Origin: Macrostomum lignano | Taxonomy: Eukaryota | Assembly (NCBI GenBank): GCA_002269645.1 | Contig: NIVC01001936.1 | Location: 151,194 to 215,193, forward strand | Length of the DNA: 64,000 nucleotides | Direction: 5' to 3' | In this document: in pieces, positions 1 to 64,000 of the stretch | Layout: each line of letters opens with the position of its first letter | Position numbering within the stretch: the first letter of the stretch is position 1 | Notes under the pieces: model-generated | Database searches by the model: none | What the model was told of the DNA's origin: nothing | What the model saw: only the letters and a program-made list of their open reading frames with translations | Program-made: the position numbers and the translations under genes

Positions 1-343
1 AACAACTGCCCAAACAGGTTATGGCTTAGTAATACCCTGGAGGGCCAAGTCGCGACATGCACTCTGCCTCCCTGATTAGATCGCTAAGACCTCAGTAACA
101 ATTATTAGACAATTCTTTGTGATATTCCATACAATAGAGAGCATGTATTGCTTTTAAATCGATAAAATTTTCCTAATATATGTATGCGTGTAACCTGAGG
201 GAGATTATATTAGAACAGATAATATAATTGTACTCATTGCAAGGATTAAAATTGGTGCAAAATGTCCCTGTCTGTTGATAAATATTCATATTCATGTGCG
301 AACTTGCTGGATTCGGTGTCTATATACTTGCGTTGCGTATACG

Positions 344-1193
344 AGATTGGGAGAGAGCGGAAAAAATAGAGAGGGAGAGAGCGGAAAAGATCGGGAGAGA
401 GCGGAAAAGATTGGAGGAGGGAGCGGAAAAGATCGGGAGAGAGCGGAAAGAATAGGAAGAGAGCGGAAAAGATCGGGAGAGAGCGGAGAAGATTGGGAGA
501 GAGCGGAAAGGATAGAGAGAGAGCGGAGAAGATCGGGAGGGAGCGGAAAAGATTGGAGGTGAGAGCGGAAAAGATCAGAAGAGAGCGGAAAAGATCAGAA
601 GAAAGTGGAAAATATCGTGAGAGAGCGGAAAACATCGTGAGAGAGCGGAAAAGATTGTAGGAGGGAGCGGAAAAGATCGGGAAAGAGTGGAAAAGATCGG
701 GAGAGAGCGGAAAACATCGTGAGAGAGCGGAAAAGATTGGAGGAGGGAGCGGAAAAGATCGGGAAAGAGTGGAAAAGATCGGGAGAGAGCGGAAAGAATA
801 GGAAGATAGCGGAAAAGATTGGAGGTGAGAGCGGAAAAGATCGAAGGAGAGAGCGGAAAAGATCAGAAGAGAGCGGAATATATAGACAGAGCGGAAAGGA
901 TCGGGAGAGAGCGGAAAGGATCGGGAGAGAGCGGAAAGGATCGGGAGAGAGCGGAAAGGATCGGGAGAGAGCGGAAAGGATCGGGAGAGAGCGGAAAGGA
1001 TCGGGAGAGAGCGGAAAGGATCGGGAGAGAGCGGAAAGGATCGGGAGAGAGCGGAAAGGATCGGGAGAGAGCGGAAAGGATCGGGAGAGAGCGGAAAGGA
1101 TCGGGAGAGAGCGGAAAGGATCGGGAGAGAGCGGAAAGGATCGGGAGAGAGCGAAAGGATCGGGAGAGAGCGGAAACGATGGGAAGAGAGCGG
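344..1193. repeat. 20-bp purine-rich minisatellite (GGGAGAGAGCGGAAAGGATC)n, in intron 1 of the forkhead gene
   Basis: Direct tandem periodicity of 20 nt, homogeneous from about 890 to 1150 and more degenerate to the left. Confidence 0.95.
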
Positions 1194-1212
1194 TGTTAGA
1201 ACTATGACTCAC

Positions 1213-1861
1213 CAATATAGCTGTGATTTGGCTTTGGTTCCTCCCGGAAGAAGAGCGAAGCCGGCAGGAACTGCCTGGGATCCGCCCCAGCCGCCGTGGC
1301 CTTGTAGATCAAATCAGCCGTTGCGGCAGAGACGTGCGGCGGTAGAAACGCCGGGTGCGGCGTCGGAGGAGGCTGATGTGGAAAGCTCTGCTGCTGGTGA
1401 TGCTGCTGCTGGTGCTGCTGTTGCTGCTGCTGGTGCTGCTGTTGCTGCTGCTGCGGCGGGTGCGGCGGGTGCGGCAGCGGGTGCAGATGGGGCGGCGGAC
1501 CGCCAGCGGCAGCGGCAGCAGCGGCGGCAGCAGCCAGAAATCCTGGCGGCGGCGGCCTGAAGGCTCCGACAGGCGGTGGCAAGAAGAAATGCGGATGCTG
1601 CGCCAGGTGATGCGGCGAGTTCAGGGCGGCGCCGGGCTCACAAGCTGCGGCTCCGCTGGCAGTTGATGAGGCGCTGGAGGCTGCCGCCGCGGCCGCTGCT
1701 GCAGCGGCTCTCACGGCGAGAAACGATGGCAAAGAAGGCGACGCGCTGGCAGCTTGCAGCAGCGGCGGCGGTGGCAGCTGCTGGTGTTGTTGCTTTTGCT
1801 GATGATGCGCTGAAGCAGACGATGCGGGTCGCTCGTCGGCCGAATCGGGCTCAGTTGACAT
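1213..1861 (-). CDS. FoxQ2: Forkhead-box transcription factor, FoxQ2/fd102C-like; first coding exon (remaining exons lie left of the window)
   Basis: ATG at 1861, then a Q/A/P/H low-complexity N-terminus ending FFREEPKPNHSYI-G, the start of forkhead helix 1 (the fd102C type reads EEPKPQHSYIGLIAMAI). A GTGAGT donor follows immediately at 1212-1207 (phase 1). The subfamily is judged from about 12 residues only. Confidence 0.75.
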
Positions 1862-2561
1862 GTCTGCTTGCTGTTGTGCGAGGACTTGGATAGTTAGTGT
1901 ACACTGATTCGGGCCAGTTTTGAAATGCTGGATGAAGTGGCTGCCGCTCTCTGGCGGCAATCGGTTTTGTGAGCAGTTTGAGCTCAGGAGAGCTGGGGGA
2001 GCGGGGCTTGGGACAGGCGGGAGGCGGAGGAAGGGCTCGGATTGGCTGCCGGGGGGTAGGAGGGGGTGTGGGGCTACTCAGAACCAGACTCAAGTTGTCG
2101 GACCCTCTCCCCCAACCCATCCTCCGCCACCTCCTCGACAAGTTTCACCTCTCTTTCCCGTTGAAGTCAGTCAAGTTCTCAAAAGCTTCTCTCTGAAGGC
2201 GCCTCTGAGTCCCGCTGGACTCTGCTGGAAGCTGCGACTGCCGGGCACTGCACTGCGAGAGGTGCCTCTCCGCACAGCGTGGTACCTCTCGCCGATGTGT
2301 GTGCGTTTTTGAGAAGTTTAACTGTCAAAATCAGCTGGATATTTCGCTTATTCTATTGTCTGAGCAGGGACAAGAGATTAACGGTTTAAAATATGAATAA
2401 ATATTTATCACTGTGTCGTGCCAAAGTTTAACGGGATCAGCGGGAGGTCGAATCTCGTGACATAGATGATAGTGAAATTTGTTAATAACGATATTGTCAG
2501 TGGATATGCAGTCATGACTATGACTTCATTTGTTAAAGTTTTCACCGTTTGTGCTGCAAAA

Positions 2562-3585
2562 GCGCGCTTATGACACTGCGCGCTTATGACACCGGGCGCT
2601 TATGACACTGCGCGCTTATGACACTGCGCGCTTATGACACTGCGCGCTTATGACACTGCGCGCTTATGACACAGCGTGCTTATGATACCGCGCGCTTATG
2701 ACACTGCGCGCTTATGACACTTCGCGCTTATGACACTGCGCGCTTATGACACTGCGCGCTTATGGCACTGCGCGCTTATGATACCGCGCGCTTATGACAC
2801 TGCGCGCTTATGACACTTCGCGCTTATGACACTGCGCGCTTATGACACTGCGCGCTTATGATACCGCGCGCTTATGACACTGCGCGCTTATGACACTTCG
2901 CGCTTATGACACTGCGCGCTTATGACACTGCGCGCTTATGGCTCTGCGCGCTTATGATACCGCGCGCTTATGACACTGCGCGCTTATGACACTGCGCGCT
3001 TATGGCACTGCGCGCTTATGATACCGCGCGCTTATGACACTGCGCGCTTATGACACTTCGCGCTTATGACACTGCGCGCTTATGACACTGCGCGCTTATG
3101 ACACTGCGCGCTTATGACACTGCGCGCTTATGACACTTCGCGCTTATGACACTGCGCGCTTATGACACTTCGCGCTTATGGCACTGCGCGCTTATGATAC
3201 CGCGCGCTTATGACACTGCGCGCTTATGACACTGCGCGCTTATGACACTGCGCGCTTATGACACTTCGCGCTTATGACACTTCGCGCTTATGACACTGCG
3301 CGCTTATGACACTGCGCGCTTATGACACTGCGCGCTTATGACACTGCGCGCTTATGACACTGCGCGCTTATGACACTGCGCGCTTATGACACTGCGCGCT
3401 TATGACACTGCGCGCTTATGACACTGCGTTTATTATGACACTGCGCTTATGATACCGCGCGCTTATTATGATACTGCGCGCTCATAACAGATGACACTGC
3501 GCTTATGATACCGCGCGCTTATTATGATACTGCGCGCTCATAACAGATGACACTGCGCTTATTATGACACTGCGCTTAAGACACT
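2562..3585. repeat. 16-bp CpG-rich minisatellite (GCGCGCTTATGACACT)n
   Basis: About 60 copies with recurrent variant units (TTCGCG, ATACCG, GGCACT). Confidence 0.95.
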
Positions 3586-4169
3586 GAATAAAATATGAAA
3601 ACAACCTCAGAGACCACGGGCAGACACTTGAGTTATATTTGAAAACACGGAGACCCTCATTTCAATTCAACTTTATTAAAGCAAACTGTTTATTGTTCTA
3701 TCGATTCTGTACACACCAATATACATGCTTTCAACATGTTTCGAGTGCTTCTCTTCTCTCTCTTGCCACACTTAACTCGAATTCAGTTGCGACACACTTA
3801 GGCCCACATTGGCTCAAACTCTGTCGTGTTAGATACGGTATATGAAACTGCTACATACACGAGGCTTGAGAGACCGTACAATGACCCCCACTGTGATCTT
3901 GGCGCCAATTCCAAATACCCTCTATTATGGCTCCTATTGTCAGGCAGTGTGTTGTATTGCCCCGAAAAAAATTAATACAACATACGGCCGCATCTTAAGT
4001 TGTCTGTCTGTGTTTTGACAATTGTCAAAACTGGCCATGTTATGTTATTTGAAAACTTGTAGGTTCTTTCTGCTCCCACTCGTCCAGATTATTGGCGTTT
4101 TTCAGGGGCTTGAGCCATCCCCCATTGCAAGTAGGCTGGCAAACTCTGTGGCGCCTCCTACGCAGCTGA

Positions 4170-4610
4170 CTAGGCGCCCCCTTGGCGCCTCTTGATGCTG
4201 GCGCCCCGTCACGATGGCGCCCCTTGATGCTGGCGCCCCGTCACGATGGCGCTCCTTGATGCTGGCGTCCCCACAATGGTGCCCCTTGATGCTGGCGCCC
4301 CGTCACGATGGCGCTCCTTGATGCTGGCGTCCCCACAATGGTGCCCCTTGATGCTGGCGCCCCCACGATGGCGCCCCTTGATGCTGGCGCCTCCACAATC
4401 GCGCTCCTTGATACTGGCGCCCCCACGATGGCGCCCCTTGATGCTGGCGCCCCCTCGCGATGGCGCTCCTTGATACTGGCGCCCCCACGATGGCGCCCCT
4501 TGATGCTGGCGCCCCCTCGCGATGGCGCTCCTTGATGCTGGCGCCCTCACGATGGCGCCCCTTGATGCTGGCGCCTCCACAATCGCGCTCCTTGATACTG
4601 GCGCCCCCAC
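4170..4610. repeat. About 31-bp GGCGCCCC-containing minisatellite running into the assembly gap
   Basis: Units resemble GATGGCGCCCCTTGATGCTGGCGCCCCCAC; the array is truncated by Ns at 4611. Confidence 0.9.
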
Positions 4611-5224
4611 NNNNNNNNNNNNNNNNNNNNNNNNNNNNNNNNNNNNNNNNNNNNNNNNNNNNNNNNNNNNNNNNNNNNNNNNNNNNNNNNNNNNNNNNNN
4701 NNNNNNNNNNNNNNNNNNNNNNNNNNNNNNNNNNNNNNNNNNNNNNNNNNNNNNNNNNNNNNNNNNNNNNNNNNNNNNNNNNNNNNNNNNNNNNNNNNNN
4801 NNNNNNNNNNNNNNNNNNNNNNNNNNNNNNNNNNNNNNNNNNNNNNNNNNNNNNNNNNNNNNNNNNNNNNNNNNNNNNNNNNNNNNNNNNNNNNNNNNNN
4901 NNNNNNNNNNNNNNNNNNNNNNNNNNNNNNNNNNNNNNNNNNNNNNNNNNNNNNNNNNNNNNNNNNNNNNNNNNNNNNNNNNNNNNNNNNNNNNNNNNNN
5001 NNNNNNNNNNNNNNNNNNNNNNNNNNNNNNNNNNNNNNNNNNNNNNNNNNNNNNNNNNNNNNNNNNNNNNNNNNNNNNNNNNNNNNNNNNNNNNNNNNNN
5101 NNNNNNNNNNNNNNNNNNNNNNNNNNNNNNNNNNNNNNNNNNNNNNNNNNNNNNNNNNNNNNNNNNNNNNNNNNNNNNNNNNNNNNNNNNNNNNNNNNNN
5201 NNNNNNNNNNNNNNNNNNNNNNNN
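4611..5224. other. Assembly gap (614 N)
   Basis: Run of N. Confidence 1.
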
Positions 5225-5322
5225 AAAGCAAACGAAGCGCGAAGTCTATAAGAAGTCAGAAGTCACGTCACAACATCTGTGCAACATCTGTCACAACATC
5301 TATTTAGATACTTTCAATATAG

Positions 5323-6016
5323 TGTTGGGCTGCGCCTTCAGTGTGTATGTACTGTACTTTGTTTTCAGTTTTCATGCCACCCCGCCCCGTCCCCCGTCTC
5401 GCGCCCGGGCCAGGGTTTGTGAGAGGCGTAAGTCTCAACCCTGGCCTAGCCCTTTGCACCCAGCCCCCGGCCCAATCTCTGTCCAATCTGGGTGCCCCCC
5501 CCTCCCTCGTTGCCCGCCTCACCCTGGGGCTGCTCGTATTGGCTGGCTGGCTGATAAGCCGGCTGGGCCCCAGGGTTTGGCTCGCCGTCTCCATTCTGCC
5601 CCACCCTCTCCCCTTTTTTGTGTATTATTTAAATGCTAGCCCTGAGCGGGCTGCGCTCCACGTTTGCTCTCTATTGGTGTCCGCTTCGTTCTTACTGTTT
5701 TTGCGTTCATCGGCGTACCTCTGCCTTCGCGTGCCAATAACTGCTTCGGGCCAATAAACGCTTCGTGTTAACTCGATATATCAAGAGGAGGTGAGCTCGA
5801 GCTTTCGTTCTTCTGGGTTGCCGCGTGGGGCCGGGATCTGCAGGGACCTGGGAACGGTGAACTCTCGCCGATCCCAGGGTGTTCGGTCAGGCGAACTCTC
5901 GCCGAACCGAGCGAGACAGGGTAGGAATAGCCGGGGTGAGGGCTGGGACAGGGGTGTCTCAGGCGGGAGGGCCCGAACCTTGACCCGTCCAGCGGCCATT
6001 AGGCCGAGACACAACA
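5323..6016 (+). repeat. 5' LTR (694 bp)
   Basis: Starts TGTTGGGCTG and ends ACACAACA; homologous to 13257-13982. TATTTAAA at 5626-5633 and AATAAA at 5753-5758. Confidence 0.95.
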
Positions 6017-6018
6017 AG

Positions 6019-6036
6019 TGGTGCCGTGACCAGGAT
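6019..6036 (+). promoter_or_regulatory. Primer-binding site, probably tRNA-His
   Basis: TGGTGCCGTGACCAGGAT lies 2 nt after the LTR and is complementary to the ...TCACGGCACCA 3' end typical of eukaryotic tRNA-His. Confidence 0.85.
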
Positions 6037-6140
6037 CAGCGGTCCTCTCCCCTGCTGTCCTGCCGTGTGTTTAGGGTTGTGTGTGTTGCCTAGTTTATTT
6101 GTGTGTTGTTTGCTTCGGTTGTCTCTGTGTTTTTGTAGCC

Positions 6141-7121
6141 ATGGCCAATTTAGACGATCTGATTGACGCCCTGACGGCGCGTCTGCAAAACGAACTTAAT
6201 GTGGCACAGCGGGTGCCGAGGCCAAATAAGTACGTGCCCACACAGGACTTTGCCCTTTGGATGCAACAATTCACAGGGTATTGTGAGGCGGCTCATATTC
6301 TAGGGGATCAGCGCAAGCAGGCGCTGCTCAGTCTGCTTGACTTTAATACTGCTTTTAAGGCTGTTGCGAATCTTGAGTTGGCCGATGATTTGCCGTATGA
6401 TGAGTTTGTTGAGCAGCTAGAAGCTAGGTTTGATGAGAATAGGACTGCTCAAGATTACAAGACCGAGTTCCAGAGTAGGAATCAGAAAGATGGCGAGCCC
6501 ATTGAAGAATATGCAGACGTGCTCAAGGAGCTTATGAGAAAATCGTACCCAATGCTGCCAGCGGCCCAGCGAGAAGAGTTGGTGAAAGACAGGTTTTTGA
6601 AGGGGATTCGGGTGCCAGCCCGGGTGCTGGAGAGCGTGCTGCTGCAAGCGCCAGAGACGCTCCAGGACGCTATTAGGCGGGTGCGTCAAGTGAGGGCATC
6701 GTTGGCTCTGATGGAGCCCGAGGGTAAGCGAGCTGTGCACATGGTGGGGGGTCAGGCCGCAGCGGCTGGCAACAGCCAGGAGTCCAGGGCAGCCGCCGAG
6801 ATAGCAGCTCTGAAAGCGGAAGTGGCTCAGCTAAAAGCAAGTGCTGCAGCGCCCACTGCGCCGATGGCGACAGCAAGGTCTGAGCAGCCAAAAGTGAGCT
6901 TGCAGCATCGAGCCCCTGAGCAGAGTCAGCAGCAGAGGCAGTGTGGTCGGTGCCTGCAGACAGGGCATACTACGGCTCGGTGCCGTAATGCAGTGGTCTG
7001 CCGGGAGTGTGGCCAGTCAGGGCACATGCGCAACCGCTGCTATCGTCGGTGGGACCAGTCGGGTTCGGGAAACGGATTGGGGGCTCGGCCGGGGCACCCG
7101 TCCGGGCCCCAGCGTCAGTGA
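6141..7121 (+). CDS. gag: Gag (326 aa) with two CCHC zinc knuckles
   Basis: ATG in GCCATGG context; capsid-like QxxxExIxEY region; CGRCLQTGHTTARC and CRECGQSGHMRNRC. Confidence 0.95.
   Translation: MANLDDLIDALTARLQNELNVAQRVPRPNKYVPTQDFALWMQQFTGYCEAAHILGDQRKQALLSLLDFNTAFKAVANLELADDLPYDEFVEQLEARFDENRTAQDYKTEFQSRNQKDGEPIEEYADVLKELMRKSYPMLPAAQREELVKDRFLKGIRVPARVLESVLLQAPETLQDAIRRVRQVRASLALMEPEGKRAVHMVGGQAAAAGNSQESRAAAEIAALKAEVAQLKASAAAPTAPMATARSEQPKVSLQHRAPEQSQQQRQCGRCLQTGHTTARCRNAVVCRECGQSGHMRNRCYRRWDQSGSGNGLGARPGHPSGPQRQ
7067..7110 (+). promoter_or_regulatory. Programmed -1 ribosomal frameshift signal (gag-pol)
   Basis: Heptamer G GGA AAC (7067-7073) in the gag frame, 6-nt spacer, then a 9-bp GC stem 7080-7088/7102-7110. 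The -1 frame stays open toward the protease. Confidence 0.8.
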
Positions 7122-10100
7122 ATCCGGGTGCATCGGGGGCCGCGGCCTTGTCCCAGAGTGTGCTGAGTCGGCAGGGACTGGGCTATGTGGATGCACAGTT
7201 TAGGTTTGGGCCCCGATTGCATGTCTGCTTGACAGCGGGGCCACCGTGTCGTTGTTAAGCAACCGTTTCCTGAAGTCTAAAAAGCCGACATTGACTTATT
7301 GCCGAATTTGCCGAATTTTTCCGTTTTCGCTGCCAATGGGGAACCGATTGCTGTACATGGAATGGTGACGATGAAGTTTTCTGTTGGGGACACCGAGTTT
7401 TTGCACGAGTTCGCTGTGGTCGAGGAACTGGCTGTGGCATGTATTCTGGGCACTGACTTTTTCGTGAGACACGGGATGGCGATTGACTTTGCTAGGAATT
7501 GCTTGCAGACTGCATCCTGTGTGTATCCGTTTCGCTTATCAGCAGATAAGCCGCGTCTTTGCCGTCTGGTGCTGAGTCAGCCTGAGCAGTTCAATGCAGG
7601 TCAAGAGAAGGTGGTGCACGTCAGGTTGCAGAGAAGGGTTCCCTCTGGGGTTCAGTTCCTAGGCATTGTGGAGTCTGAGAGGAGAGTGAGTAACGAGCAG
7701 ATGGTGGCCAGATCGGTACAGATGCCTGACGGGGACGGTCGCTTGGCTGTCAGGGTGTTGAACACGTCAGGATGCAGTCTGTCATTAAGGAAGGGAAGCC
7801 GAATTGGTTGGTTCTCCCCAGTGGCGGCCCAGCAGCCAGCTGGGTGGCAGGTGAACTCGGTGGAGAGTGTCCGAGACGACTGGAACCCCCTCAGCGATGT
7901 CAAGGAGTGGGGAGGATGTGGCCTGACGGGCGATGAGAAGCACGAGTTTGAGCGCCTGATGGCTCGGAATCGTGATGTCTTTGCCAGGGATAGCTCGGAG
8001 TTGGGACAGTCACACTTGATGGCGCATGAGATTGACACCGGCAACGCCAAGCCAGTAAGTCAGCCCGCGCGTAGGATTCCACCGCGCTGGAAGGAGGAAA
8101 TTGATAAGCAGGTTGATGAGTTGTTGCAGCAGGATCGCATCTATCCCTGCTACTCTCCGTGGGCGAGCCCGATCGTGCCGGTTAAAAAGGCCGACGGTAG
8201 CTTGAGGTTGTGTCTAGACTATCGGCGCCTTAACGAGGTCACAGTGCCAGATCCTTACCCACCGCCGCGGATGGACGAGACGCTTGATGCGCTAGGAGGG
8301 AACTGTGTTTTCTCGACGATGGATCTGGCCTCCGGCTATCATCAGTGCCCGATTGAGCCGAAGGACCAGTTGAAAACGGCGTTCGTGGTACCCAACAGGG
8401 GTCAGTTCGCCTGGAAGTGCATGAGTTTTGGCTTGCGCAATGCTCCCGCTACGTTCGCCAGGCTAATGTCTATGGCCCTGTCTGAGGTTAACTGGAAGGA
8501 GTGCCTGGTGTACTTTGACGATATAGTCGTGTTCGCCAAGTCGGTGGGTCAGCATCTCGAGCGATTGAAGCATGTTTTCCAGTGCCTGAGGGATGCCAAT
8601 GTCAAGCTGAAGCCCGCCAAGTGTGTGTTCCTCGCAGAGCGGGTGAAGTTTCTGGGCCACATCGTCTCTCAGGAGGGGATCGCAACGGATCCGAGCAAGT
8701 GCGAGGAGATCCAGAATTGGCCGAGGCCATGTAGCGCCAAGAAGGTGCAGGCATTCCTGGGTACGTGCGCCTACTATCAGTCATTTATCCCGCAGTTTTC
8801 AGAGATTGCAGCGCCGCTGTATAGGTTAACCGCAGACGGAGTGAAGTTTGAGTGGGGTAGTGAAGAGGAGAGCTCGTTTTGCAGGCTGAAAGACGCTTTG
8901 TGTTCACCGAATGTGATGGCATTCCCGGATTTTTCGCCTGGTGCCGGGGAGTTCATCCTCGACACGGACGCCAGTTCGCGCGTCGGGCTGGGAGCCGTCC
9001 TGTCACAGCGTCAAGCAGATGGCCGTGAGAAGGTGATCGCTTACGGGTCTAGGATGATTCATGCGGCGGAGAAAAATTATTGCACCACCAGGTTAGAGTT
9101 GCTTGCCGTCGTGCACTTCGTCAAAAAGTATAGGTACTATTTGTTAGGTAGAAAGTTCACTGTTCGTTCAGACCACAAAGCTTTGCAGTGGCTAGCCAGT
9201 CTGAAGGACGTAGAGGGTCAGTGCGCAAGGTGGCTTGAGTCGCTCCAGAACTTCGACTTTGAGATCATTCACAGGCCAGGCAAGGAGCACGGCAACGCTG
9301 ATTCGCTGTCTCGCAAGTACCGAAAACACGCTGGCCATGAGAGCTGCCCTAGCTGCCAGTTTAGCGAGAATGTGCCAGTAGTGAACGCGGTGTTTGGCAG
9401 TGGGCTGTCTTCGAAGGAAGTCCAGCAGGCGCAAGTGGCCGAGAAGAAGCTTGCAGCTGTCCGCTCCTATGCCCTGGACCCGGGTTCGAACCCCAGTGCG
9501 CCTAGAGTGATGTCGTGGGAGGAGCGTGTGCTGTGGGCACAACGGCAGCTGATAAGAGTAGAGTCTGATCTGTTGTATTTTCAGAGTCCCGGGAGTGGGT
9601 GCCAGAAAAAGATCTTGCTGCCGCCGGCTTTGCTGCCGAAAGTGCTCAGTGAGCTTCATGATGGGGTTGCAGGAGGGCACCTTGGGGTTAGGAAGACACA
9701 AGAGAAAGTGAAGGCGAGATACTGGTGGCCGGGGCTGAGTCGTTCCGTGGAAGAGTATTGCCGGAGCTGTGTCCACTGTGCGAAGGCGAAGCCTGGGCGC
9801 AGCAACCGGGCGCCTTTGCAGCCAATCTGCTCGGAAGGAGCTTTCCAGAGGATCATGAGTGACATTGTCGGGCCGTTGCCCAAGTCCAGAGGTGGCAATC
9901 GATTCGTGCTGACAATCCAGGATTCTTTTACTAAGTGGCCGGTGGCGGTGCCCTTGTCCAATCAGCGAGCCCCGACGGTGGCGCGAGCGATTTTTGATCA
10001 CTGGATTGCGCACTTTGGTTGTCCTGAATTTCTAGTCACCGATAAGGGCACCAATTTTGAGTCGGCTTTGATGAAGCAGTTGTGTCGGTTGCTTGCCGTT

Positions 10101-11002
10101 AAGAAATGCAGAACGTCCTCCTATCACCCGATGGCTGATGGTCAGGCTGAGAGTTTCAATAAGACGTTGAAGTCAATGATCAAGTGCAGGATGAGTGAGT
10201 CGGTGGGCGAAGGAGACTGGGAGGATCTGATCCACCCGTCTCTCATGGCGTACCGTAGCAGCGTTCACAGAGGCACGGGGTACACCCCGTACTACATGCT
10301 GTACGCCAGGGAGATGCGGCTTCCAGTGGACATCGGAACCTTGCCTGAGTCCATTCCTGCCAGTGCTCCGGCGTATGTTCAGTCATTAGGTAATAGTCTG
10401 GCTGAGGCTCATTCGCAGGTGCGGACCAACCTGCAGCAGTACCAGAGGAAACAGAAAGTGCTGTACGACTCAAGGGTGCGAGGCCCGGCCATAGAAGTGG
10501 GGATGCCGTCCTAGAATACTCGCCTGCGCTGCAGGCAGGGGAGGCAGCCAAGTTCCATTGCAATTGGAAGGGGCCGGCGAAGGTGTTAGAGAAGATATCC
10601 GATTTGAATTACCGGGTAAAGCACGCCAATAGGGGAAAGAGCAAAATAGTGCATTATAATAATTTGCGAAAAGTACCCGAGCGGCCTGAGCAGTTCAGGT
10701 TGATGAATAGGCATACGGCAGTGCAGCGCCGGTCGGCGCATCCGCCTGAGCCGGCAGGGTGCAGACAGGAGCCCGCGGGGCCGGCGACTAAAGAGCCGGA
10801 ACTTGAGGAGGAGGAGGAGTTTTACTCGTATGTGGTGCCACCAGTTGCCGTTGGGCCTCGGCATGGGATAGTAGGGCCGGGAACGCCAGTTGCGCCATGC
10901 GCACCGGTGGCTCCAGCGGCGCCAGCCGTGTCTCCGCGCAGACTGCGCGAGCGTCGGGGTGTGCCCCCAGCGTATTACGGGAATCCGGTATTGTATCGTT
11001 AA
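7073..11002 (+). CDS. pol: Pol polyprotein (protease, RT, RNase H, integrase) with three single-base frameshifts in this sequence
   Basis: LLDSGATVS at 7225-7251; RT motif VYFDD; RNase H FILDTDAS; integrase HHCC finger and D-D-E core; WKGP tail. Frame breaks near 7210, 7290 and 10500. Confidence 0.93.
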
Positions 11003-11339
11003 TTCGCAGTGGGCTCACAAGGCGGTCGTCATAAATTGATTTTTAATATGCACTTGTATTAATGCCTCCACGCTGTTGTCTATGGTAGAAAGCCTAAAAT
11101 AACCTAAAATGAAAAAAATGATACAACCCCAAAGCACAAAAAAATCATAAAATGGAACGCATGGAAAGCACGTAAAAAACATTAAATGTATTAAAATTAC
11201 AAAGTATGCTAGGCAAGAAGCGTTCTCAATCGTATTGTAAAATAAACATGTCATAGGATGGGTCAGGTCAGGGTCACAGTTGCTAGTCCGCAAGGCATAG
11301 GTAGTGATTGGGTTTAAATGTCATCATTGCAGGAGGACC

Positions 11340-13016
11340 ATGTCGTCGCCAACGACACCGACTGATTTGTATGGCGTGTTAGGCGTGGGTCGGACTGCTA
11401 ACTCTGCGGAGATTGAGGCAGCGTGTAGTCGTCTGTACTCAAAGCGGCCCCGCGTCTGTCCTGCCGAGGTAGAGTCTCCGGAGTCTCAGCGAGACGTGAT
11501 GGCGATGTGCGTTTTATCTGACCCAGTGTTTCGGGAAGTATACGATCGGGTTGGGGAGGCAGCGTGTCAAGGGGTGTTAAAGTTCGCCTACTTTTTCAAT
11601 CCTCCCCCTGACGTTGAGTTGCCCGAGCAGGTCAGGTTAGCTTTGGCTAGTCTTAAGGGAAGCGCCGCAGGGGAAGCTCCAGTTCACGCGGAGATCCCAG
11701 CCGAGTTATTGGCTCCGGCTGCGCTTGCTGAGTGTAGGCGGCTGAGGGGTGCGCTGCTGGCGCGGTTGAGGGCTGGGGATAGTGAAGGAGCTTGCCTGGT
11801 GGTTCAGGAGGTGGCGAGGTTTCTTGATGGGGCTGGTGTGAGTGTGCCTGAGCAGTTGTCTAGATTCTTAGCAGTGTCTGTGTCGTTTCTGTGCAATCAG
11901 TATGGGCGGAAGAGAGGTTCTGGTGGTGGCTCCGGGAGGTGTCGGAGGGTCCCGCCTTCGGTGCTGCAGGCGGCGTTTGAGTGCGTGTTGTTGGCTGTGC
12001 GGGGTTTTGAGCTGTGTGAGTTGGGGGGTCCCTTGTTGGGGAGGCTCCGGGGTCTGTCTCTCTTAGTGGATCCTGGCCTCGCGCGGCGCCCGGAGGAGGG
12101 GAGTGACGGGCCGCACCTTTCGCAGACTCCGCTGACGGCCCAGCGCGACTTGGCGACCGAAGAGTTAACGGGTGTCGACCCCGAGCAAGTACGACCGGCC
12201 GACACGGTCCAGGAGGTCTCCCCCCGTGACGACCCGAATCAGCGCAAGGTCAGCTCGGCTAAGCGTCTCGTCGATGCAAAGGCATACCTAACGAGGCTGG
12301 GCCGGTCGATTCAGCCCGAGGACCTTCGTGGCGTGCGTCGATGTCTAGCGGCTGTAAACTCGCCGTACTGCCTGCGTCTAGAATGTCCCGTGGTCCGACC
12401 ACTGCTGCAAGACCGACGGATCGTGTTCGCCCTGGGCCTGAAGGCCAGTGCTGCACCGTGGTGGCCATCGCTGCGAGACGATGTACGACGATTTCTAGCG
12501 GGTAGCTGGCCGCGTGTCGTGGCGGTCGGCGAAGTCGAGCTCAATTGGGACGCTGAGAGGTCGCAGCGCCAGGACCAGTTAACGGCGGCGATGGAGCAGT
12601 TCTTGCTTGCCAAGGAGTTCGGCCTGCCGGTTTTGTTCCGAGTTGAAGGCGGCGAACCTGCCTGGGCGGTCGCCCTAGGATTCCTCCGGCAGCCGGAGTT
12701 TCAAACGATGAGCGTCATGCTGGCCGAGGACCTGGACTTGCCGGAGGCCGTCGAGGCCGCGCTGGTGAGCAAGTGCCACGGGGTCTTCTTCGAGGTGTCC
12801 GCTCGGTGCCGAGGATCCCCGCGAGCGGTCCAACGGGCTAAGCGTCTCCCGCGGCAGCGCCTGCTAGTGACATCGGCCGCACCGTTTGGTGGAGACCCCA
12901 AGGACCCGACAGCCATCAAGTTCGTGCCGGAAGCCCTAGCGGACAGTGAATGTGATCGCAGGTACTGGACTCGACTGTTTGCGACCAACTGTAGTAGATT
13001 TTTTGGCCGATTGTAG
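11340..13016 (+). CDS. Accessory ORF3 (558 aa): J-domain-like N-terminus, helical linker, and TatD-like amidohydrolase fold (probably inactive)
   Basis: The N-terminus DLYGVLGV...EIEAA...VLSDPVFREVYDRVG matches the DnaJ pattern. The C-terminus LVDAKAYL...VVAVGEVELN...AKEFGLPVLF...RLPRQRLLVTSAAPF...NCSRFF matches the TatD pattern. The ORF is intronless and uninterrupted. Confidence 0.85.
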   Translation: MSSPTTPTDLYGVLGVGRTANSAEIEAACSRLYSKRPRVCPAEVESPESQRDVMAMCVLSDPVFREVYDRVGEAACQGVLKFAYFFNPPPDVELPEQVRLALASLKGSAAGEAPVHAEIPAELLAPAALAECRRLRGALLARLRAGDSEGACLVVQEVARFLDGAGVSVPEQLSRFLAVSVSFLCNQYGRKRGSGGGSGRCRRVPPSVLQAAFECVLLAVRGFELCELGGPLLGRLRGLSLLVDPGLARRPEEGSDGPHLSQTPLTAQRDLATEELTGVDPEQVRPADTVQEVSPRDDPNQRKVSSAKRLVDAKAYLTRLGRSIQPEDLRGVRRCLAAVNSPYCLRLECPVVRPLLQDRRIVFALGLKASAAPWWPSLRDDVRRFLAGSWPRVVAVGEVELNWDAERSQRQDQLTAAMEQFLLAKEFGLPVLFRVEGGEPAWAVALGFLRQPEFQTMSVMLAEDLDLPEAVEAALVSKCHGVFFEVSARCRGSPRAVQRAKRLPRQRLLVTSAAPFGGDPKDPTAIKFVPEALADSECDRRYWTRLFATNCSRFFGRL

Positions 13017-13244
13017 AGTAGAATTGCGTTCTTAAGCCCGTTTTCAATTTTTGCGTACGCAATAGTTTGTGTCCCGTTTTCATTTTTTCGTTTTTGTTTT
13101 TTGTAATGCCGGCGATATCCACGCGTCGCGTCAAAGTTTTTCTGTTATTTTTCGGCCGTCGTTTTTTGAATTAACTTTTTTTCAGACTTGCTTGTTCATG
13201 CGTTGCTTTTTGCTTGACATCCCCTTTCTCCTCTTCTTTTTCGT

Positions 13245-13256
13245 GGAGGGGGAGGA
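13245..13256 (+). promoter_or_regulatory. Polypurine tract
   Basis: GGAGGGGGAGGA abuts the TG start of the 3' LTR. Confidence 0.9.
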
Positions 13257-13982
13257 TGTTGGGCTGCGCCCTTCCAGTGTGTATGTACTCGTACTTTTGT
13301 TTTCAGTTTTCATGCCACCCCGCCCCGTCCCCCGTCTCGCGCCCGGGCCAGGGTTTGTGAGAGGCGTAAGTCTCAACCCTGGCCTAGCCCTTTGCACCCA
13401 GCCCCCGGCCCAATCTCTGTCCAATCTGGGTGCCCCCCCCTCCCTCGTTGCCCGCCTCACCCTGGGGCTGCTCGTATTGGCTGGCTGGCTGATAAGCCGG
13501 CTGGGCCCCAGGGTTTGGCTCGCCGTCTCCATTCTGCCCCACCCCTCCCCCTTTTTTGTGTATTATTTAAATGCTAGCCCTGAGCGGGCTGCGCTCCACG
13601 TGGCTCTCTATTGGTGTCCGCTTCGTTCTTACTGTTTTTGCGTTCATCGGCGTACCTCTGCTTCGTGCCAATAAACGCTTCGTTAGTAACTCGATATATC
13701 AAGGAGAGGTGAGCTCGAGCTTTCGTTCTTCTGGGTTGCCGCGTGGGGCCGGGATCTGCAGGGACCTGGGAACGGTGAACTCTCGCCGATCCCAGGGTGT
13801 TCGGTCAGGCGAACTCTCGCCGAACCGAGCGAGACAGGGTAGGAATAGCCGGGGTGAGGGCTGGGACAGGGGTGTCTCAGGCGGGGAGGGAATAGCCGGG
13901 GTGAGGGCTGGGACAGGGGTGTCTCAGGCGGGGAGGGCCCGAACCTTGACCCGTCCAGCGGCCATTAGGCCGAGACACAACA
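13257..13982 (+). repeat. 3' LTR (726 bp), also serving as 5' LTR of the tandem truncated copy
   Basis: Homologous to 5323-6016, with an internal duplication of about 46 bp near 13850-13935. Confidence 0.95.
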
Positions 13983-14029
13983 AGTCTCGGCCTGTTGTTT
14001 GCTTCGGTTGTCTCTGTGCTTTTGTAGCC

Positions 14030-14848
14030 ATGGCCAATTTAGACGATCTGATTGACGCCCTGACGGCGCGTCTGCAAAACGAACTTAATGTGGCACAGCG
14101 GGTGCCGAGGCCAAATAAGTACGTGCCCACACAGGACTTTGCCCTTTGGATGCAACAATTCACAGGGTATTGTGAGGCGGCTCATATTCTAGGGGATCAG
14201 CGCAAGCAGGCGCTGCTCAGTCTGCTTGACTTTAATACTGCTTTTAAGGCTGTTGCGAATCTTGAGTTGGCCGATGATTTGCCGTATAATGAGTTTGTTG
14301 AGCAGCTAGAAGCTAGGTTTGATGAGAATAGGACTGCTCAAGATTACAAGACCGAGTTCCAGAGTAGGAATCAGAAAGATGGCGAGCCCATTGAAGAATA
14401 TGCAGACGTGCTCAAGGAGCTTATGAGAAAATCGTACCCAATGCTGCCAGCGGCCCAGCGAGAAGAGTTGGTGAAAGACAGGTTTTTGAAGGGGATTCGG
14501 GTGCCAGCCCGGGTGCTGGAGAGCGTGCTGCTGCAAGCGCCAGAGACGCTCCAGGACGCTATTAGGCGGGTGCGTCAAGTGAGGGCATCGTTGGCTCTGA
14601 TGGAGCCCGAGGGCAAGCGAGCTGTGCACATGGTGGGGGGTCAGGCCGCAGCGGCTGGCAACAGCCAGGAGTCCAGGGCAGCCGCCGAGATAGCAGCTCT
14701 GAAAGCGGAAGTGGCTCAGCTAAAAGCAAGTGCTGCAGCGCCCACTGCGCCGATGGCGACAGCAAGGTCTGAGCAGCCAAAAGTGAGCTTGCAGCATCGA
14801 GCCCCTGAGCAGAGTCAGCAGCAGAGGCAGTGTGGTCGAAATGAATGA
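14030..14848 (+). CDS. gag: Second gag copy truncated at the first zinc knuckle (272 aa, ends CGRNE*)
   Basis: Near-identical to 6141-6949; homology stops at 14838 and a TGA follows within 10 nt. Confidence 0.85.
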   Translation: MANLDDLIDALTARLQNELNVAQRVPRPNKYVPTQDFALWMQQFTGYCEAAHILGDQRKQALLSLLDFNTAFKAVANLELADDLPYNEFVEQLEARFDENRTAQDYKTEFQSRNQKDGEPIEEYADVLKELMRKSYPMLPAAQREELVKDRFLKGIRVPARVLESVLLQAPETLQDAIRRVRQVRASLALMEPEGKRAVHMVGGQAAAAGNSQESRAAAEIAALKAEVAQLKASAAAPTAPMATARSEQPKVSLQHRAPEQSQQQRQCGRNE

Positions 14849-15057
14849 AAAAAAACTTATAATTTCTAAAAATTTTCATTCCAAGCTGTAGAAAAGTAGC
14901 ATGCCTAAAAAATGATAATAAATTATTTTTAGCTGATTTTTTTGCTTCATGAAGGATGAAGGACTTCAAGGTTTTGGGGAATTTTGGCCTTTAGGCTTCA
15001 GTTTTTTCAGGATTTTAAACATTGTTTTCTATTAGTCTTTTCCACAGCGCCGACACC

Positions 15058-15192
15058 CCGTGAAGGGAGGCACTTGCAGAGCTGAAGGGAGGCAGTTGCA
15101 GAGCTGAAGAGAGACAGTTGCAGAGCTGAAGGGAGACAGGGAGGGTCGTAGACCGCCTCGATGCGCTCATTGCGGGGACACGGCTGAAGCGA
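15058..15192 (-). pseudogene. Fragment of an F-box/LRR terminal exon plus a few 22-bp repeats
   Basis: Encodes F.RVPRNERIEA, followed by the same CTGCAACTGCCTCCCTTCAGCT repeat that trails genes C and G. Confidence 0.7.
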
Positions 15193-15227
15193 AACAAGCA
15201 AATTTTTTTAGTTTTATAGCCAATCAG

Positions 15228-18166
15228 TCACTGTCCTTCAAGAGCTGTCGCCTCCGGCCTCCACAAGCGGCTGAGGTCCACCCTGTGCTCGAAGGCCGCC
15301 TCGATGCGCTCATCGCGGGGGACTCGCCTGAAGCCCTCCAGTTGGAGCTCAGTGAGCCACGGACAGCCGCTGGCGATGCTGGCGAGGGCGACGGCAGTCA
15401 GCTGGCTGCAGTCGGACAGGCTGAGCCGCCGCAGGCCCCTGGCGACCGGACTAGCGCACAGGTCGGCCACCGCCTCATCAGTGAGCACGGACTTCCTGCA
15501 GTAGATGGCCCAGAACTCGTACAGATCAGGCGTGGCAGCTTCGAAGCTCGGAAGGTTTCGCAGCTTCACCCAGGCCTGGCGGGTCAGGCAGCTGCAGTCA
15601 TGGAAGCGGAGGCAGCGCAGGCGGGGCAGCCGGGAGAGCAGAGCCGCCAGCAGGTCGTCGGTGCCCGCCAGCAGCTCAACATGGGCCAACGCTGCAGTTG
15701 AATGCAATTTATAGCAGCAGTCTGAGCATCTGGGAGAGCAGCAGTCTGAGCATCTGGGAGAGCAGCAGTCTGAGCATCTGGGAGAGCAGCAGTCTGAGCA
15801 TCTGGGAGAGCAGTAGTCTGAGCATCTGGGAGAGCAGCAGTCTGAGCATCTGGGAGAGCAGCAGTCTGAGCATCAATCCGGGTATCTACCAAACGAGCGG
15901 CAGGGTGAGCGGGACTCACCTGGACAGCCACTCAGAGTGTCAGACAATTGTAAGCTCCATGGAACATAAAATAATGATCCCGTGAGCTGCAGCCGCTGAA
16001 GCCCTGGTGGCAGCGGACAGCCCAGCTCAGCTCCGAAAAAGCACTGATTTCCGTGAATCAGCACTCGAAGGTCCGCAAGGCCGGCAGGCAGGCAGCGGAG
16101 GATCTGGCGGAGTTGCTCATCTGAGTCACGGTAAATCCCTAAATCGAGGCTCTCAAGCGAGGGCAGGCTGGGCAGCAGCCACAATACTACCTTCGTATTC
16201 CCGTTACGAAAGCTCAGGTGTCTCAGGCCGGGCACGGGCGCAGGGTGGCTATCGGGCCTGAGATCGAAGAATCCGTCCCAATCAGTCACTCGCAGCTCCG
16301 TCAGGTTCGGCGCGATGCTCAGCACGCGGGGCAACTCTAGAGGGCGGCGAGTTCAGCGAGGGCATTTAACGAAGGACCGCCGGCAGTCAAGCAGAAGCAG
16401 TTCAATAATTCTAAGGAAATTTATTTAAACCCAACTGTTGCTTGAAAATGCATCAACGGGCTTCAACCGTTTCCAATTTATCAGCTCAAAACTTGATATT
16501 TTTTACCGCCTGAGCTTCCGAAGATGAAGTGAAGCCAGTGTGGCTCGGGTCCCCAATGGTTTCACAAGTCCATCGGCCTGGATTCAGAATAAGCACTGAT
16601 ACAGAGGAGTGGCAAGCGCAAAGTCCTGCAATTGCCGTTCTTACAATCTTTTTAGTCGTCTTTAAAAGACATTTTTTGGACGAGTGACTCTAAAGGCGGG
16701 GGGCGGCCCGTGCTGTGAGATGGGGAATTGAGCAGCGCTGATGCATTCTAAGCAGCACCGGGGCTTCAAGCAGATTCCCATGCACGGGTGCCAGGTGAAT
16801 ATTTAAATAAGCCAAGTGAAAAAGGGGAAGGCACTGACGGTTGGCTGCCAACCGCACCGACAACACGGAGAGCCGGGGACACTCTGACAGATCATCAAGG
16901 AGCTCAGAAGCATCGAGGTTCGGCAGGTACAGCGCCGAGAGGCGGCCGACGAGCTTAACGAACAGCTGGCGCACCTCACGATCGCGCAGCCAGTGATGCA
17001 GGCCAATAACATCTGTAACGCAGTTAATTTCCAGCAGCGAGAGGCGCGGGCAGCCGTACAGCAGGCAGCTCAGCGAGGAGGCCGACAGCGCACTGCCGTA
17101 GCCGAGAAGGCGAAGCTCCTGCAGGTTGCGGCAGCAGCGGGAAGCCACGGTCACTGCAGTGTCTCCGTCAGTGTTCCGCAGGCTGAGGCAGGTGAGGCTG
17201 GCGGATGCAGCCAGAAGCAGTCGCAGCCGCAGAAGTGAGTCGGCTGTCGACCGCCGGCGCTTGGGAGTCAGATTTCCTGCCGAGATCTCCCGCACGCTGC
17301 CGCCCAGCCAGTCTCTGAGCCGCTCCATCAGCTCGGCATCTGCGGTGCGGCCGTCAATGCTAATTTTGCGCCACAGCCGCGGCTGCGTGGCGACCCGCCG
17401 CCAGCGCCTGCTCAGCTGAGCGCACCGGCCGAGGCTGGTCTGGTCCAGCTCGGACAGGATCTGCGTGAGCAGCTCCTCTGGCAGCTGCTCGATCAGACAG
17501 GGACTGCCAGGCTGCGGGAGTTTGGATTAGAAACAGAAGGGACAGCTCAGGATAATTCAGGACTGTCCCAGTCTCACCCACTGCCCCAGTCTCACACACT
17601 GCTCAGCCCAGATCCCACGTCAGGTCACAGCTCACACTCAGCCCAGATCCCACATCAGGTCACAGCTCACACTCAGCCCAGATCCCACATCAGGTCACAG
17701 CTCACACTCAGCCCAGATCCCACATCAGGTCACAGCTCACACTCAGCCTAGATCCCACATCAGGTCACAGCTCACACTCAGCCCAGATCCCACATCAGGT
17801 CGCAGCTCACACTCAGCCCAGATCCCACATCAGGTCGCAGCTCACACTCAGCCCAGATCCCACATCAGGTCACAGCTCACACTCAGCCTAGATCCCACAT
17901 CAGTTCGCAGCTCACACTCAGCCCAGATCCCACATCAGGTCCCAGCTCACACTCAGCCCAGATCCCACATCAGGTCGCAGCTCACACTCAGCCCAGATCC
18001 CACATCAGGTCGCAGCTCACACTCAGCCTAGATCCCACATCAGGTCACAGCTCACACTCAGCGTGGACTCCGAGGTCCCCCGCTCGTCTTCACCGGCCGC
18101 CTCAGCCGCCTCCAGCCGCAGAGACTTCGGCGCCGGACCCTCTTGACTCGCGCAGGCCTCCGCCAT
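15228..18166 (-). CDS. F-box/LRR (FBXL-like) gene A, 4 exons, 554 aa, apparently intact
   Basis: Exons 18166-18056, 17511-16839, 16336-15920 and 15691-15228; all GT-AG, phases 0/1/1, total 1665 nt. F-box EQLPEELLTQILSELD...RRWRR followed by cysteine-containing LRRs. Confidence 0.85.
15715..15872. repeat. 24-bp intronic minisatellite (GAGCATCTGGGAGAGCAGCAGTCT)n, about 6-7 copies
   Basis: Same unit as 24944-25395 and 42979-43617. Confidence 0.9.
17598..18060. repeat. 35-bp minisatellite containing the exon-1 donor of gene A
   Basis: Unit CTCACACTCAGCCCAGATCCCACATCAGGTCACAG, about 13 copies; each carries AGT|GTGAGC on the minus strand. Confidence 0.9.
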
Positions 18167-18491
18167 GGTGCGGCTGCAATGATGAAGCTGCTCTCCAGTC
18201 TCTGCGAGCTCAAAGCAGGAAATCAAAACAGTTCCGAGCTTTGCCTGCTCTGGGAATTAAAAATATGCAGAAACGCCAAGTCCGCGGGACCTTTGTTGCC
18301 TTCACAGGAGAATTCATTCAAGTTAGATTATTTTATTGATAAAAATTTAGCAAAATACTAGCAATCTTCGCCCCCCCCCCATCGGGGGACATCTGAATAG
18401 AATCTCTGTTCTCTATAAGTAACAAAAAGACAGACAAATAAAGCCTTTACAAAGACAACAGAAAAACTGCTCAAATGTAGTGCAATGCAAG

Positions 18492-18980
18492 AATTCATGA
18501 AGGCCTGAGTCTCCATGCCGTTCATCAGGCTCTCTATAATTCATCAAGGCCTGAGTCTCCATGCCGTTCATCAGGCTCTCTATAATTCATCAAGGCCTGA
18601 GTCTCCATGCCGTTCATCAGGCTCTCTAAAGTTCATGAAGGCCTGAGTCTCCATGCCGTTCATCAGGCTCTCTATAATTCATCAAGGCCTGAGTCTCCAT
18701 GCCGTTCATCAGGCTCTCTATAATTCAAGAAGGCCTGAGTCTCCATGCCGTTCATCAGGCTCCCTATAATTCATCAAGGCCTGAGTCTCCATGCCGTTCA
18801 TCAGGCTCTCTATAATTCATCAAGGCCTGAGTCTCCATGCCGTTCATCAGGCTCTCTATAATTCATCAAGGCCTGAGTCTCCATGCCGTTCATCAGGCTC
18901 TCTATAATTCATCAAGGCCTGAGTCTCCATGCCGTTCATCAGGCTCTCTACAATTCATCAAAGCCTGAGTCTCCATGCAC
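18492..18980. repeat. 46-bp minisatellite between genes B and A
   Basis: AGGCCTGAGTCTCCATGCCGTTCATCAGGCTCTCTATAATTCATCA, about 10 copies. Confidence 0.9.
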
Positions 18981-19098
18981 TGCCTACAAAAACAGAAGCA
19001 GAAAGACGCAGCCACAAGAAGGCAGATTTGCCAGAAGCAGCAGTGCATTCAGTTCATCTCAGCCAACTTATAAAAATATGTAAATGGACACACAAAAG

Positions 19099-20928
19099 TC
19101 ACCAGGGAAAATCGTCCTCAGACCAGCCACCGTTCAGCTCAACGCTCTGCTCGAAGGCAGCCCGAAGGTCTTCAGCTTCGTCAGCGCAGGAGCGCCACCG
19201 GAGGCTCAGGCGGGTCAGCAGCGGGCAGCCGCTGGCGATGCTGGCCAGCGAGGCGGCCGTCAGCTGACTGCTGAGCTCAGACGACAAAAGCAGCCGCCGA
19301 AGTCGCCTGGCAACCGGACTGGCGCACAGGTCGGCCACCGCACCATCGGTGAGGCTGGAATAGGCGCACTGGTGAGCCTGGAGCTCGTGCAGGTCGGGTG
19401 AGGAGGCGGCGAGGCCCTGCAGGTCTCGGAGGTTCGCCCAGGCCTGGCGGGTCAGGCGGCTGCAGTCGAAGAAGCGAAGGCAGCGCAGGCGGGGCAGCCG
19501 GGAGAGCAGAGCCGGCAGCAGGTGGTCATCGCTGCACGCTTGGAGAGCGAGGTGGGTCATGCCTGCAGTGGGGAGTGAGGTGGGTCAGGCCTGCAGTGGG
19601 GAGTGAGGTGGGTCAGGCCTGCAGTGGGGAGTGAGGTGGGTCATGCCTGCAGTGGGGAGTGAGGTGGGTCAGGCCTGTAGAGGGGAGTGAGGTGGGTCAG
19701 GCCTGTAGAGGGGTGTTAGGTCGGTAACGCTAGCAGAGATGGGAATGTGAGCAATAAGAGCAACACCTGCAAAAAGAGTGAGCATCCTAATGACTCACCT
19801 GAGCAGCCTGACAGCGGATCTGTCTGCCGCAGGATCCAATCGGTGTCAAAGGCGGACCCGGTGAGCTGCAGACGCCGCAGGCTCAGAGGCAGCGGGCCGC
19901 TCAGCTCGGCCTCATCATCCGCTCCCAGCTGCTCCAGAAAGTGCAGCCGAAGGTCCGCCAGGTCGCCGGGCAGGCAGCGGACGATGCGGCGGAAGTCCTC
20001 GCCGAGTATGCCGGACGAGACGGTGCTGAAGCTGCTGAGTGCCGGGAGGCTGGGCAGCAGCTCCAGCAACATCTCGGGGACTCGGACTCGACCGCCAGGC
20101 GGGCCGCCGCCGATGCTGAGCCGCCGCAGGCTGGGGAACGGCGGGAAGTTCAGCATGGCGGCTTCATCCTGGCTGCTGAGCGTCTCAACATGCAGGTCGG
20201 TCAGGTTCCGGGCGCTGCTGAACACCGTCTGCAGCTCTGGGTGCAGGTGGGCGGAGAGGTGCGGGGCTCGCGAGCTGAGACCCTCAGGATCGGCAGGCTG
20301 GGGACTCACCAGGAAGGCTGAGCTGGTAAACAGACAGGCTGAGCAGCAGAGGGCATTCAGGCAGCTCGCTGATGAGTTCCGCAGCTTCATCAAGAGAGAT
20401 GCTGAGGCTGCTGAGGCGGCCAATAAGATCAAAGAGCAGCCAGCGAAAGTCTGGGTCCTGCCAGTCGCTGAGGACCCCCTTGTCGCTGAATTCCAGCAGC
20501 GAGAGGCGCGGGCAGCCGGACAGCAGGCTGCTCAGCGAGGCGGCCGACAGCGAATTCTGGCAGTCGGTGAGGCGCAGCTCCAGCAGGCCGAGGCAGCTGC
20601 GGCCCGCCTCCGTCACTGCAGCGTCGCCGCGCACCTCCCGCAGGCTGAGGCAGGTGAGGCTGGCGGATGCGGCCAACAGCAGTGGCAGCCGCTGCTCGGC
20701 TGTCAGCCCGCAGGCCGAGATCTCCCGCACGCTGCCGCCCAGCCAGTCTCTGAGCCGCTCCATCAGCTCGGCATCTGCGGTGCGGCCGTCAATGCGGATT
20801 TCGCGCCACAGCCGCGGCTGCGTGGCGAGCCGCCGCCAGCGCCTGCTCAGCTGAGCGCACCGGCCGAGGCTGGTCTGGTCCAGCTCGGACAGGATCTGCG
20901 TGAGCAGCTCCTCTGGCAGCTGCTCCAG
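19099..20928 (-). CDS. F-box/LRR gene B (5'-most exon or start not identified)
   Basis: Exons 20928-20310, 20236-19799 and 19562-19099, GT-AG, phases 1/1, open throughout. Confidence 0.82.
19551..19715. repeat. 28-bp minisatellite containing six tandem 3' splice sites
   Basis: Minus-strand pyrimidine-rich ...CTGCAG|G or ...CTACAG|G repeated at 19561, 19589, 19617, 19645, 19673 and 19701. Confidence 0.9.
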
Positions 20929-21370
20929 CTGTAAGAAAGAAAACAGAATATTTGAAGAAACAGGCAGAAGCAACCGCCTCCTGTTTGCAAGAAGCAACAA
21001 AATTGAACAATGATGTAAAACTGCAGCAAAACTGCCCAGCATACGGTGCAGGCATCAACACTGGGTCATCGAGAAAATGCATTTATTTTAACTTGACTGT
21101 TTGGTGGTTTTACAGGCTAACCACAACTGGCTTACAGGTAAACAGGATAACATGTGACTTAAAGTAAGCATCAGATGTTAGGGAATGAGTCGGTAATACA
21201 TATAGGAGTATTATAGGAGTACTATATGATAGGACATGAGAACTTTGAGCAGTTCTCATGTCCTATCATATAGGACATGAGAACTGCTCAAAGGCGCAAC
21301 AGCGCATTTTTGAGGAACTAGTCTCTCGACTAGGAATATAGTTAGCTTCTTTGGACAAACCCACTGAGTA

Positions 21371-21600
21371 GGGGGGCCGTAGCCCAGCGGTAGTGCAGCT
21401 GCTCTGGTGTGCCAGCGACCCAGGCTCGATTCCAAGTGCAGTAACTAACATTAATTTGGGACTGAATTGGAATCTCGGCTTGGCTCTGCTCGTGCAATTA
21501 ACGGCCTTGAGAGCCAACCCCCCCCCAAGGCGCAGTGAAGTGTACATGCCTAACGATAATATAAAGTTAGGGCCGCTGTACACTCCTGTGTGAGTGTGTG
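21371..21600 (+). mobile_element. tRNA-derived SINE-like element
   Basis: A-box-like TAGCCCAGCGG (21380-21390) and B-box-like GGCTCGATTCC (21423-21433) at tRNA spacing, with no CCA or clean acceptor stem. The 3' boundary is approximate. Confidence 0.55.
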
Positions 21601-21686
21601 CCTGCGTACGTTTCCGCGCGCTTGTATGCCTGCTCAGGGGAGTCGGCGGAATGGGGAGTAATGCCTTTTGCCGGTTGTGTGCCTAA

Positions 21687-23572
21687 CTGTGGCGCACAAT
21701 GAATTGAGACCACCAAGTAGAATTATTTTCTTTTTGGCATAGTGGTTGATAAACAAAATTTTTAAGTACTAAATTTGAAGTAAAACTTGTAAGAATATTA
21801 CTTTATGTTCTTTGTATAGTATTTTGGTTCACTTTCCAGCAGTTCTTAGTTCATCAAAAAGCTCATATTTGAATGGGAAGTACAGCTTTAGGTTTAACAT
21901 TGAAATAAGACCATATACGAGCGTATAAATATTAGGGAAATTAGTAAGACAAATGCCACTGATATTAAACTAACTACTCTAATACTTTGTGACATGTCCT
22001 TTGACCTAATCACAGAATTGCACCGCCTAGGCATGCTGTCCATCAGCTTCTGGCACACTTCTGCCGCGATGGCAGCCCACGAGTCCTCAATGATACGGTA
22101 CAGCTGATCAAGGGAAGCTGGCTGCTGCCTCTGGATGTCCCGCTTGACCTAGTTCCACCAATTCTCAATCGGATTGAGGTCTGGTAACTGCGCTGGCCAG
22201 TCCATGGTGTGGATTTTGCTTTCAGCAAGTTATGCCTTCACGTCCTTGGAGGTGTGCTTTGGATAGTTGTCCTGCTGAAACTGCCAGCTGTTCACTGTAC
22301 CCAGTGGCAGCACATCGACTGCCTCCGGTAGGTGGCTGCTGAGGATGTCACGGTACTTCGGACTGTTCATGATGCCCTCAATGCGAGTTATTGACCTAGG
22401 TCCAGCTCTGGAGAGTGCAGCCCACACCATGTGACATTGCCACCATGGTACCAACGGTGCACCTGGGATCGAATTTCTCGCCGGCTCGGTGGCGCACATG
22501 CCGGCAGCCATCAGAACTAGTGCGGGAAAAATTGCTCTCGTCACTCTAGATGGTCTTGGCCCAGTCCTGGGGTGTCCAGCTTGCATGCTGCTTTGTCCAG
22601 TTCAAGCGCCGCTTCCGGTTTTTGTCGGAGATAAATGGCTTCTTCCTAGCGATGCGGCCATGCAGTCCGGCAGCTACCAGACGGTGGCGGACAGTCATGG
22701 GTGCCAGTGGTGCAGCTGGACACCACTGGACACCTGAAGCTGACGGCTGATGTCCACAGCGGTGAGCCGAGGGTTGGACTCGGACATTCGCTCACTTCTT
22801 CGATCCACTCGGTGGTCAGTTTTCGGTGCCCCGCCAGGTCTTGGGGCACAGCTTGCGCTGCCAGTGCTGCTGAGGCGCTTGCTAGACACACGTTATCGAC
22901 TTTCCCAGCTGCGTGGCTTTGGCACGTTGAGAAACCCTTGGTCGAACAGAGCCTTGATTTTCCTACACGACTCATGCGATAGAACTCCGCCTTCCCCATT
23001 CTATACAGGAGTTCAAGATCATTTTGTCCAAGGACTTCTAGACTAATAGGACGTAAAACTGAAAGATCGTGCAATTTTTGGAGGCCACGATTTCCTGGAC
23101 AAAAATACTGCGAAGATAGGAAAAAATCAGTTTTTCGTCACAAAATCAGTGATTGTATTTGATCTGGGGCAGTGAAGACTACCATTCTTTTGATTTAACA
23201 TGCACAACATGTTATTCTATTATCTTTGAATTTTATGTCCTGTTAGTCTAGAAGTCCTTGACTTTGTCTTGGAGTAGCAGTGAATTAGATGTTTTGAACT
23301 TGCAGAATCAGCAGGGCCACTTTTATAGCACCCTTTAGCCCAATTATTTAAGTGGTCTTATTACTGTGTGACTTGCAATATTAGAAAGTGAGACAAGGGA
23401 CTCCAAATAAGCACACTCAATCGCGATTAATGACTCAACACACACTGATCTTATTGATTAATACCGCGGTTATGTATAACTGATTAGATTAAATGCTCTC
23501 GCAATCTGCGAAGGTTATGGAATTAAAAGTTCAAATTTGTGTTAAGTGGTCTTAATTCATTGTGCACCACTG
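21687..23572 (-). mobile_element. Tc1-like DNA transposon, defective
   Basis: 27-bp TIRs 21687-21713 and 23546-23572 (3 mismatches) with TA at the right end. Transposase relic about 23000-22000 reads I*SDES, FQQDN and DLNPIEN (DD34E), with stops and frameshifts. Confidence 0.9.
23029..23260. mobile_element. MITE-like insertion nested in the Tc1 element
   Basis: About 30-bp inverted ends CAAGGACTTCTAGACTAATAGGACGTAAAA / TTTTATGTCCTGTTAGTCTAGAAGTCCTTG. Confidence 0.65.
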
Positions 23573-23671
23573 TATGTCGTTTTAAGTGCGCCAGGGTGCA
23601 CACAACCCCCCTGCCTCTAATACTCGTAAAAAACCCCCCACTGAGTTGAACATTTTCCTTCTCTGAATGAG

Positions 23672-24491
23672 AGATGCAGAGATGAAGGGAGGCAGTTGCA
23701 GAGCTGAAGGGAGGCAGTTGCAGAGCTGACGGGAGGCAGTTGCAGAGCTGAAGGGAGGCTGTTGCATAGCTGACGGGAGGCAGTTGCAGAGCTGACGGGA
23801 GGCAGTTGCAGAGCTGACGGGAGGCAGTTGCAGAGCTGAAGGGAGACAGTTGCATAGCTGAAAGTAGGCAGTTGCAGAGATGAAAGGAGACAGCTGCAGA
23901 GCTGAGGGGAGGGGAGGCAGTTGCAGAGCTTAAGGGAGAAAGTTGCAGAGCTGAAGGGAGTCAGTTGCAGAGCTGAAGGGAGACAGTTGCATAGCTGACG
24001 GGAGGCAGTTGCAGAGCTGAAGGGAGACAGTTGCAGAGCTGAAGGGAGGCAGTTGCATAGCTGAAAGTAGGCAGTTGCAGAGATGAAAGGAGACAGCTGC
24101 AGAGCTGAGGGGAGGGGAGGCAGTTGCAGAGCTTAAGGGAGAAAGTTGCAGAGCTGAAGGGAGGCAGTTGCAGAGCTGAAGGGAGACAGTTGCAGAGCTG
24201 AAGTGAGGCAGTTGCAGAGCTGACGGGAGGCAGTTGCAGAGCTGAAGGGAGACAGTTGCAGAGCTGAAGGGAGGCAGTTGCATAGCTGAAAGTAGGCACT
24301 TGCAGAGATGAAAGGAGACAGCTGCAGAGCTGAGGGGAGGGGAGGCAGTTGCAGAGCTGAAGGGAGGCAGTTGCAGAGCTGAAGGGAGGCAGTTGCAGAG
24401 CTGAAGGGAGACAGTTGCAGAGCTGAAGGGAGGCAGTTGCAGAGATGAAGGGGAGACAGTTGCAGAGCTGAAGGGAGGCAGTTGCAGAGCT
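23672..24491. repeat. 22-bp minisatellite (GCAGAGCTGAAGGGAGGCAGTT)n at the 3' end of gene C
   Basis: Tandem periodicity with an interspersed longer variant block. Confidence 0.92.
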
Positions 24492-27087
24492 GGGAGTTGC
24501 TACGAAAGCAGTCAAGTCGATGCTCAGCTCGAAGGCCGTCTCGATGCGCTCATCGCGGGGGACTCGCCTGAAGCCCTTCAGCTCGAGCTCGGAGAGCCAC
24601 GGACAGCCGCTGGCGATGTTGGCGAGGGCGACGGCAGTCAGCTGGCTGCAGTCGGACAGGTGGAGCCGCCGCAGGCCTCTGGCGACCGGACTGGCGCTTA
24701 GGTCGGCCACCGCCTCATCAGTGAGGCTGTAGCCAGTACAACCGAGGGCCCGCAACTCCATCAGATCGAGTGGCCAGACTGCGAGGCTTCGCAGATTCGC
24801 CCAGGCCTGGCGGGTCAGGATGCTGCAGTTGTTGATGCAGAGGCAGCGCAGGTGGGGCAGCCGGGAGAGCAGAGCCGGCAGCAGGTCGTCGGTGACCGCC
24901 TCCAGCTCAACATGGGTCAACTCTGCAGTTGAATGAAATTTATAGCAGCAGTCTGAGCATCTGGGAGAGCAGCCGTCTGAGCATCTGGGAGAGCAGCAGT
25001 CTGAGCATCTGGGAGAGCAGCAGTCTGAGCATCTGGGAGAGCAGCAGTCTGAGCATCTGGGAGAGCAGTAGTCTGAGTATCTGGGAGAGCGGCAGTCTGA
25101 GCATCTGGGAGAGCAGCAGTGTGAGCATCTGGGAGAGCAGCAGTCTGAGCATCTGGGAGAGCAGCAGTCTGAGCATCTGGAAGAGCAGCAGTGCGAGCAT
25201 CTGGGAGAGCAGCAGTCTGAGCATCTGGGAGAGCAGTCAGCAGTCTGAGAATCTGGGAGAGCAGCAGTCTGAGCATCTGGGAGAGCAGCAGTCTGAGCAT
25301 CTGGGAGAGCAGCAGTGTGAGCATCTGGGAGAGCAGCAGTCTGAGCATCTGGGAGAGCAGCAGTCTGAGCATCTGGGAGAGCAGCAGTCTGAGTATCAAT
25401 CCAGGTATCTAGCAAAGGAGCGGCAAGGTGAGCGGGACTCACCTGGACAGCCACTCAGAGTGTCAGACAACTGTAAGTCCCATGGCGCATCAAAGAACGA
25501 CCCCGTGAGCTGCAACCGCTGAAGCCCCGGTGGCAGCGGACCGCCCAGCTCAGCTCCGAAGGAGCACTGATTGTCGTGAATCTCCACTCGAAGGTCCGCA
25601 AGGCCGGCAGGCAGGCAGCGGAGGATCTGGCGGAGTTGCTCATCTGAGTCTCGGTAAATCCCTAAATCGAGGCTCTCAAGCGAGGGCAGGCTGGGCAGCA
25701 GCCACAATACTACCTTCGTATTCCCGTTACGAAAGCTCAGGTGTCTCAGGCCGGGCACGGGCGCAGGGTGGCTATCGGGCCTGAGATCGAAGAATCCGTC
25801 CCAATCAGTCACTCGCAGCTCCGTCAGGTTCGGCGCGATGCTCAGCACGCGGGGCAACTCTGGAAGGCGGCAAGTTCAGCGAGGGCATTCAACGAAGGAC
25901 CGCCGGCAGTCAAGCAGAAGCAGTTCAATAATTCTAAGGAAATTTATTTAAACCCAACTGTTGCTTGAAAATGCATCAACGGGCTTCAACTGTTTCCAAT
26001 TTATCAGCTCAAAACTTGATATTTTTTACCGCCTGAGCTTCCGAAGATGAAGTGAAGCCAGTGTGGCTCGGGTCCCCAATGGTTTCAGAAGTCCATCGGC
26101 CTGGATTCAGAATAAGCACTGATACAGAGGAGTGGCAGCGCAAAGTCCTGCAATTGCCGTTCTTACAATCTTTTTAGTTGTCTTAAAAACTGATTTTCCA
26201 GACGAGTGACTCTAAAGGCGGGGCGGCCCGTGCTGTGAGAATGGGAATTCATCAGCGCTAATGCAAATTTAAGCAGCACCGGGGCATCAAGCAGTTTCCC
26301 ATGCACGGGTGCCAAGCGCACAATTAAATAAGCCAAGTGGAAGGGGAAGGCACTGACGGTTGGCTGACATCACCATCGACAACACGGAGAGCCGGGGACA
26401 CTCTGACAGATCAGCAAGGAGCTCCGAAGACTCGTATTCATCGATGAACGGCAGGTACAGCGTCGAGAGGCGGCCGACAAGCTCAGCGAACAGGCCGAGC
26501 ATCTCACGATCTAACTGCAAGCTACACTCGTCAGAATTAAATATGTCAGGGCATTGAAATTCCAGCAGCGAGAGGCGCGGGCAGCCGGACAGTAGGCAGC
26601 TCAGCGAGGAGGCCGACAGCGCACTGCTGCAGCTGCAAAGGCGAAGCTCCTGCAGGTTGTGACAGAAGCAGGCAGCCACGGTCAAGGCAGCGTCTCCTTT
26701 AGCGTACCACAGGCTGAGGCAGGTGAGACTGGCGGATGCGGCCAGAAGCAGCGGCAGCCGAGGGAGGAAGGAGGCCGAGATCTCCTGCACGCTGTTGCCC
26801 AGCCAGTCTCTGAGCCGCTCCATCAGCTCAGCTTCGACGGCGTCTCCATCAATGCAGATTTTGCGCCACAGCCGCGGCTGCGTGGCGAGCCGCCGCCAGC
26901 GCCTGCTCAGCTGAGCGCACCGGCCGAGGCTGGTCTGGTCCAGCTCGGACAGAATCTGCATGAGCAGCTCTTCTGGCAGCTGCTCCAAGTGAAACGGAGA
27001 ACTGCCGGGTTCGAATTTTCCAGCCGCCTCCATTCGCAGACGTTTCCGGACCGGAGCCTCCAGATCGAAGCTCACAGAATGAGTCAT
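23961..27087 (-). CDS. F-box/LRR gene C, 3 exons, C-terminus reading into the 22-bp array
   Basis: Exons 27087-26358, 25859-25443 and 24922-23961, phases 1/1. The ATG is preceded by TTTACAG. The stop seen in paralog G is out of frame here. Confidence 0.8.
24944..25395. repeat. 24-bp intronic minisatellite, about 19 copies
   Basis: Same unit as in genes A and G. Confidence 0.92.
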
Positions 27088-27489
27088 CTGTAAAGCCGCA
27101 AAGTGCCAAAGGCAATCAGTCATTGAAGCATTTGTCTACAAAGTGCTCTGCATTTTAAAATGCAAAATTATCAATTCATTTGCAAGTGTAGGATCTGCTA
27201 GAATTATATCCACAGCGCACAGCGATATATTTAATATCTGCAAAAACTGCAATTTAGTGATTTCATTCAGAGCTCCGAAAACTGGAGGCAAAGAGAGACA
27301 AAAGTCAAATGACTGAAAATAAAAACTATACTTTATATAACTGTTATTCTCCCCCCCCCCCTGGTGCTCGCTTCACTGCGCATCAACATGCAAAACTCCT
27401 CGGCTTGCGGGCCTTCGTGGTGGAGACGACTGCTCTGACTACCTGCCGCCTGGTTGCTTTGGAGTCACGCAACGAAATTATTAGCCTGT

Positions 27490-27695
27490 AATCTGTATAT
27501 TTATCTAGTGTCTGCCTGCCTGTCTCTCTGCCTGCCCGTCTGTCTGTCTGTCTCCCTGTCTGCCCGTCTGTCTGTCTGTCTGTCTGCCTCCCTGCCTGCC
27601 TGTCTGTCTGTCTATCTGTCTGTGTATCTGTCTGTGTGCCTGTCTGTCTGTCTGTGTGTCTGTCGTCTGTTTGTCTGTCTGTCTCTGTCTGTGTA

Positions 27696-27743
<48 letters not shown>

Positions 27744-28120
27744 CTGTCTGTCTGTCAGTCTGTCAGCATGTCTGTCTGCTATCTACTGCATCTATCTAAT
27801 GAAATTTACAGAGGCCACAGTCATGCTGTGTGACTTATTACTGTATATTTATCTAGTGTCTGCCTGCCTGCCCGTCTGTCTGTCTGTCTCCCTGCCTGCC
27901 CGTCTGTCTGTCTGTCTGCCTCCCTGCCTGCCCGTCTGTCTGTCTATCTGTCTGTGTATCTGTCTGTGTGCCTGTCTGTCTTTCTGTCTCTGTCTGTGTA
28001 TCTGTCTGTTTGTCTGTCTGTCTGTCTGTTTGCTGTCTGTCTGTCTGTCAGTCTGTCAGCATGTCTGTCTGCTATCTACTGCATCTATCTAATGAAATTT
28101 ACAGAGGCCACAGTCATGCT
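27490..28120. repeat. (CTGT)n-rich microsatellite block, itself duplicated at about 350-bp period
   Basis: CTGTATATTTATCTAGTGTCTGCCTGCC and ATCTAATGAAATTTACAGAGGCCACAGTCATGC each occur twice. Confidence 0.85.
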
Positions 28121-28149
28121 TGCTGGTCTACTTCGCTGCACACCGAAGT

Positions 28150-29260
28150 TCATTCAAAAGCGAGCAGCCAAGGCCGCAGCCAGCACGCGGACAAGTCGAT
28201 GCTCCTCAGCTCGAAGGCCGCCTTGAAGTGGTGTAGCGTCAGTTCAGCAAACCGCAGGCAGCCGTCGGCGATGCTGGCCAGGAAGGCGGCGGTCAGCTGC
28301 CCGGCGTGGCCGCACTCGGCCGCCGCAGGCCCATAGCATAGCAACCGGACTGGCGCAGCTCCGAGACTCTGCAGGTCAGCTAGGGGAGCTCCGAGACTCT
28401 GCAGGCCAGCTAGGGGAGCTCCGAGACTCTGCAGGTCAGCTAGGGGAGCTCCGAGACTCTGCAGGCCAGCTAGGGGAGCTCCGAGACTCTGCAGGTCAGC
28501 TAGGGGAGCTCCGAGACTCTGCAGGCCAGCTAGGGGAGCTCCGAGACTCTGCAGGTCAGCTAGGGGAGCTCCGAGACTCTGCAGGTCAGCTAGGGGAGCT
28601 CCGAGACTCTGCAGGTCAGCTAGGGGAGCTCCGAGACTCTGCAGGTCAGCTAGGGGAGCTCCGAGACTGCAGGTCAGCTAGGGGAGCTCCGAGACTCTGC
28701 AGGTCAGCTAGGGGAGCTCCGAGACTCTGCAGGTCAGCTAGGGGAGCTCCGAGACTCTGCAGGTCAGCTAGGGGAGCTCCGAGACTCTGCAGGTCAGCTA
28801 GGGGAGCTCCGAGACTCTGCAGGTCAGCTAGGGGAGCTCCGAGACTGCAGGTCAGCTAGGGGAGCTCCGAGACTCTGCAGGTCAGCTAGGGGAGCTCCGA
28901 GACTGCAGGTCAGCTAGGGGAGCTCCGAGACTCTGCAGGTCAGCTAGGGGAGCTCCGAGACTCTGCAGGCCAGCTAGGGGAGCTCCGAGACTCTGCAGGT
29001 CAGCTAGGGGAGCTCCGAGACTCTGCAGGTCAGCTAGGGGAGCTCCGAGACTCTGCAGGTCAGCTAGGGGAGCTCCGAGACTCTGCAGGTCAGCTAGGGG
29101 AGCTCCGAGACTCTGCAGGTCAGCTAGGGGAGCTCCGAGACTCTGCAGGTCAGCTAGGGGTGCTCCGAGACTGCAGGTCAGCTAGGGGAGCTCCGAGACT
29201 CTGGAGATCAACAGGCAGCGCAGGTTTGGCAGCCGAGCGAACAGAGTCGGCAGCACTCTG
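28150..29260 (-). pseudogene. Degenerate F-box/LRR terminal exon (D) split by a 30-bp expansion
   Basis: VLPTLFARLPNLRCLLI upstream and [14 protein letters not shown]...FKAAFE downstream of the array. Confidence 0.7.
28357..29203. repeat. 30-bp minisatellite (GCAGGTCAGCTAGGGGAGCTCCGAGACTCT)n, about 28 copies
   Basis: Tandem periodicity; four units have a 2-bp deletion. Confidence 0.95.
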
Positions 29261-29294
29261 TGCTGTTGTTTAGACTATAGTGAAATTGGTCCAT

Positions 29295-29715
29295 TGTGTG
29301 ATAGTTGAGGAATTAGCAACTAAATTCAGCCATTCTATTAACACTGTCCACTTGATTGATCCTCTATAATAATCTTGGCCTGATGGCCTGACTAAGCAGC
29401 AATGGTTTTTCATTGGGATAACGAGCCTATTTATTCAATAGGAAACATGAGGAGTTTTCTGAAGAGATATTTAATCCATGTACTTTCTTATCTGCCATAC
29501 TTGCCAGATCTGGCTTCTGCAGACTTCTGCCTCTCCTAAAGTAAAAAGAGCTATCAGGCACCTAGTCTAGCTTGCTAGAAACTCAATAAAAAAATGAGTC
29601 ACAATAGGTTATGAGAAGTCTCCCAGCAGAAGCCTTTGTCTTGGCTTTCAGAAAGTTGATAGATCCTTGCAAAAATTGCATCAAAATTGGAGGGGACTAT
29701 GTTGAAAAAGTATAA
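29295..29715 (+). mobile_element. Old, internally deleted mariner transposase relic
   Basis: Fragments HWDNEP, PDLASADFCL and KNCIKIGGDYVEKV* match mariner motifs in the expected order. Confidence 0.65.
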
Positions 29716-31990
29716 AAATAAATTGTGTACCTGCTTAGGGAGCTGAGATAGGTCACTAACATTTGTTTTTGAAAATATCTCATAGCATTCAATCATTCTT
29801 AGAGATCTAATCAAGAAGAGCAAATGACTTTCACACTAACTTATTCATGGGATTTTTCTCTTTATTAGTTACATTATTGGCAATTACCTAGCACTGTCTA
29901 GGCCTACTATAGGCAAATCTATATACTGCACTAGTTTTCTACATTAGCAAAAATCATTTTACCTGACTAGGCCTTAGCATTCTAAAACAATATAAATTTT
30001 GAACATTTAGTTAATAATGTAGTTATGGTATATATTGTTGCTAATGCTACCTTTTGGCTGTTGTTTCATATTTTTAGACCTAGCTATCTTTTAAAAAATT
30101 TTAAAAATTCTTTAGAAATCTTAAATCTAGAAAAAATAGAGTCATAGACATAGGCCTAGTTATATTGGCATCTAGGCTTATAAGATAGACTAGACCAAAA
30201 CATAGTCTATAGTATAGATCAAGGCTACCATAGGATAGGCCAATCGATAGGCTTATCATTTGCTTTAGGTAAAAATTCTCATAGGCCTAACTAAGATGAA
30301 AAATGTGAAATACATTAGGCCTATATTTATTATATATTAGGCCTAAAGTTTAAAATGTTAGGAACTTTTAGATTAGGGCCTACTTTTAGTGTTATTAGTA
30401 TCATAATGTACTGTACAATAACAATAATAATAAACATAGCTCCTAGCCTCCAAAATTATTCTTTGGCTTGGTCTATGCTTTAATATTTAGGAAATCATTC
30501 TTATAAGTTATAGAATCAAAGACTCAAAGTCTGTTAAAATAAAGCAATAAACTTGTTGAGGTTTCCTCTGTTTTCTATAGTTGAGTTGCATAACTAAGTC
30601 ATATACAGTCTAGATCATGATCATTTTGAAGTATGGGCCCAAGTGATTGATGCTTGAATTAAACTTATCCAAGTCAGGAAGAGCGAGTTCACTTTTTACA
30701 GCTTCAAGCATGGCATGGGCCGCCAGTCACTTCGATAAACTACTATAAATTTATTGAAGCAAAATGATGCGGTGATGTTAAACAAAAGCCAAAAGGAAAT
30801 CAATTATTACAGAGTTTTGAAGCAGAGTAAATATTATTATTTCGAACTTTCTAATTTCTTTATAAAAATTTATATTTTAAAATTTACTTTACAATTTACT
30901 TCTTTTCTATTTTGTGATAACTGGTGAATTTGAAGTGACAAACTTGAACGAAATTATTAAATTGCCTATGTATAAACTATGATTAAGCACCATGACCATC
31001 CTTGATCATTTATTGACCCATGGGATAATCTAAGCTAAGCTTGGTGTGTAGGGCATAGGTATAAAGGCCTATATGCAGCTTAAGGCATTACAGCAGGTAA
31101 AAGTAATGTAATATTTAAATTACAGAAATTGCGATAGGGAATTACGGCCCTTTACAAACCTAATGGAGCGATTTTGAGATTTTAAATCTGCACTCGTACA
31201 ACTCCTATTTACCTATCGCCGGTCAGAGTATACTTTCTCTAATAGTCGCAGGTACATGATCGAATAAACACGATTTTTAATAGATTCGATTGAGTGTTAC
31301 TCAGACTTGATAATACTGCTGCTGACAGTAGATTTCGACTTGAATGTACTTTGATTATATAATTACACCGGATTCAGATAAATTGATTCTTAGTTAACGC
31401 TTAATAATGCGAAGCAAATTGGAGCAATTTCGAGCACTGCCCCGACAAATCCTATCGTTTAGCACACCTGCGAAATGGCATGCAGAGTCTCCAAAGAGAG
31501 CACGTACTGACTTGGACAACAGTCGCCTATCTACATGTACGATCGAGAGACCTGCACCCTTGACCAGCGGTGCACCTCAAGACGCGGAACGCAGAAAGCT
31601 GCCAGCTAACTGGCAAGCCGAATAATGAGGTCGGGCTCACTCAGTTGGAGCAATGAGAGTATAGTAGTATAGGTGTCGGATTTCCATCCTCTAAATACAT
31701 GTAGTTATTAGTTTATTGTCTATTCGACAGTAGGGCTGTGTCACACTGCAATTAACCTTTATTTTTAGCAGCCAGGCCTCACTCCTAAGTTTTTCGCCTC
31801 GCAATCGTCTGGTCAGCAATCATCCAAGCCAACCCCTTAAGCCGGGTGGCTGGCCAGCAGTCGGGAATCCCGATTGCACTGGACGCGTGGCGCTCTCTGC
31901 AGGCCCGGTAGATTTCGCCTTGCAAGCCTCGCCACGTGCCCGGGGTCCAGCCCGGTTCTGATTGGCCAGCCGCGTAAGCCGGGTGAACTA

Positions 31991-32940
31991 TTGGGCTGTT
32001 AGGAAAGTTCGTGTCCGTTTTGGGTAAAATAGGTTGGAGCAAGTTTTCATAGGAATGCAGCAGTGTTACTCAGTAAAATGATTGCCATCACAATCGATTG
32101 CCCTCTGCCAACGAGAGGGCAGACTTTGGATGCCAGCTCTGAAAGAATCCTTGGGCTGTGATGCAAAAAAGTTAGCAATGCAGTCCTTGACCCCTTTGTC
32201 ATCTTCAAACGTTTTTTCCTTCAGATGATGGTGCAGCACTCGAAACAGATGATAGTCTGTAGGAGCCAGATTGAAGCTGTAAGGTGGGTGGGGCAGCACT
32301 TCCCAGCCCAGATCCAGCAGCTTTTGCCAAATCAAATTGGCGGTGTGCGGCCGAGAATTGTCGTGAAGGAAGCGAACATGCTGACGCCCTGGAGGCTGTG
32401 TGCGGAGGCAGTCGGCCACATTCTGCAGCTGGTTACAGTAGAGCTCGGCGGTGATGCTGGTGTTGGGCGGCAGCAGCTTAAAGTACACAACTCCTTCACT
32501 GTCCCACCAACAGCAGAGCATCACCTTCTTAGGGTGCAGTGGGCCGGGCCTTTGGCTCTGGCTGTGGCGGCTTGCCGGCATCGACCCACTGGCGCTTGCG
32601 GTGTATATTAACGTACATCACCCACTTCTCATAGCCAGTGAGTATGGAGGCCAGCCAGTCTGTTGTTCTCTTGTAGGAGAGCAGTGAAGTGCAAATGTCT
32701 GCTCGGCTTTGACGGTCCCTGTCAGTCAGGTCATGGGGGGGGGGTCCACTGTCCGAGCTTGCTTTTCTTGCCCGTGGCAGCCAGGTGTTCAGCGACTTGC
32801 ACATGGGAGCACCCAAGAGTGGCTGCCAGCTCTCGAGTAGTCTGTGTGGATTGGCCTCCACAAGTGTCCGCAGCAGCTCAGTATCTATCTCAGATGGGCG
32901 TCCAGGGCGAGTTCATCATGCAGCAAGGCTGTATAGTCGC
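31991..32940 (-). mobile_element. Mariner (DD34D) transposon, defective and missing its 5' end
   Basis: QTTRELAATLG (HTH), QWTP-HDL, TGYEKW (catalytic D mutated to Y), LHDNSRPH and HPPYSFNLAPTDYHLF. One TIR-like end after TA at 31989-31990; no partner TIR found. Confidence 0.9.
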
Positions 32941-33412
32941 GAAACTTGAGAAAAAGAACCAAGAATAGAATAACAAATAGCAAATAAAATAATTATGACA
33001 AAATACTGTTCGCGTAAGATGCTCACATCACAGTAGATATATTACTAGGCCCTATTTGTGTTTTTGTTTTTTTTTATTTTGCGAAAGTTTGCTGTGGGTG
33101 GTGAAGCATGTTTTGCCGCTCCAGCCTCCTGCCCGCTCAGCTCAGCATTTGCCAACATGCAGCACCACCAAGGCGGCATCTTGCTGAAAACCAGCTAACG
33201 GCAAGACAATTCAGTTCAAAGAGGGCTGTACAAGGCTTTTCTGCCCAGGCTTCAGCCAGGTCACCTGGTCACCTTCACCTCAGTAATCTGGGAGCTTCTG
33301 GGAACTCCGTTTTTGTGCTATAATGGCATCCTGACTCATCCGTATTCTTAGAATCTAAATGTTGGATGCGATAATTATAACCTAGAAACCCGGCCAATCT
33401 GGGAGGTTCAAT

Positions 33413-34758
33413 TCGCGAGCCGGAGATGATTCTGTCAGCATCCGGATTCAACGGCGAGCCGGCGATGATTCTGTCAGCATCCGGATTCAACGGCGAGCCG
33501 GCGATGATTCTGTCAGCATCCGGATTCAACGGCGAGCCGGCGATGATTCTGTCAGCATCCGGATTCAACGGCGAGCCGGCGATGATTCTGTCAGCATCCG
33601 GATTCAACGGCGAGCCGGCGATGATTCTGTCAGCATCCGGATTCAACGGCGAGCCGGCGATGATTCTGTCAGCATCCGGATTCAACGGCGAGTCGGAGAT
33701 GATTCTGTCAGCATCCGGATTCAACGGCGAGCCGGCGATGATTCTGTCAGCATCCGGATTCAACGGCGAGTCGGAGATGATTCTGTCAGCATCCAGGATT
33801 CAACGGCAAGCTGGCGATGATTCTGTCAGCATCCGGATTCAACGGCAAGCTGGCGATGATTCTGTCAGCATCCAGGATTCAGATGATTCTGTCAGCATCC
33901 AGGATTCAGATGATTCTGTCAGCATCCGGATTCAACGGCAAGCTGGCGATGATTCTGTCAGCATCCAGGATTCAGATGATTCTGTCAGCATCCGGATTCA
34001 ACGGCGAGCCGGCGATGATTCTGTCAGCATCCAGGATTCAGATGATTCTGTCAGCATCCGGATTCAACGGCGAGCCGGCGATGATTCTGTCAGCATCCAG
34101 GATTCAGATGATTCTGTCAGCATCCAGGATTCAGATGATTCTGTCAGCATCCGGATTCAACGGCGAGCCGGCGATGATTCTGTCAGCATCCAGGATTCAG
34201 ATGATTCTGTCAGCATCCGGATTCAACGGCGAGCCGGCGATGATTCTGTCAGCATCCAGGATTCAGATGATTCTGTCAGCATCCAGGATTCAGATGATTC
34301 TGTCAGCATCCGGATTCAACGGCGAGCCGGCGATGATTCTGTCAGCATCCAGGATTCAGATGATTCTGTCAGCATCCGGATTCAACGGCGAGCCGGCGAT
34401 GATTCTGTCAGCATCCAGGATTCAGATGATTCTGTCAGCATCCAGGATTCAGATGATTCTGTCAGCATCCGGATTCAACGGCGAGCCGGCGATGATTCTG
34501 TCAGCATCCGGGATTCAGATGATTCTGTCAGCATCCAGGATTCAGATGATTCTGTCAGCATCCGGATTCAACGGCGAGCCGGCGATGATTCTGTCAGCAT
34601 CCGGGATTCAACGGCGAGCCGGCGATGATTCTGTCAGCATCCAGGATTCAGATGATTCTGTCAGCATCCGGATTCAACGGCGAGCCGGCGATGATTCTGT
34701 CAGCATCCGGGATTCAACGGCGAGCCGGCGATGATTCTGTCAGCATCCGGGATTCAAC
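33413..34758. repeat. Composite 39-bp/27-bp minisatellite
   Basis: Units GATGATTCTGTCAGCATCCGGATTCAACGGCGAGCCGGC and GATGATTCTGTCAGCATCCAGGATTCA. Confidence 0.95.
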
Positions 34759-35337
34759 GTCTTCTTGAAGCGCTCTTGGCGGCGCCGGCAGGCTCCCGAA
34801 CGGGTTCGCTGTCTGCCGATGGCTTACGCAGAGGACGTGGGCCCACCGATCAGGCCTGCCGTCGAGGAGATCCAGCGCATCGGCCATTGGAGGAGTGACG
34901 TAATCGGTGTATTTGCTTGCGTGCCCATTTAGGCTCTGACCTTGCGTCTCGAGCGGTTTTGAGCAATTTTGTCTTGTTTTTTTCACGTCTCTCTGTTCAA
35001 CTGTGCATTTTTCACTCTTGCCTAAAAGATGCCCTTTCGCCCTGTCTGCATTTCTTTTCTTTGGCGTTTGGGGGAGTTCGTGCTTGCTTGCGCCCCAGCT
35101 GCTTCGTCAATTGTCTCGTGCTTTCGCCTTCATCACCTCATCAATTCCCTGTCCTAAGCGCTACAGAGAGCGAGATTATCCATGTATCCCGAGAAGGGTC
35201 TGCGTCAGCGCTTAGTCTTGCTAAGTGGGTTTGAATAGCAACAACTTACAATTTGCTCATAGATTCAGCCTTACTTAAATCTGCTTCTGAAGTATCTTTC
35301 CTACATACTACTACATGTACATGTTCGTACCGCATAA

Positions 35338-35492
35338 CAGGGGCATAGCCAGGAAGAGGAGATTGGCAAGTGGGCTCAAAAACCTCTTTACTGCAGCTGT
35401 GGCGCCCCTTGGTGATAACGCCCTTGGTGATGGCGCCCTTGGTGATGGCGCCCCTGGGTGCTGGCGCCCTTGGTGATGGCGCCCCTTTGGTG
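35338..35492. repeat. Dispersed element head plus short GGCGCCCTTGGTGAT array
   Basis: Resembles 4100-4610. Confidence 0.55.
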
Positions 35493-35502
35493 CTAAAGCT
35501 TC

Positions 35503-35860
35503 TCCTTCAGTGACATTTGCTTTCCATTCAGTGACATTTGCTTTCCATTCAGTGACATTTGCTTTCCATTCAGTGACATTTGCTTTCCCTTCAGTGACAT
35601 TTGCTTTCCCTTCAGTGACATTTGCTTCTCCATCAGTGACATTTGCTTCTCCTTCAGTGACATTTGCTTCTCCTTCAGTGACATTTGCTTCTCCTTCAGT
35701 GACATTTGCTTCTCCTTCAGTGACTTTTGCTTCTCTTTCAGTGACATTTGCTTCTGTTTCAGTGACATTTGCTTCTCCTTCAGTGACATTTGCTTCTCCT
35801 TCAGTGACATTTGCTTCTGTTTCAGTGACATTTGCTTCTCCTTCAGTGACATTTGCTTCT
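35503..35860. repeat. 21-bp minisatellite (CTTCAGTGACATTTGCTTCTC)n
   Basis: About 17 copies. Confidence 0.93.
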
Positions 35861-36051
35861 CAGTCAGCAGTGCTCCTTAGAAATAAAAGTCAAGATGTCG
35901 CTAAATCAACCCAACGATTTGGTGCAGATAAAAAATTTCTAACGTGAAGAAATAAGTCAGTAAGGCACTGAGTATATTTAGTATAAAGATTCTTCTACAA
36001 GCCAAGATTTTTTGTTTGATAGAGATTTCTGCGTATAGAAAATATTTTTGC

Positions 36052-36432
36052 ACAGCCAATCAGTCACTGTCACAGCCAATCAGTCACTGTCACAGCCAAT
36101 CAGTCACTGTCACAGCCAATCAGTCACTGTCACAGCCAATCAGTCACTGTCACAGCCAATCAGTCACTGTCACAGCCAATCAGTCACTGTCACAGCCAAT
36201 CAGTCACTGTCACAGCCAATCAGTCACTGTCAGCCAATCAGTCACTGTCACAGCCAATCAGTCACTGTCACAGCCAATCAGTCACTGTCACAGCCAATCA
36301 GTCACTGTCAGCCAATCAGTCACTGTCACAGCCAATCAGTCACTGTCACTGTCACAACCACTCAGTCACTGTCACAACCACTCAGTCACTGTCACAGCCA
36401 ATCAGTCACTGTCACTGTCACTGTCACTGTCA
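36052..36432. repeat. 20-bp minisatellite (CAGCCAATCAGTCACTGTCA)n overlapping the stop codon of gene E
   Basis: About 18 copies; the unit matches the stop-codon region of gene A (15217-15236) at 18/20. Confidence 0.93.
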
Positions 36433-36989
36433 CTGCCAGTTTCCACTTCACAGCCGTCCTCCGCCAGAGCTGCCGTCTCCGACCTCCACAAGCCGCTGAG
36501 GTTCACCCGCTGCCCGAAGGCCGCCTCGAGGCGCTCGTCTCTGGCGATGCAGTCGAAGCCGCAGAGATCCAGGTTGAGCAGCCACGGGCAGCCTCTGGCG
36601 ATGCTGGCGACAGAGGCGGCGGTCAGCCGGTCGCATTTTGACAGGCTGAGCCGCCGCAGGCCCCTGGCGACCGGACTGGCGCACAGGTCGGCCACCGCCT
36701 CTCTCCGTGAGCACGGACTTCCTGCAGCAGATGGCCCAGAACTCGTGCGGGTCGGGCATGGCAGCTCCGAGGCTCCGAAGGTCTCGCAGGTTCGCCCAGG
36801 CCTGGCGGGTCAGGCGGCCGCAGTCGTAGAGCTGGAGGCGGCGAAGGCGGGGCAGCCGGGAGAGCAGAGCCGGCAGCAGCTCGTCGTTGCAGCCTCCGAA
36901 AGCCAGGACGGTCAGCTGGGCTGCGGGCGAGGGTTGCAAAATGGGCGGCTTCGACACACACACTGATAGTGCCTTGAAAGGACCTATTT

Positions 36990-37330
36990 GTCTCATCTCC
37001 CCAAGCTCTCCCATCTCTCCAACCTCTCATCTACCCCAACCTCTCATCTCCTCCAACCTCTCATTTCCCCAACTTCTCATCTTCCCAACTTCTCATCTCC
37101 CCAACCTCTCATCTTCCCAACCTCTCATCTCCCCAACCTCATCTTCCCAACCTCTTATCTCCCCAGCCTCTCTCATCTCCCCAACCTCATCTCCCCAACC
37201 TCTCATCTCCCCTACCTCTCATCTCCCCAACCTCTCTCATCTCCAAAACATCTCATCTCCCCAACCTCTCATCTCTCCAACATCTCATCTCCCCTAGCTC
37301 TCATCTCCCCAAGCTCTCATCCCCAATCCC
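36990..37330. repeat. Degenerate pyrimidine-rich repeat of about 16 bp (CTCATCTCCCCAACCT)n, intronic
   Basis: Imperfect tandem periodicity. Confidence 0.8.
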
Positions 37331-37779
37331 AATCGCCTCCCGAGCTCAGGCAGCTCACCCGAGCAGGCACTCAGGCCGGTCAGCAGCCCGGTAGTTTTGC
37401 TGCAGGGGTGGCCGGCCAGCTGCAGCAGGCGCAGACTCAGCGGCAGCGCTCTGTCCAGGCCGTCACACAGCGCATCCTTCAGCTCCAGCTCCTGGAGGCC
37501 CTGCGACAGGCGGGAGACAACCAGGCGGCAGCCCGCGGCGTCCAGCGCACTGCAGGAGGTCAGCCGTAGCCGCCAGAGCAGCGGGCTACGGTCGAGCAGG
37601 GCCGCTTAGCTTCATGCACCAGGAACCGGCACGGGAGTGGAGGCGGCCGCCGCAGCCGTCTGCCAGCACAGCGGCCAGGCTGTCCGAAAATTTCTGGTTC
37701 ATCGTCAGCTCGGACAGGCGGGGCAGCCGACGCAGCAGCTCGCGCAGTTCTTGTGAATGAGGAGACCAACAGCTTCGGC

Positions 37780-38862
37780 TTCAGGATGGGACTGGAGCTT
37801 CAGGATGGGACTGGAGCTTCAGGATGGAACTGGAGCTTCAGGATGGGACTGGAATTTCAATATGGGTGCTGGAGCTTCAGGTTGGGATTGGAAGCTTCAA
37901 GATGGGACTGGAAGCTTCAGGTTGGGACTGGAAGCTTCAGGATGGGACTGGAAGCTTCAGGATACGACTGGAAGCTTCAGGATGGGACTGGAAGCTTCAG
38001 GGTGGGCCTGGAAGCTTCAGGATGGGACTGGAGCTTCAGGATGGGACTGGAAGCTTCAGGATGGGACTGGAAGCTTCAGGATGGGACTGGAGCTTCAGGA
38101 TGGGACTGGAGCTTCAGGATACGACTGGAAGCTTCAGGATGGGACTGGAGCTTCAGGATGGGACTGGAAGCTTCAGGATGGGACTGGAGCTTCAGGATGG
38201 GATTGGAAGCTTCAGGATACGACTGGAAGCTTCAGGATGGGACTGGAAGCTTCAGGATGGGACTGGAATTTCAATATGGGACTGGAAGCTTCAGGATGGG
38301 ACTGGAAGCTTCAGGATGGGACTGGAAGCTTCAGGATGGGACTGGAAGCTTCAGGATGGGACTGGAGCTTCAGGATACGACTGGAAGCTTCAGGATGGGA
38401 CTGGAGCTTCAGGATGGGACTGGAAGCTTCAGGATGGGACTGGAGCTTCAGGATGGGACTGGAAGCTTCAGGATACGACTGGAAGCTTCAGGATGGGACT
38501 GGAAGCTTCAGGATGGGACTGGAATTTCAATATGGGACTGGAAGCTTCAGGATGGGACTGGAAGCTTCAGGATGGGACTGGAATTTCAATATGGGTGCTG
38601 GAGCTTCAGGATAGGACTGGAAGCTTCAAGATGGGACTGGAGCTTCAGGATAGGACTGGAAGCTTCAGGATGGGACTGGAAGCTTCAGGTTGGGACTGGA
38701 AGCTTCAGGATGGGACTGGAGCTTCAGGATGGGACTGGAGCTTCAGGATAGGACTGGAAGCTTCAAGATGGGACTGGAAGCTTCAGGTTGGGACTGGAAG
38801 CTTCAGGATGGGACTGGAGCTTCAGGATGGGACTGGAAGCTTCAGGATGGGACTGGAAGCTT
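37780..38862. repeat. 19/20-bp minisatellite (TTCAGGATGGGACTGGAAGC)n
   Basis: About 55 copies with recurrent variants. Confidence 0.95.
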
Positions 38863-39536
38863 CACTCAGCTCACACTCAGCCCAGGTCCCACATCAGGTC
38901 ACAGCTCACACTCAGCGCGGACTCCTAGGTCTCCCGCTCGTCTTCACCGGCCGCCTCAGCCGCCTCCAGCCGCAGAGACTTCGGCGCCGGACGCTCTTGA
39001 CTCGCGCAGGCCTCCGCCATGGTGCGGCTGCAATGATGAAGCTGCTCTCCAGTCTCTGCGAGCTCAAAGCAGGAAATCAAACACAATTTCGAGCTTCGCC
39101 TGCTCTGAGAATAAAAAAACATGCAGGATCTTTGTTGTTCTCATAGGACACTCTGAGCAAGTTTATTTTATTGATAAAAAGTTCAACAACAAAAAACAGA
39201 GACTTGAAAGGCAGTCCGCAATGACAGTTTACATAAAAAATGTGACGAATAATGAAATTTTGATTGCGAGTCACCCTCATGAGTCACCCACTACCCACCT
39301 CATCAGTTACCCACAGCCCACCTCATCAGTCACCCACTGCCCACCTCATGAGTCACCCACTGCCCACCTCATCAGTCACCCACTGCTCACTGTCGCTACA
39401 AATTAAAAATCTGAGCTTTGCAGAGTAAAATGAGCAGCAAAGCCAGGAAGCGGCAGCTCAGTGCCAACAATAGAATCATAAAAAACAGCCATATTGGAGC
39501 CGGCAAGCTGGTGAAGAAGTTGCTAACAAAATGAGT

Positions 39537-41940
39537 TCACAGGGGCCCGTGATTCGTCACCGTCACGCAGTGCTCAAAAGACAGCCGAAAAGCCTGCAGG
39601 TCGGCCTGCCCGAAGCCGCTCCCGGCCAGGACCAGGCGGGTCAGCAGCGGGCAGCCGCTGGCGATGCTGGCCAGCGAGGCGGCGGTCAGCTGGCTGCAGT
39701 CAAATGACAGGCTGAGGCGCCGCAGGCCCCTGGCAACCGGACTGGCGCACAGGTCGGCCAACGCCTCATCAGTGAGGCTGCGCCTGCTGCACCTGTGAGC
39801 ACGCAGCTCGTGCAGGTCGGGAGTGGCAGCTCCGAGGCTCTGCAGTTCCCGCAGATTCGCCCAGGCCTGGTGGGTCAGGCGGCTGCAGTCGGTGAGGCGG
39901 AGGCAGTGCAGGCGGGGCAGCCGGGAGAGCAGAGCCGGCAGCAGGTCGTCGGTGCACAAGTCCAGGGTTAAAAAAGCCAGGCCTGCAGATATGAGCAGGT
40001 TATGACTAGTTCCTAACATGCATGGGCAGCCACCAGCCCACACCAGCAACAGACCCGCTCACCTGAGCAGCCACCAGCCCATACCAGCAACAGACCCGCT
40101 CACCTTAGCAGCCACCAGCCCACAGCAGTAACTCACCTGAGCAGCCACCAGCCCACACCAGCAACTCACCTGAGCAGCCACCAGCCCATACCAGCAACAG
40201 ACCCGCTCACCTGAACAGCCACCAGCCCACAGCAGTAACTCACCTGAGCAGCCACCAGCCCACACCAGCAACAGACCCGCTCACCTTAGCAGCCACCAGC
40301 CCACACCAGCAACTCACCTGAGCAGCCACCAGCCCATACCAGCAACAGACCCGCTCACCTGAACAGCCACCAGCCCACAGCAGTAACTCACCTGAGCAGC
40401 CACCAGCCCACACCAGCAACAGACCCGCTCACCTTAGCAGCCACCAGCCCACACCAGCAACAGACCCGCTCACCTTAGCAGCCACCAGCCCACACCAGCT
40501 GCAGACCCGCTCACCTGAGCAGCCACCAGCCCACACCAGCAACAGACCCGCTCACCTTAGCAGCCACCAGCCCACACCAGCAACAGACCCGCTCACCTGC
40601 AGAGCAGCCACCAGCCCATATCAGCAACAGACCCGCTCATCTTAGCAGCCACCAGCCCACACCAGCAACAGACCCGCTCACCTTAGCAGCCACCAGCCCA
40701 CACCAGCAACAGACCCGCTCACCTGAGCAGCCACCAGCCCACACCAGCTTCAGACCCGCTCACCTTAGCAGCCACCAGCCCACACCAGCAACAGACCCGC
40801 TCACCTGGGCAGCTGGCCAGCAGCTCCATCAGGCGCAGCTGATCCGCACGTGGCGGGAGTCCCTCCAGCCGCAGCCGCCGCAGGTTCGGCGGCAGCACAG
40901 CAGGTGGGCCGACGCCGGCTCGGCAGCTCCAATCCGCGTGCTCAAAGCTCAGGCCCAGGTCTGTCAGACCCGCCGGCAGGGCTCGCAGGATGGCGCAGGC
41001 ATGGCAGTCCAGCACGAAGACCCTGGCTGACGACTTCAGCCGGAAGCTTCGCAGCTGCGGCAGGCGGGCCAGCAGCGGAGGCACCGAGGCGGCGTCCACA
41101 AAGCGGCTGTCGATGCGGAGGCAGCGAAGCCGGGCCGCGCCGCCTAGCAGCTGCAGGTCGGTTGCTGAGCGGCACCAGTTCCGGCACCGAAGCCGCAGGT
41201 CGGTCAGCTCCGGCATCCGGGACAGCGGAGTCAGCAAATCTTCAGGAGCGATGGAAGTTCAGGTAAAGTCCGTCAAACAGGTCTCAGAAACCCCTGAAAG
41301 ACTCACTGGACAGCTCAGCGCCGCAGGTGGCGAAGCTGGTGAGCAGCGGACACTCGGGCAGGTCTCGGAGCATCGGAGCAGCGCTGCTCCAGCTTCTCAC
41401 TGACAGGCTGGCGAGGCGGCAGACCTGCTCAGCCAACAGCTGCTGGCTGCAGCTCCACCCGACCGCATCGCAGGCGGCTGCTCGGCTGTCCATCTGCAGC
41501 AGCGACAGGCGCGGGCAGCCGGTCAGCAGGCATCTCAAAGACTCGTCAGACAGGCCGTTTCGACAATCAACGAGGCGCAGCTCCAGCAGGCCGGGGCAGC
41601 TGCGGCCCGCCTCCGTCACGGCCAGCTGGGCGGGTGGTTGATCCATGTCCCGCAGCCTGAGGCAGGTGAGGCTCGCGGATGCGGCCAGCAGCAGTGGCAG
41701 CCGGTGCTCGGCTGTCAGCCCGCAGGCCGAGATCTCCCGCACGCTGCCGCCCAGCCAGTCTCTGAGCCGCTCCATCAGCTCGGCATCTGCGGTGCGGCCG
41801 TCAATGCGGATTTTGCGCCACAGCCGCGGCTGCGTGGCGAGCCGCCGCCAGCGCCTGCTCAGCTGAGCGCACCGGCCGAGGCTGGTCTGGTCCAGCTCGG
41901 ACAGGATCTGCGTGAGCAGCTCCTCTGGTAGCTGCTCCAG
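39537..41940 (-). CDS. F-box/LRR gene F (B-type; start not identified), apparently intact
   Basis: Exons 41940-41307, 41239-40805 and 39982-39537, phases 1/1, 1515 nt open. The upstream flank is homologous to that of gene B. Confidence 0.82.
40026..40805. repeat. 34-40-bp minisatellite containing about 20 tandem 5' splice sites
   Basis: Each unit carries AG|GTGAGC or AG|GTGAGT on the minus strand. Confidence 0.9.
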
Positions 41941-42325
41941 CTGTAAGAAAGAAAACAGAATATTTGAAGAAACAGGCAGAAGCAACCGCCTCCTGTTGTC
42001 AAGAAGCAACAAAATTTATCAAGAACTGCAATAACGCTGCGCACGCATCAAATACTGCCACATCGAGAAAGTGCATTGATTTCCTATCATTATTTCTAAT
42101 TGGTGGTTGGCTCACCACAACAGGTTTACAAGTAAACAGGTTAACATGTTACTTGAAGTAAATATAAGATTAGGGGGTTGCGTCAGCAATACTATTTTGA
42201 AACTGCTCACTCTGCTCATGGGGCACAACAGTGCGCATTTTTGAAAAAAGTCCCTTATTGGGGAATGCAGTTTCTTTAGATAAAAAAACAAATTTACACA
42301 TTTTGCTGCTCCAAATTGTGAAAAA

Positions 42326-42512
42326 GTTGCAGAGCTGAAGGGAGGCAGTTGCAGAGCTGAAGGGAGACAGTTGCAGAGCTGAAGGGAGGCAGTTGCAGAG
42401 CTGAAGGGAGGCAGTTGCAGAGCTGAAGGGAGTCAGTTGCAGAGCTGAAGGGAGGCAGTTGCAGAGCTGAAGGGAGGCAGTTGCAGAGGTGAAGGGAGAC
42501 AGTTGCAGAGAT
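42326..42512. repeat. 22-bp minisatellite 3' of gene G
   Basis: Same unit as 23672-24491 but only about 8 copies. Confidence 0.9.
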
Positions 42513-42978
42513 GAAAGTTGCTACGATTGCAGCCAGCAAGTAGTCAAGTCGATGCTCAGCTCGAAGGCCGCCTCGATGCGCTCATCGCGGGGGACTCGCC
42601 TGAAGCCCTCCAGCTGGAGCTCAGTGAGCCACGGACAGCCGCTGGCGATGCTGGCGAGGGCGACGGCAGTCAGCTGGCTGCAGTCGGACAGGTGGAGCCG
42701 CCGCAGGCCTCTGGCGACCGGACTGGCGCTTAGGTCGGCCACCGCCTCATCAGTGAGGCTGTAGCCAGTACAACCGAGGGCCCGCAACTCCATCAGATCG
42801 AGTGGCCAGACTGCGAGGCTTCGCAGATTCGCCCAGGCCTGGCGGGTCAGGATGCTGCAGTTGTTGATGCAGAGGCAGCGCAGGCGCGGCAGCCGGGAGA
42901 GCAGAGCCGCCAGCAGGTCGTCGGTGCCCGCCTCCAGCTCAACATGGGTCAACGCTGCAGTTAAATGGAATTTATAGC

Positions 42979-43617
42979 AGCTGAGCAGTCTGAGCATCTG
43001 GGAGAGCAGCAGTCTGAGCATCTGGGAGAGCAGCAGTGTGAGCATCTGGGAGAGCAGCAGTCTGAGCATCTGGGAGAGCAGCAGTCTGAGCATCTGGGAG
43101 AGCAGCAGTCTGAGCATCTGGGAGAGCAGCAGTCTGAGCATCTGGGAGAGCAGTCAGCAGTCTGAGCATCTGGGAGAGCAGTCAGCAGTCTGAGCATCTG
43201 GGAGAGCAGCAGTCTGAGCATCTGGGAGAGCAGCAGTCTGAGCATCTGGGAGAGCAGCAGTCTGAGCATCTGGGAGAGCAGCAGTCTGAGCATCTGGGAG
43301 AGCAGCAGTCTGAGCATCTGGGAGAGCAGCAGTCTGAGCATCTGGGAGAGCAGCAGTCTGAGCATCTGGGAGAGCAGCAGTCTGAGCATCTGGGAGAGCA
43401 GCAGTCTGAGCATCTGGGAGAGCAGTCAGCAGTCTGAGCATCTGGGAGAGCAGTCAGCAGTCTGAGCATCTGGGAGAGCAGCAGTCTGAGCATCTGGTAG
43501 AGCAGTCAGCAGTCTGAGCATCTGGGAGAGCAGCAGTCTGAGCATATGGGGGAGCAGCAGTCTGAGCATCTGGGAGAGCAGCAGTGTGAGCATCTGGGAG
43601 AGCAGCAGTTTGAGCAT
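42979..43617. repeat. 24-bp intronic minisatellite, about 26 copies
   Basis: Same unit as in genes A and C. Confidence 0.92.
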
Positions 43618-44411
43618 CAATCCGAGTATCTAGCAAAGGAGCGGCAAGGTGAGCGGGACTCACCTGGACAGCCACTGAGAGCGCCAGATAACCGAAAGCT
43701 CCATGGCGCATCAAAGAACGACCCCGTGAGCTGCAGCCGCTGAAGCCCCGGCGGCAGCGGACCGCTTAGACGAGCTCCGAATGTGCACCGAATTCCGTGA
43801 ATCTCCACTCGAAGGTCCGCAAGGCCGGCAGGTAAGCAGCGGAGGATCTGACGGAAGTCCTTATCTGAGGCTTGGTAAGACACCAAACGCAGACTCTCAA
43901 GTGAGGGCAGGCTGCGCAGCAGCCACAATGCTATCTCCGTATTCTCGTCACGTGACCCCTCGCAGTCAAGGCTCAGGTGCCTCAGGCCGGGCACGGGCGC
44001 AGGGTGCCGGTCGGGCTCGAGGTCGAAGGTGTTGCCGCAACTTGTCACTCGCAGCTCCGTCAGGTTCGGCGCGATGCTCAGCACGCGGGGCAACTCTGGA
44101 GGGTGGCGAGTTCAGCGAGGGCATTCAATGAAGGACCACCGGCAGTCAAGCAATTCAATAATTCTATGGAAATTTGTTTAAAAGCCAGACTAAAAAAATT
44201 TTCAGCTAAAAAGTTTTCACCGTCTGAACTTAAAAAGATGATGTAAAGCCAGTATGGGTTGAGTCCCGGGCGGTTTCACAAGTCCATCGACTTGGATTTA
44301 GAGTAAGCACTTATATAGAAGAGTGGCAAGCGCAAAGAAGTCCAGAAAATATTCGTTCTTCTTATTTTTCAAGTTGTCCTTACCGGTAGAACATCGTTTG
44401 AGGAAAGCCAG

Positions 44412-45395
44412 GAAAACGAAAGCAAAAACGAACAGTCGCATTTTTTCTTTAATAATTCGAAATTACAATTTTTGTACCCAAACCCAACTCTTGGAAGGTC
44501 CGTTTGATTCGTGGTTTGCTGCACCGGGCTTACCGTGTGCTCGTGGCATAAAGAGCTGACTCAGATCAAACAGATCTTCAAATCGAACAACTATCCCGAC
44601 CAGCTGGTTGACGCTGAAATTAAGGAATTCTTGAACAAGAAAATGAACGAGAAAATGGACACCATAGAAAATGTTAATAACGACAGAGATTCCCGTTCCA
44701 ATATCATTCAAGTGCCATACATCGGGCTGCCTAGCCTTAGGTTTTGCCGTAAAATAACGGCCATCTGTCATACCCACCTGAACATTTAAGGTTTTCCCTG
44801 TGTTCTATTCTACGAAGGTGTCGCAATACGTGCAAAGACTCAAGTGCAGTGTACCGAAAACCTTGTGTGCGGGAGTTATCTACAAATTATCGTGCGTTGC
44901 TGAGCAACGCCGGTTTTACATTGGTAAAACTGAAAAGGCACCTACACACAAGGGTTAAGGAGCACTATACAAGAGCTAGCGCTGTGTACGACCACCTCCA
45001 GATGTGCAACCAATGCGCTAAAGTTAGACATGCTGAGAAATTTGAAATTATCGATCGTAACCGCCAGAGTATGAAGTTGTCTACTCATGAGGCATTGTAC
45101 ATTAAACAGCTAAAGCTCACCATGAACATCCAACTTGGTGGTAGAGGGGTGAGTGTCCATCTAAGGGTGTTCTGACCCCATACACTTGCCTCTTATTTAG
45201 GGCCATCTAACTCGGTTACCCATACTTACAATCTTTTTGGCCTACTAGACTTTTTAAAAATTTGTCATCTCTCTGCATCTATATTATTGCCTGAAGATGC
45301 CGATTGTTCGGCGAAACATGTCGCGCGAAGATTGATAAATTGTAATTTCGTATTATTAAAGAAAAATGCGAATGTTCGTTTTTGCTTTCGTTTTC
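44412..45395 (+). mobile_element. 5'-truncated Penelope-like element with inverted terminal segments, in intron 1 of gene G
   Basis: RT-thumb-like KELTQIKQIFKSNNYP, then GIY-YIG GVIYKLSC...FYIGKT...RVKEH with frameshifts. 44412-44471 is the near-perfect reverse complement of 45337-45395. Absent from the paralogous intron of genes A and C. Confidence 0.88.
45285..45326 (+). ncRNA. Minimal type I hammerhead ribozyme in the Penelope terminal repeat
   Basis: CTGAAGA (45291-45297), stem II GCCGA/TCGGC with TTGT loop, GAAA, palindromic ACATGT helix III and a GTC cleavage triplet ending at 45322. Confidence 0.8.
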
Positions 45396-48300
45396 TTGTC
45401 TTTAGAACAGATTTTTTCCAAACGAATGATTCTAAAGGCGGGGCGGCCCGTGCTGTGAGATGGGGAATTCAGCAGCTCTGATGCATTTCCAAGCAGCACC
45501 GGGGCTTCAAGCAGATTCCCATGCACGGGGGTGCCAGGAGCGTGACTGTATTAGATTGGAACGGCGGTTCCTGCATACTAGCCCAGTGAAAAACTAGCGG
45601 CACTGACCGAAGCCGCGGCTGGCTGACAGCCCCACCGACAACACGGAGAGCCGGGGACACTCTGTCAGATCAGCAAGGAGCTCAGAAGCCTCGATGATCG
45701 GCAGGTGCAGCGCCGTGAGGCGGCCGATGAGCTCAACGAACAGCTGGCGCACCGAACGGTCCTGCCAGTCAGCAAACGCGTCAGTGACACTGCCGAGAAT
45801 TTCCAACAGCGAGAGGCGCGGGCAGCCGGACGGCAGGCTGCTCAGCGAGGCGGCCGACAGCGACTTCTGGCAGTCGGTGATGCTCAGCTCCAGCAGGCCG
45901 GGGCACCTCCTCCGTCACCGCAGCGTCGCCATGCACCTCCCGCAGGCTGAGGCAGGTGAGGCTGGCGGATGCGGCCAACAACAGTGCAGCAGCCGGTTCT
46001 CGGCTGTCAGCCCCCAGGCCGAGATCTCCCACACGCTGCCGCCCAGCCAGTCTCTGAGCCGCTCCATCAGCCCAGCATCCACGGCGTCGCCATCAATGCG
46101 GATTTTGCGCCACAGCCGCGAGCCGCCACCAGCGCCTGCTCAGCTGAGCGCACCGGCCGAGGCTGGTCTGGTCCAGCTCGGACAGGATCTGCGTGAGCAG
46201 CTCCTCTGGCAGCTGCTCCAAGTGAAAGGGAGAACTGCCGGGTTCGAATTCTCCAGCCGCCTCCATTCGCAGGCGTTTCCGGACCGGAGCCTCCAGATCG
46301 AAGCTCACAGAATGAGTCATCTGTAAAGCCATAAAGTGGCAAAGGCAGCCAGTGGCTGCTGCAGCAATCAGTCAATGAAGCATTTGTTTCTACAAAATAC
46401 TCTGGATTGTAAAAGGCTAAGATGGAGTCTTCAAAGCAAATTAATTATCAATGTTGTTTAAAATGTAGGATATACTAGAATTATACTCATAGCGCACAGC
46501 TGTATATTGAATTTTTAATATCTGCTTTTTGTACAACTACAATGCAGCAAGAAAGGAAAAGGCAAAACAAAACAAGAAGCAAAGAATGGGCCTAAAAACA
46601 AAGCAAGTTGAAAATGGAACAAACTAAAAAAGTGGAATTTTTTAATTTAAAAAATCTACATTTACCTAAATATCTTATCATGACATGACATACATGTAGT
46701 CATAGGCATTAAATTTGCTATTTTACTTGAGGAGGGCTTAGCTATATTACATATAATTTTAAAATAGACATATTAGGTTAGTCTATTTTATAATTTTTAG
46801 ACAACACTTAGACTTAGTTAAAGTCCAAACAAATTAGACCAGATCTTAGATCAATCTAGTGTATTTGTTATGTTATATTAATACTAGTGATGTAGTGTGC
46901 CTCGTTTTGTAATATAGAATGCCTTCCAGAATAGATATTAACTACGTTTGCGAAAAGTTCTTTTCGTTGAAAATACTGTATTTGAATTTACGCTAAAAAG
47001 AAATTAAGTTATACTTTTTGTTTAAATGTTGTAAAAGCAAATAACATTTTACGAAATAAAATTTTGTTTTAAATATATCGTTCAAGCAATATAAATTGAG
47101 GGCCAGTGAGGTGCCGAGAAGAGCAACTCGACCGGTCGTCCCGAGCAACTCGAGCAACTCGAGCTTAGCCGATTTTGTCTGTTGCCTCTTCCGCAAGCCT
47201 TGCGAGTACAATCAATTCAGTCTTATTATTAAATCGCTATTTGCAGAGTTTGAAAGACTTCCCGTTGAAAAATTATGGGAACAATTTGTGGGAACATTTG
47301 GTAGCTTATGGCAATTTATGGCTAAATAGTGGTAAATTTTGGTAACTTGTGGTTACTTTTCAAGTTTAAGAGGTGGGCGCCACCGTGGCGTGCGCTGATT
47401 GGCTATCTGTTTGGCAACTTTTAGGAACATTGAGCGCGGCGAATGGGAACTTTTGGTAACTTTTTGGAGAGGTAAAAAAATGGCAACATTTAGGAAACTT
47501 TTGGTAACTTTTAGCACTTTTTGGTGAGTTTTTGGGAATTTTCGGCAACTTATGGTAACTTATCAGTGGCCTCATGAGTGGCGGGCGCCCTGCATGACTC
47601 ATTACGTACGGAAACTTTTGGGAACTTTTCTAATAAATTGGTAACATCTGGTAATTTTCATATGAGGTGTGCCTCGGAAAGAACAAGTACAATGTTAATT
47701 TAATTATGAATGCAGTAGAAGTTCTCGAAAGCAACTTTAAAGGTCGGAACTATGTTTAATAAGTATCATGCCGATGATGGTATTTGTTAAAGTTAAATTT
47801 ATCTGCCCAATATATCGATCTATTTTAAATGACTGATGCGCCAGTCATGGCGTGCACCATCAGCGGCCATACTACTAGCTATATTCTGATATTGCGCTTA
47901 TCATCAGACATCTTAGGCAACCTGGGAAGATAATTTACTTAATGTGTTACATTATGATGTTATCTTTGTGTAATATCTCCAGACTCTCGTGACTCTCATA
48001 AATCCACATATACTAAATCGTTTTCTATAGATCATAATCGAATTTACAGATGGAACTTCCGTAGAGTTTGTATGCAGGTGTTAATTTTAGCTAGGCCTAT
48101 ATGAAATCTTACTTTTTATTAACGAACATCCAGGGTACATACAATGTATGTTAATACGTGATAGTGTTTAGATAGCATCACATAGTCGTTTTTTATTTTA
48201 AAGAAATTAGCGTCTAGTTTTGCTTGTTTGCTAAGGTAAATTATGCAAAAGTAGGTTGATAATTGTAGGCATGAACTAGGAACTAGACATAGTGGTAATA

Positions 48301-50403
48301 TTTCTTATTTTTCAAGTACACAATTCCTGATCATAATGTCATATTAACCAGGTACGACAATCTATGTTTTCTATTACACACTCAGAAAAGATGTTTTGTA
48401 AAAATTTAAACTAAATTAGACTGATATGAATGAACTGCATGTATCAGTAGAAATAGCTAAGTAACTTTTTATTAAAAAATGTGCATTCATATGCCAATTT
48501 GCAATTTTGGAAATTAAGTATTAGAACTTAATGAGTAGGGGCCTAGGCCTATGAAAATATATTTCAACTGAGGTTATTTTAATCAGTCAAAATTAAGCAG
48601 AAATTAAGCAGAAGCACTATATTAATGCATTAAATTTGTATCTTTTTGTTGCATTAACCAAAACAAGCTGAACCAAACAGGTTATAGGAATAAATACTAA
48701 TTTTAACTTTAATTTTTTAATTTCGTATTTGCATGGCATTATATTCAAAAAATTATAACTACAATATTTTTGGCATTGCCACTAAGTATGTCCTTTGTAC
48801 TATATCACTATAGTAGTTAAATGCAATTTTTATGATACTTTCTAGTATATATGCATATATAATTTTAAGCTAGTTTGATCAGCCATTACTTGTTAGCCTG
48901 CTAAAACTATATAATACCTGGACAATTCCATGTGATGGTCAAATGTATATATGTGATTAAGATGGTCATGTGAGTATGAAGGTCATGAAACAAAGGTCTT
49001 TATCAATTAAAACTCTGATTTGAATTGGTAAAACCAGACTTATTAAAGCTCTAGATAGAAATATTATGAAAGAAGCTTTAGTTCTAGTAAAGCAAGAATT
49101 AGTATTTAATTGTATACAATAATTGTCTTCATGAAATATGATTTGCATTGTTATGAAATTTAAATATGTTTTAAAATGATCCTAGGATTCTTGAAGTACT
49201 GATATTTTATCCTATTTATTTTTATATTTATGCATAAAGACTTTTTACAATAATCTAGACTCATAATTCTAAGATTATATACAGTTAATTTTGTATAAAA
49301 TAATAGTAGTCTGCCTGTTGTAGCCTTTACATATAAAATTTGGTATTATTTTATGACTGGATTTAATTGTACAATGGTAAAGAATGATATTAGTCTATAG
49401 GTTACATTATGAAGTTGCTTCTGTACTTACACATTTTCAGTCTTAGATAATTTAATTTTACCTTGTTGGAGCAAATCCAAAATTGGTCTACTTATTTATC
49501 TGAAAATCAGAATCACATTTTTGTATTAATACGCAAGAAATTATATGTATTGACTTTATATATTATATATATTGTCAAATATATGTCATAATATAACTAG
49601 ACTCCACTGAAAATTTGAAGGTAAACCAAGAAAAGGTTTCTAAGATATTGAATATTTCAGATTTATCCCTAATTAGATAGAAGTTTACTCTGGTTATTAG
49701 GTTGCCAGCACATGCTCTACTGTACCAATATGGGAATAATAATCTGTGTAATCTGTGTGAATAATAATCTGTGTAGCCACTTTAAAAATAAATAAAGCGG
49801 CTACACAGACGCGCACACACACACACACACAGACGCGCACACACACACACACACAGACACATGGACAGAGTTTTGTGTTTTATATATTTAGTTAAGAGAA
49901 GATAATAATTTTTCTTTAAAGTCAACACCATTTAACCAGTTATCCTGGGTTACTTTATGATGTTCTGGAGATGCACAAGTGAAAAGATGGATTTTATTAA
50001 ATTAGTCTTTGTATGGCATCCATTATTTAGCATGCAAAATGTCCATTTCTCAGACCTCATCACTCCACACCGCCATAATAATAAAGTATTAATTTTCAAA
50101 TTCTGGCCCAGCTAATATCCCATTAAAAATGCATGGATTGTCTGCGTTAGTAATTCCTTTAGTTAAACTTCTGTGCAACTCATGCACTCACTACAACATT
50201 TGCAGGATTACCTTATCAATGTTACTCGATTTTATATCAATGCTGCCACATCAATATTATTCATAATCTACCATTCCAGATTGCAGATTACCAAATTCGA
50301 GGGCCACATCGACCGACGACTACGCTCTACAGTTGTTAGAGCGCCAAGAGGCCGTTCTCCCTATGTCAACCGAGATTAACCAAGACCCACTAAAACACTA
50401 GTT

Positions 50404-52005
50404 ATGGCAAGCTTGTCTTACGAAAACCCACCATTCTGGGTAGTTCAAGGCACAGAAACTAACAATAGACAATGCTATGCAATATCTGTAAGGAGAATTG
50501 TGAAACCGTCACCAGCGCCTACACAGCAATTCGCGAAAGTGTTGGTGAACTTATCGTCCCACAACACACGACACACAAAGCCTCAGCTGCTACAGGCGGA
50601 ACTATTAAAGGGCCCGTTCGATAACAAGGAGGCTGCGTCTCGCGCTATGCAGTGTTGTCAATTGCCAGACGAAACTTATTGCATCGACTTGGATTGCGAT
50701 AGTTGCAGCGTGCTGCACCGAAAGATGGCCGTTGTCGAGGAGCAGATGGACAGGCTCAAAAACGAGCTTCAAAGCGCCAAAGCGGCAGCATCTGAAAGGC
50801 GCGACTTGCTACTGAAGGAGGTGGATGCGCACAAGTCGACGCAGAGGCGCTTGGAGGTGGCTAATGCTGAGATGGATGACCTGCGCCAAGAAATTGATCG
50901 TCTCAGAACGACTGGCGAATCATCCGAATTTCAATCCAACGTTATTCGGATTATGCAAGACTTTGCCGCTCAAAGCCTTGCAACAAGCCAAACCCCAGCT
51001 TTGGTAGCTCCTGCTATTCACGCTTCCCCATCGATCGAGGTCATATCCGAGATTCTGGGAGAAGACCAACGAGTGCCGCTTCTGGCGTCCGCCCCGAACG
51101 TGACTATTACAAGAGAGCAGAAGGCAGCTATTGAGCATGCGGTTGCTGAACTCCGTCGCGAGCCGGGTGACAAGCAGTTGCGAAAGCTCACCAGACTCCT
51201 CATTCGTTCCCTTTTTTCGACCTCGGAATTGTGCGTGACTACCGTGTCTGGCATGGCCAAGAAGCAGCAAATTCGTATGCCAGCGAATTGTCATATTGTG
51301 AGGACAATTACTCAGTTCCTCACAGCTGCTTCTCCTAATCCTCTACCACACGGTCTTTTCCGCAATTCATTCAAATATTGCTCGTTGGATGCCCGCCGGA
51401 AAAAGAAAAGGATCGATTCTAGTGCGCTAAGAAGCGGCGGGACCGATCAGTCCTCCTCAACCGAGACGAGTGCGCTAAGAAGCGGCGGGACCGATCAGTC
51501 CTCCTCAACCGAGACGAGTGCGTTAAGAAGCGGCGGGACCGATCAGTCCTCCTCAACCGAGACGAGTGCGCTAAGAAGCGGCGGGACCGATCAGTCCTCC
51601 TCAACCAAGACGAGTGCGCTAAGTGGCGGCGGGACCGATCAGTCCTCCTCAACCGAGACGAGTGCGCTAAGTGGCGGCGGGACCGATCAGTCCTCCTCAA
51701 CCGAGACGAGTGCGCTAAGAAGCGGCGGGACCGATCAGTCCTCCTCAACCGAGACGAGTGCGTTAAGAAGCGGCGGGACCAATCAGTCCTCCTCAACCGA
51801 GACGAGTGCGCTAAGAAGCGGCGGGACCGATCAGTCCTCCTCAACCGAGACGAGTGCGCTAAGAAGCGGCGGGACCGATCAGTCCTCCTCAACCAAGACG
51901 AGTGCGCTAAGTGGCGGCGGGACAATAAAAAAAGGGGAGAAGCGAACAAAGCAGCAACCTTCTCGGAGCTCAAAGAGATCAAAGAGAAATGTTCGCGAAA
52001 CCTAG
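50404..52005 (+). CDS. 533-aa protein: N-terminal beta-rich domain, coiled coil, BEN-like domain, 16-aa repeat tail, basic C-terminus
   Basis: Coiled coil VLHRKMAVVEEQMDRLKNELQ...EIDRLR; LTRLLIRSLFSTSEL...VSG...FKYCSLDARRKK follows the BEN pattern (by-eye match). Intronless. Confidence 0.7.
   Translation: MASLSYENPPFWVVQGTETNNRQCYAISVRRIVKPSPAPTQQFAKVLVNLSSHNTRHTKPQLLQAELLKGPFDNKEAASRAMQCCQLPDETYCIDLDCDSCSVLHRKMAVVEEQMDRLKNELQSAKAAASERRDLLLKEVDAHKSTQRRLEVANAEMDDLRQEIDRLRTTGESSEFQSNVIRIMQDFAAQSLATSQTPALVAPAIHASPSIEVISEILGEDQRVPLLASAPNVTITREQKAAIEHAVAELRREPGDKQLRKLTRLLIRSLFSTSELCVTTVSGMAKKQQIRMPANCHIVRTITQFLTAASPNPLPHGLFRNSFKYCSLDARRKKKRIDSSALRSGGTDQSSSTETSALRSGGTDQSSSTETSALRSGGTDQSSSTETSALRSGGTDQSSSTKTSALSGGGTDQSSSTETSALSGGGTDQSSSTETSALRSGGTDQSSSTETSALRSGGTNQSSSTETSALRSGGTDQSSSTETSALRSGGTDQSSSTKTSALSGGGTIKKGEKRTKQQPSRSSKRSKRNVRET
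51421..51920 (+). repeat. 48-bp in-frame coding repeat (SALRSGGTDQSSSTET) x10
   Basis: Tandem periodicity within the ORF. Confidence 0.93.
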
Positions 52006-52621
52006 ACAGTTTTTTGTAATATTCCCCAGTCCGTGTACTCGTATGCTGCTGCTAATAAGCTTTACGGCTATTCGTTTTCGACTAATTGCAACTGCGTCAA
52101 ACATGTGCCGGGATTAGTGTACGGGAATCAAAATATTTTTTTAATTGTTAAATGAATTGCTGTTCCATTGTTGAAACTGTTTAAATTCAACTAGATTACC
52201 TTTGCCTTACATTTTTTGCTCCACGTTAACTTTTGTTTGAATTTAATTTAACATTGTTGTTCTTTCTCTTCATCAATACTCACACTGCATTTACTATGTA
52301 TAGTGTGCTTTTGGTAATCTTTTTATGTTTTTCATTGTTACGTTAAGTCGTTATATTGCATTCTCATACTGCTGTTTCCTTCTTTTTTCACTGCTATAAA
52401 CTACTAGCCAATCAGCATTTTTTGCATTTACAGTGTTATAAATACACACCTAACAAACTGTTTCTCCCATTTTGTTACCCAGATCCACTACCAAACTCAA
52501 AACTCTTGAGAGAATTTTACCTTAACTTCTATTTGCTTTTAATCAGAAGTGAATAATTATTACAATCGGAAATTGTCAGCCTAAGCAATTTTCTTACAAT
52601 AGGCAAATTAAACCATCAATT

Positions 52622-52926
52622 GTAACTTTTGGTAACTTTTGGGAGCTTCTCACCAGAAGCGAATGGAAACATCAATGGCAACTTTTGGGAACTTATGGGA
52701 GCTTCTCAACAGAAACGAATGGAAACATCAATGGCAACTTTTGGTAACTTTTGGGAGCTTCTCACCAGAAGCGAATGGAAACATCAATGGCAACTTTTGG
52801 GAACTTATGGGAGCTTCTCAACAGAAACGAATGGAAACATCAATGGCAACTTTTGGTAACTTTTGGGAGCTTCTCACCAGAAGCGAATGGAAACATCAAT
52901 GGCAACTTTTGGGAACTTTTGGGAAC
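52622..52926. repeat. Subterminal 56/112-bp higher-order repeat of the TIR element
   Basis: Alternating 56-bp subunits built around AACTTTTGG(T/G)AACTT. Confidence 0.85.
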
Positions 52927-53715
52927 TCCCTATCCCCGTACGTGTAAATTTGAAATGGTAACTTTTGGTAACTTTTCTGCCAAAAGTTACCATATTCCGG
53001 CCCTCTGATTGGCTATGTGTGTAAATGTTTCCTAACGCGTACGCCTTCCGATTGGCTGCGAGAATGGTAACTTTTTGGTAACTTTCATAGGCAAAAGTTC
53101 CTGTAAATGTTTCCATAATTTTTCAACGGGTTAGCCATTTCCCTTAGAATATCAGAAGTCCGCTGGAAGCGAGAACCGAGGAAAGTCGCCTCAGGGCAGG
53201 AAGAAGCACAAAAAGGCTGTGACCCTCTGATCCCGGGAACGCCCAGGACTGAGAGAGAAAAACCTCTATAAGAGTGAATAAGTAAGAATAGAGTAGGTAG
53301 TGCCATTAGACCGCTTAGGCCAGAAGGTACGAGCTACTCGTACTCGTACATACAGGCGCTACCAGTAGAAATAAGTAAAAGTACATGCAAAAGTACATAT
53401 TAACTATGAATAGGAGAACATAGGTATCACCATAGCACAACTTGGTGGCAGCAAATAAGATTATCCCAGAGAAAAGGAAGAGAAAGCCCTGGGACAACTT
53501 TGGTGGCTAACCGGTGGGATAGTTCCAAGAAGACAGAACAGTTAAAATCTAGCCCTGTTACTAGACTTATATTGAATATTGTGGAAGGCTTTCCCTTTTT
53601 CAGATTATGGTATTAAAAAAGTAAACCTTTTTTCCAATTGAATCCGCGCGCTATTTATTTTACTACGATAAATAATTGGTTTTAATACGCAACATTTTAA
53701 TTAATTTGTATTTTT

Positions 53716-54330
53716 TTAATTTGAACCCATTTTTGGTTTGTTCAGTGAAATCAGATATTCAGACACTTTCGTGTTCAAGTTAGGCATTGCAGAGCGGGTC
53801 TGTAGTCGGTGATCGAGTGGAGCTGCAGGTGTTGCTGGTGTTGCTGGCCACCTGTTAAAATGGCGGGTGGTTTGCGACCTAGGCATATCAATGTACCTAG
53901 GTCGCTGTCTAACAGTGATAACAGTAGTTACCGTCTGGAGAGATAATCGCGGGCTTCGTTGCCCAGGATATTGTTTTGACTGGGGTGTCCAGATAATTCT
54001 AATCCTTTTAAGGACTGAGAGAGATTGCACACAGCCGCGGCATTGAGATACTAGCTAGCTGTTTCAGCGGAATTTTGGCCTGTTTAAGGCCTTGATAGCG
54101 GCTTGGCTATCAGTGTAAAAATGAATATTGAAAGTTCTGAAATTCACCTGCTGGAGCAGGTGCTGGACACACTGCTCAATGGCAAAAATTTAGGTTTGGA
54201 AAACCGAGATATTCTCACCAAGGTGTAGACTTTCCTGAAAGAGCTTCTTACCCTTGTGAAGATGACGATACCCGCTCCAGCGCGGCCGTTAAACAGCGAG
54301 CCGTCAGTGGAGCAGGGAAGCCCTGGCTGT
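53716..54330 (-). mobile_element. Non-LTR retrotransposon relic, RNase H domain
   Basis: TDGSLFNGRAGAGI...LGENISVFQ...[11 protein letters not shown]...IIW...ILGNEARD, with stops and frameshifts. Confidence 0.85.
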
Positions 54331-56195
54331 CTGGAAACCCCTTCTGATGTTGACAGTGAGGAGGCGATCCTATCCCATCGCCTGGGTCGATGTGGATGTT
54401 GATATAAAGTCTCGGCGGGCGAAATCCATATGCGGGATTAGAGTCTTCATCGACATATAGCCAAAGTTGTGTTATTTATTGTTTTATCTCCGACAAGTCG
54501 AGAGGCCTTCCGTCCTAATAAATAGGTGAAGCGGTGGTAAATGAAGGATAGTTGTTCAGCCTAGCTCGAATAGTAAAAACTCTACCCTCTATAACTTTAT
54601 GTATTATATATAACTTTATGAAAGTACAACGATAATCAGACTGCTACAAAGAACTGCTGTACATCAGCAGTAGAAATTTATACGAGACAGGGGAAGCCCC
54701 TATAGAACAACTTTGGTGACAGCGGTGGGATGAAAGAAAGATCTCCCCTGTGACAATACTGTTAAACATGTATTCGAACTATGAAGCTTTACAATAAAGC
54801 TGACACGCTACTAAAGATGAATATTTGATCGATATGTATCAAATATGTCTAAATATATCACGATTTCTGTGACCGGCGAAAATCTATGAAGCTCTTATCT
54901 CCACCAGTGTTGAACAAACCCAATCACTGAATCTCATACCTTATCTGAGTTATATCGTATTTTCTACATAAATATTTTCCAAGAAACAAACTTTCCCGTC
55001 CTTACATATGCCCCTCAGCATCAGAATATATTGAGTAGTTAGCCAGCTTAGCAGCTTAAAAAATCGCAGGTAGCATCTTAGAATATTATTACAGGTTTGG
55101 GTCCAGGAAAGTATTATTGGCCTAGCCTAAGCGGTTTCTGTTGTTGGACAAAACAATGAGTTGAGGCCGTAAAGCCAGCCAGCATTCTATTCAAGCCGCC
55201 ATATTGTGTGTCTCTCACAATTCTAACCGCTTTTCCAGCAGGAGCTGAAAAGATGAAGATGGCCTGGCTCCCTGCAGCATCTGGGTTTGAAATTTCCTGT
55301 TGTGTTGGAGATCCAACCCTGACGGAAGCTACAAATGCAAATTTTTTCTTCCCTTTATCCTGCCATTTTCCTGAAAAATTTTAGTCAAGGACGACTCGAG
55401 CAAGGAGTGCTGAGTTCCAAATTTGTCCTTGCATTCTTACAATAAAAAATCGATGACACGGTGCCCAAACCTGATGAATAACCTGCAGCTGAACACGATT
55501 GCAAATTCCTAATGGATTGGTAATGCATTGACATTCTGCGGCCTAATCTAGCTATAGGCTAATTTTAGACACAATTTCGAAGTACGAGCTATCATGGATT
55601 TCACGGCAATACATAATGCAGTGTGTAATAAATTGAAGCTAAAGGCTGGTAGTGAATGCGTAGGAAAGTTAAACGTGGAGAGCCAGTACACACAACTGGG
55701 CTCTTATATGACTTGTTTATTCTTATTCATCACCCTAGGACTAAAGAGGGTGGTTGGCCTGACTGCCCAGACCCCACCATGCTAGCCACGCGTAAAACGC
55801 AAACAACCCGACGCAGTGCACATGCACTGAAACACACTAGCCAATCAGCGCGCACGCAATACTAACTAACTAAGAATGCACAAAGCATAATATTGCAATA
55901 ATAAAAATACACTAGCATATCGCCACAATGTCACACAGTGGATACACGCCGGTTTTATCCAGAACTTAAACTGTTCGCTTTATTTACGAGATAAGGAGAT
56001 CACTTTGTCAAATGACTGAGCCGTTTTCTTCACCCACAAAAACAGCATAGAGGCGAGACTGAAAGTCCTGACAAAAACCGATGCTTGCAGATACTGATTT
56101 TTCCCAACGGACAAGTAAAGTACATGTAAGAGGAGGCTAAACTTGCAAATCATGCTGGAGGCTTCTTTGGAGGCAGCAGTTTGCTACAAAATTCA

Positions 56196-56990
56196 TTACG
56201 GAATTAGGAATCTTTCAATCGACATGCAGTCTGGACCACGGCTGCGATCGAAAGGGCGATGGGTGCACTGACGCTTTGGACGGATTCGTCTGGTTGAGCC
56301 TGGCCCTGACGGAGGTTTTGCATGACTTGACGGAGTTCTCCACGTCCTTGTACTTGCGACCACACGTACGTACTTGCAGCTGCACGAACGTGTGCATTCG
56401 GACGGAGTGCGGGCGGAACGACGATCCTGAATCCCCACAGCAAGCAGCCCTGTTCATTGAGAGCTTGTTTCTCTCGGTCATGTAGAGAAGCTTCGAGACT
56501 GTGCAATGACCTTGGCAGTCAGAGCCGAGCCGACCTCTTCGTCGATTATTAAAAAGTTCACGGCTGTCGGTCTGAACTCCAGTAAAGTAGCGAAGGCTTC
56601 TTCCGGCCAGCTGCACCCTTTTTGATGTAACCTGGACTGAGCCGCAATTTCGGAGGGAGTAGGGCATGGCGATCCTGCAAGATTTTCTTGAGGTCGTCGT
56701 AAGACTTTCCAGCCACCTTTTCTGGCTGGCAAGTTTTGAAGTACTGTGTAGGCTTCTTCTCCTATGAGCATGGCGGTGCTGTGTGGCCATCTTAGCGGTG
56801 TCCTCTGTATTCTTAGCGTAGACTTCGAAGTCGGAGTCCTTGGACAGTTCCGGAACGCGCCTACAAGCTGAACTCTTCGCCGTTATGATAACTCAAAACG
56901 AAGTCCGATGGTGAGTCTTTGCGAGCACTTTAACTGGGAAGTGGTCATCGAGTGGCAGACGGACAATGAGGCGTGACCATAAGTCGAGTG
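56196..56990 (-). mobile_element. Internally deleted Gypsy relic (gag N-terminus joined to integrase region)
   Basis: LIGEEAYTVLQNL (gag-like); GCLLWGFRIVVPPALR, YVW, DVENSVKSCKT and PWSRLHVD (integrase), spread across frames. Confidence 0.75.
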
Positions 56991-57747
56991 TCCAGTTTTA
57001 CATTTGTGGGCTCCTGGGCCCCAACTTAGCCTTAGCTGTGGTACGAAAAGAAAAGCGTGGGCGGTGCATGCATAGCATGGGGGAGTTGTTTAGATTGGGT
57101 GAAGAGAAAAGTGAGGGGAACAAACAGGGTGCCGTAGTCAATGGGAGCAAGCAGACTCTTGGCCAAGGCTGCGGAGGGATCCACAGCTCAGGCCATCACA
57201 ATCTTTTCCCGGAATGTTACCAGAGACCAAAAAGCAAACAGTAGTAGAAAATCTGTTCTTCCTGTCTCCTTTGTGTATTTTTCTGATATGATTTTTCTTG
57301 ATTTAATTTGCATTTGGAGAAACCCAATCTATCGCCACGCAAAATTGCAAATCTTTGAGAAATCCAGTTAAAAACCTACTGTGTATTGCGACTCTATAGC
57401 ACTTTTTAATCCTTTCTCTCGACAAACTTTTGAAGCCACCTCAGACAAAAAACCGATTTGTTTGCATTTCGGACGAGCAGAGGGTGAGATGCTGTAAATT
57501 TAACTTTCCCATCACGCTAAAGCATTTTGCGGCAAAAAAACTGGATTTTAGTGTAGCTTTCTATACGAGCGTATTAAGATTTCCATGGCTCCATCAAAAA
57601 CGCCAAGCAAGACTCGATATACCAAAGGAGTTGCAATTCACAGTTAAACAGAGGCATTCAAACCTTGCTTCAGTATCAGGTAACCTCAATTCCAGATCGC
57701 TGTTAAACTGTTTTCAATATTGCCCTTCGCGTGCTTGTCCAGCTCGA

Positions 57748-58785
57748 TCAATCAAACGGCGACACGCACTCGCAGAGGGCGCCGTAGGCTCCCGAATCCG
57801 TGATGTCCACCAGCTTCGGCACTGTCGGGTACCGAGCCGTGGCCTTCTCCCCAAACGAATTGGGCTCGCCAGAGCCCCAGAGCGTATCGTCCACCGTGAT
57901 GTTGCAGGCCGTCCAGAGCCAGCCGTCCGTCTGAGCGGCACCAGGAAACACGCGGTAGCCGCCCAGGTAGACAGCGACTCCCGGGCTGAGCGCGGTGTAC
58001 ATGGCTTCAACGTGGCTCATCTCAGACGAGTTAGTGACATCGGCCAGCATCGCCAGGCCAGAATCCGACTCGCACCTGTCAGTTCAGGCAGTTCAGGCCG
58101 TGAGACGTTTCTGCTACCATTTGACACATGGATACGGACACGGAAACACCCTCCGAGTCTAACTCTGCCCTGAGTTTCATCCTCCGGCAGTGTGCTCACT
58201 GTGCGTCTTGGGGTTGGCTCTTACTAATGAGTGGCAATTGCACATAATTCAGGCCAACATTCTACACGAGAACCCCGAACTGATAAGGCCGCCATACCGC
58301 GGAATCGAACCGCGCACGGAAGCGGTGCCATTTCAGCCCAACCCATTCCAGCCACGCACCTGAGCTTCTGGGCTGACCAGGTGGCGGTGCTGTTGATCAG
58401 GCGGTACTTCACTCGCGCACAGCTCGTCTGCGTAGCCAGGCGGGCACAGCGCGCCCGGCTCGAGTCCCGGCTGCCGCTTCACGAACAGGCGGCCTCTCCG
58501 GGAGCAGCCGCAGTCCCGCACCGACTTGCTGCACCTGTCAAACACGAACAGCTGGCACGGACCGTCGGCCATGGTGAAGGCCTGGCAGCTCGGCTCTCCG
58601 CCGCACTCGATGGAGCACCGCAGCTCCGATGCGATGCCGGGCAGCGTGCGGGTGAAGGCGCTGCGGATGCACAGGGAGCCGCTGCTGACCTCCCTGAAGG
58701 CTGTGTGGCACAGCTGCTGGCTGCTCTGGGCTTCTGCCAGAGAGACTGAGAAAGCCAAGATGAAGAGCGCAGCGATTGGATGCAT
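57748..58785 (-). CDS. Secreted PAN/apple + C-type lectin protein, 2 exons, one apparent frameshift
   Basis: Signal peptide MHPIAALFILAFSVSLAEA; PAN-like CSIECGGEPSCQAF...CQL; exons 58785-58360 and 58075-57748 join in phase 2 (QKLR|CESD); lectin motifs YLGG, WLW, WGSGEPN and ALCE. Frame break near 58415. Confidence 0.75.
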
Positions 58786-60339
58786 TCAGCTGCTTTGGAC
58801 AACTCAGGGGTTAATTCTATGTTCGCGATTTGGCTGGTCCCGTCTTTTACATGTAGGTACGCGTCAGTTTTGTTTTAAACAGCTTTCCCGGCTTTTGATT
58901 TGCTGTGACGAGACGGGACCTGCATGCGAGTCTGCTGACTGCTGATTGGCCTGCAGCCGATACTGGAATTCGACTGGAGTTTCCATTCTGTTCGAGCTTA
59001 AGTGTGCGAGACAGACTATTTCGATAACCAATAATTGCGCTCGTAGAAATGTCAAATAATGAGAAAATTACGGAATAGTACATGTACTTTGACTGCATTT
59101 ATCCCAACTTGAGTCTATAAGAAAAGCAAGGATAATCTGCATCGCTCGACTGTCAGATAGCAATGCAAAGTGTGTGATGAATCACGTCAACTCTGATAGT
59201 TAAGTTAGAATGTAACGAAATGCTTCAGCAACTGCTTTGTGAGTGCGCGCGTCTGTATAGATTAAATAAGCTCGCGATGAACATTAATAGTGCAGGTTGT
59301 GGCAGAAGTTGAGCTGCTGTCATTCGTCGAGCTTGGTTGCTTCTCATATTTCTTTTGTCGGGGCGATTGGGAGAGCGCGCCATTTTCTCATGGGAGATCA
59401 TGCTGGAAGAGTTTGGTTGCCAAGGGTCGGACGGTCCCCTCAGCTCTGCCTCCTCTCGTGATGCCCTCTAGTCAAGTAGTTAAGATGACAAACGTCCTTA
59501 AGACAGCTCGGACTACTTACCTGTAAGTGCTTTTTACATATTCTTGGATGCGATCCTTGAGAATAAAATTTTCTAAGCACCCTGCTGCAAAAACGATGCT
59601 TTTATGAGTAACACCTGCCTTGAATCTGGAGCCGAGATGCCTCATTTTAACCTTCGACAAAATCTACACGATTTTTAAGTGTTGCGTCTTTTACATCTGT
59701 GCTGTATTTGTAAATGAATCCAAGCTAGTGGAGGAGGCAATCTTCAGGTGCAAATTACAATAACCGGATCGATATTATGGCATGCTCCTCCGAAGCAATG
59801 TATCCGCTTCAATTCCAGACAAATAACAAATAAAATGAAAACATAATTCTCACTACACTACTATGAGCAGAGATAATTCCTTGACCGCTATTTTAATAAC
59901 AAAAAGGCCGATAAAACTGCAGCATATTGTGCGGCGCAGCACAGCTGAGCACTAAACTCAGCATGGCGTGACTGGGCTGCACCGAACACAGGCCGGCCGC
60001 AATCCATTCCTTCCAGCCAGCTGTCTGAACTTGGCAGTTAAATAAAGTTAAATGTCAGAGCCGCCCAGCATAGCTGCTAAGTGCACCGGGGTAGCAAAAG
60101 TGCTCACTCACTCCGCACAGTATGGACTCGTGCACTCCAATGGCCTGGCAAACTGCCTGAGATGTCCGATATGGACTGTCTGAATCTCTTCTGGTGTCTC
60201 TTCCGGATTCTTTCAGTCTTGCTCCCACATCTACCATCTTTTTTCTTCCTGACTCCCAGGTTTCTGTTTATTACTCCCATACACTTTACAATGTGTACAT
60301 GTATCTCTCTCTTCCTGATTCCCCTGGCTCTCTCCCTGA

Positions 60340-60690
60340 CTCCCCTATTAATCTCCCTGATTCCCCCTCAATCTCCTTGGTTCTCCTCCAAATCTTTCCT
60401 GATTTCCTTCTCAATCTCCATTATTCCCTTCTCAACTTCTGGATTCCCCTCTCAATCTCCATTATTCCCTTCTCAACTTCTTGATTCCCTCTCAATCTCC
60501 ATTATTCCCTTCTCAACTTCTGGATTCCCCTCTCAATCTCCATTATTCCCTTCTCAACTTCTGGATTCCCCTCTCAATCTCCATTATTCCCTTCTCAACT
60601 TCTGGATTCCCTCTCAATATCCATTATTCCCTTCTCAATTTTCTGATTTCCCTATCAATCTTCCTGATTCCCCTCTCAATCTCCCTGACC
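60340..60690. repeat. 40/41-bp pyrimidine-rich minisatellite
   Basis: TCTCAATCTCCATTATTCCCTTCTCAACTTCTGGATTCCC(C), about 7 copies. Confidence 0.85.
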
Positions 60691-61603
60691 CCACACCTCG
60701 CCTCAAATGAACTCCAAGAAAGCCTACATGCAACATTAATTAAGTACACAATAAACTTTGCGCAAATTTCAAATTCAATGATGTATGATGCAATAAAGCA
60801 TATTAGATTTACTCAGACAGAATCTGAAACTGATTTAATTGTTACAGACGGCGGTAAAACATGGTGCACACGATAGGCAGGCGGAAGCCGATTTGTACAA
60901 TGTACAATGCCACTTAACAGTATGGAATTTGTACAGAACAGTCTCCTTATCAGTGTCATGATGGCGAACAAGGCTAAACCCAAATTATAAGCGGATATAC
61001 AATTAGCAGAGGCGAGCACAGTGAGTAGCGGGTCTGGCAGGTCCGAACAGCAATCAACGGAAGCGGGATCAGGATTAACTTAATTAGGTCTATCTATAAT
61101 TATAGGATGAAGCAGTCGGTGAAACTCTGGATGAGCGGCAGGCAGCGAGGCGGTCAGACTTGGCGGTTTAACCACGTCCGAGTAAGGCAGAGAAAAATAT
61201 CGATAACTACTGTTAGTAATATTTGATTCTACTGCCGCAGTCGCACAGCATGCAATCAACAGTTCTCTGTCACTGACGATGTGTGCAGCAGCATTAAGCG
61301 AAAAATAAATGAAAACAGAAGACAGAAAGAAACGGACAGAAGCAGACATGCAGGTGGCTGGCTGGACCGGTGCTCCTACTGGTGAGGGTTAAAACTTTAA
61401 AACAGAAAAATAACAATTAAAACGTGAGGAGTCTCTAGGAGATGAAAGATGTGGAGACGCGATCGAAATGGGGGACAGGCAGGGGGGTCAGAGGAAGTGG
61501 CGAAGGCCGAATCATTCGAGTAGCTTTAAATACTGCCGATCTAGCAGCATTGGTGTGAACAGAATGACTGTCAGAGAGGCGCATGATCTACCACCAGATC
61601 TTT

Positions 61604-62690
61604 ATTGAATAGATTAGCAATCCATTCTATTCTGACTTACTGAATAGATTAGCAATCCATTCTATTCTGACTTACTGAATAGATTAGCAATCCATTCTAT
61701 TCTGACTTACTGAATAGATTAGCAATCCATTCTATCCTGACTTACTGAATAGATTAGCAATCCATTCTATTCTGACTTACTGAATAGATTAGCAATCCAT
61801 TCTATCCTGACTTACTGAATAGATTAGCAATCCATTCTATTCTGACTTACTGAATAGATTAGCAATCCATTCTATCCTGACTTACTGAATAGATTAGCAA
61901 TCCATTCTATTCTGACTTACTGAATAGATTAGCAATCCATTCTATTCTGACTTACTGAATAGATTAGCAATCCATTCTATTCTCTGGCTTATTGAATAGA
62001 TTAGCAATCCATTCTATTCTGACTTACTGAATAGATTAGCAATCCATTCTATTCTCTGGCTTATTGAATAGATTAGCAATCCATTCTATTCTGACTTACT
62101 GAATAGATTAGCAATCCATTCTATTCTGACTTACTGAATAGATTAGCAATCCATTCTATTCTCTGGCTTATTGAATAGATTAGCAATCCATTCTATTCTG
62201 ACTTACTGAATAGATTAGCAATCCATTCTATTCTGACTTACTGAATAGATTAGCAATCCATTCTATTCTGACTTACTGAATAGATTAGCAATCCATTCTA
62301 TTCTGACTTACTGAATAGATTAGCAATCCATTCTATTCTCTGGCTTATTGAATAGATTAGCAATCCATTCTATTCTGACTTACTGAATAGATTAGCAATC
62401 CATTCTATTCTCTGGCTTATTGAATAGATTAGCAATCCATTCTATTCTGACTTACTGAATAGATTAGCAATCCATTCTATTCTGACTTACTGAATAGATT
62501 AGCAATCCATTCTATTCTGACTTACTGAATAGATTAGCAATCCATTCTATTTTCTGGCTTATTGAATAGATTAGCAATCCATTCTATTCTGACTTACTGA
62601 ATAGATTAGCAATCCATTCTATTCTGACTTACTGAATAGATTAGCCATCCATTCTATTCTCTGGCTTATTGAATAGATTAGCAATCCAAT
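61604..62690. repeat. 35-bp minisatellite (GAATAGATTAGCAATCCATTCTATTCTGACTTACT)n with a 37-bp variant
   Basis: About 30 copies. Confidence 0.95.
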
Positions 62691-62814
62691 AATTATTATA
62701 ACTATGGAGCAGACTACCAATACACCTCAGACGCGAAGCAGACTAGCAATCCATCAGTTCCCCATGCCCGATCCCGCAGCAGTAAAGCGCGGCGATCCGG
62801 CACCGCGCAGTCCT

Positions 62815-64000
62815 TCAGCCCGCATCCGCGGTAGCTGCGGTCGCCGCAGCCTCGTCGTGTTTATTCAGCGCCAGCGCCAAATCTGACAAAAATCGGCGCA
62901 CAGCCTGCGGCGAGCCGCGCGCTACGGCGGCCGCCAGACCGTCGGGCGTTAGCAGAGGCGCCAGCGCGGGCCACTGGCGGAACAGCAGCGCCAGCAGCGC
63001 CAGCAGCAGCGCGGCAACGCAGACGATGACGAACGGCCGGCTGCGTAGGAAGCCCAGCAGCCACAGCAGCAGGTTGATGAGGCAAGAGGCTGCAACGAAG
63101 CCGTAGGACAGCAGCGCCACCAGCAGGTTCAGCATCCGAGTGCCGGTGGTGGCGGCCGAGTCCGGCCGGCCGTGCGGGCAGGCGCCGGGGCCTTGGAGGT
63201 CGCGGACAGCACGGCGATCTTGTTGTTGATGTCGTCAATCTGCTGGTCGACCAGCATCAGCTTGTTGAACTCCTTGGACAGGTTGGTGAGGAACACCTTC
63301 ATCTTCTCCAGCTCCTTTTGGTTGTCGTCCAGGCTGGCCGACAGCTCCTGGATTGGGGGGGGGGGCGTGCATGCTTGGGCGCAACCTAGAGACTCACCCG
63401 GCCGTTTCTATTGGCACCACACACATGTAAGTCGCTATTGGCTGCGTCCAGGCTGCGTCCAATAGCGACTTACATGTGTGTGTTGCCAATAGAAACGGCC
63501 GAGTGATTCCCAAGGTTGCGCATGTATGGCGTGTGGGCAAGGGGTGCTTGCACTGCACTCACCGACTCCTTCAACACATTCACTGACTAAGTCATCCTAT
63601 TTTCTGACTCATTCATCTGATTCACTGACTCAGTCATTTCATTCACTGGCTGGGCCGACCAATTACCTGCTGGTCATATCTCAGCTTATGGATTTCCGAG
63701 TCCACCAGCTTGTGAATATCGCCAGCTTCATCCTGCAGTCGGTTGCGCACAACGTCCAGCTCCTCGGTGAGGGCCCGCCGCTGCTCCTGCAGCAGGTGCT
63801 CGAAGTGCTCGCGCAAGGACTCGGTTTGATCGCAGCTGACAGCCGGGGCAGCGGGAGACGTGGACGCGGCGGCAGCAGCAGCCGCAGCGGCCGCCTCGCT
63901 GGCCGACAAGAAGCGGGCGGACTCGCTGCTGACGGAGGACGAGGCGCGGCTCTTGGGCGGCCGGTAGGAGCGGCTGGTGGTGGACCGGGGACCGCCGCCG
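62815..64000 (-). CDS. 3' exons of a coiled-coil + two-TM membrane protein (TMCC/Tex28-like architecture), 5' end outside the window
   Basis: Exon from beyond 64000 to 63667 (CAG|GTAATT) splices in phase 0 to 63347-62815. Long heptad pattern followed by a hydrophobic hairpin ending ...LLFRQW. One frame break near 63170. Family assignment is tentative. Confidence 0.6.
63379..63521. mobile_element. Palindromic MITE-like element in an intron
   Basis: 63-bp near-perfect inverted arms around a 17-bp spacer. Confidence 0.75.

Follow-up and report, generated by a model that had tools for sequence, protein, structure and literature searches.

We have analysed a window of 64,000 nucleotides of Macrostomum lignano DNA (assembly GCA_002269645.1, contig NIVC01001936.1) and found in it a long terminal repeat (LTR) retrotransposon which carries an accessory gene, ORF3, behind pol. 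All of its parts lie on the forward strand. The 5' LTR (5323..6016, TG...CA, with a TATA-like box at LTR position 304 and AATAAA at 431) is followed by a primer-binding site (PBS, 6019..6036), which we take to be of the tRNA-His type, and by gag (6141..7121), which encodes 326 aa with CCHC knuckles (Pfam Retrotrans_gag E 7.8e-5, zf-CCHC). The pol open frame (7281..10514) covers the end of the protease region, reverse transcriptase (RT), RNase H and integrase (RVT_1 E 5.7e-33, RT_RNaseH E 1.7e-33, rve E 5.5e-8), and the C-terminal tail of the integrase stands in a second frame in this copy (10406..11002, Integrase_p58_C E 2e-9). ORF3 runs from the ATG at 11340 to the stop codon ending at 13016, and the polypurine tract (PPT, 13245..13256) and the 3' LTR (13257..13982), which holds a 47-bp internal duplication, close the element. 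The coordinates that a sequence-only reading had given for the element, the integrase stop (11002) and the PPT hold, as does its description of ORF3 as an intronless, uninterrupted gene of 558 aa.

Paired TG...CA LTRs, a PBS, a PPT, and gag followed by pol in the order RT-RNase H-integrase assign the element to Ty3/Gypsy (Metaviridae), whose members, including the env-bearing errantiviruses, share with it the layout LTR-PBS-gag-pol(PR-RT-RH-IN)-ORF3-PPT-LTR and 4-bp target-site duplications (TSDs). The PBS and the TSD habits presumably point to the Gmr1/Osvaldo clade, which we use as a lead only. The two LTRs of the window copy have 10 mismatches over 672 aligned columns, besides indels. The frame of pol is broken near 7210-7280 and near 10500, and contigs from sequencing runs differ from the window copy at both sites; the breaks are possibly assembly errors. 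The window copy has no TSD, and its 3' LTR is followed in tandem by a partial second copy (13983..~14838, a leader fragment and most of gag); the sequence-only reading was silent on the pol breaks, the missing TSD and this partial copy.

ORF3 occupies the slot of env, and it was rightly considered not to be one. On the one hand, it resembles the third ORF of errantiviruses in its position and in its splice signals. On the other hand, the errantiviral env is a fusion glycoprotein, whereas ORF3 appears to be a soluble J-domain protein: it has no signal-peptide-like or transmembrane-like stretch (Kyte-Doolittle 19-residue maximum 1.49, and 0.46 at the N-terminus) and no fusion-glycoprotein fold. 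The claim that it also lacks a furin site was incorrect, since R-x-[K/R]-R motifs occur at residues 200 and 499; these are meaningless because the protein has no signal peptide. A survey of env genes leaves DnaJ, J-domain, TatD and Macrostomum unmentioned (PMC13524379).

The predicted protein consists of a J-like domain (residues 9-69, 11364..11546, with a family-wide extension to about residue 100), a helical domain which we call H (residues 130-248, 11727..12083, five helices with a basic Gly/Arg loop), an acidic linker of low model confidence (12084..12269) and a pseudo-TatD TIM barrel (residues 311-558, 12270..13013). A single-sequence AlphaFold model of the whole protein reached a pLDDT of 39 and was discarded as useless. 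The DnaJ match of the window protein is below the Pfam cut-off (E 0.0025, 18.3 bits against 27.8), while DnaJB proteins in the PDB match at E 5e-5 and the modelled helices lie at residues 10-77. Among the related families in the same genome, which we denote B to I (A being that of the window), there are sisters that exceed both Pfam cut-offs, with DnaJ, in B to H, at E 1e-12 to 5e-18 and TatD at E 1e-8 and 1e-7. The HPD motif is intact in seven families (B, C, D, E, F, G and H) and missing in family A, where 19 of 20 loci have the HPD-less motif of the window copy and one was not matched. In the J-domain tree, seven of the eight element rows group together with weak support, and the branch of family A is long (1.4 vs 0.13-0.18). 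The proposed N-terminal J domain is therefore borne out: by sequence, the window protein is J-like and its sisters are J proteins.

The H domain, which had been overlooked in the sequence-only reading, is conserved and common to all J-bearing families. When its profile was compared with Pfam, no family was found in more than one of seven members, and against the PDB the best match (E 0.036) fell on designed helical bundles. As judged from these profiles, H is a new predicted helical domain with no known relative. ORF3 proteins also contain acidic tracts of down to -13 per 25 residues. A word-index search with ORF3 gave no match, and the ESM Atlas returned no usable match for ORF3 or H, which says nothing on novelty.

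At the C-terminus, the window protein matches Pfam TatD_DNase at residues 359-535, below the cut-off (E 4.9e-5, 23.3 bits against 27). A profile built from seven ORF3-type segments, with no bacterial sequence included, retrieved 12 PDB sequences, all 12 of which are of the TatD/YcfH/YjjV/TATDN type (best E 1.4e-8), and a fold model, whose alignment included four bacterial TatDs and which is of low confidence at residues 310-345, agrees with a TatD-type TIM barrel, as had been suggested. The metal ligands of TatD nucleases are HxH or (G/A)xN, Glu, two His and Asp (PMC10085689). ORF3 differs from these enzymes in that the HxH, both His and the Asp are replaced (K314/Y316, R434, A462 and A513), leaving only the Glu (E398) of six positions, and in that the barrel is fused to J and H. 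The predicted barrel is thus a pseudo-nuclease, in line with the original description, and the ligands are lost already in the HPD-bearing families B and C. Its best outside matches are unnamed or YcfH-like proteins with 30-38% identity; the host TATDN exons match it no better, and the host TATDN1-like and TATDN3-like genes are separate, with intact motifs. Another public data set contains a 166-aa protein (P0004) which has 51% identity with the barrel of family A and has lost the same ligands, indicating that the gene is not confined to GCA_002269645.1.

The TatD part found 39 matches from 48 candidates in its own genome. These are lower bounds and not copy numbers; redundant copies are present in the assembly, L063 having the same flank as the window copy. 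We fetched 33 loci, 19 of family A and 14 of the divergent families B and C. Wherever flanks were readable, ORF3 or its remnant lay between the integrase tail and the PPT with the LTR, confirming that the gene is inside the element; one locus (L043) is a 3' fragment with the LTR only. The search found no host-gene copy. Starting from RT, to avoid bias, we found that 20 of 20 matches of at least 97% are accompanied by ORF3 sequence where its distance from RT would place it (19 recognised through TatD and one through J), so ORF3 is a fixed part of the family. Including the window copy, ORF3 is unbroken at 10 of 20 family A loci, and 14 of 20 have 4-bp TSDs and distinct flanks. UniRef contains proteins labelled Macrostomum lignano which are 97-100% identical to ORF3. 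They are chimeric gene models, entered under the names 'ribonuclease H' or 'J domain-containing protein', and do not describe an element gene.

Selection on ORF3 was estimated by the Nei-Gojobori method from three family A subfamilies and from B vs C. The dN/dS of ORF3 between the window and two 95%-identical subfamilies is 0.28 and 0.33 (p 5e-6 and 5e-5), and between those two subfamilies 0.32 (p below 1e-4); the values of family A pol and gag are 0.08-0.15 and 0.10, respectively. By domain, H is the most constrained part of family A ORF3 (0.12-0.22), followed by J (0.18 and 0.57) and TatD (0.36 and 0.47), where the J value of 0.57 and the TatD value of 0.47, both from one subfamily, do not differ significantly from 1. 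Between B and C, dN/dS is 0.06-0.12 (J 0.09, H plus TatD 0.12) at a dS of about 2-3. ORF3 is under purifying selection and does not evolve neutrally. Families A and B/C are about 30-40% identical in pieces of ORF3 and about 55% in pol.

A search of the genome with the B/C-type J domain scored 150 matches of 226 candidates, many of them in multi-copy frames of about 290-360 aa. Of 20 of these loci that we fetched, 19 lie close to a match to pol or the integrase tail, including one (L162) that is probably a nested fragment, and the remaining locus is a host DNAJB gene. The former reveal five further families, D-H, with LTR pairs 98-99.8% alike, whose ORF3 is predicted to consist of J with HPD, an acidic linker and H, with no TatD; at L145-L157, 12 of 13 of these loci are unbroken through H. 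Family F has a chromodomain between the linker and H (Pfam Chromo E 1.4e-12; best PDB matches Swi6/HP1, E 2.5e-10), in which one cage aromatic is seemingly missing at the positions that we take to be those of the cage. In the RT-RNase H tree (19 rows), every J-bearing row is in one branch (96/96), which splits into A, B, C and the ORF3-less family I (98/98) and D-H (95/97), indicating that TatD was added once; the three outgroup rows, over the stretches that were read, lack an ORF3 belonging to them. Accordingly, the proposed J and TatD fusion stands in its domains and fails where TatD is taken as the core. The predicted core of ORF3 is J plus H, common to at least eight families, and we have shown two predicted add-ons on it, the pseudo-TatD (A, B and C) and an HP1-like chromodomain (F). 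Chromoviruses are likewise Gypsy elements with a chromodomain, but theirs is at the end of the integrase, whereas that of family F is inside a separate J protein.

ORF3 has also been lost. In family I, which is the closest sister of A with 75% identity in pol, neither of the two loci read to the PPT retains any trace of it, the third locus being interrupted. Three B-type copies retain only a 3' remnant of TatD between LTRs that are 99.6-99.9% alike. J, H and TatD are also absent at four loci of more distant families (L169-L171 and L173), within a survey that covered nine of 20 RT-neighbour loci. Because family I does without the gene and the B remnant copies have such similar LTRs, ORF3 is dispensable in cis. 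None of the 14 B/C loci fetched has an unbroken ORF3, so the form with both HPD and TatD is seen only in broken copies. The loss in family I, together with the missing HPD and catalytic residues and the many broken copies, would suit a passenger, that is, pieces of captured host or bacterial genes decaying within the elements. This explanation is largely refuted by dN/dS, as every whole-ORF value is well below 1; furthermore, frames stay open across families with near-saturated synonymous sites, and the D-H frames mentioned above are nearly all unbroken through H. We consider it hardly tenable.

A second explanation is that ORF3 serves replication or integration of its own element. The J domain would bring Hsp70 to the element's Gag, RT or integrase, for particle assembly, RT activation or intasome release, and the chromodomain and dead TatD would anchor the integration complex or protect the ends of the cDNA. 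ORF3 does travel with one pol clade, J proteins of viruses act in replication and in the assembly of capsids, as in SV40 (PMC3486835), TatD is a fold that binds DNA 3' ends and AP sites (PMC10085689), and Gypsy integrases are known to bear chromodomains. However, ORF3 diverges much faster than pol (dN/dS 0.3 vs 0.08-0.15), close relatives have spread without it, and the flanks of 14 family A insertions have no obvious common motif, as judged by eye, which speaks against guided integration. We regard this explanation as rather unlikely.

Signals around ORF3 suggest how it may be expressed. A putative splice donor is in the 5' LTR just past the polyA signal (5790..5796; the intron would start at 5791), and a UniRef gene model (P0005), which may be ab initio, has the same join. 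A putative YAG acceptor (11330..11332) lies 7 nt before the ATG of ORF3. Each of the eight families has such a YAG, 0-16 nt ahead of its J start; in six families it overlaps the start or is at most 1 nt away from it. As a baseline, about 0.30 of the 13-nt windows drawn from the intergenic regions concerned contain a YAG. All eight also have a GT[AG]AG donor at LTR positions 469-615, past the polyA signal where this is seen. Families B and C have no genomic ATG at the J start, and the last base of the donor exon would complete one; likewise, splicing creates the env start codon in fly gypsy. These signals and the B/C start codon point to a spliced, env-like subgenomic RNA, from which we infer that ORF3 would be translated. 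Spliced-leader (SL) trans-splicing occurs in flatworms and could also use the acceptors. Four sequencing runs over 5323-13250 contain no splice joint, and at least two of them look like DNA, as judged by flanking sequence beyond the LTR end.

The LTRs also bear on a role as stress cargo of benefit to the host, in which the J protein would modulate the heat shock response (Hsp70/HSF) and open a window for element transcription. Phage Rki acts in this way on sigma32 (PMC3486835), and induction by heat through heat shock elements (HSEs) is described for several LTR families of M. lignano (PMC12801592). Against this, a canonical HSE, with one mismatch allowed, occurs in 0 of 13 LTRs of families A-H and 0 of 8 regions before ORF3, indicating that these are not the HSE families of that report, and the chromodomain and TatD are left unexplained. 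We therefore find this role very improbable.

We consider that ORF3 may be a non-structural, modular accessory protein of this Gypsy clade, a class C J-domain protein which counters silencing in trans; as a reading of the sequences, we hold this to be a little short of probable. The 5' LTR donor would be joined to the acceptor just before the J domain, as for env. In HPD-bearing families, J would stimulate host Hsp70 on a client gripped by H, and the add-ons would direct the protein to chromatin or nucleic acid. The client would belong to the host silencing or chromatin machinery, so that ORF3 would relieve the silencing of its own elements in trans. By their families, both add-ons, which are independent of each other, are binders of chromatin or DNA. 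Since the add-ons are of this type, the evolution of ORF3 outpaces that of pol and the gene can be dispensed with in cis, trans counter-silencing fits better than the rival explanations. The target is a guess, because the H domain, which would hold the client, has no known relative. Considering that the core is J plus H and TatD is an add-on, the cDNA shielding and the decoy against TatD nucleases that were originally put forward cannot be the ancestral function; we infer that Hsp70 recruitment would be the better starting point.

The window family itself, with its HPD-less J domain on a long branch, speaks against anti-silencing. So do the dispensability of ORF3 in cis, the lack of unbroken frames among the B/C loci fetched, the J and TatD values of family A that do not differ significantly from 1, and the cage aromatic seemingly missing from the chromodomain of family F. 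As HPD is lost in family A, the Hsp70 step is probably absent there, and we propose binding alone, whereby ORF3 would engage the same target as a binder or decoy. A different possibility is that family A ORF3 took on a non-ancestral role, acting as a decoy or in a dominant-negative manner on J proteins, partners of TatD or sister ORF3s, in element-versus-element or copy-number control. Both recognisable activities are lost in this family, yet the frame is kept at half of its loci, as counted above, and is under selection, and its long J branch would agree with such a change. On the other hand, the TatD ligands were gone already in B and C, which keep HPD, and the strongest constraint on H in family A fits an unchanged client. 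We deem this role improbable.

Counter-silencing by an element-encoded J protein has precedents in its parts. Virus-encoded J proteins hijack Hsp70 and require HPD for this (PMC3486835); Argonaute is loaded by J/Hsp70 (PMC11194074); piRNA biogenesis can collapse through Hsp70, freeing transposons (10.1101/423210); and in plants, J-domain proteins that contain a domain for histone binding drive a remodeller of chromatin (10.64898/2026.09.14.751395). Like polyomavirus T antigens and Rki of phage RB43 (PMC3486835), ORF3 has an N-terminal J domain followed by element-specific domains in a class C layout. It differs from them in being carried by a retrotransposon, in its unrelated H domain, in the LxCxE motif of polyomavirus T antigen, which occurs in 0 of 8 proteins scanned, and in the absence of HPD from the window family. 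As a functional analogue, we propose VANC of the Arabidopsis VANDAL elements, which is also element-encoded, fast-evolving and unneeded for transposition chemistry; VANC proteins are family-specific anti-silencers (PMC6719617). VANC belongs to a plant DNA transposon and its anti-silencing is demonstrated, whereas that of ORF3 is our proposal, and we suspect no homology.

We conclude that this Gypsy element carries an accessory gene of a new class, and an earlier catalogue may hold a note of such elements. The literature search, with full texts of subscription journals mostly outside its scope, gave no retrotransposon-encoded J or TatD protein among the matches listed, and a survey of M. lignano LTR elements leaves DnaJ, TatD and ORF3 unmentioned in its main text and supplements 1 and 3 (PMC12801592). 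Two candidates for prior reports of element-encoded J or TatD proteins, PMC6962438 and PMC7738191, were irrelevant.

In summary, the ORF3 clade clearly illustrates how modules are swapped in the slot of env. It may further represent a metazoan platform for hijacking Hsp70, in which a spliced J protein in the env slot grips a silencing factor through H and reader modules target the chromatin or DNA of silenced elements, a picture that we offer as doubtful. If true, VANC would have a chaperone-based counterpart in animals, and transposon counter-defence would gain a new class. Few proteins that transposons encode for this purpose are known, and the best example comes from a plant DNA transposon (PMC6719617). 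As Hsp70 and J proteins take part in Argonaute and piRNA loading and in chromatin remodelling, an element-encoded J protein allows the connection of chaperones with the release of transposons to be tested directly. M. lignano is a model with transgenesis (PMC12801592), and its one genome provides natural controls, namely, families with HPD, without HPD, with the chromodomain, with the pseudo-TatD and without ORF3.

In the closest sister family of the window element, which is 75% identical to it in pol (L165, L167), the interval between integrase and PPT spans 1.2-1.3 kb, and no trace of ORF3 was found there (L165:1-2600, L167:2565-3770). In another Gypsy family (L151-L153), ORF3 consists of a J domain, an HP1/Swi6-like chromodomain and the H domain, as exemplified by L152:7171-8154, and about 20 matches of a similar kind came out of the genome search. 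As for the pseudo-TatD part, P0004, a public protein from another data set, is 51% identical to the family A domain and is nearer to it than those of families B and C are.

The B/C-type copies L040-L042, L033 and L039 have a mosaic appearance. Because their RT regions are 94-96% alike, yet their 3' ends and ORF3 types differ, recombination between families is suggested. Loci L031 and L032 hold ORF3, a remnant of the integrase tail and a 3' LTR, with no gag or pol nearby; from this layout, they appear to be ORF3 carriers that are either truncated or non-autonomous. Among the family A loci (L044-L063), unrelated insertions showed the same frame-break positions, after 79 aa of ORF3 in four loci and after 220 aa of gag in four loci. 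These recurrent breaks are due either to misassembled base runs or to sublineages that the loci have in common.

In the window, an assembly gap, the N run at 4611-5224, lies 100 bases ahead of the 5' LTR. Directly after the 3' LTR there is a partial second copy in tandem (13983-14838); it has no PBS, its leader is incomplete, and it ends abruptly inside gag. Many minisatellite arrays were observed (325-1100, 2430-3400, 4180-4610, 17500-19100), with periods of 16, 20-22, 30-32, 35 and 46. Downstream of the element, at least four near-identical genes are clustered on the minus strand of 15100-43200, along with tandem-repeat insertions; by their motifs, judged by eye, the genes are F-box/leucine-rich-repeat-like.

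The 5' LTR ends of L146, L148, L152, L154 and L156 revealed at least four different primer-binding sites among the J-bearing families. Given this diversity, the primer tRNA would have switched within the J-bearing clade.
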